DNA of 63,633 nucleotides, filler included, from Trichomonas gallinae (taxonomy: Eukaryota): NCBI GenBank assembly GCA_008369845.1. It is 8 parts of 8 records of this genome, joined end to end, with 100 filler letters (N's around TTAATTAATTAA, not from the genome) between each part and the next. Parts side by side here need not be neighbours in the genome. Positions count along the whole stretch, not along the records: positions 20,613 to 25,745 come from MRSU01000458.1; 7 more parts are not named here. One strand, 5' to 3'. Positions within the stretch are counted from its first letter, which is position 1; the number at the start of each line of letters is the position of its first letter. Both the position numbers and the translations under genes were made by a program. Below are positions 1-63,633 of this stretch, one piece after another. Below the pieces are notes generated by a model. The model was not told the origin of the DNA. It searched no databases and saw only the letters and a program-made list of their open reading frames with translations.

Positions 1-351
1 CATGGGCGTCGCTCTGACTGGCTGATATGAAGCACTTTTTCAAATTTTGTAAACCATTCAAACCTACCCCCTTAAGAATTTTGTCGAAAAGTTGCACCCT
101 TATTTACGTGTCAGTTTTGACATGTAAACTAATTGCATTTTGGTTGTGGATTTCTGTAGGCTATGATTATGTAGGGAAATAAATAGCTTTGTATCTCCAG
201 AGATAGAATATGCAAGATTATTAAATAATTTTCATTAATTCAAAAAATTTCAATCTTATATTCAAAATGAAAACCGTTGTAAAGCGTGGGGAAAAGGCTA
301 TGTGAGGCGTGTAGTTAATAATAGTAAGAAGAAAAAAGATTTAATTTAACT

Positions 352-1059
352 TCAAACTAATGATCTTGAGTTTGAATTTGGGGATGGTGATGGCGTTGGT
401 GTGGCCTTGGACTTGCAATTCTTGAATGTGAATCCGCCACAAATAATAAGAATTAAGAAGAATAAAACAAGAACAGCAATGATAGCACCGATAAGGTACC
501 AGCGATATCTCTCCCAGCACATCTTCCTCTTAACACGTGTAGCAGATCTTTCATATTCCTTAGCATTAGCAGCCATCATATCAGCCTTCTCGTTCATTGT
601 CTCAATCTTATCACCACGAAGGAGTGCGTTTTGCATAGCTTCTGTCATTGTCTCCTGTGTAGCGGCAATGTTAGACTTGATTGTTCTGATTTTATCATTG
701 TTAGTAGAAGTAATTAATGACTGAATTTGTGATCCGAATTCCTGCTGCATGCCATAAGCTGGGACTGTTCTCCAAGTACGGGCATATTGTAAGTTGAATC
801 TCTTCTGAACATTCTCGAGGAACTCGAAAGCGACTTTAGCTTGAATCTGTGGTGAGCCAGCAGCGATGAAATTGAGTCCCTGCTGATCATGGATGACGAA
901 GTAGCGATACTGGCCTTTTTCGGTCATTACCTGGCTCTCATTTGGATTTAAGTGGCCAATGATTTCCATAATTGCGGAATCGAAGTTACCGCTCGAAATA
1001 GCGGCCTGGGCAAGAATTGTGTTATTCCTGCAGACGGCGGCGTAGCTAATATTCGACAT
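352..1059 (-). CDS. VAMP7: Longin-domain R-SNARE (VAMP7/synaptobrevin family)
   Basis: N-terminal longin-like region (YAAVCRNNTILAQ...AFEFLENVQKRF), R-SNARE motif (NALLRGDKIETMNEKA...ATRVKRKMCW) and C-terminal TM helix. First ATG is at 1059; the ORF track starts at an upstream TTG. Confidence 0.9.
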   Translation of the reverse strand: MSNISYAAVCRNNTILAQAAISSGNFDSAIMEIIGHLNPNESQVMTEKGQYRYFVIHDQQGLNFIAAGSPQIQAKVAFEFLENVQKRFNLQYARTWRTVPAYGMQQEFGSQIQSLITSTNNDKIRTIKSNIAATQETMTEAMQNALLRGDKIETMNEKADMMAANAKEYERSATRVKRKMCWERYRWYLIGAIIAVLVLFFLILIICGGFTFKNCKSKATPTPSPSPNSNSRSLV

Positions 1060-1238
1060 CTGCTCCAACGATATATAAATAATTCAATTTATTGTGAAGT
1101 TTACATTTCAACTGCCACACTTTTTTTGCTAAAAAATTTCATTTCAATGCCATTGGATATACATGAATTCTAACTACTTGAACATATTTCACACATCAAA
1201 CTACATCATGCATCGTTTTTGGATCAGATTACACATTC

Positions 1239-1336
1239 TTGACATATAAATCATATTCTTGACATGTAAAACTTATTATTGACATATAACAAGTATTTTT
1301 GATATGAAAATACTATTTTTGACATGTAAATCATAT
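1239..1336. repeat. Tandem array of five 20-bp units, core TTGA(C/T)AT(A/G)
   Basis: TTGAC/TTGAT begins at 1239, 1259, 1279, 1299 and 1319. Confidence 0.85.
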
Positions 1337-1350
1337 AGGAAATTTCATCA

Positions 1351-1470
1351 ATCAAAACTGATGAAAATTTTATTAAAAGACTACTCTATATTGCTGTTGA
1401 GATTAAGGCACTTGAAATTGTTCAATATTTTGTTGAACATGGTTCTGTTGTCAACATGAAAATGTTTTGA
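1351..1470 (+). pseudogene. Ankyrin-repeat gene fragment
   Basis: Frame from 1351 reads IKTDENFIKRLLYIAVEIKALEIVQYFVEHGSVVNMKMF*, matching the ankyrin consensus (LHxAaxxgxleivkyLlehGadvN). No start codon precedes the repeat. Confidence 0.65.
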
Positions 1471-1795
1471 ATAATATATGATTGATCATTACAATATTTG
1501 CATAGAGTATATGATTATATATGTGTGCATTATATATCATATCTGATATAATATTAATCAATAAAAATATCATTGATTTTGATGCCATATTAACTGAAAA
1601 TATATTACATCTCTGTAATACAATTGATATATAATGTAAAAAATATAGCAATAGAAAGAAAATCAATCAAAATCAAACTAAACAAGTAAAATTTTGATAT
1701 AAAATTAAACTATATATGATATTTTATCCAAAAACACTAAAAACAAAGAAATAAAAATCAAGGACGATAAGTCGTCCGTTTCTGTAATCATAGGA

Positions 1796-4700
1796 ATGAG
1801 TGAAGAAGTCGACGCAGCGATGAAAAAAGTCGCTGCAAGTCAGACTTTGATTCAGAATATACTTAGCTATGATCCTCAGATGATTTTTTCAGACACATTC
1901 GAAAGAATTTTGCATCAATTAAATTCGTTAGAAGAATTGTACAATCAAATAATCGTGAAAGAGAGGAATTATTGGTGCGCATATAACATAGTCATCGAAA
2001 TAATGTCAATTTTGGAAAAGCTTGTGTTTTTTGGCTACAGCGATCAAATTTTAGAATACAGCCTCTCTCTTTTCCATTCTATATCAACATACATCATATT
2101 TAGAACATCTAGGTTCATACCTTTTCGCATGCAGTTTTTCTACTTAATCTGCTCAGCAATGGCGAATACACAAAATTCTCGCGACAAAGATGCCGAAAAT
2201 CTCATAAACACATTCAAATCGGAATTAACACAGCTTATGCAGCTCGAACAATCAAATACAAATGGACTTGCTGAAAAAATTACAACATGTAACGGCGATG
2301 AAATTTGCTTGAAAGATTTGTTCGATCTTTGCTTTAATTCGATATCTGTTATGCTAGTACACTTCACTACATCAGCAGATATTGAATATGAAAAGCCAGG
2401 TTCAAATCAAAAAGCAAAACAAAGAGGAAAGAAGCAAGTTAAAGAGGATACGTCTGTATCAGAGTTACCACCTCTTCCTAGCCAAAAGGCTGTTGAAATG
2501 GTAATAAATGCTTTCGAATCGCCTTTATCAAAACAAGATTATCTCAATAAATACTCATCAATCATTCAAGCATGGGTGAATCCAGCTTGCAATCTCGAAC
2601 CTATACTGCTTCATCGTCTCTTGTTTGCATTTATTCGTTCAGGAAATTTCAATGATACAGAAGCATTGTCAAAAGCCCATCCTGATGATCCTATTGTTAC
2701 TCTTGCTCAAAATATAGCAGAAAACAACTGGATGGAAGTATCAGTTACACTTACTGCGCTTTCGAATGAAATTATATCAACAGATTACCAATTTTTCTAT
2801 GAAATAGCAATGAGACTATGGAATATATTTGCAAACAAGAAGATCCAGGACCCTCTGGTGTTAAGAGGTTTCCTCAGAGTCCTTTTTGTAGTCCCAAATC
2901 CTTGTCCGATGCATGTAACACTCGCAGCTCTTCATTTGTGCTGGCATCTCGAGTCATTAGACTTGTACGGTGAGTGCATAGAAGTCTCGCGTAAAGCGTT
3001 GGATGTGTTACTTAATTTCAGGGATATATATGCGACGAGAAAATTCGATTGCGTGATTTCTCCAACAGAACAAATTCCGACGAAGCCAGCGGACAAAGCT
3101 TATTTGCTATTCGAGAACTGGCTGGAGTGTCTCCACGTTGACCTCTTGAGTGTTTGGATATCAGCAACTCTCAGATTTGGCCTAATAAATGACACGGATA
3201 AGCAAGCCCAAAACTACGAGAAAGAAATTCAAGACAAAAAAGACGAATACGAGCGAACAAAACAATTATATGGTATCCTCGATAACAAGCAGAAACAGCA
3301 CTTTGATGAAGCCATCAACAGACCATTCAAGCCGCCAGCCTACTCAAAGACAGCAGAAGAAGAACTTCTCACGAAATACAAAAACAATTTCGCAGTCAAG
3401 GCTTTGATTTACATTCAAATGTCTTTCTTCAGGCCGCAGAAAGCTGAAGAATTCCTTGAGAAAGCGAGACAGAGTTTGATTGAGTTAGAGTCAATAACAA
3501 ACACAGTGAATTCGCCAATAATTTTCGCCACAAGAACACAAATAGCTTTAAGTTGTTCTAAATACTGTCAAAACACGAAAACAGTTGCTGTTTTTGGCAA
3601 AGAAGTCGTCGGAAACACAGGACTGACAACGTCAAACACATATCTTCAAGGATGCGGAATCAAACAAGACAAAGTTGAGGCTTTTCTTATATCAAAACTT
3701 AAACCAAATACATTGTACACGTTCGCTTTCGGAGGCTACAATTCTCATGGTGAACTCATTGACACTTTGAGTGAGCCATTCTATGTTTCTACTTCTCATA
3801 CATTGTCAGTTAGGTTAATATGGAGCTATATTGCTGCAGCTGCTTACAGATCGAAAGATTTAGTTTCATTCGATGTCGCTTTGACTTATTTGATCCAGTG
3901 TTTCGCTGAAATCGCTGTTCAGTCTGAAGACAACATGTTCTATCAGTACATGAATCCTTTCAACAGGTTCATTCTTAAGTCAAACATTATTTCTGAGCCA
4001 GCACCGTTGATCAGATCTTTCGCGTCAGTTTTATTAATGTCGGCAAGATTGTTTGCTTCTAAGCCGCTCCACGCAACATCTTTCCAGCATCTCTCATTGA
4101 TTCTCGCGCAGATATTGAATAATCCTGACTTGATTCTCACAGGAAGCAGAGAAATTTTGGCGACATTGCAGCCATTAATCGGCCAATCATTCCACGTTAA
4201 ATGGGTTATTCAGCCACTTCTCTTAATCATCAACGCTCTCAAAAACAACAAGCCAACGAGGAATGAAGACGAGCACCAGCAGATTCTCGCTTGTGCTTCT
4301 TACTGCCTTGACAACGCATTCGTCAAACTTTACCAGGAACGACAGATTTCTCAATATGTTTTAAGCACCATTTTAGAACTTCCTACAAACAGCCACTGGA
4401 GGCAGTCTTTCATTATGTTTGCAGCGCAGCATCAGCTCGTTGACAGCTCAATCACAAATGAGCAAGTTTTACCTACTTATGCTGCGGAAATGTTCAGGCA
4501 ATCTCCTGACAAATCTTTCGATGAATGTTTCAACAAATTCAGATTAGATCCATTATTCCCAGCAGCAGCTGTTTACCTGATAACAATGGCTCACACAGCT
4601 GGAATGAATAATCAAGGAGTAAACTGGTCAAAGCAAGCTCTTGAGTTCGTAAAAAGCTTAGTTCACGAACAAGACGATTCCAAGGCAAATCTGAAGAAAT

Positions 4701-7700
4701 CAGGCAAAGGAGCAAAACCACCGCCAAAGAAGAAAACACCAATCAAAGGAAAGAAGCAAGACACGCAGAAACAGAATACAGAAGAAGCTCTTCAAAATCA
4801 AATGGCAACCAAAATCCAAAACTGCTGGATGAAGCATCACACGAGACAAAAGAAAAACCAAAAATTCTACGAATGCAATCAGCATCGTGCAGCACTTTTG
4901 CTTCTTAGCGCAATGTGCCAGCTAGAACTGGATGAAACAATGAAGCACGCAAAGCCAGTTACTCTCGATAACTCAGGAAAAGTTACGCCAAAGCATCAGC
5001 AGAGAAAATCATTGACTTCTGCACAGAAAAGAAGACTTTCTGTTGATGCATCACAGTTCGAAGCGGAATTTAATTATGACGCGGCAAACAACTTCCTGCA
5101 GACAGTTTTACAGACAATTGTCATCGGATACAGATCAAGACGTCCTGATATTCAAAGAGCGGCAACTCATTTGCTGAGAGTTTTCATGTCAACTGTTCCT
5201 TACAAGTCTCCAATCTTCAAGAACATTTCTGCCAAAATGGTTACATTTTCGAATGTTTTAGTTCACTATTTGCCACTTGAAGAAAGGTGGGCGCAATCCT
5301 GCGTATTCGATATATTCATGTTCTTGGTAAACGATGACAAACAAAGTGCTTTAATTGGACACTTTCAAGCTGCTTGTGCCGTTGAGCCATCAATGGGTAA
5401 AATGCTGTGGATGATTGACGTCCAGGAAATTCCTGACGATTTACAGAAGGTTTTGGTGCAATTACAAAGAAGAGATCCGGCCGAAAACGCGTTTTACATG
5501 GCGAGTGACATGCTCTACAAGCTGAACCTTGATTCTCCAGATGCATGTAATCTCGATCGCCAAGTTGCAGTTAAGAACATTCTCGACATTGCAATCAACC
5601 TCCAACACAAACAAAAATTGTCAATGTCACTATCTTTGCTTACAAGGCTTGGATTCTACTCAAAGAGGTTTTACGACCACAAGAACGCTCTCAAGAGATG
5701 GCAGGATGCTCTAGAATGCCACTTCAGACTCGTCAGAGCTTACGAGAAAGTCGACCAGCTTCTTCAAGGAGAAACTGAAGAATCATTTTACCAAAAGCAT
5801 TCATGGGCCGGCTGCCTGAGCATTTTCGTACTCGCATCTTATATAGCTATGTCCAGCGAGCGCCAAATTGCTTTACCGCTTTGCAAACTTGCTGCTTTCG
5901 CAATCGGTAGTTTGTTTGCAAACGAATCTACTCATCCGAAGAAACAAATTGATTTCGCGACGTATGAACCATCAGAAATTGTCCAAGGCGTTGATATATT
6001 CTCTGAACTTGATCCAAACCAGCCATTACTAGAATGTGTTCCAGCTCAAAATATCTGCGGCGCAATTACATATTTATTGAGTGCCATGCAATCTTACGAA
6101 CTTTTCTTCGAAATGTTCAAGCCGATTGCTTTTGCTAGACACTTCTTCAGGTTTATTGTCCGTGAACAAGGAGTCCTTGCTCGTGTTCGACTCATTGGTG
6201 CCTTCATCTGCTGCAATTTCGGATTCGTCAGCAGCGCAGTTATTATTCTGAATGACACAATCACGAATTTCGGTCAGCCGCATAATACTCAAGAATTTAC
6301 ATTGACCCCACCTAATGTTAAACGATTCCAATATGATCAGACAGAAGGTCCTTCGTTCCAACCAAACAGCGAATGCATTAAATACCTGACATCGCCAACA
6401 ACATTCAACTCAATTTCAGCAACTTTTGGTGCCCAAGTTTTCGCACTTTATATTTTGTGCGTTTCTCGTTTGTTATGTGTTCTTTCTTCATCGCAAAATC
6501 CAATTGTTGAGAACACTGACAGTATTTCTACCGCAACAACACCAACAACTAAATCAACTAACTCTAGATCAAAGCACCGCAAGTCAAACGTTCATCACAA
6601 GAAAGAAGAATTAACAGCTAGTTTCTCTATGACAGGTTTAAGTGAAATTTCTGACAGTTTACTTAAACTTGCTGAACAGTTACTGACGAATATGATGACA
6701 AGAGAATTCGGACAAGACCAGCTACAGATCAAATACGAGTTGATGCTTGAATTGGCCCGTGTTAAGATGCACATGTGGATGTGGGAATCTGCAATGTCAA
6801 CAGCAAACAATTTAGAAGGTCCACTGAAAGAAACAAACAGCGACTTGATGAGTTTCGATTGTTCAAACATTCTCGATAAGTCAATGAACTTAGTTGTTGG
6901 CTTGGAGAGAATCAGACAACAAATTATTGCCGAATGTGCATTCTATGTTCATGATATATCAACAGCCGATAGATATGGATCTCCTTACATGAAAGCTTTA
7001 GTCTTGATACAAAGAGCTGAATTCGAACAAGCAGCGAAATTATTGTTGAACATTGCGATGACGAAACCTATTACTAGATTCTACAGAGAGCACGTTGTGT
7101 CATGTGCACAGCTTGTTACTTTGTTCTGCTTCGATAAGCAACTCATCGATTCTGTTCTAGGAGAAATGCCGCAAACTGAAAGACAAGTTTTCTCTCCAAT
7201 TGCTCTTGCTCAACATACATACGAATCTGTTGAGCACTTCTATGTTACAGAGCTCGCGATGCGTGAGTCCAAGAACTTGTATTTGTGCGACACTCATCTG
7301 ATTGTGAGATTGCAGTATCTTTATGCAACAGCAAACATCAAATTCAAAGGCAATGAAAATTCACTTGCAATTCTGGAAAAGGCAGCAAACATGATGACAA
7401 CGATCTGCCCATATCAATCACACGGCCTCAGTTTCTTGATTGCTTCAACTGCTTCGAGGATCAAAATGCAGGACTTCTTAACTCAGAATCCAACTGCTGT
7501 GCAATTCTGGAACAAAGATGTAGAAGGCGAATCACTCAAAAACGTCACACTGCCGAAATTCTCCGGTGCAACAGTCGATATGATGTCTGAAGCTATGCGT
7601 CAGATGTTCGGTACCCACCCTGACTGCGTTGTTCATCCAGCGAGCCAACAAGCAATCTTAGATTTAGTTTTGTTGGTTGGCCTTTCACAGGCAGAAAATA

Positions 7701-8842
7701 ACCGTCGCGAAAGAACACTTTCTGTCTTGACAATAGCTCACGCTGTTAAGACATCGAGGAGATTCATCCAGAGTTTAGTGTCTGAGTGTCCAGACTCGCC
7801 ATCAACAACTTGCCCGCAGCTTCTTCAGAATGACAACAACTCAAATTCGGCTAGAAATCTTGCTGCTGCTTATTATTCGCACGTTTGTTCGCTCGATCAG
7901 CCAATTTTCGATGCTTCATTGATAGAATCACGCACATTCTTATTCTTCAGGTGTTTCGAGGAGCAATGCGCAGTATTCAAGTCACTCTCCCAGCCAACAG
8001 AAACGAATTTGGATGCAGGCTATGTTGTCGGTCAATGGTACAAAGTCGACTCGCGCGCAATGAAAGTTGAATCGGGCGACGACAACGCAACACAAACAAT
8101 CAGAACAGCAAGGACAGGAATGACAGGCATGACTCCACGCACAACAACATCAGGAGCGTCAAGAGCTACAACGGCAACAGGTGGAAGAAGCAAGTCTTCT
8201 GTTGTATCTGGAATTTTCTATTACTGGCTAGGAACAGTGACACTCGAAGAAGAAGCAAAGAACACTGGAATGAGAATCGCTCCAGTAATCATCGTCGCAC
8301 AAGCAAATGACATCAGCGAGCTAAATGCTGAAATGTCCGATGTTGGTCTTACATTGCAAGAGCTCGGCCACATGGAGAAAGTCGCAGGAACGACAGAAGC
8401 TCCAGCAACAAAAGAAGGACCAGAAAAACTCACGAGGAAGAAGACATCAGTAAAACTCATGAAATCTACTTCTTCATTCCTCCACACATCTACATCATCA
8501 GCGAATATCAACAATGCCCTCACTCCGCTCAAGAATCAAGTGGAGCAGGCTTCCAAATCAGCAACGGCTAAGTGGGGAGTCGCTCAACATAAGCTCGAAG
8601 CTTTGCTGACAAAAAGTGCTAAACTTGTTGCAAAAATTACAACGAAAGGTGGAAGATGGAGAGGTGAGATTAAGGCAAACGCTCTTGCTAAGGAGTCTGC
8701 AGTCGCTATTAGTCACTTATTAAGTCTTCAATTTGGAATTTGCGAAAAAGATGAAGGACTTGCTTCATTCATTTACACACTGACACCAGCAAGCAATAGA
8801 AAGAAGTCTGAACCATCAACACTACCTTCATTGAAGTTATAA
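1796..8842 (+). CDS. CFAP54: Cilia- and flagella-associated protein 54-like (central-pair projection protein)
   Basis: 2348 aa, largely helical. The segment LKPNTLYTFAFGGYNSHGELI resembles the CFAP54 block LExNEKYxFAVAAYxxxGKL as I recall it. Also an IQ-like motif (MATKIQNCWMKH) and ALKRWQDALECHF. Confidence 0.75.
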   Translation: MSEEVDAAMKKVAASQTLIQNILSYDPQMIFSDTFERILHQLNSLEELYNQIIVKERNYWCAYNIVIEIMSILEKLVFFGYSDQILEYSLSLFHSISTYIIFRTSRFIPFRMQFFYLICSAMANTQNSRDKDAENLINTFKSELTQLMQLEQSNTNGLAEKITTCNGDEICLKDLFDLCFNSISVMLVHFTTSADIEYEKPGSNQKAKQRGKKQVKEDTSVSELPPLPSQKAVEMVINAFESPLSKQDYLNKYSSIIQAWVNPACNLEPILLHRLLFAFIRSGNFNDTEALSKAHPDDPIVTLAQNIAENNWMEVSVTLTALSNEIISTDYQFFYEIAMRLWNIFANKKIQDPLVLRGFLRVLFVVPNPCPMHVTLAALHLCWHLESLDLYGECIEVSRKALDVLLNFRDIYATRKFDCVISPTEQIPTKPADKAYLLFENWLECLHVDLLSVWISATLRFGLINDTDKQAQNYEKEIQDKKDEYERTKQLYGILDNKQKQHFDEAINRPFKPPAYSKTAEEELLTKYKNNFAVKALIYIQMSFFRPQKAEEFLEKARQSLIELESITNTVNSPIIFATRTQIALSCSKYCQNTKTVAVFGKEVVGNTGLTTSNTYLQGCGIKQDKVEAFLISKLKPNTLYTFAFGGYNSHGELIDTLSEPFYVSTSHTLSVRLIWSYIAAAAYRSKDLVSFDVALTYLIQCFAEIAVQSEDNMFYQYMNPFNRFILKSNIISEPAPLIRSFASVLLMSARLFASKPLHATSFQHLSLILAQILNNPDLILTGSREILATLQPLIGQSFHVKWVIQPLLLIINALKNNKPTRNEDEHQQILACASYCLDNAFVKLYQERQISQYVLSTILELPTNSHWRQSFIMFAAQHQLVDSSITNEQVLPTYAAEMFRQSPDKSFDECFNKFRLDPLFPAAAVYLITMAHTAGMNNQGVNWSKQALEFVKSLVHEQDDSKANLKKSGKGAKPPPKKKTPIKGKKQDTQKQNTEEALQNQMATKIQNCWMKHHTRQKKNQKFYECNQHRAALLLLSAMCQLELDETMKHAKPVTLDNSGKVTPKHQQRKSLTSAQKRRLSVDASQFEAEFNYDAANNFLQTVLQTIVIGYRSRRPDIQRAATHLLRVFMSTVPYKSPIFKNISAKMVTFSNVLVHYLPLEERWAQSCVFDIFMFLVNDDKQSALIGHFQAACAVEPSMGKMLWMIDVQEIPDDLQKVLVQLQRRDPAENAFYMASDMLYKLNLDSPDACNLDRQVAVKNILDIAINLQHKQKLSMSLSLLTRLGFYSKRFYDHKNALKRWQDALECHFRLVRAYEKVDQLLQGETEESFYQKHSWAGCLSIFVLASYIAMSSERQIALPLCKLAAFAIGSLFANESTHPKKQIDFATYEPSEIVQGVDIFSELDPNQPLLECVPAQNICGAITYLLSAMQSYELFFEMFKPIAFARHFFRFIVREQGVLARVRLIGAFICCNFGFVSSAVIILNDTITNFGQPHNTQEFTLTPPNVKRFQYDQTEGPSFQPNSECIKYLTSPTTFNSISATFGAQVFALYILCVSRLLCVLSSSQNPIVENTDSISTATTPTTKSTNSRSKHRKSNVHHKKEELTASFSMTGLSEISDSLLKLAEQLLTNMMTREFGQDQLQIKYELMLELARVKMHMWMWESAMSTANNLEGPLKETNSDLMSFDCSNILDKSMNLVVGLERIRQQIIAECAFYVHDISTADRYGSPYMKALVLIQRAEFEQAAKLLLNIAMTKPITRFYREHVVSCAQLVTLFCFDKQLIDSVLGEMPQTERQVFSPIALAQHTYESVEHFYVTELAMRESKNLYLCDTHLIVRLQYLYATANIKFKGNENSLAILEKAANMMTTICPYQSHGLSFLIASTASRIKMQDFLTQNPTAVQFWNKDVEGESLKNVTLPKFSGATVDMMSEAMRQMFGTHPDCVVHPASQQAILDLVLLVGLSQAENNRRERTLSVLTIAHAVKTSRRFIQSLVSECPDSPSTTCPQLLQNDNNSNSARNLAAAYYSHVCSLDQPIFDASLIESRTFLFFRCFEEQCAVFKSLSQPTETNLDAGYVVGQWYKVDSRAMKVESGDDNATQTIRTARTGMTGMTPRTTTSGASRATTATGGRSKSSVVSGIFYYWLGTVTLEEEAKNTGMRIAPVIIVAQANDISELNAEMSDVGLTLQELGHMEKVAGTTEAPATKEGPEKLTRKKTSVKLMKSTSSFLHTSTSSANINNALTPLKNQVEQASKSATAKWGVAQHKLEALLTKSAKLVAKITTKGGRWRGEIKANALAKESAVAISHLLSLQFGICEKDEGLASFIYTLTPASNRKKSEPSTLPSLKL

Positions 8843-9192
8843 ATTATTTTGTTATTTTTATGTTATGTATTATTAAAGAATTCTATTCTTAGACCCTATA
8901 TTTTTGAATTCACAAGCATAAATTGTTGTATTTTCTATTTTTCGAAAGATCAAATTTTGAATATGCAATTTAAGCTTTAATAGATATACAATTTTGTGAC
9001 TTTTGGCTTATTCACATTGAATCATAAGGTAAAAATGTATAGTTAAGCTTTGATTGTTAATATGATAGAAAAAAATAACTTTGAATTGAGATTTGCTTTG
9101 TTAACTTTAAAACATTTCCTTTTAGTATTATGTAGCTATAATCAAATATCTCTTTCTATCAAAAAATATCTAAAACATAAATAATGTTAAAA

Positions 9193-9654
9193 TCAGTTGA
9201 CAAGTCCCTGCTCGAACATCTGTCTTCCTGTTGGTGGGAGAGAAGTATCGTGTTTGGGAGCCATCTCTTCGTTGAATTTGGCGAGCCAAAGCAAGAAGTT
9301 TTCTCTGGAGAATGGCGTGGATGTAACTTGCTCCTGTGTGACCTGGAAGTCCTTTTCCGGGATACCAGCAAGGAATGTAATGCCGCTGCCGACGAGATAA
9401 GCAATCATCGATAATCCAGCCATTGTCTTTGCGATCTTTGTGAGGTGCTCTTCAAGCTTTTTACCTGAGATGCCCTCGATTTTTGCACGGACGGCCGGAA
9501 TTTCGTCTGGATATTGTTCGTTGACTGTAAATGTGAGTGTTGCATTTCTTCCTTGTGTTGAAATTGCGACAGAAACAACATTCTTCTGTTCCATGTGGTA
9601 ATTATCGCCGTAAATAAGCGCGAGCTCTTCTTTCTCAAGCTCAAAGTTATTCAT
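9193..9654 (-). CDS. RWD-domain protein (RWDD1/Gir2-like)
   Basis: EKEELALIYGD, LTFTVNEQYPDEIP (YPxxxP), and C-terminal TPFSRENFLLWLAKF...TGRQMFE typical of Gir2/RWDD1. Start placed at ATG 9654; 9672 is an alternative. Confidence 0.85.
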   Translation of the reverse strand: MNNFELEKEELALIYGDNYHMEQKNVVSVAISTQGRNATLTFTVNEQYPDEIPAVRAKIEGISGKKLEEHLTKIAKTMAGLSMIAYLVGSGITFLAGIPEKDFQVTQEQVTSTPFSRENFLLWLAKFNEEMAPKHDTSLPPTGRQMFEQGLVN

Positions 9655-10445
9655 CAAAAAAATTTTGGTCATATCGTCACTTTTCTGTCTGGCTATCAAC
9701 TTTTTCTTGCTTTATTTGAGCTCTTTATCATATAATGATTCTATTTTTCACCGAATTTTTCGTTTCCATCAACATTTCTCTTATAATCAACTCATTTTTT
9801 GTTTTTAGTTTTATATTCATAAATTACATCTATTTACAATTCTAATTATCACAAAATTATTTCGAAAAATCAAATTCAATTGATTATTTTTTCACGGAGA
9901 AAAAAAAATTGTTTTTTCACAATGATCTAAATTATAGAAATCGATTTTAATAAAATAATATTATATAATAATGCAATTAGTATATTATTGTAAATTTAGA
10001 ATTAACATATAATGGCTATTTTTAGGGAAAAAATAAGTTGCAAAATCATCATGATAATATTTTTTAAATTTGTTCAAAAATTTATTATTATAATGCACAT
10101 TGTGAAAATTATATAAATGATTAATTTTAAAGATTTTTCTTGTTTTGTTCATATTATCCCTTAGATTTATTTGATTTTATGAATCATGAATCATTAAATA
10201 GTTATATCTGATGTTAATTTATTCTAGTTAGTTAAAGTTTGTATGTTATGAATAACTTTTTGAATAACAAATTGAAAATTATGGGAGAACACTACAAATA
10301 TTTTAACTATTGCTCATATGATTGTTATCATATCATATGTCAATGCAATTCGAAATGAAAATTTAAATATGCTAATAAATATATCTTTGTGAAAAAATTA
10401 AAGTGTGTAGTGGTAATTACATGATTTGAATATATAATATTTACA

Positions 10446-11528
10446 TCAAAAATTAGCATTGTTCTTTCTAAGATTTTTCATCTTCGATTCATGCTTCAAA
10501 CGTCCGATTTCTCTCTTCATACTTTCATTTTCCGTGCGCGCATTAATCAACTCATTCTCCTTCGCCTCTAAAATCTTCTTAAGCTTCTCATATTCCGCAA
10601 ATGAATTTTCGTCGCCGTCTTTCGAAGCCTCACGGCGGGGCTCGGAGTTAACAGCCTGCATTGTCAGACGCAGCTCCTCGCCATCTCTAACTGTCGAATA
10701 TATCTGGCGCTTCTGTATGTGTTCCACTTTGTCAATTGACTCTCTCATCATTTCTTCTTTCTTTTTCGCTTCTTCTAGTTTTCTCTTGAGTGTGTCGATT
10801 GCGTGCGTGTTCTGGTCGACGCACCTCTTCTGCCTCATCTGGTAGCTCGCATCAAGAGCTTTCAGCTTGTTTTGGAGCGAATTTATTTTCAATATTTGAT
10901 TTCTTTCCATCTCCTCGAGAGTTGTTACGCAGTCGCTTAGCCTAGACTTTGCTGCCATGAGTGCTGCGTATCTTTCATCGTTTTTCTGTCTAACAGCTGT
11001 TTCTAAGCGAGATAATCTTGCATATTCGATTTCGTTTAATTCTTCGACATCTGGGCTTGCATCTTCTATTGCAGCCTTTTCAGCCCTTCCTACAGTACTT
11101 AGTAGCTGTTGTGACATTTCTTGTGCTTGTTTTATTGCTATATCGATATTTCCTGTTCTTTGAGTCTCTCTTTTCTTTGCCCAGACTTCTAGACGTGATA
11201 AAGACTCTTGGTAGTCATGTTGTAATGTTTCCATTTCTTTTCTGTGTTTTTCTACGAGTTCTAAAATTTCATTTTCGTGTTGTGTTTTAATTTTCGCGAT
11301 TTTTGCCTTCTTTTTTGCTATATCACGTGATGTTTTACCTAGTTTCGCCTGCTCTGACTGTGAGAGAATGATATTGACTCTGTTTAGTTGATCTTTTGTT
11401 TGATTAATTTCGCCCTGAATCTCTATTAAATCATTTGACAAGCGCCCAATCTCGTCGTCGGCGAGATTAATGTTAACCTGCACTTTGTGCTGGAAATGCT
11501 CAATGCGTCGGTCAAAAACACTTGTCAT
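10446..11528 (-). CDS. Coiled-coil protein of unknown function
   Basis: About 360 aa, E/K/Q/R-rich heptad pattern throughout. ATG at 11528. Confidence 0.75.
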   Translation of the reverse strand: MTSVFDRRIEHFQHKVQVNINLADDEIGRLSNDLIEIQGEINQTKDQLNRVNIILSQSEQAKLGKTSRDIAKKKAKIAKIKTQHENEILELVEKHRKEMETLQHDYQESLSRLEVWAKKRETQRTGNIDIAIKQAQEMSQQLLSTVGRAEKAAIEDASPDVEELNEIEYARLSRLETAVRQKNDERYAALMAAKSRLSDCVTTLEEMERNQILKINSLQNKLKALDASYQMRQKRCVDQNTHAIDTLKRKLEEAKKKEEMMRESIDKVEHIQKRQIYSTVRDGEELRLTMQAVNSEPRREASKDGDENSFAEYEKLKKILEAKENELINARTENESMKREIGRLKHESKMKNLRKNNANF

Positions 11529-12044
11529 CAATTTTAGTGTACGTTTAAAAAATCAAAAACAAAATTTGTTGATTTTCTGTTAGATTTAACACCATAAATA
11601 GATTAACTAATGCATAACATGACTGAATTTATCATTAATTGTTTGAAAAAATGATTATTTTGTAGAAAAATCAAATTTGCAGACTAAATCCATGGAAATA
11701 ACCTTATATCTTTTTTTCAATAATATCAATATTTCATATTGAATATAATTATTCGATTTCATCTTTATTTAATGATTGTCCTGAGAGAATATAGAAAATA
11801 TCAATAATTTTTAGCGCAATATTACATTTTTACAACATATTTTTCATTATTACATCTATAATACTATTTTTGAAATATTAAATTGTTATAATACATCAAT
11901 ATATTTTTGAAAATGAAATATTTGGTTTTTAAAGGTTTTTATTGAATTCTATAGATATATTTAAAAGAATTTTACATTATTTATGAGTTTGAAGCATTTT
12001 CTGAGAATAATATTGAAAATATAAATAATTTTTGTTTTATAAGA

Positions 12045-13442
12045 TCACAATATAGATGGTGGGGTGGATAACATATTGATAACAGTCTTTGGACGCATTC
12101 TTGTAAATGCATAAGCGAAAATGATGATGCTGGCCAAAATGGATATAACCATGTAAGCGAATGGTCTAAACAGGAAGAAGTTATCTGAATATAGATTAAC
12201 TCTGTTGCCTGCGCAGATCCTCTTTGTTCCGATACTTCCGGAAATTGTTGACCAAATTGTCCAGGCACCAGCTACAGCGTTGGAAGCTGTTTCATAGTAC
12301 TCATTGACCTTCTGGCCCTTAAGAGTAGCAACTGTTGCGTTTCTTTGAGCGACTTGGAAAATCTCGAGATCTTTTTCAAGAGCATTTAATGTAAGCTGGT
12401 CTGTAATTTCAAGTCCAAGAGATATATGTGAGCGGACAGAGTCTATTACGTACGAAAAGTTAGAAACTAAATCAGCGAATGGGAAAATGATGCTATTTCT
12501 GCGAATAACCATCTCAGCGAATGGTAGTGACTCTCCGAGAGAATCAAAGCCAAAGAGAGAACGAGATAGAGCCATTTTAAGAGATTCTTTATCATTTTGT
12601 GGAGCAAAAGCAATAGTATCATCGCCATAGACGAAGTTTGGTGGACATGTTCTAGGTAACGAGAAAACAGCCAGATATCTGATAATTTGAGCGAAATGAT
12701 ATTCAGAAGTTTGTTGGAGCCAATGTTTGACGCAATCTGCATCTTCACAGATTCCGCAGATTATATCAAGAGACTCTGATTCGTAAGGAACGTTCGAAAT
12801 GTTAATTTTTGTGTATTTCGCAAAATCTATTTGAATTTGGCTCGAAATTGAAGAATCTTGGCTGTCTTTTGTATAGCTGATAACATTGATGTCATCTTCA
12901 TGCGTGAAGTTGTTGAGAGGTCTGTAATTTAATGGATGATCGAAAATATCTGTTAATAATTGTTTTAATGCATCAACGATAATATAAATGATTTTGCTGT
13001 TCTCGTAGATGATTTCGTCCTTTCCGAAGCCCATCGCGATCCATCCATCGCCTTTAGCAATGACCCTGGAAGTTCCTGGATATTTGCTTGCCATGGCGAC
13101 GGCGTAGATGACTACAAGTGCTGGATTTCTATCATAATCGTTTTGTATTGCATTTTTGATCGACTCTCTTGTATTTTCGAAGTTCAAATTTAATACTTCG
13201 ATTTTTGTTTTGAATGTTTGGTGAACTTCTTGGTCACCATGGACTACATTGATTTTATGGAGTGAACTTCTATCAGCATAAATCACGAAATTCAACTGAT
13301 CAGCAATTTTCTTATCGAAGTTGACGCATCTGAGCGAAATTTCGGTGTCAAACGTTGTAAGGATGTTGCCTACGACGAATGTCTTCGATAACCCAAGCAT
13401 TTCGCTTCTAGCTAAAGAAGAAAAGAAAATAAACAGAAACAT
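12045..13442 (-). CDS. Hypothetical type I membrane protein
   Basis: 465 aa, hydrophobic N-terminus (MFLFIFFSSLARS) and one C-terminal TM helix (FAYMVISILASIIIFAYAF). Family not recognised. Confidence 0.7.
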   Translation of the reverse strand: MFLFIFFSSLARSEMLGLSKTFVVGNILTTFDTEISLRCVNFDKKIADQLNFVIYADRSSLHKINVVHGDQEVHQTFKTKIEVLNLNFENTRESIKNAIQNDYDRNPALVVIYAVAMASKYPGTSRVIAKGDGWIAMGFGKDEIIYENSKIIYIIVDALKQLLTDIFDHPLNYRPLNNFTHEDDINVISYTKDSQDSSISSQIQIDFAKYTKINISNVPYESESLDIICGICEDADCVKHWLQQTSEYHFAQIIRYLAVFSLPRTCPPNFVYGDDTIAFAPQNDKESLKMALSRSLFGFDSLGESLPFAEMVIRRNSIIFPFADLVSNFSYVIDSVRSHISLGLEITDQLTLNALEKDLEIFQVAQRNATVATLKGQKVNEYYETASNAVAGAWTIWSTISGSIGTKRICAGNRVNLYSDNFFLFRPFAYMVISILASIIIFAYAFTRMRPKTVINMLSTPPSIL

Positions 13443-13828
13443 GAAAAAATTATAAAAAAATTTTCGGATTTTTTTTTATAAAAATATTTCACGATAAACT
13501 AAATTTAATAATATCTCGCTAAATAATGTATATTTTAAATAAATTCTAATTCCTTTTGATTTATAAGGAAGTGATATATATTATTATACAATAGAATAAT
13601 ATTTTTAAATCTTAGATAATTCAAAAATTTGACATATATATATCCATGAGCCAAAAAATTAATAAAAATCATTGCATTAATATTGATTGCAATAAAACAA
13701 CCTATATATGAGCATCAAAATGAAATTTAAATTAGTCCAAAATATTTGATTTTTCAATTAAAATTTGATAAAATTCTCAAATTTAACTTTTTTGAAAGAA
13801 ATGCAAGACTTAAATTAAATATAATCAT

Positions 13829-16800
13829 TTATTTTCCTTCCATCAAAACTCTTTCACACCATTCACAAACAACAGGATTCTGTTCCTTCATATTATCGAT
13901 CTGGTCCTGGAACTGCAATTCCTTGGCGATTCTGTATCTCTCCACCAAGTTAGGGATGTTCTTCAGGAACAACTTCATCCTCTTAAGCATCTCATCATCG
14001 CCGTTTGCGACTTTATACATCACGACAACTTGTGTGCACAAACTCGAAGTGATTGGCCTGAAGTACTGGAAAGCAGTCAAGAAGTCGTCACCTTTAGACT
14101 GAATGCACTGTGCGAAAATAGCTTCAGCCCAGTTGATTTCTGTATCCATGTCGTAAGCGACAGCAATTGTCAAAGCGAATGGGAAGTCTTTTGACTTCAT
14201 CAGGTTCAAAACCTGCTGCTGATCCAGATGCAGGACATTCATATCTGGGACTTCCAACTGCAAGCTGATCAATGAAAGCTTCTTAAGACATTCCATTGAC
14301 AAAGAATAACACTTTTCATGCAAGAAATATGCAAGAGCCAACAAAAAGTGGCTTGATGCTTCTTGCAATTTGTTCTTGTCTGGGTTGTTCCTCAATAATC
14401 TCATTCCGCACTCCATGCGCAACTCAGCGTGATCTCTGTATAACATGTAGTTGAGTGTGAGATCGAAGTATCTCTGCGGCTCAAACGGTTGAACATGGCG
14501 CGCGCAGTTCATTATGACGCGGCCGACTTTCTTGCCGAGTGTTGAGTGAGGAAGAGCGTCGAGTTTCTCTTGAGCGATCAAATGCTGGAAGTATCTCGGT
14601 AATAAAGCTGGATCCTTGAAGACAGTTACAATGTTGATGATGAGATTTAACTGTTTCTGTTCAACTAAGTCGTCTAAAATGTGATCTAACATTTCAGCGC
14701 ATTCATCAATATCTGACGTGCACATTGAAGAATGTAATAAAATGTTGACAACAATTGCTATTGGCTGTGACTTGTAGATCTCATTCGCTCTGAGGAATAA
14801 TGCGTCGCCGACTGCACTTGGAGTGTTGCAGAGTTTCGTGAACTCATCAAATTTCTCCGAGAAGTCTTTGACAGGAATAAGTCCTTGGATAGAACGTGGA
14901 TTTGCGCCAAGTTGCTCGATGACATGATTTGTGAATGATCTTGATAATGCATCGGCTGTTTCTTGTTCTGTGAGTTTTCCGAATGATATCAAGCTCTGGA
15001 CAATTGGCCACTGTGCTATTGTCACTGATAACTCGCTCTCTATGAAGTCTGTTGTCTTCCTTTCGAGTAAGTCTGTCGTTGGCCAATTAAGTCTCTTTGC
15101 AGCCTTGTAGTGAAGTGAAATGAGACCGAATCTCCAGCCCATCTTGTTTGCGATTGCACCCAACAAGCCTTCGATATCATTGACATCTCCGAACTGCTGG
15201 AGGTGCTGCATGGCCTCTTCGCTGAGCTTCTGTCCTGAAATAAGTTTCTGGACACTTTCCAATAACAAAATTGACTTCGGGGACTTGTTCCTCCATTCGC
15301 ACAATAATCTGGCGTCATCAACTCTTCTGTTGTCAAGGCAATAATCTATTGTTGTGTCTATTGATGAATCGAAGAATCTCTGCAATGCACCGTTACCATA
15401 TAGAACTGGCAATGCGACAGAAAGAGTTATCTTCTTTGGAACTTTGCTCAAGTCTGTTCTCGGGAATAACAAATCAAGAGTCTCAGGTAAAGGCATCATC
15501 ACATCCTGAACACGAGGAACTTCGATGTTCAATTCTGTGCATATCTTAAGATGTAATAACAAAGCATCAATTGCGTTTGTTAATGGTGATGTTGTCTTGA
15601 ATAATGATCTTGAGAACTTAAGAATTTCAAAGACTTCTGTTGGCTGTGCGTAAGGAAGAAGAGCAGCGAATAAAGCGACAAAGAACATCTCATCGCCATC
15701 TTGTATTGACGAAACAATCTGTGAATGTATATCGAGGACTTGTGCTGGTGTTGTTGCTGTAGAATACTGGTGTTTGAGCCATTCTTGTGTTGCGCTGGAT
15801 GATGATGTTCCCAAGACTGTTGCAACGCTCTGTCCAAGTTGCAAAGAATGGTTCAAAGCGAGCTTCTTGACGATTTCTTCTGGCTTTCCGAGCAAGTCGC
15901 ATTCCATTATTGCTTTCCTGAAGTTCTCGAACTTCTCGATAACAGTGGCCATCTCCACCCTCGGCTTTAAGAAAGGCGAAGGAACTGATGTCTTGAGGAG
16001 TTGAAGGAATCTGAATAAGTGGACTTGCGATTTCTGTGCGCAAAGTTTAGCGAGATAATCAAGCAATGGTGACCATGTTGATAAAACATCAGATATCAAG
16101 ATTGTTCCAAGTAAATCATCTTGGAATGTTTGCTCTGGTGTCTTATCGAGAATGATCTTGTCGATTTTCTCTAATGCGAGTTCTGCCTGATGGAACAAAA
16201 AGTTTTGTACTGCATATGAAAATGTAGAGATCAAATAAACTATAGATGTCTCGCTGAATAATTCCAAAGCTTGTTTTACGCCAGTAACTTTGTCTGGTCT
16301 TCTTAATAGGCTGATCATAACCTGCATGAAGAGAGTAACAACTTTCTCGTGTTCGACTGTCTTAGTTACATCGAATGTGAAGTCTTTTGTCATTGTCAGA
16401 AGTGTAACGAGGGCGCAAATCATTGGATTCGATCCTTCGATTGATGTGGCGAGTAATGCATATAACTGGTTGGAGTGGTTCAATGATTCCTGTAATAATG
16501 AAATGTACTGTGGCTGATCTGTCCTTCTAACTGCTCTAAAGACAACTAAAGCTGGTGGAATTTCGCCACCGTTTGTTCCTTCTTCTGTTGGAAGGCTCTG
16601 TGTTAGATGGAATAATAAATGGTCTTTGAGTGGATTGTCTGGCATCTCTGACTTGATGATCTTGACAACTTCAGCGATTGGATATTGTGCACCAATTTCA
16701 GCAGCTCTGTCAATATAGAGAAGCAATTCTGCTGGTCTTCCTTTCTTTGCGAAATTAGAAATAGCTGTATAATCTAGTGGCAAACCGCATCTGACACCTA

Positions 16801-19800
16801 ACAAAGCTGACAACAAGAATAACTCGATTTCGTTTGCAGCGAGTTTCTTCTGTATGCTCTTTGCAGCTGTTTTATCATGTTGTGTGAAAACTTTAGAAAG
16901 CTCGTCGAACAAAACGGTGTTGTTATCACTTGAAAGATTGTCGAAAATTGCTATTGAAAGTTTGTAGTCTGTAGCTGAGTCGCTGTTGAATTTAAGATCG
17001 ACGAGTTCGATGAATGTCAAAGCGGCCAATCTGATGTTTCTGTCAACCAAAGCTTCCTTCATGCACTGAAGGCACAAGTCATTGAACTTAGGTTCAGTAA
17101 TTCCGTCGTCTATAGCCTGCTGGAAAGCAGATACAGGCAGCATTGATTTGACGTAGTGTACATACGGTGGCTCTGATGGAGCAGTGATGAGTTCTGGGTG
17201 GTCGAAGTGTGGGAATGGAGGCTGTCCTGGTGTTTTTCCGTAGTGGTCTGTGAAGACTTTGCTGAAGTCGTAATCGAAATGTGCCTTCAACAAATCGTGC
17301 AATTCGAGATCGAACTTTGACGTGAAAATCGGAGAACGCCACTGACTGGCTGGCGGCTGCATTTGTGGAACAGGTGGATGTGGAATTTCGCCTTTAACTA
17401 ACGAAGATAATAATGGATAATCTGTCTTTAATCTCTGTGAAAGAGCTTCTGTTTCTGGACTGCCTGGCTTGAATTTCTCTGGATCTCTATTCCACACAAA
17501 TGATGCCAAAGGAGCCAAAGAATCAGATGGAAGAGATTTCCACAATTCTATTGGATCAGTAGACTTTGAATGAGCGATTAATTGCATGCAGCTCAAGTTC
17601 GCTGCGGCTGGATCTCTCTTGATCCACAAATCCCAGATGAACCTAATAAGCGGCTCATCGATGTCGCTCATGTCGATTTCTTTCGATTTAGGATGGGAAA
17701 CAACGAACATTTCGAATGGCATGAAGAGATTCTTCTTAGCGCAATAGATAGCGAATCTCTTGAAGAAATCTGTGAAGTTAAGTGTAGTTGTGTTTGCCCA
17801 CCAAGCTTGATCGAACAAAAACTTGTTCTTGCAGATTCTAACAATCAACAAATCGAAGTCGTCGAGTTCGTGTTGCGCGAAAACACCAGCCTGGCAGAGA
17901 ATGTCCAACAATGTCTCGCTCTCGTACATGTTCATCTGCTGGTAGTACTGGTTGACGAATTTGACACTTATCATGTTCTTTTTAGCATCACCTTTAGACT
18001 TTTCAAGTTCTTTCCTAAACATGTTGACCATTTCTGTCACCCTGTGTTCGCAGTGCAATATCCAGAGCCTTTCAACAGACAATTGATCAGTTGTGAGCAT
18101 CTTGATTGTCTCTGGTGATTGTGCTTCTATCAATGCAATGTTGCCGAGGAAGTATTTAGGAGATTCGACTGGTGGTTCTTCAGGAATATTGAACAATTCT
18201 GGGAAAACCATTGCTTTGTTCTCATTAAAGTCTGCAGTCAAGTCAACGATTGGTTGCCAGGCCGGAAGCTTAGATGGATCAGATAAAGCTTTCATTGCTG
18301 GGCTGTTGTTGAGTTTACGCGCAAGAGAGAAGGAAGTATTCGGATACTTGGTTGTTATCTTCAACAATATCTGTGAATTTTCTTCATCTTTCGGTGTCAG
18401 CAAACCTTGCTTGTGTAGATAGTCGTGCAAGACTTGTCTCGTTTTGTTCCTTGTTGTCTGACGCCACATCTCTTTAAAATGCTGGCCAGGATTCTCGCCG
18501 AGTTTCTCTATCAAAGCTGACGCGTCAGCAAGCTTTCCTGAGCATACGAAGCACCAGCACTGCTGTAAAACGATTGTCCTAAACAAGTGGAATGGCGAAA
18601 ACTCTGGGAATGAAATTGCGAGTGTCGGGAGAGCAGATGTGATGGCGTTGCGCTGTAGTGCATCGAGAACGAATGGCAATAACTCTTTTTCTGAGATTGG
18701 AGGTTGTTCTCCTGTTCCTGTCGTTGGAGGTTTGAGTGGTGGCATCTGTTTGGGGCATTGTACTATGGATCTGAATGTGCAGAGTGGGGGGATGAACTTG
18801 TTCTTGAGCTCTGAGCTGTTGTTGATGCATTTAGCAAATAATCTGACAATTATTGTGGAAATGTTAATGGTAAACTGGCGTTTAAACTGCGAATCTACGC
18901 AGTTTGTGAGCTCTGTGAGGAAAGGAAGAGCGAGATTCAGTGGTAAATCTTTGGCAAACATTTCAACTAATTCTTTGCTTTCGTGTTGGCATGCTGCGTT
19001 AGCAATAAGAGCTGCATTATCACCAGACTGTCTTCCAAAGTTGACAAGGAATGGAATAGAGTAACTTGAATCAAGAACATTGAGAATTCTTGGAATATGT
19101 TCTGGATCATCAACGATAAGAAGCTTTTTGCCATCTGTATAAACTGGTGAGTGGAATTTTGGATATACAACGTAGTATTCTGGCTTAATTGGAAAGATTT
19201 TATCATCTTTGAGATATGTACAGAATTTTGTGCCTTCTGGAACGTCCTCTTTTCTAAGGATTCCTTTGCTTTTGTCGACAATTGTAATTTGATTGTTCGA
19301 AATGCATCCGAAAATTCCGGGTCCAAGTGGACAAATGAAATCGCAAGGAGTTTGATAAAATACGAACTCATCTAAAGCTGAATTCCAGATTGAAACGGTG
19401 GTTGGTGTAATTCCTGCAATATTTGCGCCATCAAAAATATAATTTGTGCAATTATTTGGATTGCAAGCTCCTTGTAAGTATAAACCATCTGGATATACTG
19501 TATATTTCTCAAGTTGATTCGAATTTAAGATTAAAATTGAATTTGCATCGACAGCAGTTGCTATTTTTGCATTATCTGATAATGGAAACTCGATAATCTT
19601 ATTCATGACGCCGTTATTCGTTTTCATTGAGATTGGAGCTTTCCTTGTAGATGCATCATATATAACAATCGTTGGTAATTTATCTTCGGATGTGTAAATC
19701 ATTAATTTATTCTGTGAAATTACGCACAATAACTGACTTTCGAAGTGACTATTTTCCATCCAACAGAAATCGGAGATTTCACTTAAAGAAAACACCATCG

Positions 19801-19942
19801 ATTTTGATTCGATCGAAAAAAGATTAAGATTTTCATTATTATCAAGAACACCGAGGAACTTTGGTGAAAGCAAGGCTAACTTCCAACTGGTTGAAGAACC
19901 AAGCTCTGGAGAAAATTCAAAAATCGGTAGTTCTTTAGTCAT
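13829..19942 (-). CDS. SPG11: Spatacsin (AP-5 accessory protein)
   Basis: 2037 aa with beta-rich N-terminus and long helical body. The C-terminus (EKCYSLSMECLKKLSLISLQL...FPFALTIAVAYD...NWAEAIFAQCIQSKGDDFLTAF) follows the spatacsin C-terminal pattern. Confidence 0.85.
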   Translation of the reverse strand: MTKELPIFEFSPELGSSTSWKLALLSPKFLGVLDNNENLNLFSIESKSMVFSLSEISDFCWMENSHFESQLLCVISQNKLMIYTSEDKLPTIVIYDASTRKAPISMKTNNGVMNKIIEFPLSDNAKIATAVDANSILILNSNQLEKYTVYPDGLYLQGACNPNNCTNYIFDGANIAGITPTTVSIWNSALDEFVFYQTPCDFICPLGPGIFGCISNNQITIVDKSKGILRKEDVPEGTKFCTYLKDDKIFPIKPEYYVVYPKFHSPVYTDGKKLLIVDDPEHIPRILNVLDSSYSIPFLVNFGRQSGDNAALIANAACQHESKELVEMFAKDLPLNLALPFLTELTNCVDSQFKRQFTINISTIIVRLFAKCINNSSELKNKFIPPLCTFRSIVQCPKQMPPLKPPTTGTGEQPPISEKELLPFVLDALQRNAITSALPTLAISFPEFSPFHLFRTIVLQQCWCFVCSGKLADASALIEKLGENPGQHFKEMWRQTTRNKTRQVLHDYLHKQGLLTPKDEENSQILLKITTKYPNTSFSLARKLNNSPAMKALSDPSKLPAWQPIVDLTADFNENKAMVFPELFNIPEEPPVESPKYFLGNIALIEAQSPETIKMLTTDQLSVERLWILHCEHRVTEMVNMFRKELEKSKGDAKKNMISVKFVNQYYQQMNMYESETLLDILCQAGVFAQHELDDFDLLIVRICKNKFLFDQAWWANTTTLNFTDFFKRFAIYCAKKNLFMPFEMFVVSHPKSKEIDMSDIDEPLIRFIWDLWIKRDPAAANLSCMQLIAHSKSTDPIELWKSLPSDSLAPLASFVWNRDPEKFKPGSPETEALSQRLKTDYPLLSSLVKGEIPHPPVPQMQPPASQWRSPIFTSKFDLELHDLLKAHFDYDFSKVFTDHYGKTPGQPPFPHFDHPELITAPSEPPYVHYVKSMLPVSAFQQAIDDGITEPKFNDLCLQCMKEALVDRNIRLAALTFIELVDLKFNSDSATDYKLSIAIFDNLSSDNNTVLFDELSKVFTQHDKTAAKSIQKKLAANEIELFLLSALLGVRCGLPLDYTAISNFAKKGRPAELLLYIDRAAEIGAQYPIAEVVKIIKSEMPDNPLKDHLLFHLTQSLPTEEGTNGGEIPPALVVFRAVRRTDQPQYISLLQESLNHSNQLYALLATSIEGSNPMICALVTLLTMTKDFTFDVTKTVEHEKVVTLFMQVMISLLRRPDKVTGVKQALELFSETSIVYLISTFSYAVQNFLFHQAELALEKIDKIILDKTPEQTFQDDLLGTILISDVLSTWSPLLDYLAKLCAQKSQVHLFRFLQLLKTSVPSPFLKPRVEMATVIEKFENFRKAIMECDLLGKPEEIVKKLALNHSLQLGQSVATVLGTSSSSATQEWLKHQYSTATTPAQVLDIHSQIVSSIQDGDEMFFVALFAALLPYAQPTEVFEILKFSRSLFKTTSPLTNAIDALLLHLKICTELNIEVPRVQDVMMPLPETLDLLFPRTDLSKVPKKITLSVALPVLYGNGALQRFFDSSIDTTIDYCLDNRRVDDARLLCEWRNKSPKSILLLESVQKLISGQKLSEEAMQHLQQFGDVNDIEGLLGAIANKMGWRFGLISLHYKAAKRLNWPTTDLLERKTTDFIESELSVTIAQWPIVQSLISFGKLTEQETADALSRSFTNHVIEQLGANPRSIQGLIPVKDFSEKFDEFTKLCNTPSAVGDALFLRANEIYKSQPIAIVVNILLHSSMCTSDIDECAEMLDHILDDLVEQKQLNLIINIVTVFKDPALLPRYFQHLIAQEKLDALPHSTLGKKVGRVIMNCARHVQPFEPQRYFDLTLNYMLYRDHAELRMECGMRLLRNNPDKNKLQEASSHFLLALAYFLHEKCYSLSMECLKKLSLISLQLEVPDMNVLHLDQQQVLNLMKSKDFPFALTIAVAYDMDTEINWAEAIFAQCIQSKGDDFLTAFQYFRPITSSLCTQVVVMYKVANGDDEMLKRMKLFLKNIPNLVERYRIAKELQFQDQIDNMKEQNPVVCEWCERVLMEGK

Positions 19943-20512
19943 TTTAATAAAAAAGTGACATCCTCAATCGAGAAATAAAACTCGAATTTAATGATAAAAA
20001 TAGAATACATATGCTATATGCTCTTTAAATTTTGCGTTATTTTGTCAAATTCTTCAATTTTCGAAATCTTTGACATTTTTTTGTTATTTTCTTGAATTGG
20101 TTATATATATTGACTATTAAACAACTTTTCTATATTATTTTTATTAGAATTTATCATGACTATATAGTTATTCAGAGCAAGTGCAATCATCTCTCTATTA
20201 ACGATACACTCAGTACGCAAAATCCAATGCGTAAAAAATTTACCTTACGCATTTGACATACGCAACTACGTACTCGGCGTGCGAGGATTTTTTTTTTTTT
20301 TTTGCATAGTTTTTTACGCAAAAAGTGAGCCTTTTAGCATCGTTACTCTATGTAATGCTTAACTCGACCTAAGGATTGATTTGACTTATAAGTTTCTACA
20401 TATTTTTATCTTTTAGCCATCTCTAGCATGCTGTATAAACAAAAATTGACTTTTTCACAGCGAATCACGAAGTTTTTCAAAAAATTAATAAATATTTATT
20501 TAGTACATATAC

Positions 20513-20612
20513 NNNNNNNNNNNNNNNNNNNNNNNNNNNNNNNNNNNNNNNNNNNNTTAATTAATTAANNNNNNNNNNNNNNNNNNNNNNNNNNNNNNNN
20601 NNNNNNNNNNNN
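20513..20612. other. Assembly spacer N44-TTAATTAATTAA-N44
   Basis: Identical 100-nt linker with stops in all six frames. It recurs at 25746, 33020, 42330, 52771, 59947 and 61238. Confidence 0.98.
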
Positions 20613-20657
20613 ACCGAGCGAATGCGAGCGAGACTCAATTTCATACTCGGCTTTTTT
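20613..20657 (+). ncRNA. Possible 3' end of a Pol III RNA (SRP-RNA-like), truncated by the gap
   Basis: GC-rich contig start containing AGCGAGAC, as near the 3' end of 7SL RNAs, a CCGAG/CTCGG inverted pair and a T6 run. Only about 45 nt are visible. Confidence 0.3.
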
Positions 20658-20944
20658 CCTCTACTCAATTTAGTCTATCGTTTACATCTATAATTTAATA
20701 TATAGATGAATTCATTTAGTTTTATTCATTTCTTTGTAATTATATCATTTTTTTTTCATAATTTTAATGAATTAATTTAATGAACAAATCAGCAATTACT
20801 CGACATTTTAAGATCATAGCTTGTGTAATAGAGCTTGAGTAATCTCGTGAAATTTCAAAAAATAAGAATTATTAAGTTTGAGTTTGTTTTTAAAAGTTCT
20901 ACTTTGTTAGACTGGCGATAATAGAGCAAGACAAATGATAATAC

Positions 20945-21572
20945 TCATTGCTGACTCGATTTTTCAAGATATGAAAAGCTGTGGGTAAGGAAATATTTGT
21001 TATCAGGTTTGGACCAATTCTCATCTTGGTTGAAGTGCTGTTTATATGTTGTTTCATCAATTTTATAACTCTTTGTTCCATTTTTATTTTCAATTTCCTT
21101 CACAACGTCTTTTGCGATCATTCCATATGATTTATGCTTGCACTCATTCCACAGGTGGCCTTTTTCACTGCAGGTTGTACAAAACTTCGAATTTTCCCAA
21201 CTGAACAGCTCACGCCTGTACGGCTCAAAATCTCTTTGAGAATCATATTCATTCACGATATTTTCGATGAAACCAAATTGATCCCTTTGGAATGACATTT
21301 AAAAAAACATATTTATTCAAGATATATCTCAAAGTATTAATTTTATTCATGCTTGACTCTGCAGGCTCTATAATCTGTTGTGATGATAGTGGACATGCTT
21401 TTGTCTCGTGTTTATGATTACCACATTTTGCACAATGTTTTGCAGGCGTATTATACATCATTCTAGTTTTTACCAAGTTACTATACATTTCATCATCAGA
21501 TAAAGAGTCAGGAAAAGTTCACTCTTCGTCAAAACCTGTTTGTTTTACATATCCAAAGTTAATCGCAGACAT
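20945..21572 (-). pseudogene. Disrupted CCHC zinc-knuckle protein gene
   Basis: ATG at 21572 reads MSAINFGYVKQTGFDEE*TFPDSLSDDEMYSN (in-frame TGA). Knuckle 1 is CAKCGNHKHETKAC; knuckle 2, CTTCSEKGHLWNEC, lies in a different frame (ORF 20945-21298). Confidence 0.65.
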
Positions 21573-21580
21573 TTAAAAAT

Positions 21581-21750
21581 TTGACATGTAAAATCCTTTT
21601 TTGATTTGTAATCATAATAGTTTGACATGTAAATGTCATCTTTTGACAAGTAAACAATGATTTTTGGCAAATATATATAAAATTTTGACAAGTAAGTGTC
21701 ATGTTTTGAATCATAGATGGCAGATTTTGACAAGTAAAGCCGTTTGAATA
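21581..21750. repeat. Tandem array of about eight 21-bp units, core TTGACA(T/A)GTAAA
   Basis: Core starts at 21581, 21601, 21622, 21643, 21664, 21685, 21706 and 21727. Confidence 0.85.
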
Positions 21751-22285
21751 TAAATTGCTCATATCATGCGAAACGATTTGTAACTAGGTGATCAATATAA
21801 ATATTCACGGACTTTATTTTAAGTTATGAAATAGAATACTTATCGTTCATTTTACACCCATTCAAAAGAACAATATGATTAATCACATATAGATAAATTG
21901 ATTCCCAACAAATTAAAAAATTTCTTTGACCGCAGAATATTTTGAATGTTAGCCATTGAAATTGATTTGAATGTTCCCCGATGTTGTTATTATATTATTC
22001 CATAACAGTTTATTATAAATTTTAAATTGGCTGTGCAATTTAACTTTCAAACTTTTCTGAACAATTGAATGGTTATCAAATGCTTTCAATAAATTAAAAG
22101 AATTCGCATAAAACCCACCTCTCATTTTTTGAGTTATTTTTCCATAGTCTCATATGTTTATTATATGAATCGAATATTAAAAATTTTTGATATTTTCTTT
22201 TTCGATTTTGGTTTAATGAATTGCTATATAATCACTATGTACAGCTAAAATCTTTCTTTTTTAAAATTTTTTTCATTTTTAAATT

Positions 22286-23260
22286 ATGTCGAGTCTGAAA
22301 AATCAACTTGCTTTCCTGATAAAGGTCTCCATGAAGCCTAATAAGAACTGTCCGAACTGCATCATTTTGAACCAGGCAGAGACGATCATTGGGAGGAGGG
22401 GCGAAAATAAAGTTGATACTTCTAAAGGCAAAGAAATTTCTAAAAAACACTCTATGATCACTAGGCATATAAAATACTTCGATTGCTACTTTACAATAGA
22501 TGATTTGCATTCGATAAATGGTACCTTTGTCAATAATAGAAAAATAATACGGCAAGAATTAAACCACCAAGATCGAGTTATCTTCGGTGGTGGTAATCAA
22601 TATTATGTCGGGGATTACCTCAAGAACCCTCAAGAGCCAGAATGCATATTTATGTTTGTATATCCTGAGATTGAAGTTGATTTTTCACAGTGTAAGGACT
22701 TTAATGATGATTTCGAAGAACAGAATGAGAATGAAGAGTGTTGTGTCTGCTTTTCTGCAGCACATCGCATTAAAAAACTCGCTTGCGGACATTTTTGTTG
22801 TATGAACTGCTTAAACAAGTGGCACACAACATGTTCTGAGAAGCTAAAGACATTAACATGCCCCATATGTAGAGCTAAACTTCCTAAAGAAGATATCGGT
22901 CATGATTCAGCTGATATAGTTCATGGTATCCAGATTGTTCGTTCAATTGCCCCTCTTTGCAGAACATTAGGTGTCAAGAACGTTAAAGAGATCCAGGAGT
23001 TGTCGATAACCAAACGATGGACCCTTCAAAAGAAGGAAAAATTCTGGGATCTCCATGAAAAGATCTTCGAATTCCATAATTTGAGGCATTCATTCCATGC
23101 TTTGACCAACTGTTCATTGCAGACAATGATAAAATGCAATGAAATGGAAGCGAGAGCGGTCATCGAAAATCTCGATGGAAACTTGCGAAATCTTCCTAAT
23201 TCTCACTTGAGAGAGGCCATATATCTAACTGCAACGAAAGTAATGCACCTAACAGAATAA
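22286..23260 (+). CDS. FHA + RING-finger E3 ubiquitin ligase (CHFR/RNF8/Dma-like architecture)
   Basis: FHA motifs IIGR, ISKKHS and DDLHSINGTFVN; C3HC4 RING CCVC...CGHFCCMNC...CPICR. Confidence 0.9.
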   Translation: MSSLKNQLAFLIKVSMKPNKNCPNCIILNQAETIIGRRGENKVDTSKGKEISKKHSMITRHIKYFDCYFTIDDLHSINGTFVNNRKIIRQELNHQDRVIFGGGNQYYVGDYLKNPQEPECIFMFVYPEIEVDFSQCKDFNDDFEEQNENEECCVCFSAAHRIKKLACGHFCCMNCLNKWHTTCSEKLKTLTCPICRAKLPKEDIGHDSADIVHGIQIVRSIAPLCRTLGVKNVKEIQELSITKRWTLQKKEKFWDLHEKIFEFHNLRHSFHALTNCSLQTMIKCNEMEARAVIENLDGNLRNLPNSHLREAIYLTATKVMHLTE

Positions 23261-23764
23261 TATTATTTGTTTTCGATATATTATTTTGATATTATTATTA
23301 ATCTTGTTTGTATTATTAAACCACTTTGTGTTTTTAATGTTTCTTTCTATTTAAAAACCCATAATTCTTGGAAAATCTATTACGTAAAGTGTCAAAATGG
23401 CAAATTTTATCAAATTGTAAGTTCCGAATGAAAGATTTTTAAATCGCGTTAGGAATGAATATACTCTGTGATTGTTGTACAACGCAACTATGGGGTTTAG
23501 TGCCTCTATATTGTGCGGTGCAACATGTACAAATCCCATTAATTTTATTAATTGGGTACCATTAGTTAGAAGTCGTGTGACATATAAATTAACGTACATT
23601 TTGACAAGCAAAATTGGGTTTGAGCAATATCTTTATATTAATTCAGATCAGATATCAAGACATATAAACCATTACGGTTTGCTGTTTTACCTCCAACTAT
23701 AGTATTTAAATAATGAAATCTAAATTTGTCACTTTTTAGAAAATTTTGATGTCACTTTTCAGTA

Positions 23765-24252
23765 ATGGGGAATATTGTTGTTAAGATTATTACAACAATG
23801 GCCCTTTTATATGGATTGGGAATTTCGATGTATATTTAATTTCTAACAAACAGAACTCAGTTGTATGGTTTTATTTTCTAATAATCAGTCTTGAATTAGC
23901 AAAAAAAGATTTTTCTCCAAGTTTAACATTGACACTAGAACCAGTGAATAACTTGTTCGGTGCTACTATTAGTTCCTTACTTATCGCGTTCCTTTGTTTC
24001 TATTTAATTACAAATATTTATACTCCTATTGGAATAGATGCTCTATTTCCAATCGAAAGAAGCAGATGGTCTAAATTCGTGTTCAAAATATTCATTGCAG
24101 GATGCAGCTTCTTCTACTGCGGCCTTTATGGTGTAGTAGGTGCTGCAATCCTGTTTTTCGCAGCTTGTCTCGAATTGATCGTTGATTTCAACGCAAAACC
24201 ATCTGAAACTGATATAGATGATACTTTTGATGTTGAATTGGAGAATTTGTGA
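23765..24252 (+). CDS. Small multi-pass membrane protein, spliced: join(23765..23829,23854..23862,23889..24252), 145 aa
   Basis: Removing two GT-AG introns puts ATG 23765 in frame with the TTG-started ORF 23929-24252, giving MGNIVVKIITTMALLYGLGISITQFLELAKKDFSPSLTLTLEPVNN... An Inr-like GTCACTTTT lies just upstream of the ATG. Confidence 0.8.
23830..23853 (+). other. Short spliceosomal intron 1 (24 nt)
   Basis: GTATATTTAATTTCTAACAAACAG: GTA donor, CTAAC branch site close to the CAG acceptor, and an in-frame TAA if retained. Confidence 0.8.
23863..23888 (+). other. Short spliceosomal intron 2 (26 nt)
   Basis: GTATGGTTTTATTTTCTAATAATCAG: GTATG donor, CTAAT branch site at the same spacing to CAG. 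Its removal restores the frame. Confidence 0.8.
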
Positions 24253-24631
24253 ATTCGATATAAATCTTTTGTTTGTTTCTTTAATCAAATATGAAGCCAC
24301 TCAAATATTTACAACAACTAGATATATATTTTCTTCTTTAATTCATCAATTACACAAATATTTAATTTTGAACATTTTAATTTTGATTTGTTTGCTTATT
24401 GAACTATAAAGACTTATAGTATTGTGTAAAAATAACTATATGAACCAAAATAATAGTTGATTACCTATGATATTGATATTTTTCAAATTTTAAACCTTTA
24501 TTGACAATTTTCATTGATGAAATAGTTGCATTATCCTTCATTAACGCATATATATGTTCAAAATAAGAGTGTTCGCATAATAGTATTTAATCTAAACAAA
24601 TATAACAATATAATAGTATAATATAAACAAA

Positions 24632-25525
24632 TTAGAAGAATTTGGATTTTTTCTTCTTGTAGCCATGCTCTTCTTGGTATTTAAGGAAGAGGTCGAATAA
24701 AAATTGCTTGACATTTTTCGGTTTTTCTTTGAGAGTTGAATTTAGTGCGAATTCAACCATCTCTCGAACCTCTTTATGCTCGTTTACGAAATTTTCGGCA
24801 TCTTTTTTATTAATCGATGCATCAACTTTTGCAATGAAAGTTCCAAGTGGAATCAGGAAGAAACTTTTCTGCTTGCCTCTACTACGGTTTCCGATAGTGA
24901 AACCGATGCCTGGTGATAAAGGAGATAAATCATATGATGCAGGTGGGGGAGCGTCTCCATCACCATCAGGATACATCCAAACAGCGTGCCTTTTCGGGCC
25001 TGACATAGTGAATGCAGGAGCTCTACGTTTTACTGGTGTCACTTTATATTTTGGACCAGGACTTGCTGTTTCATCCTTTATTGGTATCTTAATGCCAATA
25101 GTTATTGGTTTGTTTTCAAAACTACTGTGAGTAAAGTAACTTGGCGTGAGGTTTTCGTTTGATGAATAAAAATGTTTTCCATCTCTTACACCGATTGATG
25201 TTTTAACGATTCGAGGGAATATTCTGTTGTTTATGAAGTCTATTTCTGATGTAATCGATCTTTCCTGGTATCTTGGTGTTTCAACAATTTTATGCGGAAT
25301 TCTTGTATCTTTTTCTGATGGCGGAGGATCATAGTCTCCTGGACCTGGCGTTATTTCTATCGGTGGCGGTGGTTTTCTTGGACATCCAATTTCGATTTTT
25401 GGGGTTTCTTTTGTAAAATCTTGTAATTCTTGGTAATATGGTATATCTAGCTTTGTCTCGACATTATGCTTCATTTTTTGGCGGCTGAAGCATGAAGGAG
25501 GACGAGCAACAACTTTGTTGCTCAT
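24632..25525 (-). CDS. SHIPPO/PGP-repeat (ODF3-like) flagellar protein with C-terminal Dpy-30/RIIa-like helix pair
   Basis: Repeats TPGPGDYDP, SPGPKY, APPPASYD with spacers APAFTM and GFTIG. C-terminal VREMVEFALNSTLKEKPKNVKQFLFDLF. Confidence 0.65.
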   Translation of the reverse strand: MSNKVVARPPSCFSRQKMKHNVETKLDIPYYQELQDFTKETPKIEIGCPRKPPPPIEITPGPGDYDPPPSEKDTRIPHKIVETPRYQERSITSEIDFINNRIFPRIVKTSIGVRDGKHFYSSNENLTPSYFTHSSFENKPITIGIKIPIKDETASPGPKYKVTPVKRRAPAFTMSGPKRHAVWMYPDGDGDAPPPASYDLSPLSPGIGFTIGNRSRGKQKSFFLIPLGTFIAKVDASINKKDAENFVNEHKEVREMVEFALNSTLKEKPKNVKQFLFDLFLKYQEEHGYKKKKSKFF

Positions 25526-25615
25526 TTTTTTGTAAAAATACGTTTTTAGTCATACATATGATTTCGCAGCTGTTTGCTGCTACTCTAGCTTTGTGCTTTA
25601 TATTTGTAGAGGTGT

Positions 25616-25667
25616 ACCAATGACGATAGAAATGACGTTAAAATCATAACGGTCCTAGAACTGAGGT
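25616..25667 (+). ncRNA. Candidate box C/D snoRNA
   Basis: ACC/GGT terminal stem around a C-like box ATGACGA (25620-25626) and D box CTGA (25661-25664), then T5. Short, with a non-consensus C box. Confidence 0.3.
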
Positions 25668-25845
25668 CTTTTTGGAGCACAGAAATGCTTTAAGGCCGCA
25701 TTCTTGTGACCAATATATGAATCACTCCTGTGTGCATCGACTAGCNNNNNNNNNNNNNNNNNNNNNNNNNNNNNNNNNNNNNNNNNNNNTTAATTAATTA
25801 ANNNNNNNNNNNNNNNNNNNNNNNNNNNNNNNNNNNNNNNNNNNN

Positions 25846-25916
25846 TGGGGTTCGAACCCAGGCCCTCGCGGACCAGTGCCTTAAACTGGCGCCTTAGACC
25901 ACTCGGCCAAATGACC
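25846..25916 (-). tRNA. tRNA-Leu(AAG), 3' end cut by the gap
   Basis: GGTCATTTGGCCGAGTGGTCTAAGGCG CCAGT-TTAAGGC-ACTGG, long variable arm, GGGTTCGAACCC T-arm. Confidence 0.95.
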
Positions 25917-27113
25917 TTGACGATTCTCTCAATTATTTTAATTATATAACAAAAACCTCTGGAAAATTCAACTTTGTAAGCTGTATAAATATTCACACCT
26001 GATTGGTATGAAAAGCAACCATTTGATTAGTTATAGCGTATATTTTTGTGTAATTGATTTCTCTTGGTAATATTTTCCAAATTTTTTCATAATTCTCAAA
26101 TTTAGTTTTTGAAGGCCAAAATCGATTTACATCACAGAGATATAAATTCACATGCAATAGAAATTCTTTAATTTTTATATTTTTGATCAAAAAAAGTCGT
26201 ATTCAGAAAATGATTTCGGACTAATCCCGGTATAAATGATTTAAAATGAGTCGTAACGATTTGGTTTAGATAAAATTTGATCAAAAAAAATATTTTCAAT
26301 TTTAAATCCGTGAAATTTTCAGCCAACATTGGGGTGTTAGTTTTACAAATATTTAGTAAATAGTTTTCTCAATAGTAATTTGTTCCAAGACGAATATTCA
26401 GTTGAATCTCCTTTCATATTGAGCTCAAAATATAGAAAACGATGATTGTCGATGTCAATAAATGATAGTTGATAAGTTGGCAATTGCGATTATGATACTC
26501 TTATGTGCCTATATTAGCGAAATTAATTATTTTTGAATTCTAATCACACATAAAATTGGCTGATAATTAGCCAATAGGTTCTGTTACATGCATAAATCAT
26601 AAAAGTAGAACGATTTAACGCATACACCAGTATTCATAACTAAATCTAAAAAATATCGTTTACTCAGAAAAAATAAAATTCCCGATAGATAAAACTAATC
26701 TTTTGAGGATTGAAAAACCATTTGAGGGAGTTATCAGGCCATTCATTCAAACTGTGATAAAGTGTTGGATTCCTATCGTTAAAAACACTCTTGAGACCAA
26801 AATTTGGTATAAATGACTACGTTCATTGGATAGATAGCATTATTTCGAAATTTCAAAAAAGATCTAAAAAAAATTTTGCCAATAATGTCTAAAACATATT
26901 TATTTCTGCTGCAAACTCTATATACATTAATATTATCTCCTTGAAAAGCTCACACAAATGATTCTTTTGAATTTTCCGCCAATTCATCGTAAAATATTAT
27001 CACATACAAACTCTAATGCATTTTTATCACTATTTTAAATTCAATGCTTTTCTTTGTGAAGTCAACTACACAATCAAAATTTAACGATGTGATTCACTTC
27101 ATTTTTTCGAAGA

Positions 27114-27371
27114 ATGTCTTCTACACACAACGCCAACGCCGCTTCTAGAAAGATCGCTGCCCTCCACGCTGCTGAGGAAGCTGAAAAGAACCCACACGTT
27201 CACGAGCACGGCGCTGACCCACTCCACAGCGCTCACAAGGAAGCCGTTGTCAAGAAGGCTCCAGTTGCCCACGGTCACTCCGGCGGCAAGCCAGCTGCTA
27301 AGCCAGCTGAGGGCGACAAGAAGGATGCTGCCCCAGCCGCTGCCGCTAAGCCAGCTGACAAGAAGAAATAA
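27114..27371 (+). CDS. Small disordered Ala/Lys/His/Pro-rich protein (85 aa)
   Basis: Strong bias to GCT/GCC/AAG/CAC/CCA codons, suggesting high expression. Tandem initiators TCACT-TCATT just upstream; stop embedded in TAAA. Confidence 0.85.
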   Translation: MSSTHNANAASRKIAALHAAEEAEKNPHVHEHGADPLHSAHKEAVVKKAPVAHGHSGGKPAAKPAEGDKKDAAPAAAAKPADKKK

Positions 27372-27382
27372 ATTTCTTTAGA

Positions 27383-27476
27383 CCAATCTACAATTGACTA
27401 ATTTTAGATTGGCACCACAAGTATCCTAACGGATTGATGGATACTCGTGGTGTTAATCATGAAAAAAAAAAAAAAA
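27383..27476. other. Two abutting hairpins followed by A15
   Basis: CCAATCTA-c-AATT/gact/AATT-t-TAGATTGG (27383-27412); CACCAC-a-AGTATCC/12 nt/GGATACT-c-GTGGTG (27413-27452); A15 at 27462-27476. Confidence 0.8.
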
Positions 27477-28167
27477 TACTAAACAATAATTGTAATTATC
27501 TTCATCATTTTTATTAGTTTAAATGAAATTACCAATATAAATATACTCTAAGATTATTGGCACATTATTCTCGACCTTCAACTATTAGCAACTGCCGTGC
27601 TTGATCAATAAATTTTGATGCAAGAAAACTGTTTGACCGAAGATACGTGTTTATTTATATGTAATATTGTTCTTATTCAATTGCAAAAGATCATATTCTT
27701 TGTAGAGCGTCACCTTTCGATTTTTTCAATTTGGTCGAATGAAATTAATCAAAATATCATAAAATAATATCAGCAATGATTTACTGTATTACTTTCTATT
27801 TTATTCCTATATGTTATGGCCCAGTTTATAATAGTTTTCTTATGAAAATTGAATTACTTCAATGCATATCATTCTATTTATTATTCTCTTTTTTTCATCG
27901 ATTGTAATCAAATACCAATGTTGTGAAGCCTCTTTGAAATCAGATGAATCATCGATAATATTATTTCATTGAATACAACACAGAAATCTTAATTTTATCC
28001 TTAAAATCAATATAATAATTTAATAAATTACTTGCTCTTTCTATATTTTGTTAAAAAAAAAATTCGAATTCAATATTTCATCCAAAACATGGTTTGATAA
28101 TGCAAAGTTCAATTGTGTTTATAATAGATAAAAGAAAGTTGTTTATAATATAACATTAAAGATTTAT

Positions 28168-29658
28168 TTATAAAGTTTCTTCCTCTTTGTTGTCCTGGTC
28201 GAGGAGCTCAGCAACGTGCTCAACGAACGCGTTGAAAAGCTCTGATGATCCGGCGCAAAGATGTAACTCTAAGACGCATCCATCACCAGATCTATAAGAA
28301 CCGACCTCAATGTATGTTTCTCTGTCCTCACCTCGAAGAAGGATGGTGAAGTCATCTGGATGGAGGTAGCGCATTCCCATAGCGTTTGCTGCACGCTGGC
28401 ACGCGAGCATTGCGTCGCTTTGTTCGATGTTTTCGTGCTGAAGTGTTTGGTCGATTAAAACTTCAGGGGACTGAGCCTGGAAGCTATCCCAGTCAGGGCG
28501 AACAGCGAGAGACATAGGTCCTTGGTTGGGAACAGATTGAGGCGAGTCTGTCATTCTGTGGAATGGTCCGATACCATTTACGAAAGCTTGTTTCGCTGGC
28601 TCGCATTCTATGCCTGCATCTTCAACACCATTGTCTCCATCCCAGTTTAGCTGGTCTATAGCGATCATATTCGTCGCCATTCTGTAAAATACTTTTGATA
28701 ATGCTGGTGTGTCGCTTTTGAGCTCGCTAAGAAGAGCTTGAGTATCTGTATAACCGATCTTGTAAAGTATTTCGAGAATTTGAGAGTTTAGTGCTGATTC
28801 CGGAATTGGCTCTGTGAAATTAGGAGTTGGTGGAGGAGCTGGGAGGACGTATTCTGGATTTAGATTCGATCTGAATATCGGTGATGCTTTGATTTGTGCA
28901 ATTGTGAATCTATTTGAGGGATCAATTTGCAACATTCCGTTAATCAACGCTTTCGCTTCAGGAGAGAATGTCTTAGGCATAGAATAGACGCCACGCTTAA
29001 CTTTGGCGAGAAGATTTCTAATATTTGGATCGTCGAAAGGTAAATAACCGGCCATTAATGCGTAGAAGATTACGCCGCAGCTCCATATGTCTGCCTTCTT
29101 GCCTTCGTAAGGCTGACCACGAATAACTTCAGGAGCCGCATAGTGTGGCGATCCACATGATGTTTCTGCGATATTTGATTGAACGAAGCGTGCGAAACCG
29201 AAATCAGCGATTTTTATATTGTAATTAGCATCTAATAAGATATTTTCTGGTTTCAAGTCTCTATGACAGATCCCGAGCGAATGAAGATATTCTAATCCGT
29301 AAATAATCTGTCTAAAGAATTTGACTGCCTCATCTTGTGGCAAAAACCTTTTTTGAACCAGGTAATCGAATAATTCGCCTTTAGAAGAATATTCTGTGAT
29401 AATGTACAAATGTCTTGGTGATTCAAGTACTTCGACTAAACCTAAAATGTGTGGATGATCTATCAGCTTCATAAGAGATATTTCTCTTTGTATTTTCTGG
29501 TTTAAATTCGGTTTTTGCTCGAACGAACTCTTTTTGATAATTTTTATCGCGACTTCTTGGTCATTTTTGGTGTTCACTGCAAGTTTCACTTTGCCACTGA
29601 TGCCTTGGCCGATGGTTCTTATTAATTTATAGTCGCCAATCATCTGGTTTTCTTCCAT
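28168..29658 (-). CDS. CAMK-group Ser/Thr kinase, AMPK-related (BRSK/Gin4-like)
   Basis: IGQGISGKV, VAIKII, HRDLKPEN, DFG, ETSCGSPHYAAPE, DIWSCG. Confidence 0.95.
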   Translation of the reverse strand: MEENQMIGDYKLIRTIGQGISGKVKLAVNTKNDQEVAIKIIKKSSFEQKPNLNQKIQREISLMKLIDHPHILGLVEVLESPRHLYIITEYSSKGELFDYLVQKRFLPQDEAVKFFRQIIYGLEYLHSLGICHRDLKPENILLDANYNIKIADFGFARFVQSNIAETSCGSPHYAAPEVIRGQPYEGKKADIWSCGVIFYALMAGYLPFDDPNIRNLLAKVKRGVYSMPKTFSPEAKALINGMLQIDPSNRFTIAQIKASPIFRSNLNPEYVLPAPPPTPNFTEPIPESALNSQILEILYKIGYTDTQALLSELKSDTPALSKVFYRMATNMIAIDQLNWDGDNGVEDAGIECEPAKQAFVNGIGPFHRMTDSPQSVPNQGPMSLAVRPDWDSFQAQSPEVLIDQTLQHENIEQSDAMLACQRAANAMGMRYLHPDDFTILLRGEDRETYIEVGSYRSGDGCVLELHLCAGSSELFNAFVEHVAELLDQDNKEEETL

Positions 29659-31376
29659 GTTTGCTTTTACTACACTTTGTTCACTTCATTTTTACTTTAT
29701 TTAATTAGCATAACATGCTTATACCATGCATATTCAATATTTTTAGTCCAAACACGATAATAATTTTATACATTGTTTGATCGGTTTCATTCAAAATCGT
29801 TATCAACATTATTATATAACACAAAAAATACAACTATAAACAGAAACATACATTGAAGTGATAGAACCATATTAATTTTGTCAGACCCTATGATTTTGGA
29901 GCGTGAGAAAAGTGACATTTTTTTCGATATCAATTTCCATTAAGAAATATAGTTCATCATTAAGGACTAGCCGGGATGTAACATTATTTCAAAACTACAA
30001 TCAAATTTCCAGCTTAAAGCTACTTTTTAGAACGATTTAGAGCCATTTCTCGATACGATATTTCAAAGGTAAGTATTGTCTCATGTACAGAAGACAATGA
30101 ACCTATTAAATTTGAAAAATAGACTTTTTAAAAGAGGGGCTTACACCAAAAAGAGATAATTTTCAATATTTGACACTTTACGTGGCGGAAATCTGAGCAT
30201 ACAGATATCTTGTGCACTAATTTCTAGTCTACACTGTTGTTATATTGTAGTGCCTGAAACAATAATGGATCCTGGGGTAGTTTAGTGATATCTTCCACAA
30301 AAATGAATAATATTTCGATCCAAAATGGATTGTACAAGCGCAAACACATTTGAAAATTATGACATGTAATTAGAAAGCAGTCATATATAGTCAGAATATC
30401 TATTCTCTGATGTATCTGATCTTCTATTAGTATCTTTTTATTGTATTTCTGCAACCCATCGTTGGAGTTTTCATAAACAAAAATAAATTGTTAAATATAA
30501 AAGTTCAGATGACCTAGATGATATTAAAAATACTATAGATCTCAACAATATTTAAAAGAATTTGAGATTTAATGATTGTCTTAATAATGAAAATAAAGAT
30601 GGAATTGGAATATGTATATAAAAATATAAATATATGACTATCAAAAATGTCAATTAGTTGATTTAAAAATTTAATGAGATGCCGAAAAAACATAGTAAAT
30701 GTAAAATATCTCTATAATGAATATATATAAATTTATTTTTAATGCAAAATCAAATAAACTAAACCATGGGAAAAACAAATTTTGGAAAATTCTTGTAATT
30801 TTAAATTAAAAACAACATCATAGAAATACATACAAATGTACTGTTGCCATGAGCAATAATTTAGACTATGAAATTTTTTGAATATTCAATTGAGAAAGTT
30901 TTTTTTCCCTGATTGAAAAATTTGAACTGCTTCATGAAGCGGTTTTTGTTTGATGCTTAGCTCCATATGATATATCTATAATCAAATCATCAAAAATTAG
31001 GCATTTTTTCTAAATTCAACTTTTTGTATACAATATATAATTTCTCCTATATAAATATTCGATTTTCGAAAATTATACAAAAATATTCAATTTGTAAAAA
31101 AATCGAATAAACATTCTCTATCGACTAATTGCGACAAGTATTTTTCGATTTTCACTTTCATTTCTGCACTCAAAAAATTTAGAATTAGAAGCCATATAAA
31201 ATCAGTATAGTATATTGATTTCATTTTTGGATTGATTTATTAATTTCTGAGACTTTAATAATAATTTGTGAGGATTATTTTCATTTTGAGAAGATAATTC
31301 AATTTTTGAATGTCTTCAAACAAATAATTTGTGCGAAGGTAATTCAATGTGTTTTTAATATTATTATCTTCACGCA

Positions 31377-31997
31377 ATGGCGGAAGAATTGTCTGTCCCC
31401 ACACCATCAAACAAGATCCTTATTAATATCTATTATCCAGGCAAGTGGGTGCTGAAAGTTAATGTGTTGGAAACGGCTACAAGTCACGATGTTAAAAAAT
31501 TTATCAAAGATAGTCAAGTCGAGTTACTATACAATGGCGAGATTTTAAACAGATCTCACGATTTTAAATTCTATGGGCTCAAGCAAGAAGACGTATTAGT
31601 CATTATTCCAAAGTCTAGCAAAATAATCGGAATTTGTCAAAATTTACAGAATCTCGGCATGGATGAAGAATCATTCAGAGAGAGTATTTCTACTGTCATC
31701 GATCCTAAGATATCAGAAGAGGCAGGAAGGATCAGGGATATTCAGCTTTGCAAACTTGAAAGCAAACCAACATATTTCCGCAAGTTTTTAAGCGCTTATC
31801 AAGATGATTCATTGCTTGCACCACAGAAGAGTATCCAAACATTCATTCCAATACGTACAAAATTCTCACAACCATGTACAGCTCCATTACCACCTTTCTG
31901 GTCTGAGAATTCAGTTCCGAAGCCACAGATTAAGCCGTTTACTACAGAGCCACTTACACAACTCAAGAGTGAGGAAGCTCAGGTTGCTGATGATTAG
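31377..31997 (+). CDS. Hypothetical protein with N-terminal ubiquitin-like fold
   Basis: LLYNGEILNRSHDFKFYGLKQEDVLVII resembles the ubiquitin-like LIFxGKxLxDxxTLxDYGI motif. Confidence 0.6.
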   Translation: MAEELSVPTPSNKILINIYYPGKWVLKVNVLETATSHDVKKFIKDSQVELLYNGEILNRSHDFKFYGLKQEDVLVIIPKSSKIIGICQNLQNLGMDEESFRESISTVIDPKISEEAGRIRDIQLCKLESKPTYFRKFLSAYQDDSLLAPQKSIQTFIPIRTKFSQPCTAPLPPFWSENSVPKPQIKPFTTEPLTQLKSEEAQVADD

Positions 31998-32802
31998 GTA
32001 TTTTACAGTGTTATTTTATCATATCTTGTGATTTTTGTATAAATTTTGTTTTGTGTTTTGTTTATTCATTCCTAAACTTTTAATCCGGATTAATTCCAGT
32101 TTTGACGCCTGCCAGATTGTCAAAATATATTTTTCAAAAGGCTTGAGTTCGATTACAGATCGGTAAACTTTTCCTTTTTAGATTTTGAATTTCTTTATCG
32201 TCGACGTCGTTTTTAATTCTCATTTTTTAATCTCTAGACCTTCAAGAAACTTCAAAATTTTAGAAAAATTAAGTCGTTTCCAATCGATCATACATGTATG
32301 AGACCTAGACTATGCTTCTACAAAAAAAATTAATCCTTATTTCTACGAATTTCATGATTCCATCCAAAAATTCATATCATAAACCATTTTATATTAGTAG
32401 TATAACAAGTTACTCCTGCGCATGTCTTGGCTTTTGTTGTTGTTAAGGAATATTATAAAATGATAGTTTTTGTTGCTTTGTAAATGTTTTATGAAATTTA
32501 CAAAAGTGTCAATACATTTTTGATAGAATTTACAACCGGAAATTTTTCTTTGATTTTATAAGATACAAATTATACATCATTATGACTTTCAAAATATCCT
32601 AGAAAAATTAAAGTGTTTCTCTCAAATTTTTTTTCGTGAAAGTGCGACATCCTAAATATAGAGTGCGAATTAAATTACACTCTCACCCAAAGCACTTTTT
32701 TGCAGCATGGTATACCTAAGAAGGTGTAAATTATCTAGACTCATTTTGAGGATGATAATATATTATGAGCGCATAGAAAACAATGAAGGTGCAAGCACAC
32801 CC

Positions 32803-33301
32803 TTAAGGGTACAGACTAGACAATAGAAGATCCTCTCAACTTTATTTAAAGTCATTTTTGCATTATGAAACTCAGGCACCGAAAATAGTGCTTTTGCCGC
32901 CAATGTGACATGCTTACATATATCTTAACAATAAATAGCCAAATAACAAATATATAAGTTTGACAGGGAAAACTTAGCGATCACCAAAAAAAAAAAAAAA
33001 AAAAAAAAAAAAATTAGGANNNNNNNNNNNNNNNNNNNNNNNNNNNNNNNNNNNNNNNNNNNNTTAATTAATTAANNNNNNNNNNNNNNNNNNNNNNNNN
33101 NNNNNNNNNNNNNNNNNNNAACTCACTTTTTGAAGAGATCTAATGCACTAACAATATGCACCACTTTGTAGGTGGTGCTAGTATCATCTAAAAAATAATC
33201 CTCTCGCTTAATTTTTTAATTAATCGACACTAATACTCACTTTTGGATAGGTCATCCAAAAATAGACGATAGACCGCTATTTGGCCGGAGCGAACCCTTA
33301 A
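32803..33301. mobile_element. Possible TTAA-flanked DNA transposon termini (Kolobok-like) around a gap
   Basis: TTAA-GGGT at 32803-32810 and ACCC-TTAA at 33294-33301, with internal hairpins. No transposase is visible and the two ends lie on different contigs. Confidence 0.3.
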
Positions 33302-33637
33302 AAAATGTTAAAATTGAAATCAAATATCATTTATTACACGCATATCTGTTCTATGTGTGCAAAAATCTAGAAACTGTTTCCATTAAAGATCATGTTGAAC
33401 AAATGGGAGAAACTCATAGAAAGGATGCAAATGATTTTGACAACTCAAAATTGGTGATTAAGTGCAATTAGAAGATTTTTCACCTACCTGTAGATTAATA
33501 CTGTGTGTCCTTTATTAAGCTCAAAAATATATAAACTGAAACGCAAAAAACGATTTAAATGGAGAAATAGAATCGCGTTGAATAACCTTATTTGAGATTA
33601 AAAACGATAAGGAAAATTTGACAACTACCTTTAAAAA

Positions 33638-36070
33638 ATGTTTTCTTTTTTAATCTCTTTTGTTTTATGTAATCATTACGAAATTAATGGCACAACAGTT
33701 AAAATTTCTGGCAGTGATAATATAACACTCTCAGAAGTTCGTGAAAAGCTTTCGCAAATAAAATTCAATAAATTAGAGATAAGCGGAGATATACAAGAAA
33801 TAGGATCAAGCTGCTTCCAGAATAACGAAAACCTAGAAACTGTCATCATAACATCAAATTTAAAGAAAATCGATGATCGAGTATTTTCAAATTGCGCGAA
33901 ATTAGTCTCAATACAACTTTCTGATACAGTAGAACTCATAGATGACTATTGTTTTGATAGTTGCAGCTTCACATATCTAAGTTTACCAGCAAATTTGCAA
34001 ACAATTGGAAAATTCGCTTTTACAAATTGTTATTCATTGACATCAATCGAATTTAGAGGTGATTTATTCACATTTACCAGCGAATTGATTTACAAATGCA
34101 TAAATCTCAAAGAAATTTCATTTAAAAATGGAACAACAAAATATTTCGTTGATAACAATGTGCTTTATAGCTCTAACAAGGACACACTCATCATGTATCC
34201 GCCTGTTTTAGAAAAATTCCAAATAATCGAAAATATTCAAAATTTCGGTGAATATGCTTTAGCTTGCTCATCAATTTCTTCTATTGAAATACCAAGTAGT
34301 GTGAAATTCATTGATCATCATTGCTTCGCGAATTGCCAATCTTTACAAACAATTACACTTCCTGAATCAGTAACTGCAATTGGCACTGCTGTTTTCACGC
34401 GAACAAATCTCAAAAGCATTGTCATTAAATCTTCCATAAAAATTCTTGAAGCTTTCTCATTCATGGGAAATAAAAAAATAAATTCTGTTAAACTTCCGGA
34501 TTCGTTAACAACAATTGATCAGTTTGCGTTTCAAGGCTGTATTTCATTAACTCAAATCACTCTTCCAGCTTCATTAACAATTATTGGAAAAAATTCTTTC
34601 GCAGATTCAGGAATTAAGTCATTAACGGCAAATAGCAAGCTTATTTCAATAAAGAGTCAAGCATTTAAGTCATGCTCCAGCTTAGAAACAATTAATTTAA
34701 ATGAAAAAATTCAATCAATTGAAAATCAAGCATTTTTCGGCTGCACATCACTTAAAACTATCACACTCCCCTCATCACTAACTGTAATCGGTAATGAAAT
34801 CTTCAGAGAATGCTCAAATCTCAAAGAAGTCGACTTCAAAGCAAAATTAAGAATAATTCCAAATTTTGCGTTTTACAAGTGTGAAAATCTCAAAATAACA
34901 ATTATTCCATCGACAGTGACTAGAATACAGCCATCATCTTTCGCTTATTGCAATGCAATTGAAAAATTTGAATTTCCAGATTCATTAGAAACAATTGGAA
35001 GTTCATCATTTGTTTCTTGCGCAAATCTTCGTGAGGTAAAATTTCCGTCCAGAGCATTTACAATTGAATCTCAAGCATTTTCTTACTGCCCGAATCTCAA
35101 ACAAATAAATTTGCCCGAAAATGTAATCCTCGAAAACTCTGCTTTTTACTCGTCATCACTTACAGATATAACAATTCCAAGTGGTGTGTCTATTATTCCT
35201 GATGAGTGCTTCATGTTCTCAGATCTCAAAAAAGCTGTATTAGGAGAAAACGTTTTGGAAATACAAAGCAAAGCATTTCTCGGCTGCAAATATTTGGAAG
35301 AAGTAATTTTCAACAGTAAACTTGCAAACATACAACCTCTCTGCTTCAAGCACTGCATGAAACTGCAGGCAGCAGTGTTCACAGGCAGAATGAGCACAAT
35401 CGGCAGAGAAGCTTTCGCGCATACATCGATTGAGTCAATCAAGATAGTTGGCGCGCCATTAATCGGCACCGGATGCTTTTCGAACTGCTCATTTTTGAAG
35501 ATCGTTGACTTGGGGACAACAAGAATTCTTCCATATTCATGCTTCGAGAATTCATCGATCAACGAAATAGTTTTGCCTGAATCGTTAACAGAAGTGAGAG
35601 AAAACTGTTTCCAAGAGTGTTCTATTAGAAATTTGACGATTTTGGGTCAGACTCATTTCTTCAGAAATGTTTTCTTGAACTGCAGAGATATTAGTTATGT
35701 TTATTCAGCCAAATCAATGCAGATTTCGTCTGATGCATTTGGAGGGAACACGGCAATATCAAAGCTAGTCTACTGCGGAACCAATGATGTCAGCATCGAA
35801 ATCCCGAAGAACTTCATTTCGAAGGTCATCGTTTCTCGTTTGTATAAAGGCAAAACATTTGGCGGCATTTCTGTTTCAAAAGATGAAAACAACATATGCG
35901 GTGCTGCTCAAAGAAAAGAGATAAACATGCCACTTCTGATAACACTCTGCATCTGCGCAGCAACTCTCATTGTTTCAGTTGTCGCTATTGTCGTTTTCTG
36001 CTACTGGTCAAGACGAAGAGATAGATTCAGCAGAGAAAGACTCGGCGAAGTTTTGCTCAGCCAAATATAA
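33638..36070 (+). CDS. BspA-like leucine-rich-repeat (TpLRR/LRR_5) surface protein
   Basis: Many LxxIxLPxSLTxIGxxAFxxC repeats, hydrophobic N-terminus, C-terminal TM helix and a short tail ending GEVLLSQI. Confidence 0.95.
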   Translation: MFSFLISFVLCNHYEINGTTVKISGSDNITLSEVREKLSQIKFNKLEISGDIQEIGSSCFQNNENLETVIITSNLKKIDDRVFSNCAKLVSIQLSDTVELIDDYCFDSCSFTYLSLPANLQTIGKFAFTNCYSLTSIEFRGDLFTFTSELIYKCINLKEISFKNGTTKYFVDNNVLYSSNKDTLIMYPPVLEKFQIIENIQNFGEYALACSSISSIEIPSSVKFIDHHCFANCQSLQTITLPESVTAIGTAVFTRTNLKSIVIKSSIKILEAFSFMGNKKINSVKLPDSLTTIDQFAFQGCISLTQITLPASLTIIGKNSFADSGIKSLTANSKLISIKSQAFKSCSSLETINLNEKIQSIENQAFFGCTSLKTITLPSSLTVIGNEIFRECSNLKEVDFKAKLRIIPNFAFYKCENLKITIIPSTVTRIQPSSFAYCNAIEKFEFPDSLETIGSSSFVSCANLREVKFPSRAFTIESQAFSYCPNLKQINLPENVILENSAFYSSSLTDITIPSGVSIIPDECFMFSDLKKAVLGENVLEIQSKAFLGCKYLEEVIFNSKLANIQPLCFKHCMKLQAAVFTGRMSTIGREAFAHTSIESIKIVGAPLIGTGCFSNCSFLKIVDLGTTRILPYSCFENSSINEIVLPESLTEVRENCFQECSIRNLTILGQTHFFRNVFLNCRDISYVYSAKSMQISSDAFGGNTAISKLVYCGTNDVSIEIPKNFISKVIVSRLYKGKTFGGISVSKDENNICGAAQRKEINMPLLITLCICAATLIVSVVAIVVFCYWSRRRDRFSRERLGEVLLSQI

Positions 36071-36907
36071 TCTCTTTATTTATTATTCTTTGTATGTTAA
36101 TAAAATGTTATAATTCTTTTTCAACAATGAAGTTTGTCTTTTTTTCTAACAAATAATTATATTTAAATGAATGAAAAAACGAGGAATAAAAATATAATTT
36201 TATGTTCTGCAATTGATGATTAAACCTGTGGCTTATTTTTTTAGTTGTGAATGAAAAGCTATTTGAATTAAACTATTTCATTATGGATACTTATAAAAAG
36301 AATTGTGCTGACACCTGGTTTTCCTAAATTACGGCAATAGATATTGTAGGGCCATAGGAGTCACATTTTAGAAGATCTCAAAATGTTATAAGAGATTCAT
36401 TTTAATCTCGAATATTCTACAAGAAAATCGAACATTAACTTGGTGAATTTTTGACAAATTAATGATTCTTTACATTGTATATTGAGATTTTGCCGTGTAA
36501 ACTAATTATAAACTTTAGAAAAAAAAAAAAAAAAAATGGAGATGAAATAGTAAATCTGAAGCAAATATGAATCTGAATATAAAATAGAACAAACAAAAGT
36601 TCGAAATTGAATGGTTACAACTTTCAATATATTTGAATGATGCTGATTTAATCAATTTGATATGTATAAAAATAATTCTCAATTTTTCAAAAATTTTTCA
36701 CAAATAATTCCATACATTGTATGCAGCAATTATGTATTTGACAGCTTCTCAATTTTTGCAATTCAAAAAAATGGAAATTCAATTCACTCATTGAATTATT
36801 TTACATTATTTTATTCAACTCCATAATTTTAAAATACACACATTATGCAGATGAAATTAATTCGAAGTAAAGATTTTGTGAAGTTTACACAAACAAAATC
36901 ATAAACA

Positions 36908-37870
36908 ATGGAATCCACTTCTTTCGAAAACTTAAACAAAGAAGCTTTCGATTCACTGCAGTTGCATGGCTACTTGATAAAGGAGTCCATTGGTAAGGGT
37001 GGTTTTGGTTCAGTGTTTCGTGTTCTTCACCAAAATCGTGGTCAAGTATATGTATGCAAAGTTTTGAGCCAATTCATATCATTTTCAAATGAAATCCAAA
37101 CATTGGTGATGCTAGACCATCCAAATGTAATCAAGTTGTACGAACAATTTGTTGAAAACGGTAAATTTTATTTGATATTAGAAGATTGTTCGCAAGGTGA
37201 CATCGCATCATATCTAAAAACGCATCATTGCACTCAAGAAGAAATAGTCAACTTCTGTTATCAAACAATTACAGCTCTTGAATATCTTCACACCCATGGT
37301 ATCTGTCACCGCGACATAAAACCATCAAATATACTGATAGATAAGAATGGGCAGCTGAAGCTTGCTGATTTTGGACTATCAGACAACTGCTATGGCTACT
37401 CAAAGTCATATTCTGGAACAAAATTTTACATGGCTCCTGAAATATTCGATAAAAGGCCATACAACCCATTCAAGGCAGATGTGTGGTCACTTGGGATTAC
37501 TATTTATTACATGATATTCCAAAAATTGCCGTTTGATAATTCAATGGAATGGGTGAAGTTCAAACAATTTGGTCTGATGGATACCCCGCTTCCTGACATA
37601 ATTTGCGAAAGTTTAAACCGTACACTAAGAATGTGCATGAATCCAAACCCGCATAATCGTGCGACTATTTCTGAAGTACGTGAAGTTATTCTTAAATGCC
37701 CATTACTTAACCAAAGTAAGATAACTTCATCACGATCTTTATTGATAAACACGAGAATCAAACAGGTTGTTCATATTATGAATCCAAAGTCTCAGCTGCT
37801 TGCTAATATTAATGCATCTAAGCTTAAGTTCAAGAACAACACCCTTACACATCTTCATTTCCGAAATTGA
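36908..37870 (+). CDS. Ser/Thr protein kinase (CAMK-like)
   Basis: IGKGGFGSV, YVCK, HRDIKPSN, DFG, GTKFYMAPE, DVWSLG. Confidence 0.95.
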   Translation: MESTSFENLNKEAFDSLQLHGYLIKESIGKGGFGSVFRVLHQNRGQVYVCKVLSQFISFSNEIQTLVMLDHPNVIKLYEQFVENGKFYLILEDCSQGDIASYLKTHHCTQEEIVNFCYQTITALEYLHTHGICHRDIKPSNILIDKNGQLKLADFGLSDNCYGYSKSYSGTKFYMAPEIFDKRPYNPFKADVWSLGITIYYMIFQKLPFDNSMEWVKFKQFGLMDTPLPDIICESLNRTLRMCMNPNPHNRATISEVREVILKCPLLNQSKITSSRSLLINTRIKQVVHIMNPKSQLLANINASKLKFKNNTLTHLHFRN

Positions 37871-38697
37871 AGAAAAATATTTATTTATATTTGTAATATA
37901 TTACGTGACTTTATGTCAAATACTAAAATTGTTTGTAAATTTTCGTCTCAACATTGAAAAGTTCAATGTTTACATATATGAAAAATTATTGTTTACATCA
38001 TATTTGGTATATGAACAAAGCTTAGTAAAGTCGCTGCTTTTTTATCAGAGAATATAACTAAGGCGATGATATCCAATTTCTGAGAAAGGTGCTGACTCTC
38101 AAAATCTGACATTAATGAGAATGTTTATGAAGATGAGGTCGTTCAAACTCTATGAATCTCTAATAACTTCGAGATTTTCTCATATGTAACTCTTATTGCT
38201 CATATGTATCAATAGCCTTAATTGTGAAGGATTCCGCTGGGAAGACAAGGTATCCGAACCTTTTAACCTAGTAGGTAAACATAATAATATACTAGACATT
38301 CTAGAATGAATGAAACTAAATCAAAGGTCCGGACACATAAAATCTGACATTTGTCAAAAATTCCCAGGTGACTCTTATAGCCCTACTATATCTATAGCCT
38401 TTATTTGGAAGAATTCTGTTGGGAAAATAATGTGTCCGCACTTTTATTAAATCAATGAGTTCATTGTCTAATTTCAGAATTTGTCTTAATGAAAACTGAA
38501 TTTTTGAGTTTGGAACGTTCTGTTTGCATTATAAATGTGTATACATGTATGAGAAAGCCATGGTTCCTTCCAAAGACTTTGGCGGCAAATGTGAACTGAT
38601 TTCCCGGCAATTTGTTGTAAACATCTCAAAAAATTGCAAAATGCGGCAAAGATTTTGCGGGGTAAAAAAATGGCCATTTTTTAACAGAAAATAGAGG

Positions 38698-39096
38698 ATG
38701 TACGACGCTGATGATGACTTCACATTCGACTTCGATGTCATATCATCGCCAATAGCCAATCCAACAGTAGATTACGGCTCAAATCCTTTGGAATTCAATT
38801 CAAATCCATACTATGATGAACAGATGACTACAGCTGCTCAGTTATCGTTCGATATTCCAGACTTTTGGGCTGAGAAGAAGCCTGTAGAACCAATAACAAG
38901 GTCGAAAACTTCACCAGAATTCTTAAAAACAAACTTCGAAGCAAAACCAAGTACGCATATAATACAAACTAAGACTCAACAAAAGAAACCTATTGTGTTT
39001 CAACCATTTTCATCTTTCGAAGCAATTGAATTAACTGTTCAAGCTTTGAAGGATCATATCCACCAGTCAAGCAAATCAACTCTTCTCATCTGGTGA
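38698..39096 (+). CDS. Hypothetical protein (132 aa, acidic N-terminus)
   Basis: ATG-started ORF with coding-like composition between AT-rich flanks. Confidence 0.6.
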   Translation: MYDADDDFTFDFDVISSPIANPTVDYGSNPLEFNSNPYYDEQMTTAAQLSFDIPDFWAEKKPVEPITRSKTSPEFLKTNFEAKPSTHIIQTKTQQKKPIVFQPFSSFEAIELTVQALKDHIHQSSKSTLLIW

Positions 39097-39293
39097 GTTA
39101 CTGGCTTTACATGTGATTTTACGAATATATTAGTTGTAAGTTATATTATTTGGAAATAAAATCGTCCATCAATTCGATGGATCTTTCCATATTATTTCTA
39201 AGCATATTTACAATTTATTCTATAATAGAAATTATATAATATGATTTAATTTAATAAAAAATAAATCGCATAGAATATCAAATTTAAAGGATG

Positions 39294-39953
39294 TTAAATA
39301 AGGATCATAACTAACACTATAAATATTGAGCTTGTGGTTTGATACTTTTCCATCTTGCATGTAATTGCATATTTCAGAGAAGGAAAATTATTCATTGCAT
39401 GTATATTAGGTAGTCTAACCCATAAATCAACTACATGGGCTGTCAGAAAACATGTAGGGCCAGCAAAAGAGTCAGGATCCGGCCATGGTCTTCTTGCGCC
39501 AATTTCATAATGTGTATATCTATTTGCATTTCCATCAATGATAGTGACATCGTTTACAGATAAAAGAAGACCATCAAGAGGACAAATATTGTAAGATGAA
39601 AGTTTGCAAGATTTCAAATATGAAAGATCTATGTGAAAATCACTAACAGTGGTTGAGTATAGTGGATGTGAGCTCTGATTGAAGACAAAGTAATCATCTG
39701 GAAGATCAATTGGATAATGAATTATAAAATTAAATAGTCCATTGATATAAAAGTGTTTATTAATGCATCCAATCGAACTGAACATGTCTGTGCTGTTGAA
39801 AAACTTAACCTGTTGAAAAGCTGTGGTTCTGTTTGAATCAAAATAAGTTCTATTTCGTGAATCATGATGGAAAATTCTTACCCAGTTGAATCCTTCGAAC
39901 CTCGCTAATTTGTAGCCATTGAAGTCGACATAATCAGAAAGATTGATTTTGTT
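39294..39953 (-). pseudogene. Membrane-anchored hypothetical protein lacking its start codon
   Basis: Frame is open for 56 codons upstream of Met 39785 (NLSDYVDFNGYKLARFEGFNWVRIFHHDS...) up to TAA at 39954-39956, with no ATG. Hydrophobic C-terminus. Confidence 0.5.
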
Positions 39954-40365
39954 TTAAATTCTGTCACTTTTTTGGCATCAAAACTTAGACAATTTGTCTG
40001 CTCCACTACCACTCATTATATTTTTGAATCCATTTCATCAATATAGTCCTCAATTTCCATAATACCAAATGCTGCATTAGGGTTGTGCGAATTCTCACTT
40101 TTTAGCAGCGAACGAAATGCGCATTTTTATTCAGCGCGCGAAAAGCGATGCGGAATCCCCTTAATATATCTGTAATACCCTGCAAATATAGGGCAACTCC
40201 TTTTAATTTGTAAAATTCTTACATCCATGAAACAACTTTTATTTAATTTTTACAAATATTTGTGACACTTTTTGCGGTTTCAATCAATTTTGAATTGCTT
40301 TGAAAAATGTCGGGTATTTCAAAATGAATTGTAATTTTTGCTAAGATTTTTAATTGTTAATAAAG

Positions 40366-40950
40366 ATGGGATCAATACTATCACTATCTGCTATAGAGGA
40401 TAAAGGATATGAGAAACTACAAAACGTATTCTCACCACCCATTGAATACAGGCTTTATACCAACGAGGTTATTCCAATACATGACTTTTTTGCTTAACAA
40501 CTTGGAATCAAAAGCGAAGAACTTAAACGGATGATTAATACAACAGACCGTGATAGTGATGGTGATGAAGATGTGGATTAGCAAATCATGTATGATTTTG
40601 AAGCTAAAGATGCTATTATGATCATTGATACTAAATTTTTCGCGAAAAATTCTCAACAAGAGATAATTCGACTTCGAATCATCCAACCATCCGAGATTTC
40701 AGATCGTATCGAAAGGCACTTCAAGCGAAAGCTGAGCTTTGAAAAGGAAGTTGAGTTGAAAGCGTGGCACAATGCTGCAATAATTCTCCCAGATGTGAAA
40801 CGGGAAGGCACTTTTGGTGATAACTATTATAAAGTCACAAAGGACGTTCCATCAAAATTTTGTGGTGGAATCAAAGAAGTTTCATTTTATAAAGATGAGA
40901 CTTTCAATCAACCCATTTCGAGGAAGAAGGCCAATTGGTGGTATTTATGA
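40366..40950 (+). pseudogene. Gene with two in-frame stops; N-terminal MGSILS myristoylation-like motif
   Basis: ATG 40366 is in frame with ORF 40588-40950. It is interrupted by TAA at 40495-40497 and TAG at 40579-40581, with no frameshift. Confidence 0.65.
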
Positions 40951-41002
40951 GTATTTCAAATAAATAATAAACTTTTTCTTTATAAAATAAATGAAACAGA
41001 AA

Positions 41003-41944
41003 TCACATATGAGCAAGCATATCGTTCACACTTGAAAAATGCTGAGATGATCCTTGCTTGACTGTTTGTGGTTCAGTTGGCATTTCGAATTCGACTTCTA
41101 CGCCAAGATGCAGAGCAATGAATTCAGTTGCGTTCAATATTATATCAACTGGTCTATCTGTATTATGCCCTCCTTCAACAATCCTGAGAATCTTCTGATC
41201 TGATTTACATAAAGAATGAAGTAATTGTGAGTTCATCGGATTAATGAAATCATCACTTCTTCCATGTATAAAATATGCAGGGCAAGTGACTTCTTTCACA
41301 GCGCTGAGAATATCAAGAGAATTAATATCAAAATGTGTCTGTATCAAGATTTGCTGTCTGATTGATGGCATCATGGTATTAAATAGAGGTTCTGGTATAT
41401 ACTTGCTTTTCGAAACCGTTCTACATATATCAGTTAATGATGAAAATGCAGAATCAGCAACAAAAGCTTCGGCATTTTTGAATCTTGATGCGTATAATAT
41501 GGCTGTTACGGCCCCCATAGAACGTCCCCATATTGCGAACTTCTTAATCTCGAATATTTCACATACTTGATCGATCAAAGTTTTTGTATCTTGAACTTCA
41601 AAGTGTCCAAGTGTAACGTAATCGCCTTCACTCTCTCCACAGCCAACGAAATCGAAACAGCAGACGTGAATTCCAAGAGGCACGAAATATGACACAGCGA
41701 ATCTTCCTTCAAGTTGGTTTGATGCGTTTCCATGTAAATAGAATAGACACGATGCGGGTTTATGAGGATCTGGAGCTTGGTACATTGAAGCGTACATGTG
41801 AAAGCCACGTTTTGTTTCAACTGCAAAATTGATTCTTAAAACCTTTCCAAAGCCAGGCACTTCAACCTGTTGCGGCAGTGCTGACAATGAATATTTTTGC
41901 CTTGGAGGCCTAATAATCGCTTTGACTCCTTGTGATGTCAGCAT
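41003..41944 (-). CDS. Alpha/beta-fold serine hydrolase (S9/S33-like)
   Basis: YLHGNAS, FDFVGCGESEG, nucleophile WGRSMG, IHGRSDDFI, GGHN. First ATG at 41944. Confidence 0.92.
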   Translation of the reverse strand: MLTSQGVKAIIRPPRQKYSLSALPQQVEVPGFGKVLRINFAVETKRGFHMYASMYQAPDPHKPASCLFYLHGNASNQLEGRFAVSYFVPLGIHVCCFDFVGCGESEGDYVTLGHFEVQDTKTLIDQVCEIFEIKKFAIWGRSMGAVTAILYASRFKNAEAFVADSAFSSLTDICRTVSKSKYIPEPLFNTMMPSIRQQILIQTHFDINSLDILSAVKEVTCPAYFIHGRSDDFINPMNSQLLHSLCKSDQKILRIVEGGHNTDRPVDIILNATEFIALHLGVEVEFEMPTEPQTVKQGSSQHFSSVNDMLAHM

Positions 41945-42256
41945 CCAAGGATTAAGTAAAGATTTTGCTCTTTGGCATGTAAAGTTAAAATTTTGTCGTG
42001 TAAACAATCAAATTTGATTTGATTTTAAAATCTCAAAACATTATATTGAGTTGAAGAAAATGGTCGATTAAGAAAAATAAAATCTTACTCTGTTCTTCCC
42101 TCAAGAATCTTGAGAAATTTATGAATTTTGTCTCTATTTTTCCAATTTGATAATAAAAATATCAATGTTTTGGAAAAATTCTAATCAGCATAATCGGGGA
42201 CACCTATAATGTGCTATTAACTAAATATAAATCAATTTTATAAAAAAGGAAAAGTT

Positions 42257-42328
42257 TTCCGATACGGGGAGTCGAACCCCGATCCTGTGGATGAAAACCA
42301 CATATCCTAACCGCTGAACGATATCGGA
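42257..42328 (-). tRNA. tRNA-Glu(TTC)
   Basis: Complete cloverleaf TCCGATA...TGTGG-TTTTCAT-CCACA...GGGGTTCGACTCCCC...TATCGGA-A, followed by T4 and T6 runs. Confidence 0.96.
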
Positions 42329-42429
42329 CNNNNNNNNNNNNNNNNNNNNNNNNNNNNNNNNNNNNNNNNNNNNTTAATTAATTAANNNNNNNNNNNNNNN
42401 NNNNNNNNNNNNNNNNNNNNNNNNNNNNN

Positions 42430-42502
42430 TCTGGGGTTCGAACCCAGGCCCTCGCGGACCAGTGCCTTAAACTGGCGCCTTAGACCACTCGGCCAAATGA
42501 CC
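42430..42502 (-). tRNA. tRNA-Leu(AAG), second copy, 3' end cut by the gap
   Basis: Identical to 25846-25916 over the shared length; flanking sequence differs. Confidence 0.95.
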
Positions 42503-42735
42503 TTTACATCAATTTAATGACAACTAATTATAAGCTTAGTAAAAATCAATTTTTGTAAAGCTGGTAATCAAATCTACAACTTCTACAGCGCAAATAACAT
42601 TCGAAATGATTTGATGTTAGTATATAGACTAAATATGAGAATACATCAAAGAGAATCTTTCATTATGTTCTAATTCTTATATTATGATTAATCTAAATTT
42701 TTGTCAAATTCGTCAGAACCTTATAAACGTGACAA

Positions 42736-43923
42736 ATGCTGAAGGGAATAGTTATTACAGAGGAAACCGGTGATATTCTTGTTGAGAGATACTTCAACAA
42801 AGAGGTATCCAGACAAGATGTGGAATATGTCTGTAAAATAATTCGGACGCAACGCAGGCTTCCTCCTATGATTTCTCAATTCGGAACTGTTTATCTTTCA
42901 CATTTTTACAAGAAAATGTACTTCATCGCTATAACAATGCCAGAGACATCTACTGTTACAGCAGCTTCCATTCTACTCGAATTTGAAAGAATGCTCGAAA
43001 GATCTTTAAAGAACGAACTCTCTGTTGATACGATGAAAGTTGATTATTCTGTTGCATATATACTCATGGACCAGTTTTTGGACGAAGGTTATCCTTTCAT
43101 CGACGAATTCAATTTGATTTGCACTTCATTTAACGATACAACTAAAGATACAATCGGTTATGATGTACATTCACCATGGAGGACTCCATCTCCACTAAAA
43201 GTTTCGCAATACATCGAAATAAATGTTGAAGAAGAAATTCATTCAAGGATAAACTCAGAGGGAAAGTCAGAATATTTATTCGTTGCTGGAAATGTCAACA
43301 TGTTTTCAAGATTAACAGACCCTCCAAATATAAATTTATCTTATTCTCTTCCATCAAAACTCGAAAACTTTTCTTTCCATCGCTGCGTTGATCCTTGCTT
43401 ACATCTATCGAGGAAAATGCAATTTATACCACCAGATGGCCAATTTACATTGATGTCTTATACATGCAAAACAAATTTCGTTAATTTACCGATTTTCTTG
43501 ATACCAAAGTTCACATATTCTAATGTAAGTGTGATATTTGATATTACGCTACGAATTGGACAAGAATATGAAAATAAAATCAGAAGTATTCAGATTTACT
43601 TCACTCTTCCTCATGGATATCATTCTCCATCATGTGCAACAGGCTCTGGATCAGCTAATTACCTCCAAAATAAGAATCAGGTTGTTTGGCTCGTTGATCC
43701 AACTAATGATAAAGAACTATTAACAATGAGCGGAAGCTGTTCTATTGACAAAGGAATTAACAAGAATTCTTTTGAGATACCTATATTTGTTAACTTCAAA
43801 CTTGAAGAACACACTGTTTCCGGTTTTGAAATTGAAGCTATAGAACCAATCAATGGAAACAAGTGTACAAAGGTTATTAAATACCAGACAAAGGCTGGAA
43901 AATATATTTTTGACAGCCAATAA
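42736..43923 (+). CDS. Adaptor complex medium (mu) subunit, most like AP-3 mu
   Basis: N-terminal longin-like region and mu homology domain motifs SPWR, FHRCVD, FIPPDGQFTLMSY, KYQTKAGKY. Confidence 0.88.
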   Translation: MLKGIVITEETGDILVERYFNKEVSRQDVEYVCKIIRTQRRLPPMISQFGTVYLSHFYKKMYFIAITMPETSTVTAASILLEFERMLERSLKNELSVDTMKVDYSVAYILMDQFLDEGYPFIDEFNLICTSFNDTTKDTIGYDVHSPWRTPSPLKVSQYIEINVEEEIHSRINSEGKSEYLFVAGNVNMFSRLTDPPNINLSYSLPSKLENFSFHRCVDPCLHLSRKMQFIPPDGQFTLMSYTCKTNFVNLPIFLIPKFTYSNVSVIFDITLRIGQEYENKIRSIQIYFTLPHGYHSPSCATGSGSANYLQNKNQVVWLVDPTNDKELLTMSGSCSIDKGINKNSFEIPIFVNFKLEEHTVSGFEIEAIEPINGNKCTKVIKYQTKAGKYIFDSQ

Positions 43924-44264
43924 TTTTATAATTTGTTATTTTTATAAATAAATTGTATTAAATTCATCTAATCATTAAATATCAACATTCTTTACAATCA
44001 TAGGTTATATAAAGCGCTACACAACGTGGTATTTCGCCTATATACTATGCTGGCTTCGATTCTATTAAAATTTTACACGTCAAAAAATTATTATACACAA
44101 CACAAATAGAGTTTACGTGTCATCAATTTGCACGATTTCTTTCTTTTTTTTTTGTAAATGATCATGAAGTTATAACAGTTTCACAAATTTCATGGAAATG
44201 AAAAGAGTTGAAGCAATTCATGAGAGTTGTTTGTAGCCGACTTTTAGGAATCAATAATCATGTA

Positions 44265-44545
44265 TCATTCAAAATTATTCGACTTCACATTCAATTTTAT
44301 TCGAATCTCCATTCAATATCATTCGTTATTCACTCAATTTCCATTCGATGTTTGGTTCAATTCCTTTCGTTTTCCATTCAATTTCATTCGAAACTTTTTT
44401 CAATTCTGTTCGAAATTACATTCAATAATATTCGATTCCTGGCTCAACTTCATTCGAATTTAATTCAATTTTATTCGAACATTCGCTCAATATGATTCGC
44501 ATTTCATTAAAATTCATTCGGATTTTTATTCATTTTCGATCGAAT
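44265..44545. repeat. Degenerate tandem repeat, unit approximately TTCAATTTCATTCGAA
   Basis: Near-copies at about 44291, 44377, 44400, 44443 and 44464 inside an ATTC/TTCG-rich tract. Confidence 0.7.
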
Positions 44546-44583
44546 CAAGTCTCAGTAAACATCATGATGTGTTTCAAGAATTA

Positions 44584-44730
44584 TTTTTTGCCATATAAAA
44601 TATTTTACATGACACATGTCAGATTTATAATATTTACATGACAAAATATTAAAAAGTGCTATTTTGCCATATAAAATATTTTACACGACATATTTCATAA
44701 TTGTAAGGTTTGTAAATGTTTACATGACAG
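44584..44730. repeat. Direct repeat plus TTTACATGACA motifs
   Basis: TTTTGCCATATAAAATATTTTACA(T/C)GACA at about 44586 and 44662; further TTTACATGACA at about 44633 and 44719. Confidence 0.75.
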
Positions 44731-44752
44731 AAATTCAATAGGTGTCATTTAA

Positions 44753-47338
44753 ATGACTCTGAAGCCTAAGATTGTCATCCAAGCAAACACGGCCGACTAT
44801 GACAGATTCTTCAGAACATTTAAACAAGTGGCGCCAAAAAACATCAACATAAACTTCGATGACGGCGAAAATCTCGCGGCAAAATTAGAACCAGAATATG
44901 TGCCAAGAGATAAAAAGATAAATCTCGACGAAATTACGCAAGCCCCCCACGTGCTCTTGTACGTATTCAGCTGCGCGACGAAACAAATCTACCTTTCGAT
45001 GTTCCAGAGTGAAATTCGACAATGGCTTCGCCAAAACACAAAATTGTACATCCACCCACTTGTCGTCTACATCAATGATCCAAAAATCACAAAATCAAAG
45101 AATATTTTCAGTGGTTTTAATTCTTTTTATCAGCAGCTGCAGGAAGAGATCCCAAAGTTGCTCACTGTTGTCGTCCAGTCCGACCAGATAATTAAGGAAG
45201 AAATGCAGAAAATTTGGACAGCAGTTACTGATGAAATTCGAATTTCTTACCAAGACAGAATTACTTTCCTTAGAGACAATATTCGAGCCATTGACAACGT
45301 AGATACAATAAGGACATACGTGAACTTGTCTCAGCTTTATCAGCAGGCCACATTATGCAACAGGACAATCGAATTCGCGGCATTGGGCTACGAAACAATC
45401 AGAGCTGCTCCTCAGTTCTTCAAATCATTCTTCTCAGACAAGTATTTCTCGTATCCATTCGACTTCAAGTCTCAAATTGAAGATTATGAAAAAGAAATTC
45501 TCGATTCTATGTCAGGACAGTATGAAATCCTCTACATCCTCTTCAAGAGGCAAATACAGAACATGTCGTACATGCAGAAAAGCGAACAAAGCATAAAAAT
45601 CGCTTTGGAGTTTTTGGTTTACATTAATCAAAAAGTAAACAGCGGAGAACCATTCTATGCTGCTCAGGAGCCAAACTACCACTTTTGGCTATGCCAGGCT
45701 TTGACAAACATTATATCTGAATGTAAAGCAGAAGATAACGCGACAGCATCGAAACTCAGCGATCAGATGATTTCAACGACAAACTGGTACTTAAGGGAGT
45801 TGCAAACATTGATGGAGATAACAAAATCAGCAGAAAAAGTTTCAAATAAATCAAAATTCTTAATGATCACGAAAATCGTCGAAAACCAAGAATCCTACCA
45901 AAAGGAAGTCATTTCAAGGCTCTCTACAATCATCAACGCAGCGAAATCCAAAGGATTATCGAGAATCGAATCTCTCGCAGCAATTGAGCTCCTTAAGCTT
46001 CAGCAGCAGATGTTCAAGCAAGGAGGAAACGACTACAACTTCTCAGCTGAAGAAACAGAACTTTACAAGAAATCTCTTCTTACTGTTGTCAAAAATGGTT
46101 TTACACACTTGATTCCAGAAATCACAAGGGAGCATCTAAACAGGCTTTCATGGGACACGCAGATTCTCGCTGCTTGTATTTTCTTATCAAATTCTGTCAA
46201 AAAATATCTACCTCTTGCTATTGACATTTTGAGAGACAGCTTTGCTTCATATCCTGGTCCAAGGGTTTACATTACAACCAATTTCCCGCTCGAAATCAAG
46301 ATATTCCAATCCGAGCCATTCATTATCAACAGAAGCGTCGAATTAAAGGCACAGCTTAAGTGGGATATACCAGGAGAGTTCAAAGTCGACGTCATGGCCA
46401 TCGCTTTCGCTCAAAAACAGCAAGTTACAATTAGCACAGAAAAATACAACTGGTTCAAGGCTGATAACGTAACAATCACCAATGGTTCTGAGATTACATT
46501 CACAGGCAAGTTCAAGAAATTCTCCCTGACACCAATCGTTGTTGGATTTTGGACTAAAAACGGCATGATACAGATCTTCCACCCATTATTGCCAACAGCA
46601 ACAATTATTTCTGTTGTTCCTGAGCCGAACAGAGTCGATCTCGAAGTTATCATGCCAGAATTTCTTTTGCCGAACAGAACACAGCACTGCCAGATCATTA
46701 TAACAACAAGATACGTCGAGAAAGAGTTAAACCTTCAAGTTACTGGTTTGATAACACATCCAGCGAGACTCCGCCGTAGTGACGGAAAATTCATCGACCC
46801 AACGAATGGTTTAATTTACTCGAATGTTCCACCTGGTAGACACACATTGATTCTCCCGATCATGGCGCAGCAGAGCGGCAACTTGCACGTCGAGTTACTG
46901 TCCAGCGATCAAAAGAAAGTTGCTGACGCTCCGTTTAAAGTCATGGATATTTTGGACATGAAGATCGTCTACAACGAAGAGACGCAGACAGCAGAGCTCA
47001 CTAGTTCTCTCGAGACAAACAGCGAGGTCAAGATCAACGAGGTTACTTTCGTTGGCGCGGACGGACAGGAGCTGGAATGCAAGGCATTCGGTGTTCCAAT
47101 GACTGTGGAAGTCAATCCTTCCTACGCAGTCTTCATTCTCCCTACGCCGCCTGTTGTAGCCAATGTTTTGGTGCAGCACGGAAACCTTAAGCCGTTCACA
47201 CTCAGTATCGACGTAGAGAGAACAGGCGAAGAGGCCGAGCTCAACGAACAGATCACTCCACCTTTGACGCCATTCGTCCCGATCGAATTCAAGCTTGCAG
47301 TTCAAAGCACTGGATACTCAGAGAAAGACGAGATTTGA
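44753..47338 (+). CDS. TRAPPC10/Trs130-like trafficking protein
   Basis: N-terminus PHVLLYVFSCATKQIYLSMFQSEIRQWL...LVVYI resembles TRAPPC10 (PFLHIYWTECxDxExYKxTVKxxLxxW). Helical middle and beta-rich C-terminus. Confidence 0.55.
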   Translation: MTLKPKIVIQANTADYDRFFRTFKQVAPKNININFDDGENLAAKLEPEYVPRDKKINLDEITQAPHVLLYVFSCATKQIYLSMFQSEIRQWLRQNTKLYIHPLVVYINDPKITKSKNIFSGFNSFYQQLQEEIPKLLTVVVQSDQIIKEEMQKIWTAVTDEIRISYQDRITFLRDNIRAIDNVDTIRTYVNLSQLYQQATLCNRTIEFAALGYETIRAAPQFFKSFFSDKYFSYPFDFKSQIEDYEKEILDSMSGQYEILYILFKRQIQNMSYMQKSEQSIKIALEFLVYINQKVNSGEPFYAAQEPNYHFWLCQALTNIISECKAEDNATASKLSDQMISTTNWYLRELQTLMEITKSAEKVSNKSKFLMITKIVENQESYQKEVISRLSTIINAAKSKGLSRIESLAAIELLKLQQQMFKQGGNDYNFSAEETELYKKSLLTVVKNGFTHLIPEITREHLNRLSWDTQILAACIFLSNSVKKYLPLAIDILRDSFASYPGPRVYITTNFPLEIKIFQSEPFIINRSVELKAQLKWDIPGEFKVDVMAIAFAQKQQVTISTEKYNWFKADNVTITNGSEITFTGKFKKFSLTPIVVGFWTKNGMIQIFHPLLPTATIISVVPEPNRVDLEVIMPEFLLPNRTQHCQIIITTRYVEKELNLQVTGLITHPARLRRSDGKFIDPTNGLIYSNVPPGRHTLILPIMAQQSGNLHVELLSSDQKKVADAPFKVMDILDMKIVYNEETQTAELTSSLETNSEVKINEVTFVGADGQELECKAFGVPMTVEVNPSYAVFILPTPPVVANVLVQHGNLKPFTLSIDVERTGEEAELNEQITPPLTPFVPIEFKLAVQSTGYSEKDEI

Positions 47339-47627
47339 GCCAATGTTATATTTTTATTAATATTGTTTTATTTAAACATAGTCTATTTTTTGCATATATT
47401 GTCTACATCGCTATAACACACACAAATCCTTTTCATCTCTATTCTCATTAAGTTCATTGAATCAATAATCAAACAACAAAATATTGATTATAACATGTAT
47501 AAAATTTTTGCAATTTTTTTAAGGAATAAATATAATGATTATCAGGAAGGTTTCGATCAATTAAATCCATCCCTAATTATTGATGATTGCAAATCATGAT
47601 TTTGGATGCACAAATTCTTTTTAAATA

Positions 47628-47725
47628 CAAATTTTGATTTCTAAAATTTTGATTTTCTAAAATTTTGATTTCTAAAATTTTGATTTCTAAAATTTTGATT
47701 TCTAAAATTTTGATTTCTAAAATTT
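47628..47725. repeat. 15-bp minisatellite (AAAATTTTGATTTCT), about six copies
   Basis: Near-perfect tandem units; one unit has an extra T. Confidence 0.92.
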
Positions 47726-47788
47726 AAAAAAAAATTAAAATGTAACCGCATACTAATATAACAATTTATAAAAAACAAAAAATAAAAA

Positions 47789-50059
47789 TTACATTTCTTC
47801 TTCATGGTAGTTTTCTTCCTCTTCAGATATGTAGTCATCATAGCGAGGGAATATTGGCAATCTGAACTGGAATTTGATGAAATTCCCGCCCAAATCGCCA
47901 GATAATATAACAACAGGGAATTCACTCAGTGGAATGTTGTTTGCTTTTATTGCAATTTTCACGTCAATGCTTCCTCCTTTGTCTATCTCCAAACCAGAGA
48001 ACTGCGTCCTTTCAACAGAAAATTCTGGAGAAGAAACAGTTTCAAAGTTAATGTTTTGTAAAGAAAAAACAGAAACGTTAGAAATTGTTATCAAAAGCCA
48101 AGCAACATTGTAATTGTTTCCATTCCCGTATTTCAATTTAGCATAGACAGCGATGAAGTTATCCGTGTAAATAACTCCTTCGTTTGTCAGCAAAAACTTT
48201 TCAATCAGCTGAGTGTCGTCATTTTCTATATTTTCATTTTGTTCTACTTCGAAATTGCTAGGAACGCTTTCTCTTATTGATTCCAGCATCTCGTTCAGCA
48301 TGTTTTCGTTGAAATCCTTTGGAATGGACTGGAAGATTTGGTAAGAGAGTGGTGTGCATTGTAAAGTCATCATGCATTCATTTGCGCGCTGAGAAACTTC
48401 AGGATTCGCATTTGACAACTGTTTTGACAAAAATTTCAAACTCGAGTCCAGCAAAATCTCTGGGAATCTCGTTGTCAGTTTAGTTATCATCGTAACAATC
48501 ATCGACTGAACTAAAGAATTCTGGAATCCGAACCTGCCGACGAACAAATTGAGCAAAGGAAGAGGTTCTGAATTCGTATATTCACCGATGACATAAACTG
48601 CTAATTTCATCAACAAAACTGGGGGATCTGGCGTTGTTTTAATGAAATCTATAATCTCATGTATATACTCTTGTTGATCATCTATGTCTTTGAACTTAGA
48701 AGCTGTTGATTGCCAAGTTATTTCTTCCGCATAATTTCCTGCAATTTTTAACAACGAAATGTTTGTCTTCACGAAAAATTTTGGTTCAACACATTCCAAA
48801 GCCAGGACTTTAGGCACACTGCTGCACAAAGCCTTCCTTATATCGAGAGGTGCTGCTGGAATATAAGACATTATTTCGTTAATTATATCTTTGTAGTTTT
48901 TTTCATTTATCATTTGCTCCAGGAGAAAAACAGCCAACTTTGAAACGCCGTTATCTGGGGATCTCATTGCATTAAATATATGCTCAAGTGAGTCTTGTAT
49001 TGTTGAAGCCAGCTGATGATTTGTTTTGATGATTCTCAGTAATGTTTCAATTGCGAAACTTAAAATATTGACTCGATTTGTATTTAAATGTCTTGCAATT
49101 GTTTTCGCGCATCTTTCCATTGTAGAATTCGTCAGTGGAACCATGGCGATCAGTGCCATCAACTCGTTTAGGACCATCAAGTATGAATATGCTTCGCGAA
49201 TCTTCAATGTTTCGCCTGTTCTACTGAAAATCGCTAAAGAAATTTTTTCTAAATATGTTTTTTCTTCTTCTGACCAAGATAGTTTGAGTTTCAGCATCCT
49301 AAGGAGCTGTTTAGAGTACCATGGAGCTGGTGTGCCATAATACATTATGTCGCTCACATCAGATCCATCGACGAACATATTAAAAAGTTCTTTTAATGCG
49401 AAACTGAAAAATTGAGAGAATGTTCCCGGATGCATTATCATTATTGATAAAACTAATGTCGAAGAAGCAAGTCGAAGATTCGATCTTGTAATCAAATAAG
49501 TTTCTAGAGGAGGAGTGATTAAATTTATAATACTATTATAACTATCTCCTCTTAGTACATATGCTAAGTAAAGAATTGCTTTCTTTCTCGTATGTTCGGA
49601 TGCACTTTGGCAAATTGCTATGTCTGCAACTAAATTTATGATTTCTTTGATACATTGGCTATCAAATACAGTAGAAACAAACGACAAAGCAGTGCTTTGC
49701 CATAGATCATTTCCTGGAATTTTCAAATGTTGCTTAACTATTTGTATTATCGATGAAAATGATGGTGTATTTTGTGACAAAATGAGAGATGCAGCCATGT
49801 ATCCTATTCTAACGTTCGATAATCGCGAAGAATTTAATAATGTTATGATTTCTTGCAAACCAAAGTCAACTGGGAATCCAATTATAGTCAAATATATTAG
49901 CTTAGCGACAGGTATTCTAACAACCGACGAAGATTTGTTTTCTTGTAAAAATATTTTTTTGATTTCCGCTAATTCTTCTTTAATTGGTTTCTCTTCGGTA
50001 CCTCGGTAATAATGCTTGGTAACTTTAAGAAGGAAGTCTTCCATTTCCTTCAAATCCAT
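47789..50059 (-). CDS. Adaptin large subunit, AP-2 alpha-like, divergent
   Basis: KEELAEIKKIF, VAKLIYL, RIGYMAASL, YYGTPAPWYSKQLLRML, PEVSQRANE, and appendage start FLLTNEGVIY. Confidence 0.85.
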   Translation of the reverse strand: MDLKEMEDFLLKVTKHYYRGTEEKPIKEELAEIKKIFLQENKSSSVVRIPVAKLIYLTIIGFPVDFGLQEIITLLNSSRLSNVRIGYMAASLILSQNTPSFSSIIQIVKQHLKIPGNDLWQSTALSFVSTVFDSQCIKEIINLVADIAICQSASEHTRKKAILYLAYVLRGDSYNSIINLITPPLETYLITRSNLRLASSTLVLSIMIMHPGTFSQFFSFALKELFNMFVDGSDVSDIMYYGTPAPWYSKQLLRMLKLKLSWSEEEKTYLEKISLAIFSRTGETLKIREAYSYLMVLNELMALIAMVPLTNSTMERCAKTIARHLNTNRVNILSFAIETLLRIIKTNHQLASTIQDSLEHIFNAMRSPDNGVSKLAVFLLEQMINEKNYKDIINEIMSYIPAAPLDIRKALCSSVPKVLALECVEPKFFVKTNISLLKIAGNYAEEITWQSTASKFKDIDDQQEYIHEIIDFIKTTPDPPVLLMKLAVYVIGEYTNSEPLPLLNLFVGRFGFQNSLVQSMIVTMITKLTTRFPEILLDSSLKFLSKQLSNANPEVSQRANECMMTLQCTPLSYQIFQSIPKDFNENMLNEMLESIRESVPSNFEVEQNENIENDDTQLIEKFLLTNEGVIYTDNFIAVYAKLKYGNGNNYNVAWLLITISNVSVFSLQNINFETVSSPEFSVERTQFSGLEIDKGGSIDVKIAIKANNIPLSEFPVVILSGDLGGNFIKFQFRLPIFPRYDDYISEEEENYHEEEM

Positions 50060-50617
50060 TCCTTATATCAACAGAATCAAAATCACAAAATTTTAAAATT
50101 AAAAAGGTAAATGGTTCGATACAGTATAACTAAGTTTTTTTCCTTTTTTATGTTGATTAATCAAAATGATATTTTGTATTGTATTAACTATTGTTTTTAA
50201 TAGGATCAATATCTTTGAGGCAAATAATATGAGATGAACTATTTATAATTGATTAATGATTGTTTCATAATGAGATTCAAATATGATTTTGTGCATTTCA
50301 TCGAAATTAATTCATGATAAGTATGGAGTATTTTTATAAATATTATATCTATCAATTTTTACAATTCAGATATGGATATCATTACGTTTTAATTGAAAAA
50401 ATTCATTTTAAATATTATTAAGTCACACAGATCAAGTAGCATAATTAAAATATGCTATAATATAATAACAGACTATCTATATGAAACATTGGTTTGATAT
50501 TTATCAAATTGAAATTATTTTTTGAAGGTTATTTGTTCACATCGATATATTGTATAGTAGATGAAATATTATTATGATTAATCTTATACAACATAATAAA
50601 CAACAATTTAGATAAAT

Positions 50618-52066
50618 CTAATATAACAAACAACATGCTGACTTGGCAGTAGGATTCTTAGGTGGTTCTTTACGTACTTTGGTCCTTGTTCTCCGCTTTT
50701 TACGCGGAGCTTCAGCAGCATCTTTAACTTTTTTAGAATGGTGCTTATGGCCGTCCTTATTGTGATGATGGTGATGGTGGTGGTGGTGGTGATGATGATG
50801 CTTACGAGCCTCATCCTGCTTCTTTTTCGTCTTTTGCTGGGTCCTTAATGTTCTAATTTTTCCTCCTCCGTGCGGCTTAAACACTTCTGACTGTTCCGAT
50901 TCCATATATAAACGTCTATGATATGATTCACTGGAGTCTTGGCCCGAATACTGCTCTCCTTCCGAAGAATGAATTGAAGCTGTGTCAATTGCTATATTTT
51001 CTGAACCGGACTCCTTCTTTTGTTCTTCATTCACGTTATCATCTGCTGCGCTCTGTTCATGTCTCGAAGAAGCATTTTGAGCTTCAATATCTTTTACGGT
51101 CTGCGAAATTGCGTTATTTTCTGAATCAATCGCTGATTTTGCTGATTTCACGCTTTTATCATCTACAATTTCCTTTTGTTCTTGTTCTGTATTAATAATA
51201 TCTTCTTCCTCATCATAAGAGCTTGATTCAGAGTAACCTGAGTGATTGTATTCATCTCCAGATGAAAAATTCCCTGTACTATTTGGATCAAAAGTTGTAT
51301 CTGATGAAGATGATTCAGAAATTTCGATGCTATAATCACTATCCTCGTCTGCGTTGGTATCTTTACCGGATCCTTTCGAAGATTTGGCATTTTCCACAGT
51401 AGAACTTTCTTTTTTGATTGATGAATTAGAGATTTCGACCTTTTGGACTTCAGATGAAACTGCTTCTGATTTTATTTTAGTTCGCTTTTCCTTATTCGCT
51501 GAGTTCTGACTTTCTTTGCCACTTGTAATAAAATCTTTATTTTTCGTTACTGACTCTTTACTGGTTGATTTTGATAATGAATTGTCGCTCTTCTTCGATT
51601 CAGACTTCATCCGCTCTTCTGTAATTTGATTTTTCGTCAGTCTTGAACCTTCTGAATAAAATTTTTTGTCGTTCTGCATAATTAACTTGTTGTCTGTTTT
51701 TGGTGGGGCATTTTTATCAATTGAATCTGTCGTATCACTTGTTAAAACGCGATTATCTTTGATAACAGACATTGTGTTTTCTTCAGAAGCAAAATCTTCG
51801 GAATTATTGGATGGAGCCGGCCTCCGATATGATCGCCTTACATATCCTATCCTAAGATTTTGCCCTTGAACTTCGTTAGTTTTTTTTGACGATTTTTTCT
51901 CTTGCAACTCGAGACCTTCTTGATTCGCATGTATCTTCTTTCTCTTCCGAGCAGCATTAATATCCTGCTGCTGAGGAGAAGAGTTCAGTATTGACCCATT
52001 CTCCTCCATCAAAAATGTTGCAATGCGATTTTTTTGTAAACATTTCTTTGAATTTTTATTATGCAT
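50618..52066 (-). CDS. Low-complexity Ser/Glu/Lys-rich protein with His13 tract and C-terminal SACCLLY
   Basis: 482-aa ORF; 13 consecutive His codons at 50762-50800; polybasic stretch before a terminal Cys motif. Confidence 0.75.
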   Translation of the reverse strand: MHNKNSKKCLQKNRIATFLMEENGSILNSSPQQQDINAARKRKKIHANQEGLELQEKKSSKKTNEVQGQNLRIGYVRRSYRRPAPSNNSEDFASEENTMSVIKDNRVLTSDTTDSIDKNAPPKTDNKLIMQNDKKFYSEGSRLTKNQITEERMKSESKKSDNSLSKSTSKESVTKNKDFITSGKESQNSANKEKRTKIKSEAVSSEVQKVEISNSSIKKESSTVENAKSSKGSGKDTNADEDSDYSIEISESSSSDTTFDPNSTGNFSSGDEYNHSGYSESSSYDEEEDIINTEQEQKEIVDDKSVKSAKSAIDSENNAISQTVKDIEAQNASSRHEQSAADDNVNEEQKKESGSENIAIDTASIHSSEGEQYSGQDSSESYHRRLYMESEQSEVFKPHGGGKIRTLRTQQKTKKKQDEARKHHHHHHHHHHHHHNKDGHKHHSKKVKDAAEAPRKKRRTRTKVRKEPPKNPTAKSACCLLY

Positions 52067-52139
52067 TTATTATACCAATATTTTCGATATTTTATTAAAT
52101 TAAAAAAAATATTGTGTCGTGTAAAGACTGACTACAAAT

Positions 52140-52640
52140 GACAAATGACACGTAAATAATGTTTATTTGACAATGTAAACATATTATGTCAAAATAAAAT
52201 TGACTTCATAGGTTATAAATGACACGTAAATTATTTCTATTTGATAATGTAAAGAAATAATGTTAATATACAAAAAGCATCATGAAAATAGAGTGTAGGA
52301 CAATCTACTTGACCTCTATAAATTTATTACTGCGTGTGTGTTTATTTTTATCCTATATATGGTGCAAATCCATGTGAAAAGAGTTTGTCACTCTTTTTAT
52401 GTAAAGATAGGCAACAAATGACTAGTAAATGATAAAAAGTTTGACAATGTAAATATAATATGTCAGAATAAAAAGATATACATCATGGAAATATAGATAT
52501 TACATTGAAATTCAGAATAAAAAGTTGTGCTACAATTATAAATGATGAAGCACTTTCGTTGGGTTAATCGTGAGACTGAAAATAGCAAATATTTTTGCAA
52601 GAAAATAAATTTGACAATGTAAACTAAATAATGTCAGAAG
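52140..52640. repeat. Dispersed copies of TTTGACAATGTAAA-N7-8-ATGTCA
   Basis: Copies at about 52166, 52240 (variant), 52440 and 52610; AAATGACACGTAAA at about 52143 and 52217. Confidence 0.7.
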
Positions 52641-52656
52641 AGTTTGGACATGATAA

Positions 52657-52675
52657 AAAGTGACTCGGCCTTTTT
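52657..52675 (+). promoter_or_regulatory. Core-promoter motifs AAAGTGAC and CCTTT upstream of RPL3
   Basis: AAAGTGAC at 52657-52664 and CCTTTTT at 52669-52675, just before the ATG. CCTTT is known as an alternative initiator of Trichomonas ribosomal-protein genes. Confidence 0.6.
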
Positions 52676-52681
52676 GCTTGA

Positions 52682-52770
52682 ATGTCTCACCGTAAGTTCA
52701 ATGCTCCACGCCGTGGTTCTCTCGGCTTCCTCCCACGTGGCCGTTCCCATGCCGTCCGTGGCCGCGTACG
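52682..52770 (+). CDS. RPL3: 60S ribosomal protein L3 (uL3), 5' fragment cut by the gap
   Basis: Translates MSHRKFNAPRRGSLGFLPRGRSHAVRGRV, the conserved L3 N-terminus. Missed by the ORF track. Confidence 0.95.
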
Positions 52771-52870
52771 NNNNNNNNNNNNNNNNNNNNNNNNNNNNNN
52801 NNNNNNNNNNNNNNTTAATTAATTAANNNNNNNNNNNNNNNNNNNNNNNNNNNNNNNNNNNNNNNNNNNN

Positions 52871-54883
52871 CTTGTAAATTCTAACGATCCAGTTCTTCGT
52901 AGAGAATGCCTCCTCGAAGTGTGTGAACTTGATAGAATCAACACCGCGTGAGATTTGTGTTCTTCTAGCTATATCATATGCCTTTGGCATTGATTGGTGG
53001 ATCGTGTAATCCTTGAAGTTGTAGTAGCACATCTTGAACATCATTGAGTTTGTCATGTTGTCTGTCTGGATCTCGCCGACGATTGGGTATCCTTCATGCT
53101 TCTGGAACAAGCTACCTGAGATGTTGTGGAATGTTTGGTTAGCGATCTTCGGCATCCACATGAACTTGTTGATATCATCGCCGTCGTAGCCACTAGCGCC
53201 ACCAAAGATGACGAGCATGTACTTCATTCCCATCATCCTTGCGAGTCTCCACGAGACCTGTTCAGGAGAGCCCATTGACATGCCGATGATACCGATGTGT
53301 GTGAAGTTGTTTGTGTTACCGTCAGCCATGCATCCTCTTCCACCCATTGATGTGATCTGGTAGCCATAGTCCCACCAGCTCATAACTTTATCGTCCTTGT
53401 GTGTGTTCTCCCAGAGCCACCTGTAGCCCTCTCTGTAGTCATCTGACGATTCCTGGCCGCGCGGTGTGTTGACGTAGAAGTGGAGGTGGTCGCCGGAATA
53501 TGAGTAGCAGGAGAACCAAACTGAGTGGTAAAGAGAGAAGAGGCAAACCATGATTAGAGAAATGATGATCCAATGGCGAATGTGCTTCTTGGAGCGGAAA
53601 GCAATGCGAGATACGCGGTGGATGCCAACGCCAGCAATGTAGACACAGGCTGGCGAGAAAACGAGAACAAGACGAACCATGATAGAGCCGAAGTAAAGAG
53701 TGGAAAGTCCATAGATGAGGAGAAGCATAGAGGCTTCTGTGTACTTCGTTGGCTTGTTCTTGATCTGGTCGCGCATGATGAAGAAGCAGCCGACTGGGAA
53801 AAGGGACATGAAGAATGCGCATTCCATGAAGTAAGATGACCATGATGATGGCTGGTGCTCAGCGACAGAAGCGATGATAGGGATGTTCTTGGCAGCGTAT
53901 GATGGATCGAACATTAGGAGAAGACGGCCGGAGAAATCTCCAACGAGACCTGTTGAAAGAAGGATTGTAAAAACGAAGAACATGAGTGGCACGGAGCAGA
54001 GAAGGATAACCATGATGGATGTAAACGTTGGAGCTGAGTATGAATGATTGAGATAAGTGAAAAATCCCCAAACTTGAATGCCAAATAGTGTAGCAATCAT
54101 GGCGAAGTGCTCTGGCTTGGAAAGGACCTTCTCGTGGATGAATGGAATCTGGACAATAAGAATTAAGCTGAGGATCGCCCAAATGCTGTATGTAATATGA
54201 AGGCGCCATGAATAGCGGCCAATCGCAATAAGGCCAACTGTGAAAAGTGGAATGGCGTTAGCAACGAAAACGTAGCCACCCCATGTAAGGGCCATGTAGC
54301 TGAAGCAAAAGGCGGAGAAGGTAGACATAAGGATAGAGGCGTTCTTAAGAGCATAAACGAATGAGTAAAGAGAGAGAAGCATGATAAACATAGCAATGCA
54401 TTCATAATCGTAGCTGCCGGCGACGGAGCGAGAAATGATACCTGTAATGAATGATGCGAGAGCGGCAAAAACAGAGCCAAGAGTTGAGTTGTAGACAAGT
54501 TCACCGAATAAATATGAAAGTAAGCATGTTAATGTAGCAAATATTGGACCCATGTGAACACAAACTTGAAGTAGTTCAATCTTGATATGTAAGAAATCGA
54601 GAACTCTGTGAATAAAAACTGATGTGAACATTAAACCTGGATATGATGTCTCACCGACTGGACGGCCCTGTGGGTACCATGAAATGTTATCATACCAGCC
54701 CAAAAATTCGTAGAATCCATGCTCCTTGATGAATTGTGAGCATCTCCAGTTGAAATGTGGATCGAATTCGTGAATGATTGGCTCATTGATGACATTGGAG
54801 AATAGACGAATCAAAAATGAAAGAATGCACGAAAGAATAACAATCAATAACTGGATTGTTTTCCTTGTGGAAGAAATCGCCAT
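52871..54883 (-). CDS. STT3: Oligosaccharyltransferase catalytic subunit, 3' end cut by the gap
   Basis: IIHEFDPHFN, YPQGRPVG, SRSVAGSYDYE, SVAEHQP, WWDYG, DGNTNN, DDINKFMWM. ATG at 54883. Confidence 0.97.
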
Positions 54884-55404
54884 TTTTTTTAGATAAAGTG
54901 AATTGTTTATTTTCTCGATTTTAGTTGAAATTAGCAATCTATATATAATACTAAAACCAAAAATAACAAAATTATTTTCTGAAAAAATAATATTTGATTT
55001 TATTAAGATGTTCGTTATCTATATAGATTATTACCCTGAAAAATTCTTATTTTGATCAAAAATTTATGATATTTTTTTAAAAAACCAAAAATATCTATTT
55101 ATACTATTGTAACTATTATAACTAAATAAATCTACTTATATTAAATATAATATATGTATTCCAATAAACTAAATCCAATAAAATTAAATTCAAAATTTAC
55201 TATAATCATTTTATTAAAAAGCAAGCAAATATATATGATATTTTTCGATAAGTGAATAAATCATGACATCAAACACTTGATTTTATCTGTATTTAATGTG
55301 ATGAAAAGATAACGTTTTGTTTTTTGGTTCCTGGAAGAAGTTTTAGTGTTTGTTTTAGTTTTATGTCGATATTAAGCCAAATTTTTGAAAGAAGATTCTA
55401 TTGA

Positions 55405-58400
55405 ATGAATGTTGCAAGCGAGCCAAAGGAGCAATCTTTTGGCAGTACGCTGCACAATTCATTTAATCTATGGAGGCATGAATTAAAGTCTCTTGTTGCT
55501 GTTACTCCTGAGATTTTTGATTCGAATGCTTTCAAAACATTCACATCTGTCGGAGTTGTTGCTGTTTCTCTTTACAATCTCGAGTCAAATATGCGATTAT
55601 CCGGTTTAGAACTTTCTTCGAAGCATTATTGCTGGAATGATATGAAAAATAAAGACCCAGCATCGATATCTGATATTGTTTCGTATCAAATATGTCATAA
55701 TATTCTAAAATTTACTCAAGATTCTGTTGTTAGATTGTCAGATCCTTCGCCAGCAAGAATTCTCAATCAAATCAAAGAATTAGGAAATATGCAACGAAAT
55801 AAGCGATATTTATTTCTTTACATAGGCCATGGATCTCCAAAACCGATTAGTTTTGAAGGAATTACGCTGATTCCTGATGATACTGTTGGATGCGAAATAT
55901 TGACTGGAAAACAGCTTCTAGATGCAATACCAATTCCATCATGCTTCATATTTGATGCTGACTACTCAGGACTGCTCTTTCGAGAATTTGCAGATCCGAA
56001 TTCTAAATCTGATCGATTTGCTTTCTTTTCATGTGGTCCATCAGAAAGAGTGCCACATAAAATAGGTCTTCCATCTGATTTATTTACGTCATGTCTTCTC
56101 ACTCCTGCAAATGTTGCAATTCTTTGGGGATCCCGACAATTTTACTCATTTATGACGGGAGGTGTCAGAGAGATACCCATAAACTACTTCAGTGAAGAAA
56201 ATGGTGTAAAACCACACTTAGTTACATTTTCATTCGAAATTGAAAGATTACTGACTGTTTTAGTTGTTGCTATGGCATTTGAAAACATGCCTGCTGATAT
56301 GCTTTATAATTGCTTCTTCAGAGACAGTCAAATTGGAAAATTATTTGTTAATTTTTGTTTCTTCAGAAGAATTGGACAAGAAATAGGCATTAACCCAATC
56401 TGTTACCCAGAAATTCCAAATTTATCTCATCACGAACTCTGGGAATTTTTTGATTTATATATCGACAGAGTTTTACTTAGATTAATTCAAATGGAGAACA
56501 ATACAACAGTTTCTAATTCAACTATTACAGGTGATTTCTCATCATTTCTAGTTGATGCGTTATCAGCAATCGAAAATATTTTGAAATTAAAAATATACGA
56601 TAGCGTTCCAAGTGAGTTTTCTCTTATGCCTCTTATATTATCAGAAACATCACTACAGCAGCGAGCTATTTTCGCTGTCTGCAAGTTCATTGATCTCGGA
56701 GAAAAAGCAACTCGCGCTGCAATATGTTATGGAATGATGCCAATAATAATGAGCTTGCCTTACAACGAAATTAACGAGATTCTGCTGCCTGTAGCATACT
56801 GCGCAGTTAAAATGCAATGCTACTCTTTAAACAGCGACATTATATTAAGATCATTCACTTGCTCAGCACTGCCAGTAAGAAACAGATTGATTTTCATGTC
56901 TTCGCAAGTCAGTGATCCAAGATATTTGTTGTTGATAATAGTCTTAATGACTGTTGGAATGTTATTGGAATATGGTGATAATGCGAATGAAGTTGAACCT
57001 GAAGTTTTCACTTTTGTTATTAATTCAGTTTCTGGTCCTTCATTAACTGTCGCTTATTGGGCATTGCTTTATTTATCGCAGTTTTTGGCTGTTGTTCCTG
57101 ATCCTGTAGGACTCGCCGAAGAGTTCAATCTTATCTCAGCGCTGGAAAAATCAAAAACTGCGCCACAAGCTGAAATTAGAGCTGCTGCTTTATCTGTTGT
57201 ATCATCAATGGTTGACTTTGAACGAGAAACAGCTGAAAGCGTGTCAAATCTAATAAATGATTTGACTCAGAAATACGCACACGATCCATCTATGTTAGTT
57301 AGAATGCAGTTAGTTATCTTTGCACAAAAATTGCTCGAAAACAGTGCAATTTTTGAAACCGAATTCATTAATTCATATAATGGGCTTTGTTATTTGATGA
57401 CAATTTTGACGCAAGATCTAAACCAAGAGATTGCTGATCTTGCTACATCAGTTCTCAAAGCAATTTCAGTCAATGCTCCACTTTCGTCAAATGGACTTTT
57501 AACATCTTTGTTGAGCGGGTCAATTTCAGACTTCTTGAATGTCAAATATGAAAAATTCGAGAAATACGGATTCAACACTAAAACATTTATTCCTCCTGCA
57601 CCACCGCCAACAATTTTCTGCTCTGTTAGCAATCAAGGCGACCTTAAATTTGCAGAGTATGACACATTCAAGCACGAAAACCATTTGGCAGCAGCAGATC
57701 CAATTTTCCTTGACAGTTCACATCTTGCGTTTGCTGATGAAAACTGCAATTTAATTATCAGGAACATTTGGAATCATAGTATAGAATGGAACCATTCAGC
57801 CAATATATTATTTAGCTCGGCAACTCGCCAGCATAAGATATCGAAGATGTTTTCAATGAATGAATTGTCAGCTTTACTTTTAACATCATCAGGCGAAGTC
57901 TCATTGATAACAGAATTGAATTCCCCGACGCCTATGATACTTGATGCATTTTCATTGATTCCTCCTGATGCTGAGAATTTCCATCCACCTGTTTATGAAT
58001 ATTCTTATATAGATTTCTGCCTTTATTCCAGCATTGACAGCGGAATAATTCAGCCGTGGAAACTCGATGTTTGTTCATATCTTTCTCCTCTCAAAATCTC
58101 TGACGAAAAAATCAATTGCATCCATGAATTATCATTCGCGCATAAATCATTAGCAGTTGGATGCTCGAACTTCAAAATTGTCGACTTGAGGGAAGCAAAG
58201 ACTACTCTTTCTGCTGATACTCCAGCTCCACCAACAAAAATCGTCCAGTCCAAACTAAGAGACAAAGAATATATCGTGTTGATGGAAGACACTGGAATGT
58301 GCAAAATCGACTTCAGGTCACCTCAAGTCGTCCAGATTCTTAATACGAGTGATGTGGCTAATGTATGGATGTGCGATTGGAACCCATTAATGTTGATGAA

Positions 58401-58572
58401 CGGACCGAATCTTTATCTTTATGATGAAAGCAGACACTGCTTCCCTATGTCTCAATATATCTCACCAAGCGTAAGAACAGAAACGGTTGTTAACGCTGCA
58501 TTTCATCCATCAGAACAGAGTCTTTCTATTGGTTATTCTAATGGTATTGTTTCGACCATTAAGATAACATAA
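55405..58572 (+). CDS. RPTOR: Raptor/Kog1-like TORC1 scaffold, divergent
   Basis: RNC motifs RYLFLYIGHGSPKP, LPSDLFTSCLLTP, HELWEFFDLYID; HEAT-like DPSMLVRMQL; degenerate WD40-like C-terminus. Confidence 0.85.
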   Translation: MNVASEPKEQSFGSTLHNSFNLWRHELKSLVAVTPEIFDSNAFKTFTSVGVVAVSLYNLESNMRLSGLELSSKHYCWNDMKNKDPASISDIVSYQICHNILKFTQDSVVRLSDPSPARILNQIKELGNMQRNKRYLFLYIGHGSPKPISFEGITLIPDDTVGCEILTGKQLLDAIPIPSCFIFDADYSGLLFREFADPNSKSDRFAFFSCGPSERVPHKIGLPSDLFTSCLLTPANVAILWGSRQFYSFMTGGVREIPINYFSEENGVKPHLVTFSFEIERLLTVLVVAMAFENMPADMLYNCFFRDSQIGKLFVNFCFFRRIGQEIGINPICYPEIPNLSHHELWEFFDLYIDRVLLRLIQMENNTTVSNSTITGDFSSFLVDALSAIENILKLKIYDSVPSEFSLMPLILSETSLQQRAIFAVCKFIDLGEKATRAAICYGMMPIIMSLPYNEINEILLPVAYCAVKMQCYSLNSDIILRSFTCSALPVRNRLIFMSSQVSDPRYLLLIIVLMTVGMLLEYGDNANEVEPEVFTFVINSVSGPSLTVAYWALLYLSQFLAVVPDPVGLAEEFNLISALEKSKTAPQAEIRAAALSVVSSMVDFERETAESVSNLINDLTQKYAHDPSMLVRMQLVIFAQKLLENSAIFETEFINSYNGLCYLMTILTQDLNQEIADLATSVLKAISVNAPLSSNGLLTSLLSGSISDFLNVKYEKFEKYGFNTKTFIPPAPPPTIFCSVSNQGDLKFAEYDTFKHENHLAAADPIFLDSSHLAFADENCNLIIRNIWNHSIEWNHSANILFSSATRQHKISKMFSMNELSALLLTSSGEVSLITELNSPTPMILDAFSLIPPDAENFHPPVYEYSYIDFCLYSSIDSGIIQPWKLDVCSYLSPLKISDEKINCIHELSFAHKSLAVGCSNFKIVDLREAKTTLSADTPAPPTKIVQSKLRDKEYIVLMEDTGMCKIDFRSPQVVQILNTSDVANVWMCDWNPLMLMNGPNLYLYDESRHCFPMSQYISPSVRTETVVNAAFHPSEQSLSIGYSNGIVSTIKIT

Positions 58573-58843
58573 TAATAATTTGTATTTTATGTTGTTGTTT
58601 AAATTCATCTTTTAGTGAAATATCCGGATTTTATTCCATCATTATATATTAATTTAAAAGAAATTTTACAAAATTGAAAATATCAAAAAAAAATAACAAA
58701 GTAATATGATGAACATAAATGCAAAAAAATAAAAGCATGCATCAAGCTTTAAAATATATTTTGTATAAAAGATGTAATTTTAACAATATGGAAATTTCTA
58801 TTTAAAACATAAATTTGATTTGATGATAACTAATAAACAATAT

Positions 58844-59731
58844 TTAAAACATTAAATCAGCTGTCATTTCCTGCTGACGGCGCCTATTATCATTTCTGAT
58901 CATAATAATGGACCAAATAATAGCAGTAATACAAAAACAAACAGATGCTAAAGCCAGCAATAACAAATTTTGTGCATCTTTCCTGGGGTTCTTATGCTTT
59001 GGTGGGAGTGGTTTAATAAAGTCTTCAGCGGCTGGTGAATGTAGAGGTGTTTTAGATGGTTTTGGAGGAACTTGTCCATATCCAATGTAGCCCGAATATG
59101 TAACAGCCCTTGGTTGTGTATAACTTTCAGCTGTGATCGAGAAATATGTTGATGCAGACATCCACGAAGCGCGAACGAGAGATACTGGAGCATTATCCAC
59201 TGTGATTGACTTAATCAGTTTAATTGGTGGTTTGCAAACAGAAAACAAAACTAAATCTCCTCTAATTTCTCCATTGATTGAAGTTGTTTGATCCATTGAT
59301 GTAAATAAGCAGACATTCGAATTTGAACTGTTTTGGAATGGTACTGTTACTCCTAGCTGATATTCTTGCTTAGGTAAATTATTCAAATACATTTCTGAGC
59401 AGTAATTGAGCCTATTGATGAAGTAATAAGCATCAAAGCATGGTCTGTGGTCTATTTGTTTGACTGTAATACGTCCATGGTGCTTAAAATAATATCCAAG
59501 GATGTTTTTATTGTATAAAGCCCATTTGAAAACTTGACCAGAAGGTTCAACTTCTTCAATTACGACATTAACACCTTCCACTTTGTCAAAATAAACAAAA
59601 ACATTTGGCTCACGTGTTTCATAGCAAACTGATCCTGCATGTGATTGACTAGAAAACCTGATAGGAGTTGTCCCGTCTTTGTTCATAGGGAGACAGTGAG
59701 ATATTGCAAAAACAAACAAGCTGAAAATCAT
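58844..59731 (-). CDS. Hypothetical type I membrane protein with Pro-rich stalk
   Basis: Signal-like MIFSLFVFAISHC (ATG 59731), VPPKPSKTP stalk, TM LLLLALASVCFCITAIIWSIIMI. Confidence 0.75.
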   Translation of the reverse strand: MIFSLFVFAISHCLPMNKDGTTPIRFSSQSHAGSVCYETREPNVFVYFDKVEGVNVVIEEVEPSGQVFKWALYNKNILGYYFKHHGRITVKQIDHRPCFDAYYFINRLNYCSEMYLNNLPKQEYQLGVTVPFQNSSNSNVCLFTSMDQTTSINGEIRGDLVLFSVCKPPIKLIKSITVDNAPVSLVRASWMSASTYFSITAESYTQPRAVTYSGYIGYGQVPPKPSKTPLHSPAAEDFIKPLPPKHKNPRKDAQNLLLLALASVCFCITAIIWSIIMIRNDNRRRQQEMTADLMF

Positions 59732-60046
59732 ATTAAAATTTTGCAACCGCTAAAATTTTTTTATAACAAATTATATCTATTTAGATATAGACAAATAACA
59801 AGACAAAAACAAGAAATCTCTCGACAAATTTGGAATTTCTCGATTCTCAATCATTAATTTAAAATATCAGAAGTGATTCAACTCGATTTTTTGCGAATTT
59901 CGAACTAATTTTGTGATAATTAGGATTGTTGATATGTGTGATTTATNNNNNNNNNNNNNNNNNNNNNNNNNNNNNNNNNNNNNNNNNNNNTTAATTAATT
60001 AANNNNNNNNNNNNNNNNNNNNNNNNNNNNNNNNNNNNNNNNNNNN

Positions 60047-60763
60047 TCAGAAACTCCTTCAATAACACCATCAGAAACACCTTCAATAACACCAAGTGAA
60101 ACTCCTTCAATAACACCATCAGAAACACCTTCAATAACACCAAGTGAAACTCCTTCAATAACACCAAGTGAAACTCTATCATCAACACCAAGTGAAACTC
60201 CTTCAATAACACCTAGTGAAACTCTATCATCAACACCAAGTGAAACTCCTTCAATAACTCCTTCATCAACACCTTCAATAACTCCTTCAACAACACCAAG
60301 TGAAACTCCATCAACAACACCAGATATAACTCTATCATCAACACCAAGTGAAACTCCTTCAATAACACCTGGTGTTACTCCATCTGAAACGATTAATGAA
60401 CTCATTGAAGAAAGTAACAATGCAGATGGTTTCAATAGGGACCTGATTTCAATCATCAATGAAAACAGAGGAACAGTCGCCATTATTGTAGCAGTCTTAG
60501 TAATTTTGATTCTCGCGGGAATTCTTGCATTCATTATTTTCTATTTAGTACGTAAAGGTGCTGGGGTAGCTGAAGAAGCTCAAAGTGAAGAAAAAGATGC
60601 AAATAATGGCGAAGAAACATCTGACTCGGGCGAAACTGTTTCAATATCGGAAGGTGATGCTGAAGATCTTCATTCTTCAATGATTTATGGAAATGATGAA
60701 GATTTCGAATCAGGCGAATCTTTTTCGATAACTGACGGTGATGTTAATGTTGTTTATTTGTAA
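60047..60763 (+). CDS. C-terminal part of a mucin-like surface protein (TPSETPSI repeats, TM helix, acidic tail); 5' end in the gap
   Basis: Open frame from the contig edge (SETPSITPSETPSI...), 24/12-bp tandem repeats to about 60390, in frame with ORF 60506-60763. Confidence 0.85.
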   Translation, partial: SETPSITPSETPSITPSETPSITPSETPSITPSETPSITPSETLSSTPSETPSITPSETLSSTPSETPSITPSSTPSITPSTTPSETPSTTPDITLSSTPSETPSITPGVTPSETINELIEESNNADGFNRDLISIINENRGTVAIIVAVLVILILAGILAFIIFYLVRKGAGVAEEAQSEEKDANNGEETSDSGETVSISEGDAEDLHSSMIYGNDEDFESGESFSITDGDVNVVYL

Positions 60764-61167
60764 AGCGTCATTAGAAAAACAAAATTGTATGAATGTGTTT
60801 ATAATAAAATATTTTAAAAAAATGTGGTAAGATTATAATGAACAATTTCTGTAATTATTATATGAAACTACATTTGATGGGCTAGTAATTGCGTTAAAAA
60901 CTGAAAGTCAGATTTGCCAGGCAGATTTTGGATTACAATACAACACAAAATGGATGCAGATTTATTGAAATCACTATTAACATGAGAAAAATCATCAGAT
61001 ATTATTGAAATGTAAAGATTTCGATGTTGTGGCAATCTGACATGTAAAGTATTTTTTCTTTTAGTAAAAGTAAGAAATTGCAATTGTTATCATGTAGTGA
61101 TAAGATATGACAATCATAAACATGTAAATAGCAATATCTATAAAGAAGAACAAAAATAAAGAAAAAA

Positions 61168-61237
61168 TGGAGGTGAGGGGAATCGAACCCCCGGCCTCAT
61201 CTATGCTAAAGACGCACTCTACCACTGAGCCACACCC
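61168..61237 (-). tRNA. tRNA-Ala(AGC), first two bases lost in the gap
   Basis: GGGTGTGGCTCAGTGGTAGAG...GTCT-TTAGCAT-AGAT...GGGGGTTCGATTCCCCT-CACCTCCA, followed by T6; G3:U70 pair is consistent with Ala. Confidence 0.93.
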
Positions 61238-61337
61238 NNNNNNNNNNNNNNNNNNNNNNNNNNNNNNNNNNNNNNNNNNNNTTAATTAATTAANNNNNNN
61301 NNNNNNNNNNNNNNNNNNNNNNNNNNNNNNNNNNNNN

Positions 61338-62135
61338 TCAAGAAGCAGCAGTGGAGGAGCAATATATTTCAGTTGCCAGAGTTCCATTGTCCAATACAGA
61401 TTTTGCACAACAAACACATACATTACTTCTGGTGATGGATTTCATTCATATTCAAATCTAAAAAATAACAACATTGAATGCCAAAATTATATCATTGATG
61501 GTTCAGTTTCACTTTGTTCCCAGACAAGCTGTAACTGCTTAGTATATTTAAATTCTGGAACCTGTGGAATTTTTTCAACTAATATTACAAAAAATTCGGT
61601 AAATTATCATTCTGGATTTTACATTATAAATATCAGAGGACTAGCAAAGATTGATTATTCAACATTTGAAGAAAATTATGCAAAAACGCAATCGTGTCTA
61701 TTTCATCAAACTAGTTCAGAAGGAAATTTTGAAGACTATATGTGTAACATCATTAAAAATACACAAGATAGTTCGAGTGGTGGAATCATATTCTCAGGGG
61801 ATGCGGTAATTGTAAGGAACTGTACAATTTTTGGACCTTATGGAAATGGAAAACCTTTTGGAAAGAGGGAGGATTTATTTGTCATCAATTGTCGAGTTGA
61901 CGATATTACGTATTTTAGTAATATTGGCACAGGAACATTCAGTCCTAGTGGCATCATTTTCGATAAAAGTCAGCTTATTCTTCATCACCTATCAACATAT
62001 AATTGCCATGCTTATAATCCTCTAGAAAATAAGATCAAAAACATCAATAAAAACGGGTTAACATGTTTATGTGACCCACATTACAACTATATTTCTAGAC
62101 TGTATTATAACAGTATACTAGTTTTTTGTTATTAA
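61338..62135 (+). CDS. GGAIY-containing Cys/Asn-rich hypothetical protein, 5' end in the gap (paralog 1)
   Basis: Open frame from the contig edge, SRSSSGGAIYFSCQSSIVQYRFC..., continuous with ORF 61740-62135 and colinear with the downstream paralog. Confidence 0.8.
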   Translation, partial: SRSSSGGAIYFSCQSSIVQYRFCTTNTYITSGDGFHSYSNLKNNNIECQNYIIDGSVSLCSQTSCNCLVYLNSGTCGIFSTNITKNSVNYHSGFYIINIRGLAKIDYSTFEENYAKTQSCLFHQTSSEGNFEDYMCNIIKNTQDSSSGGIIFSGDAVIVRNCTIFGPYGNGKPFGKREDLFVINCRVDDITYFSNIGTGTFSPSGIIFDKSQLILHHLSTYNCHAYNPLENKIKNINKNGLTCLCDPHYNYISRLYYNSILVFCY

Positions 62136-62417
62136 TAAGAATACAATGATTTTAAAAGTTTATCTGCGTGAATCAATGAATATTTTGAATTATAAATTAT
62201 TATTATATCCAGCAACAAAAAAAGGATTTAAATAGTTCATAGGAAGAAGAAAGGAAATAATTAAATTTCCGAAATTCAAGTCTGCATTAAACTAAAGCCA
62301 ACATCGAAATGTAATACATATTAATGATAGTAATTATAAATATCTTATAAAGATAGTTCAAATCATGGAATTTTATTATAAAATACAAAATGTGATATAA
62401 TATGCAGCAAATCTTAA

Positions 62418-63447
62418 ATGTTTTATCATATTTTTTCACAGTGATTATGCTCCAGCAGATGTTTGGAAGCGCTTTTATGTTGAATCATATGATGGTCATG
62501 AATATAATAATTATATACATAACTATGCTTATTCTAATCAAAACGAAATATATGTATATCAAAATATATTTTATCAATTATCCTCGGGTTCGATGTCGAT
62601 TTATTCGAATAATATTAAATTCCTTCATTCATGTTGTTTTTTCGACAGAAGCACACGAAATAGTCATGGTGGAGCAATATATTTCAATTGCCAAAGTTCC
62701 ATTGTCCAGCATAGATTTTGCACGACAAATACATACACAATCTCAGGATATGGATTCCATTCATATACAGATTTAAATGATAATAAAATTGATCGTCAAA
62801 ATTACATTGTCGAATGTTCAATTTCAATTTGTTCCCAGACAAGTTGCTCGAAATTATTATTTTTGAATTATGGGAATTGTGGTATTTTTGCATCCAACAT
62901 TACCAAAAATTATGTCAATTTCTATTCTGGATTCTATATTGAAAATGCCAGAGGATTAGCATTGATTAATTTTTCAACTTTTGAAGAAAATTATGCAAAA
63001 GAAAGTGTATGCTTGAATCATCATATTAGCCCAGAAGGATATTATGAAGATTACATGTGTAACATCGTTAAAAACACACAATATGGCACGTTTCTTGGAA
63101 TTATATTTGCTAATAATGACATGACAGTTAAAAACTGCACAGTTTTTGGACCTTATGGAAAGGGAAAACCATTTGCAAAAAATGGTGATTTTTTTGTCAT
63201 AAATTGCAAAGTTGATGATATAACTTATTATGACAATGGAGGCCCAGGAATATTCAGTTCTAATGGAATCATTTTCGATAAAAGCCAGATTATTCTTTGT
63301 CATTTATCAACTTATAATTGTCATGCACATAATAGTTTAGAAATGAATGTAATATATATATATAGAAATGACCTTACATGCAAAAAAAATCTCGACTACA
63401 AATTAATTTCTAGACTTTATTATAATAGTATAATAGGTTTTTGTTAA
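62418..63447 (+). CDS. GGAIY-containing Cys/Asn-rich hypothetical protein (paralog 2), apparent 1-nt frameshift after the ATG
   Basis: The frame of ORF 62593 is open back to 62401 (...FIIFFHSDYAPADVWKRFY...). ATG 62418 is one base out of frame across a T4 run. Confidence 0.7.
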
Positions 63448-63573
63448 TTATAAACATAAGTCATATATATTTTGTTTTGAATATCAATATTGTTAGATGA
63501 TAAACAAATCATTGAATTAAAATAAATAGCTATATTTGATAACATTAAATTATTAAACTGGTTGACCGAAGGT

Positions 63574-63633
63574 GGCCCCTATTGAGAGGAATTGAGAGAA
63601 AAAACGATTAAAAAGCCCTCAAATATAGGGGCC
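63574..63633. repeat. Inverted repeat GGCCCCTAT(-)TGAG ... CTCA(aat)ATAGGGGCC at the window end
   Basis: GC-rich arms at 63574-63586 and 63618-63633. Confidence 0.6.

What the first reader, a model, noticed from the sequence alone, without database searches (positions are those of the whole stretch)
23765..24252. Hidden gene with a 9-nt micro-exon between two 24/26-nt introns
Seen: exon 1 (23765-23829), intron GTATATTTAATTTCTAACAAACAG, exon AACTCAGTT, intron GTATGGTTTTATTTTCTAATAATCAG, exon 3. Both introns have a GTA donor and TTCTAAY-N3-CAG with the same branch-to-acceptor spacing. Splicing both links an ATG preceded by an Inr-like motif to an otherwise ATG-less membrane-protein ORF (145 aa); the unspliced frame stops at TAA in intron 1. 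Established: trichomonads have very few introns, including a class of about 25 nt with a branch site fused to the acceptor. Inference: two such introns 9 nt apart probably cannot be occupied by two spliceosomes at once, implying ordered splicing. Because the micro-exon is 9 nt, skipping it (one 59-nt excision) also keeps the frame and removes three residues, so in-frame alternative splicing is possible in a lineage where it is barely documented.
Basis: partly seen in the sequence, partly recalled or inferred. Interest (0 to 1): 0.9.

Follow-up and report, generated by a model that had tools for sequence, protein, structure and literature searches.

The report
Nine-base exon between two mini-introns
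A small membrane-protein gene of a Trichomonas parasite is split by two 24- and 26-base introns only 9 bases apart, and a likely transcript from a close relative shows both removed with the 9-base exon kept, an internal exon six times shorter than any in the trichomonad intron catalogues I read.

Summary
A contig from an RNA-like run of a close relative (97% identical) reads exon 1, the 9-nt exon and exon 3 with both introns gone. The spliced 145-aa product aligns without a gap over its first 40 residues to T. vaginalis TVAGG3_0415840. A distant homologue called on unspliced DNA has a 16-residue insert that back-translates uniquely to a 23-nt intron, a 9-nt exon and a 25-nt intron in the same phase (0 of 1500 shuffles), so the layout is probably old. 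T. vaginalis seems to have lost both introns. The shortest published trichomonad internal exon I found is 54 nt. The exon-skipping idea is not supported: the micro-exon carries a Gln found in 8 of 8 full-length homologues, sits in predicted helix 1, and no skipped form was seen. Ordered splicing is plausible but untested. The protein is a predicted four-helix membrane protein, weakly TVP15/COPI_assoc-like. The scan's earlier notes held other micro-exon cases, none on this gene or a trichomonad.

The parts
23729..23756 (+). Two Inr-like TCACT motifs (23729 and 23752), candidate transcription start; the proximal one lies just past an out-of-frame ATG at 23749
   Evidence: Inr consensus recalled, start site not mapped
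23765..23829 (+). Exon 1 (coding part, 65 nt): start codon and most of predicted membrane helix 1
   Evidence: ungapped alignment to T. vaginalis TVAGG3_0415840; last 17 nt seen joined to exon 2
23830..23853 (+). Intron 1, 24 nt, phase 2, type B; in-frame TAA if retained
   Evidence: one T shorter than the validated T. vaginalis intron CG15 (PMC13548475 Table 2); absent from the X1 contig
23854..23862 (+). 9-nt micro-exon; supplies Thr23, the conserved Gln24 and parts of codons 22 and 25
23863..23888 (+). Intron 2, 26 nt, phase 2, type B-like with three departures from the consensus; frameshift if retained
   Evidence: absent from the X1 contig
23889..24252 (+). Exon 3 (364 nt): predicted helices 2-4, acidic tail and stop codon; no in-frame ATG
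   Evidence: (364 nt covered, 11 differences, 8 of 10 listed synonymous)
24261..24264 (+). TAAA, candidate UAAA polyadenylation signal 9 nt after the stop
   Evidence: signal described in PMC13548475 passages; 3' end not mapped

Best explanation
This is a three-exon gene of a non-vaginalis Trichomonas whose two mini-introns are both removed with the 9-nt exon kept, as a likely transcript of a close relative shows, giving a 145-residue protein predicted to have four membrane helices. Each intron is most likely recognised on its own (intron definition): a short 5' motif plus a branch site fused to the acceptor at a fixed 8 nt. Because only 9 nt separate them, they are inferred to be spliced one after the other, probably the near-consensus intron 1 first; the order is untested. 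The micro-exon is best read as a constitutive leftover between two old neighbouring intron positions, not as a regulated cassette. Both introns are inferred in a distant parabasalid homologue, one or the other may be present in further homologues, and T. vaginalis probably lost both. Incomplete splicing gives a stop or a frameshift, so it would yield no protein. The protein is possibly a TVP15/COPI_assoc-like Golgi trafficking protein (about 50%).
For: Shown: (1) A 391-nt contig of run X1 matches 23889-24252 with 11 differences, and its 26-nt loose end equals the last 17 nt of exon 1 exactly plus the 9-nt exon with one A>G. (2) X1 behaves like RNA: listed long pieces stay inside ORFs, depth differs from 0 to about 170 between genes, and most of the first 5 kb of a 7-kb gene is uncovered while its 3' end is covered. 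(3) The spliced product is 80/145 identical to T. vaginalis TVAGG3_0415840, with no gap in the first 40 columns. (4) Gln at the micro-exon position in 8 of 8 full-length homologues; profile score 168 bits with the exon and 155 without, or 148 against 136 when the T. vaginalis row is left out. (5) The AlphaFold2 model of the T. vaginalis protein has four long helices, and helix 2-29 spans the micro-exon residues. (6) Intron 1 is one base from a PCR-validated type B intron. Inferred: (7) Homologue P0023 (about 30% identical) has 16 extra residues there. The only double-intron reading in its first 60 codons with GTATG/TCTAA motifs is 23 + 9 + 25 nt at phase 2; 0 of 1500 shuffles give any such reading, 15 of 1500 with relaxed motifs. 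(8) TVAGG3_0415840 is not among the 31 annotated multi-exon loci listed in PMC13548475 Table S1 nor in the tables of PMC12316389, which points to an intron-less copy in T. vaginalis.
Against: The transcript evidence is one contig (depth 12.5) from a relative, not from this organism. It has only 17 nt beyond the first junction and 26 nt beyond the second, under the tool's 31-letter rule for a bridging record, and the run's RNA status is a guess on record. The RNA-versus-DNA test used a different assembly piece of the window. Contigs drop rare forms, so low-level skipping or retention is not excluded. The P0023 introns come from back-translation and no DNA was seen; P0023 is a long branch (2.14) of unsure place. 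The single-intron reading of P0005/P0022/P0024 is at the right place, but 855 and 904 of 1500 shuffles give some such reading. Full-length homologues may come from transcript assemblies, so their intron state is unknown. A protein call identical to the T. vaginalis sequence starts only at Met68 (P0002), which could mean an interruption upstream in T. vaginalis after all. The P0005 subfamily has His, not Gln, at the micro-exon position. Pfam does not hit COPI_assoc for any of 12 members.
Confidence: 0.85

Rival explanations
1. The 9-nt exon is an alternative cassette: a share of transcripts joins exon 1 to exon 3 in one 59-nt excision and makes a functional 142-aa isoform.
For: The exon is 3n and symmetric (phase 2-2), so skipping keeps the frame. 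The 9-nt length seems kept in a distant homologue. Contigs cannot exclude rare forms.
Against: Skipping removes a Gln present in 8 of 8 full-length homologues, from predicted helix 1, and lowers all 8 pairwise scores. None of the 8 full-length homologues lacks the three residues. The 59-nt stretch has type B signals at type A length, whereas type B introns are 23-28 nt and long T. vaginalis introns fold into stem-loops (PMC6679479 section 8); this one does not fold (-2.7 kcal/mol, 161 of 200 shuffles as good). PMC12316389 reports an absence of potential isoforms.
Confidence: 0.09
2. The window's copy is not spliced efficiently (a silent or decaying gene), and the X1 contig comes from an intron-less genomic copy in a relative.
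For: X1 is only guessed to be RNA. Intron 2 departs from the consensus at three places. Intron-less paralogues of intron genes exist in T. vaginalis, and its orthologue seems intron-less.
Against: X1 coverage follows genes and varies over a hundredfold. Exact loss of both introns within 3% divergence would be needed. The window's frame is intact, and 8 of 10 listed differences are synonymous.
Confidence: 0.04
3. The block is removed by an unusual route (one spliceosome passing over both introns without release, or a recursive path through a skipped or retained intermediate) rather than by two independent ordinary rounds.
For: Two complete introns and an exon fit in 59 nt; steric conflict across micro-exons is discussed in PMC8378409 (passages).
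Against: No observation needs it. The same paper finds that micro-exons with unusually short flanking introns need no special factor, and each intron has a full set of ordinary signals.
Confidence: 0.02

Closest known systems
Type B spliceosomal introns of Trichomonas vaginalis and T. stableri (PMC6260720 passages; PMC12316389 text parts 1-4 and S2/S3 Tables; PMC13548475 sections 18, 20, 21)
   Same: Length 24 and 26 nt within the 23-28 nt range, GTA donor, T-rich middle, TCTAA branch fused to the acceptor; intron 1 is one T shorter than validated intron CG15.
   Different: Intron 2 has TCTAAT, an AATCAG end and G at +5, so the published regular expression misses it. The two introns lie 9 nt apart.
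The three two-intron genes of T. stableri (TsBTPI-3_004276, _002403, _017191; PMC12316389 S2 Table)
   Same: Small genes with three exons and two type B introns.
   Different: Their middle exons are 54, 76 and 73 nt, against 9 nt here. None has this gene's exon sizes.
Conserved small micro-exons (15 nt or less) of plants (PMC8831610, abstract and outline) and C. elegans micro-exons with short flanking introns (PMC8378409, passages)
   Same: A tiny, frame-keeping exon that annotation misses; short flanking introns ease inclusion.
   Different: Those are intron-rich genomes, and the shortest flanking intron named for C. elegans is 49 nt. Here both flanks are about 25 nt, in a genus with 63-84 validated introns per genome.
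T. vaginalis hypothetical protein TVAGG3_0415840 (XP_051102987.1)
   Same: Closest named relative, 80/145 identical and colinear across both junctions.
   Different: Not listed as intron-bearing in either catalogue; probably intron-less, DNA not seen.
COPI_assoc / TVP15-like small Golgi membrane proteins (PF08507)
   Same: Size, four predicted helices; the best Atlas cluster (mostly Parabasalia) carries PF08507 on 23% of members, score 0.89 for exon 3 and 0.91 for the T. vaginalis protein.
   Different: No Pfam hit to PF08507 in 12 of 12 members scanned; solved-structure matches are generic four-helix bundles. The link of PF08507 to yeast Tvp15 is recalled.

Membership tests
Trichomonas type B intron | Length about 25 nt (23-28) | tested here: met
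   24 and 26 nt; range from PMC12316389
Trichomonas type B intron | TCTAA branch fused to the 3' splice site, branch A 7-8 nt from the end | tested here: met
   8 nt in both; rule from PMC6260720 passages
Trichomonas type B intron | Exact published expression GTWYWD N7 TCTAAC H1-2 AACAG | tested here: not met
   Intron 1 matches only with a 6-nt spacer; intron 2 fails. The 2025 paper reports 23-24-nt and variant type B introns, so this lowers only strict membership
Trichomonas type B intron | Removed from the mRNA at the predicted ends | tested here: met
   One contig of an RNA-like run of a close relative joins the three exons at the predicted bases; not shown in this organism itself
Trichomonas type A intron (for the 59-nt skip excision) | GTAYGT donor and ACTAACACAYAG end | tested here: not met
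   Donor GTATAT, end TCTAATAATCAG; consensus; no type A match in the window
Trichomonas type A intron (for the 59-nt skip excision) | Internal stem-loop shortening the splice-site distance | tested here: not met
   z = +0.84, centroid unpaired; feature from PMC6679479
Alternatively spliced (cassette) micro-exon | Length divisible by three, symmetric phase | tested here: met
   9 nt, phase 2-2
Alternatively spliced (cassette) micro-exon | Skipped form observed in RNA | tested here: inconclusive
   Only the inclusion form seen, in 1 contig; contigs drop rare variants
COPI_assoc (PF08507) / TVP15-like | Match to the Pfam profile | tested here: not met
   0 of 12 members at E up to 1
COPI_assoc (PF08507) / TVP15-like | Small protein with four membrane helices; nearest language-model clusters carry the family | tested here: inconclusive
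   Four long helices, pTM 0.67; Atlas 0.89 and 0.91, family on 23% of members
COPI_assoc (PF08507) / TVP15-like | Golgi or COPI-vesicle location | not testable with these tools
   needs tagging and microscopy

The most novel reading that the evidence does not exclude
The two-mini-intron, 9-nt-exon block is an ancient parabasalid module kept because it is a splicing-controlled switch. Its introns must be removed in a fixed order, and under some conditions the exon is skipped to give a Gln-less isoform, the first exon skipping in a trichomonad. It would be the visible member of a class of micro-exon genes that motif-filtered catalogues miss, possibly in T. vaginalis itself.
Probability: 0.1. Interest if true: 0.85.

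Novelty: new variant of a known kind. Interest (0 to 1): 0.55.

Why it matters
Trichomonads have about 60-85 validated introns per genome; two-intron genes were first reported in 2025, with middle exons of 54 nt or more, and a 2026 long-read study confirmed none of its multi-intron candidates in T. vaginalis. A 9-nt exon between two 25-nt introns shows that this reduced spliceosome can handle a 59-nt block holding two whole introns. It is a compact natural substrate for asking how close two introns can lie and whether they are removed in order. It also shows that current catalogues are incomplete, because intron 2 fails their motif filter. If the P0023 reading holds, two adjacent intron positions have survived deep parabasalid divergence and were lost together in T. 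vaginalis, a clean case for studying intron loss. Micro-exons as such are common elsewhere, which limits the general surprise.

Tried and rejected
No whole genome is held for the window, so no genome-wide count of such introns was possible. The run search listed no holder on record as RNA; runs X2 and X3 laid nothing, which is no evidence. The word-indexed protein search with exon 3 found no hit among 14 candidates; the full HMMER search found 13. A metagenome scan with the alignment of the P0005 subfamily confirmed 0 of 553 stretches. A metagenome pattern scan for two short introns around 9 nt gave 2 loci; by reading, one is a short tandem repeat in non-coding DNA and one lies in what looks like a bacterial ORF, so both were rejected as chance. 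No homologue's DNA was therefore obtained. Pfam gave only sub-threshold hydrophobic matches such as His1_capsid. Foldseek had 0 matches at E up to 0.001; the wide structural search gave generic four-helix bundles, best Z 11.5, rmsd 2.8 over 108 residues, under the tool's bar for helical bundles. I first read P0002 as a sign of introns in T. vaginalis, then lowered that to about 30%. T. vaginalis intron CG15 is nearly identical to intron 1 but lies in another gene (phase 1, different junction). An alternative donor at 23860 (6-nt exon) appears only in a loose scan and breaks the +4 consensus. A relaxed scan found no other convincing type B intron in the window (3 candidates, 2 of them these introns).

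Full report
Observation. Removing both introns gives 145 residues. Keeping intron 1 meets TAA at 23837; keeping intron 2 shifts the frame; skipping the small exon gives 142 residues in frame. Both introns are phase 2 with the branch A 8 nt from the end. A short-intron pattern matches these 2 places only, against 0.017 per window in 60 resamples, and the double pattern matches once, with 0 of 100 shuffles. These patterns were written after seeing the locus.

Organism. A kinase elsewhere in the window is 79% identical to a protein whose 90% cluster holds a T. vaginalis G3 kinase, and about 50% to Tritrichomonas and Histomonas kinases. The gene studied here is 55% identical to its T. vaginalis relative. 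The window is a chain of assembly pieces joined by a spacer, and the kinase lies on another piece than the finding.

Evidence of splicing. The run search listed 3 runs, none on record as an RNA holder. Laid on 23300-24700, X2 and X3 gave nothing. X1 gave a 391-nt contig, depth 12.5, that matches 23889-24252 with 11 differences and has a 26-nt loose end before 23889. By direct comparison, that end is the last 17 nt of exon 1, exactly, followed by the 9-nt exon with one A>G (Thr to Ala, Gln kept). So in this relative both introns are absent and the small exon is present, at exactly the predicted bases. Of the 10 differences listed in exon 3, 8 are synonymous. X1 is only guessed to be RNA, so I laid it on 20 kb elsewhere in the window. 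The long pieces listed stay inside ORFs (8 shown, 74 not shown), depth runs from 0 to about 170 between genes, and a 7-kb gene is covered mainly at its 3' end. That is how a transcriptome behaves. Limits: one contig, from a relative, with fewer than the tool's 31 letters on the short side; contigs cannot show rare forms.

Evidence from homologues. HMMER on exon 3 found 13 proteins; one cluster holds T. vaginalis TVAGG3_0415840, 142 aa. The double-spliced product aligns to it with 80 identities and no gap in the first 40 columns. Eight full-length homologues all have Gln where the micro-exon puts it, and all 8 score the inclusion form above the skipped form. A profile built from them, without the window's sequence, gives 168 bits against 155. 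Homologues left out of that count were truncated calls and those with inserts; the P0005 subfamily has His there. AlphaFold2 on the T. vaginalis protein with 11 aligned sequences (pLDDT 76.6, pTM 0.67) gives long helices at 2-29, 43-69, 84-101 and 104-135, so the micro-exon residues lie in the first helix.

Age of the layout (inferred). P0023, from a 943-nt contig and about 30% identical in exon 3, has 19 residues where T. vaginalis has 3. I asked which pairs of 23-28-nt introns around a 3-30-nt exon are compatible with its first 60 codons. With GTATG and TCTAA motifs there is one answer: 23 nt, 9 nt, 25 nt, starting at phase 2 of the matching codon. No shuffle of 1500 gave any answer; with relaxed motifs 15 of 1500 did. 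This looks like a gene caller reading through two unspliced introns. P0005, P0022 and P0024 have an 8-residue insert that fits a 24-nt intron at the second position only, but more than half of the shuffles allow some single reading, so this is weak. P0004 starts at a Met at the micro-exon position, as expected if only the first intron were present; the T. musculus model starts downstream of both. In the tree P0023 is a long branch of unsure place and never groups with the window's protein, whose nearest row is T. vaginalis (94/90, not starred). I could not obtain DNA for any of these. TVAGG3_0415840 is not in the intron tables of PMC12316389 and not among the 31 annotated multi-exon loci of PMC13548475 Table S1, so the T. 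vaginalis copy is probably intron-less (about 70%). Against this, a call identical to it starts only at Met68 (P0002). Supplements of PMC13548475 numbered below 4 and all figures were not visible and may bear on this.

Mechanism. Shown: the three exons are joined with the small exon included. Inferred: each intron carries the full type B signal set and is defined on its own. Intron 1 is one T shorter than the validated T. vaginalis intron CG15; intron 2 departs at three places. With 9 nt between them, two spliceosomes probably cannot be active at once, so removal is likely sequential, intron 1 probably first as it is upstream and nearer the consensus. This rests on recalled spliceosome footprints and on the steric discussion in PMC8378409 (passages), which also reports that very short flanking introns free micro-exons from needing PRP-40. 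No intermediate was seen. The 3n intron has an in-frame stop, as is common for 3n short introns in ciliates (PMC5014332, passages). Skipping would need a 59-nt excision with type B signals at type A length. Long T. vaginalis introns fold back (PMC6679479 section 8) and this stretch does not. The product would lose the conserved Gln. I put a functional skipped isoform at about 9%.

Protein. It is a predicted four-helix membrane protein with an acidic tail. The Atlas places exon 3 (0.89) and the T. vaginalis protein (0.91) nearest a mostly parabasalid cluster with PF08507 COPI_assoc on 23% of members. Pfam does not confirm this in 12 members, and structure searches give generic bundles. A TVP15-like Golgi trafficking role is a lead at about 50%; a search listing on that family added nothing.

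Comparison with print. PMC12316389 (parts 1-4 of 7, S2 and S3 Tables read) reports 63 single-intron genes in T. vaginalis and 81 intron genes in T. stableri, three with two type B introns and middle exons of 54, 76 and 73 nt. PMC13548475 (passages, sections 18, 20, 21, Table S1) confirmed none of its multi-intron candidates. Histomonas genes have at most one intron (PMC8529796, passages); 5.66% of T. musculus genes have introns (PMC11978803, passages); T. foetus introns are unvalidated (PMC13735942, passages). PMC6260720 and PMC12289875 were seen as passages, PMC8831610 as abstract and outline. Searches for Trichomonas with microexon (3 papers) or micro-exon (1 paper), and the wider searches, listed no paper whose title or abstract start concerns a trichomonad micro-exon; I saw those as listings only, and most subscription journals are not held. 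Earlier scan notes showed micro-exon cases in other genomes, none in this genome or on this protein, and did not change my reading.

Verdict. A real, unannotated-type three-exon gene with a constitutively included 9-nt exon, probably an old arrangement. It is a new variant of known type B introns, useful as a test substrate, without support for alternative splicing. Interest 0.55.

Noticed in passing
whole window: The window is a chain of assembly pieces joined at seven places by runs of N around the 12-base all-frame stop spacer TTAATTAATTAA. Neighbours across these joins need not be neighbours in the genome; the finding lies on a piece of about 5 kb.
   Followed up: partly
window 20945-21488 (- strand): Two overlapping zinc-knuckle-like ORFs (21249-21488 and 20945-21298) in different frames meet near a T-rich run; a frameshift, assembly slip or decayed gene. 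No type B intron joins them.
   Followed up: partly
window 1360-1480: A lone ankyrin-repeat-like fragment (motif recalled) in an intergenic stretch attracts many X1 contigs (bin depth about 2440, many loose ends), probably from a large paralogue family.
   Followed up: partly
window 23727-23760: The Inr-like motif is part of a short direct repeat present twice; a start at the upstream copy would put an out-of-frame ATG (23749, 11 codons) before the main ATG.
   Followed up: no
P0025 (T. musculus M9Y10_003920), P0006, P0015-P0020: Several homologues are called from a Met downstream of both intron positions and lack helix 1, which suggests unannotated short introns there.
   Followed up: no
P0002 and P0014: A 75-aa call identical to residues 68-142 of the T. 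vaginalis protein sits on a 4488-nt contig, and the full protein has only 2022-era accessions; the exon structure of TVAGG3_0415840 is worth checking.
   Followed up: partly
window 22286-23260 (+) and 24632-25525 (-): The flanking genes are an FHA plus RING-finger protein and a protein with a weak SHIPPO-repeat match; no link to the finding.
   Followed up: no
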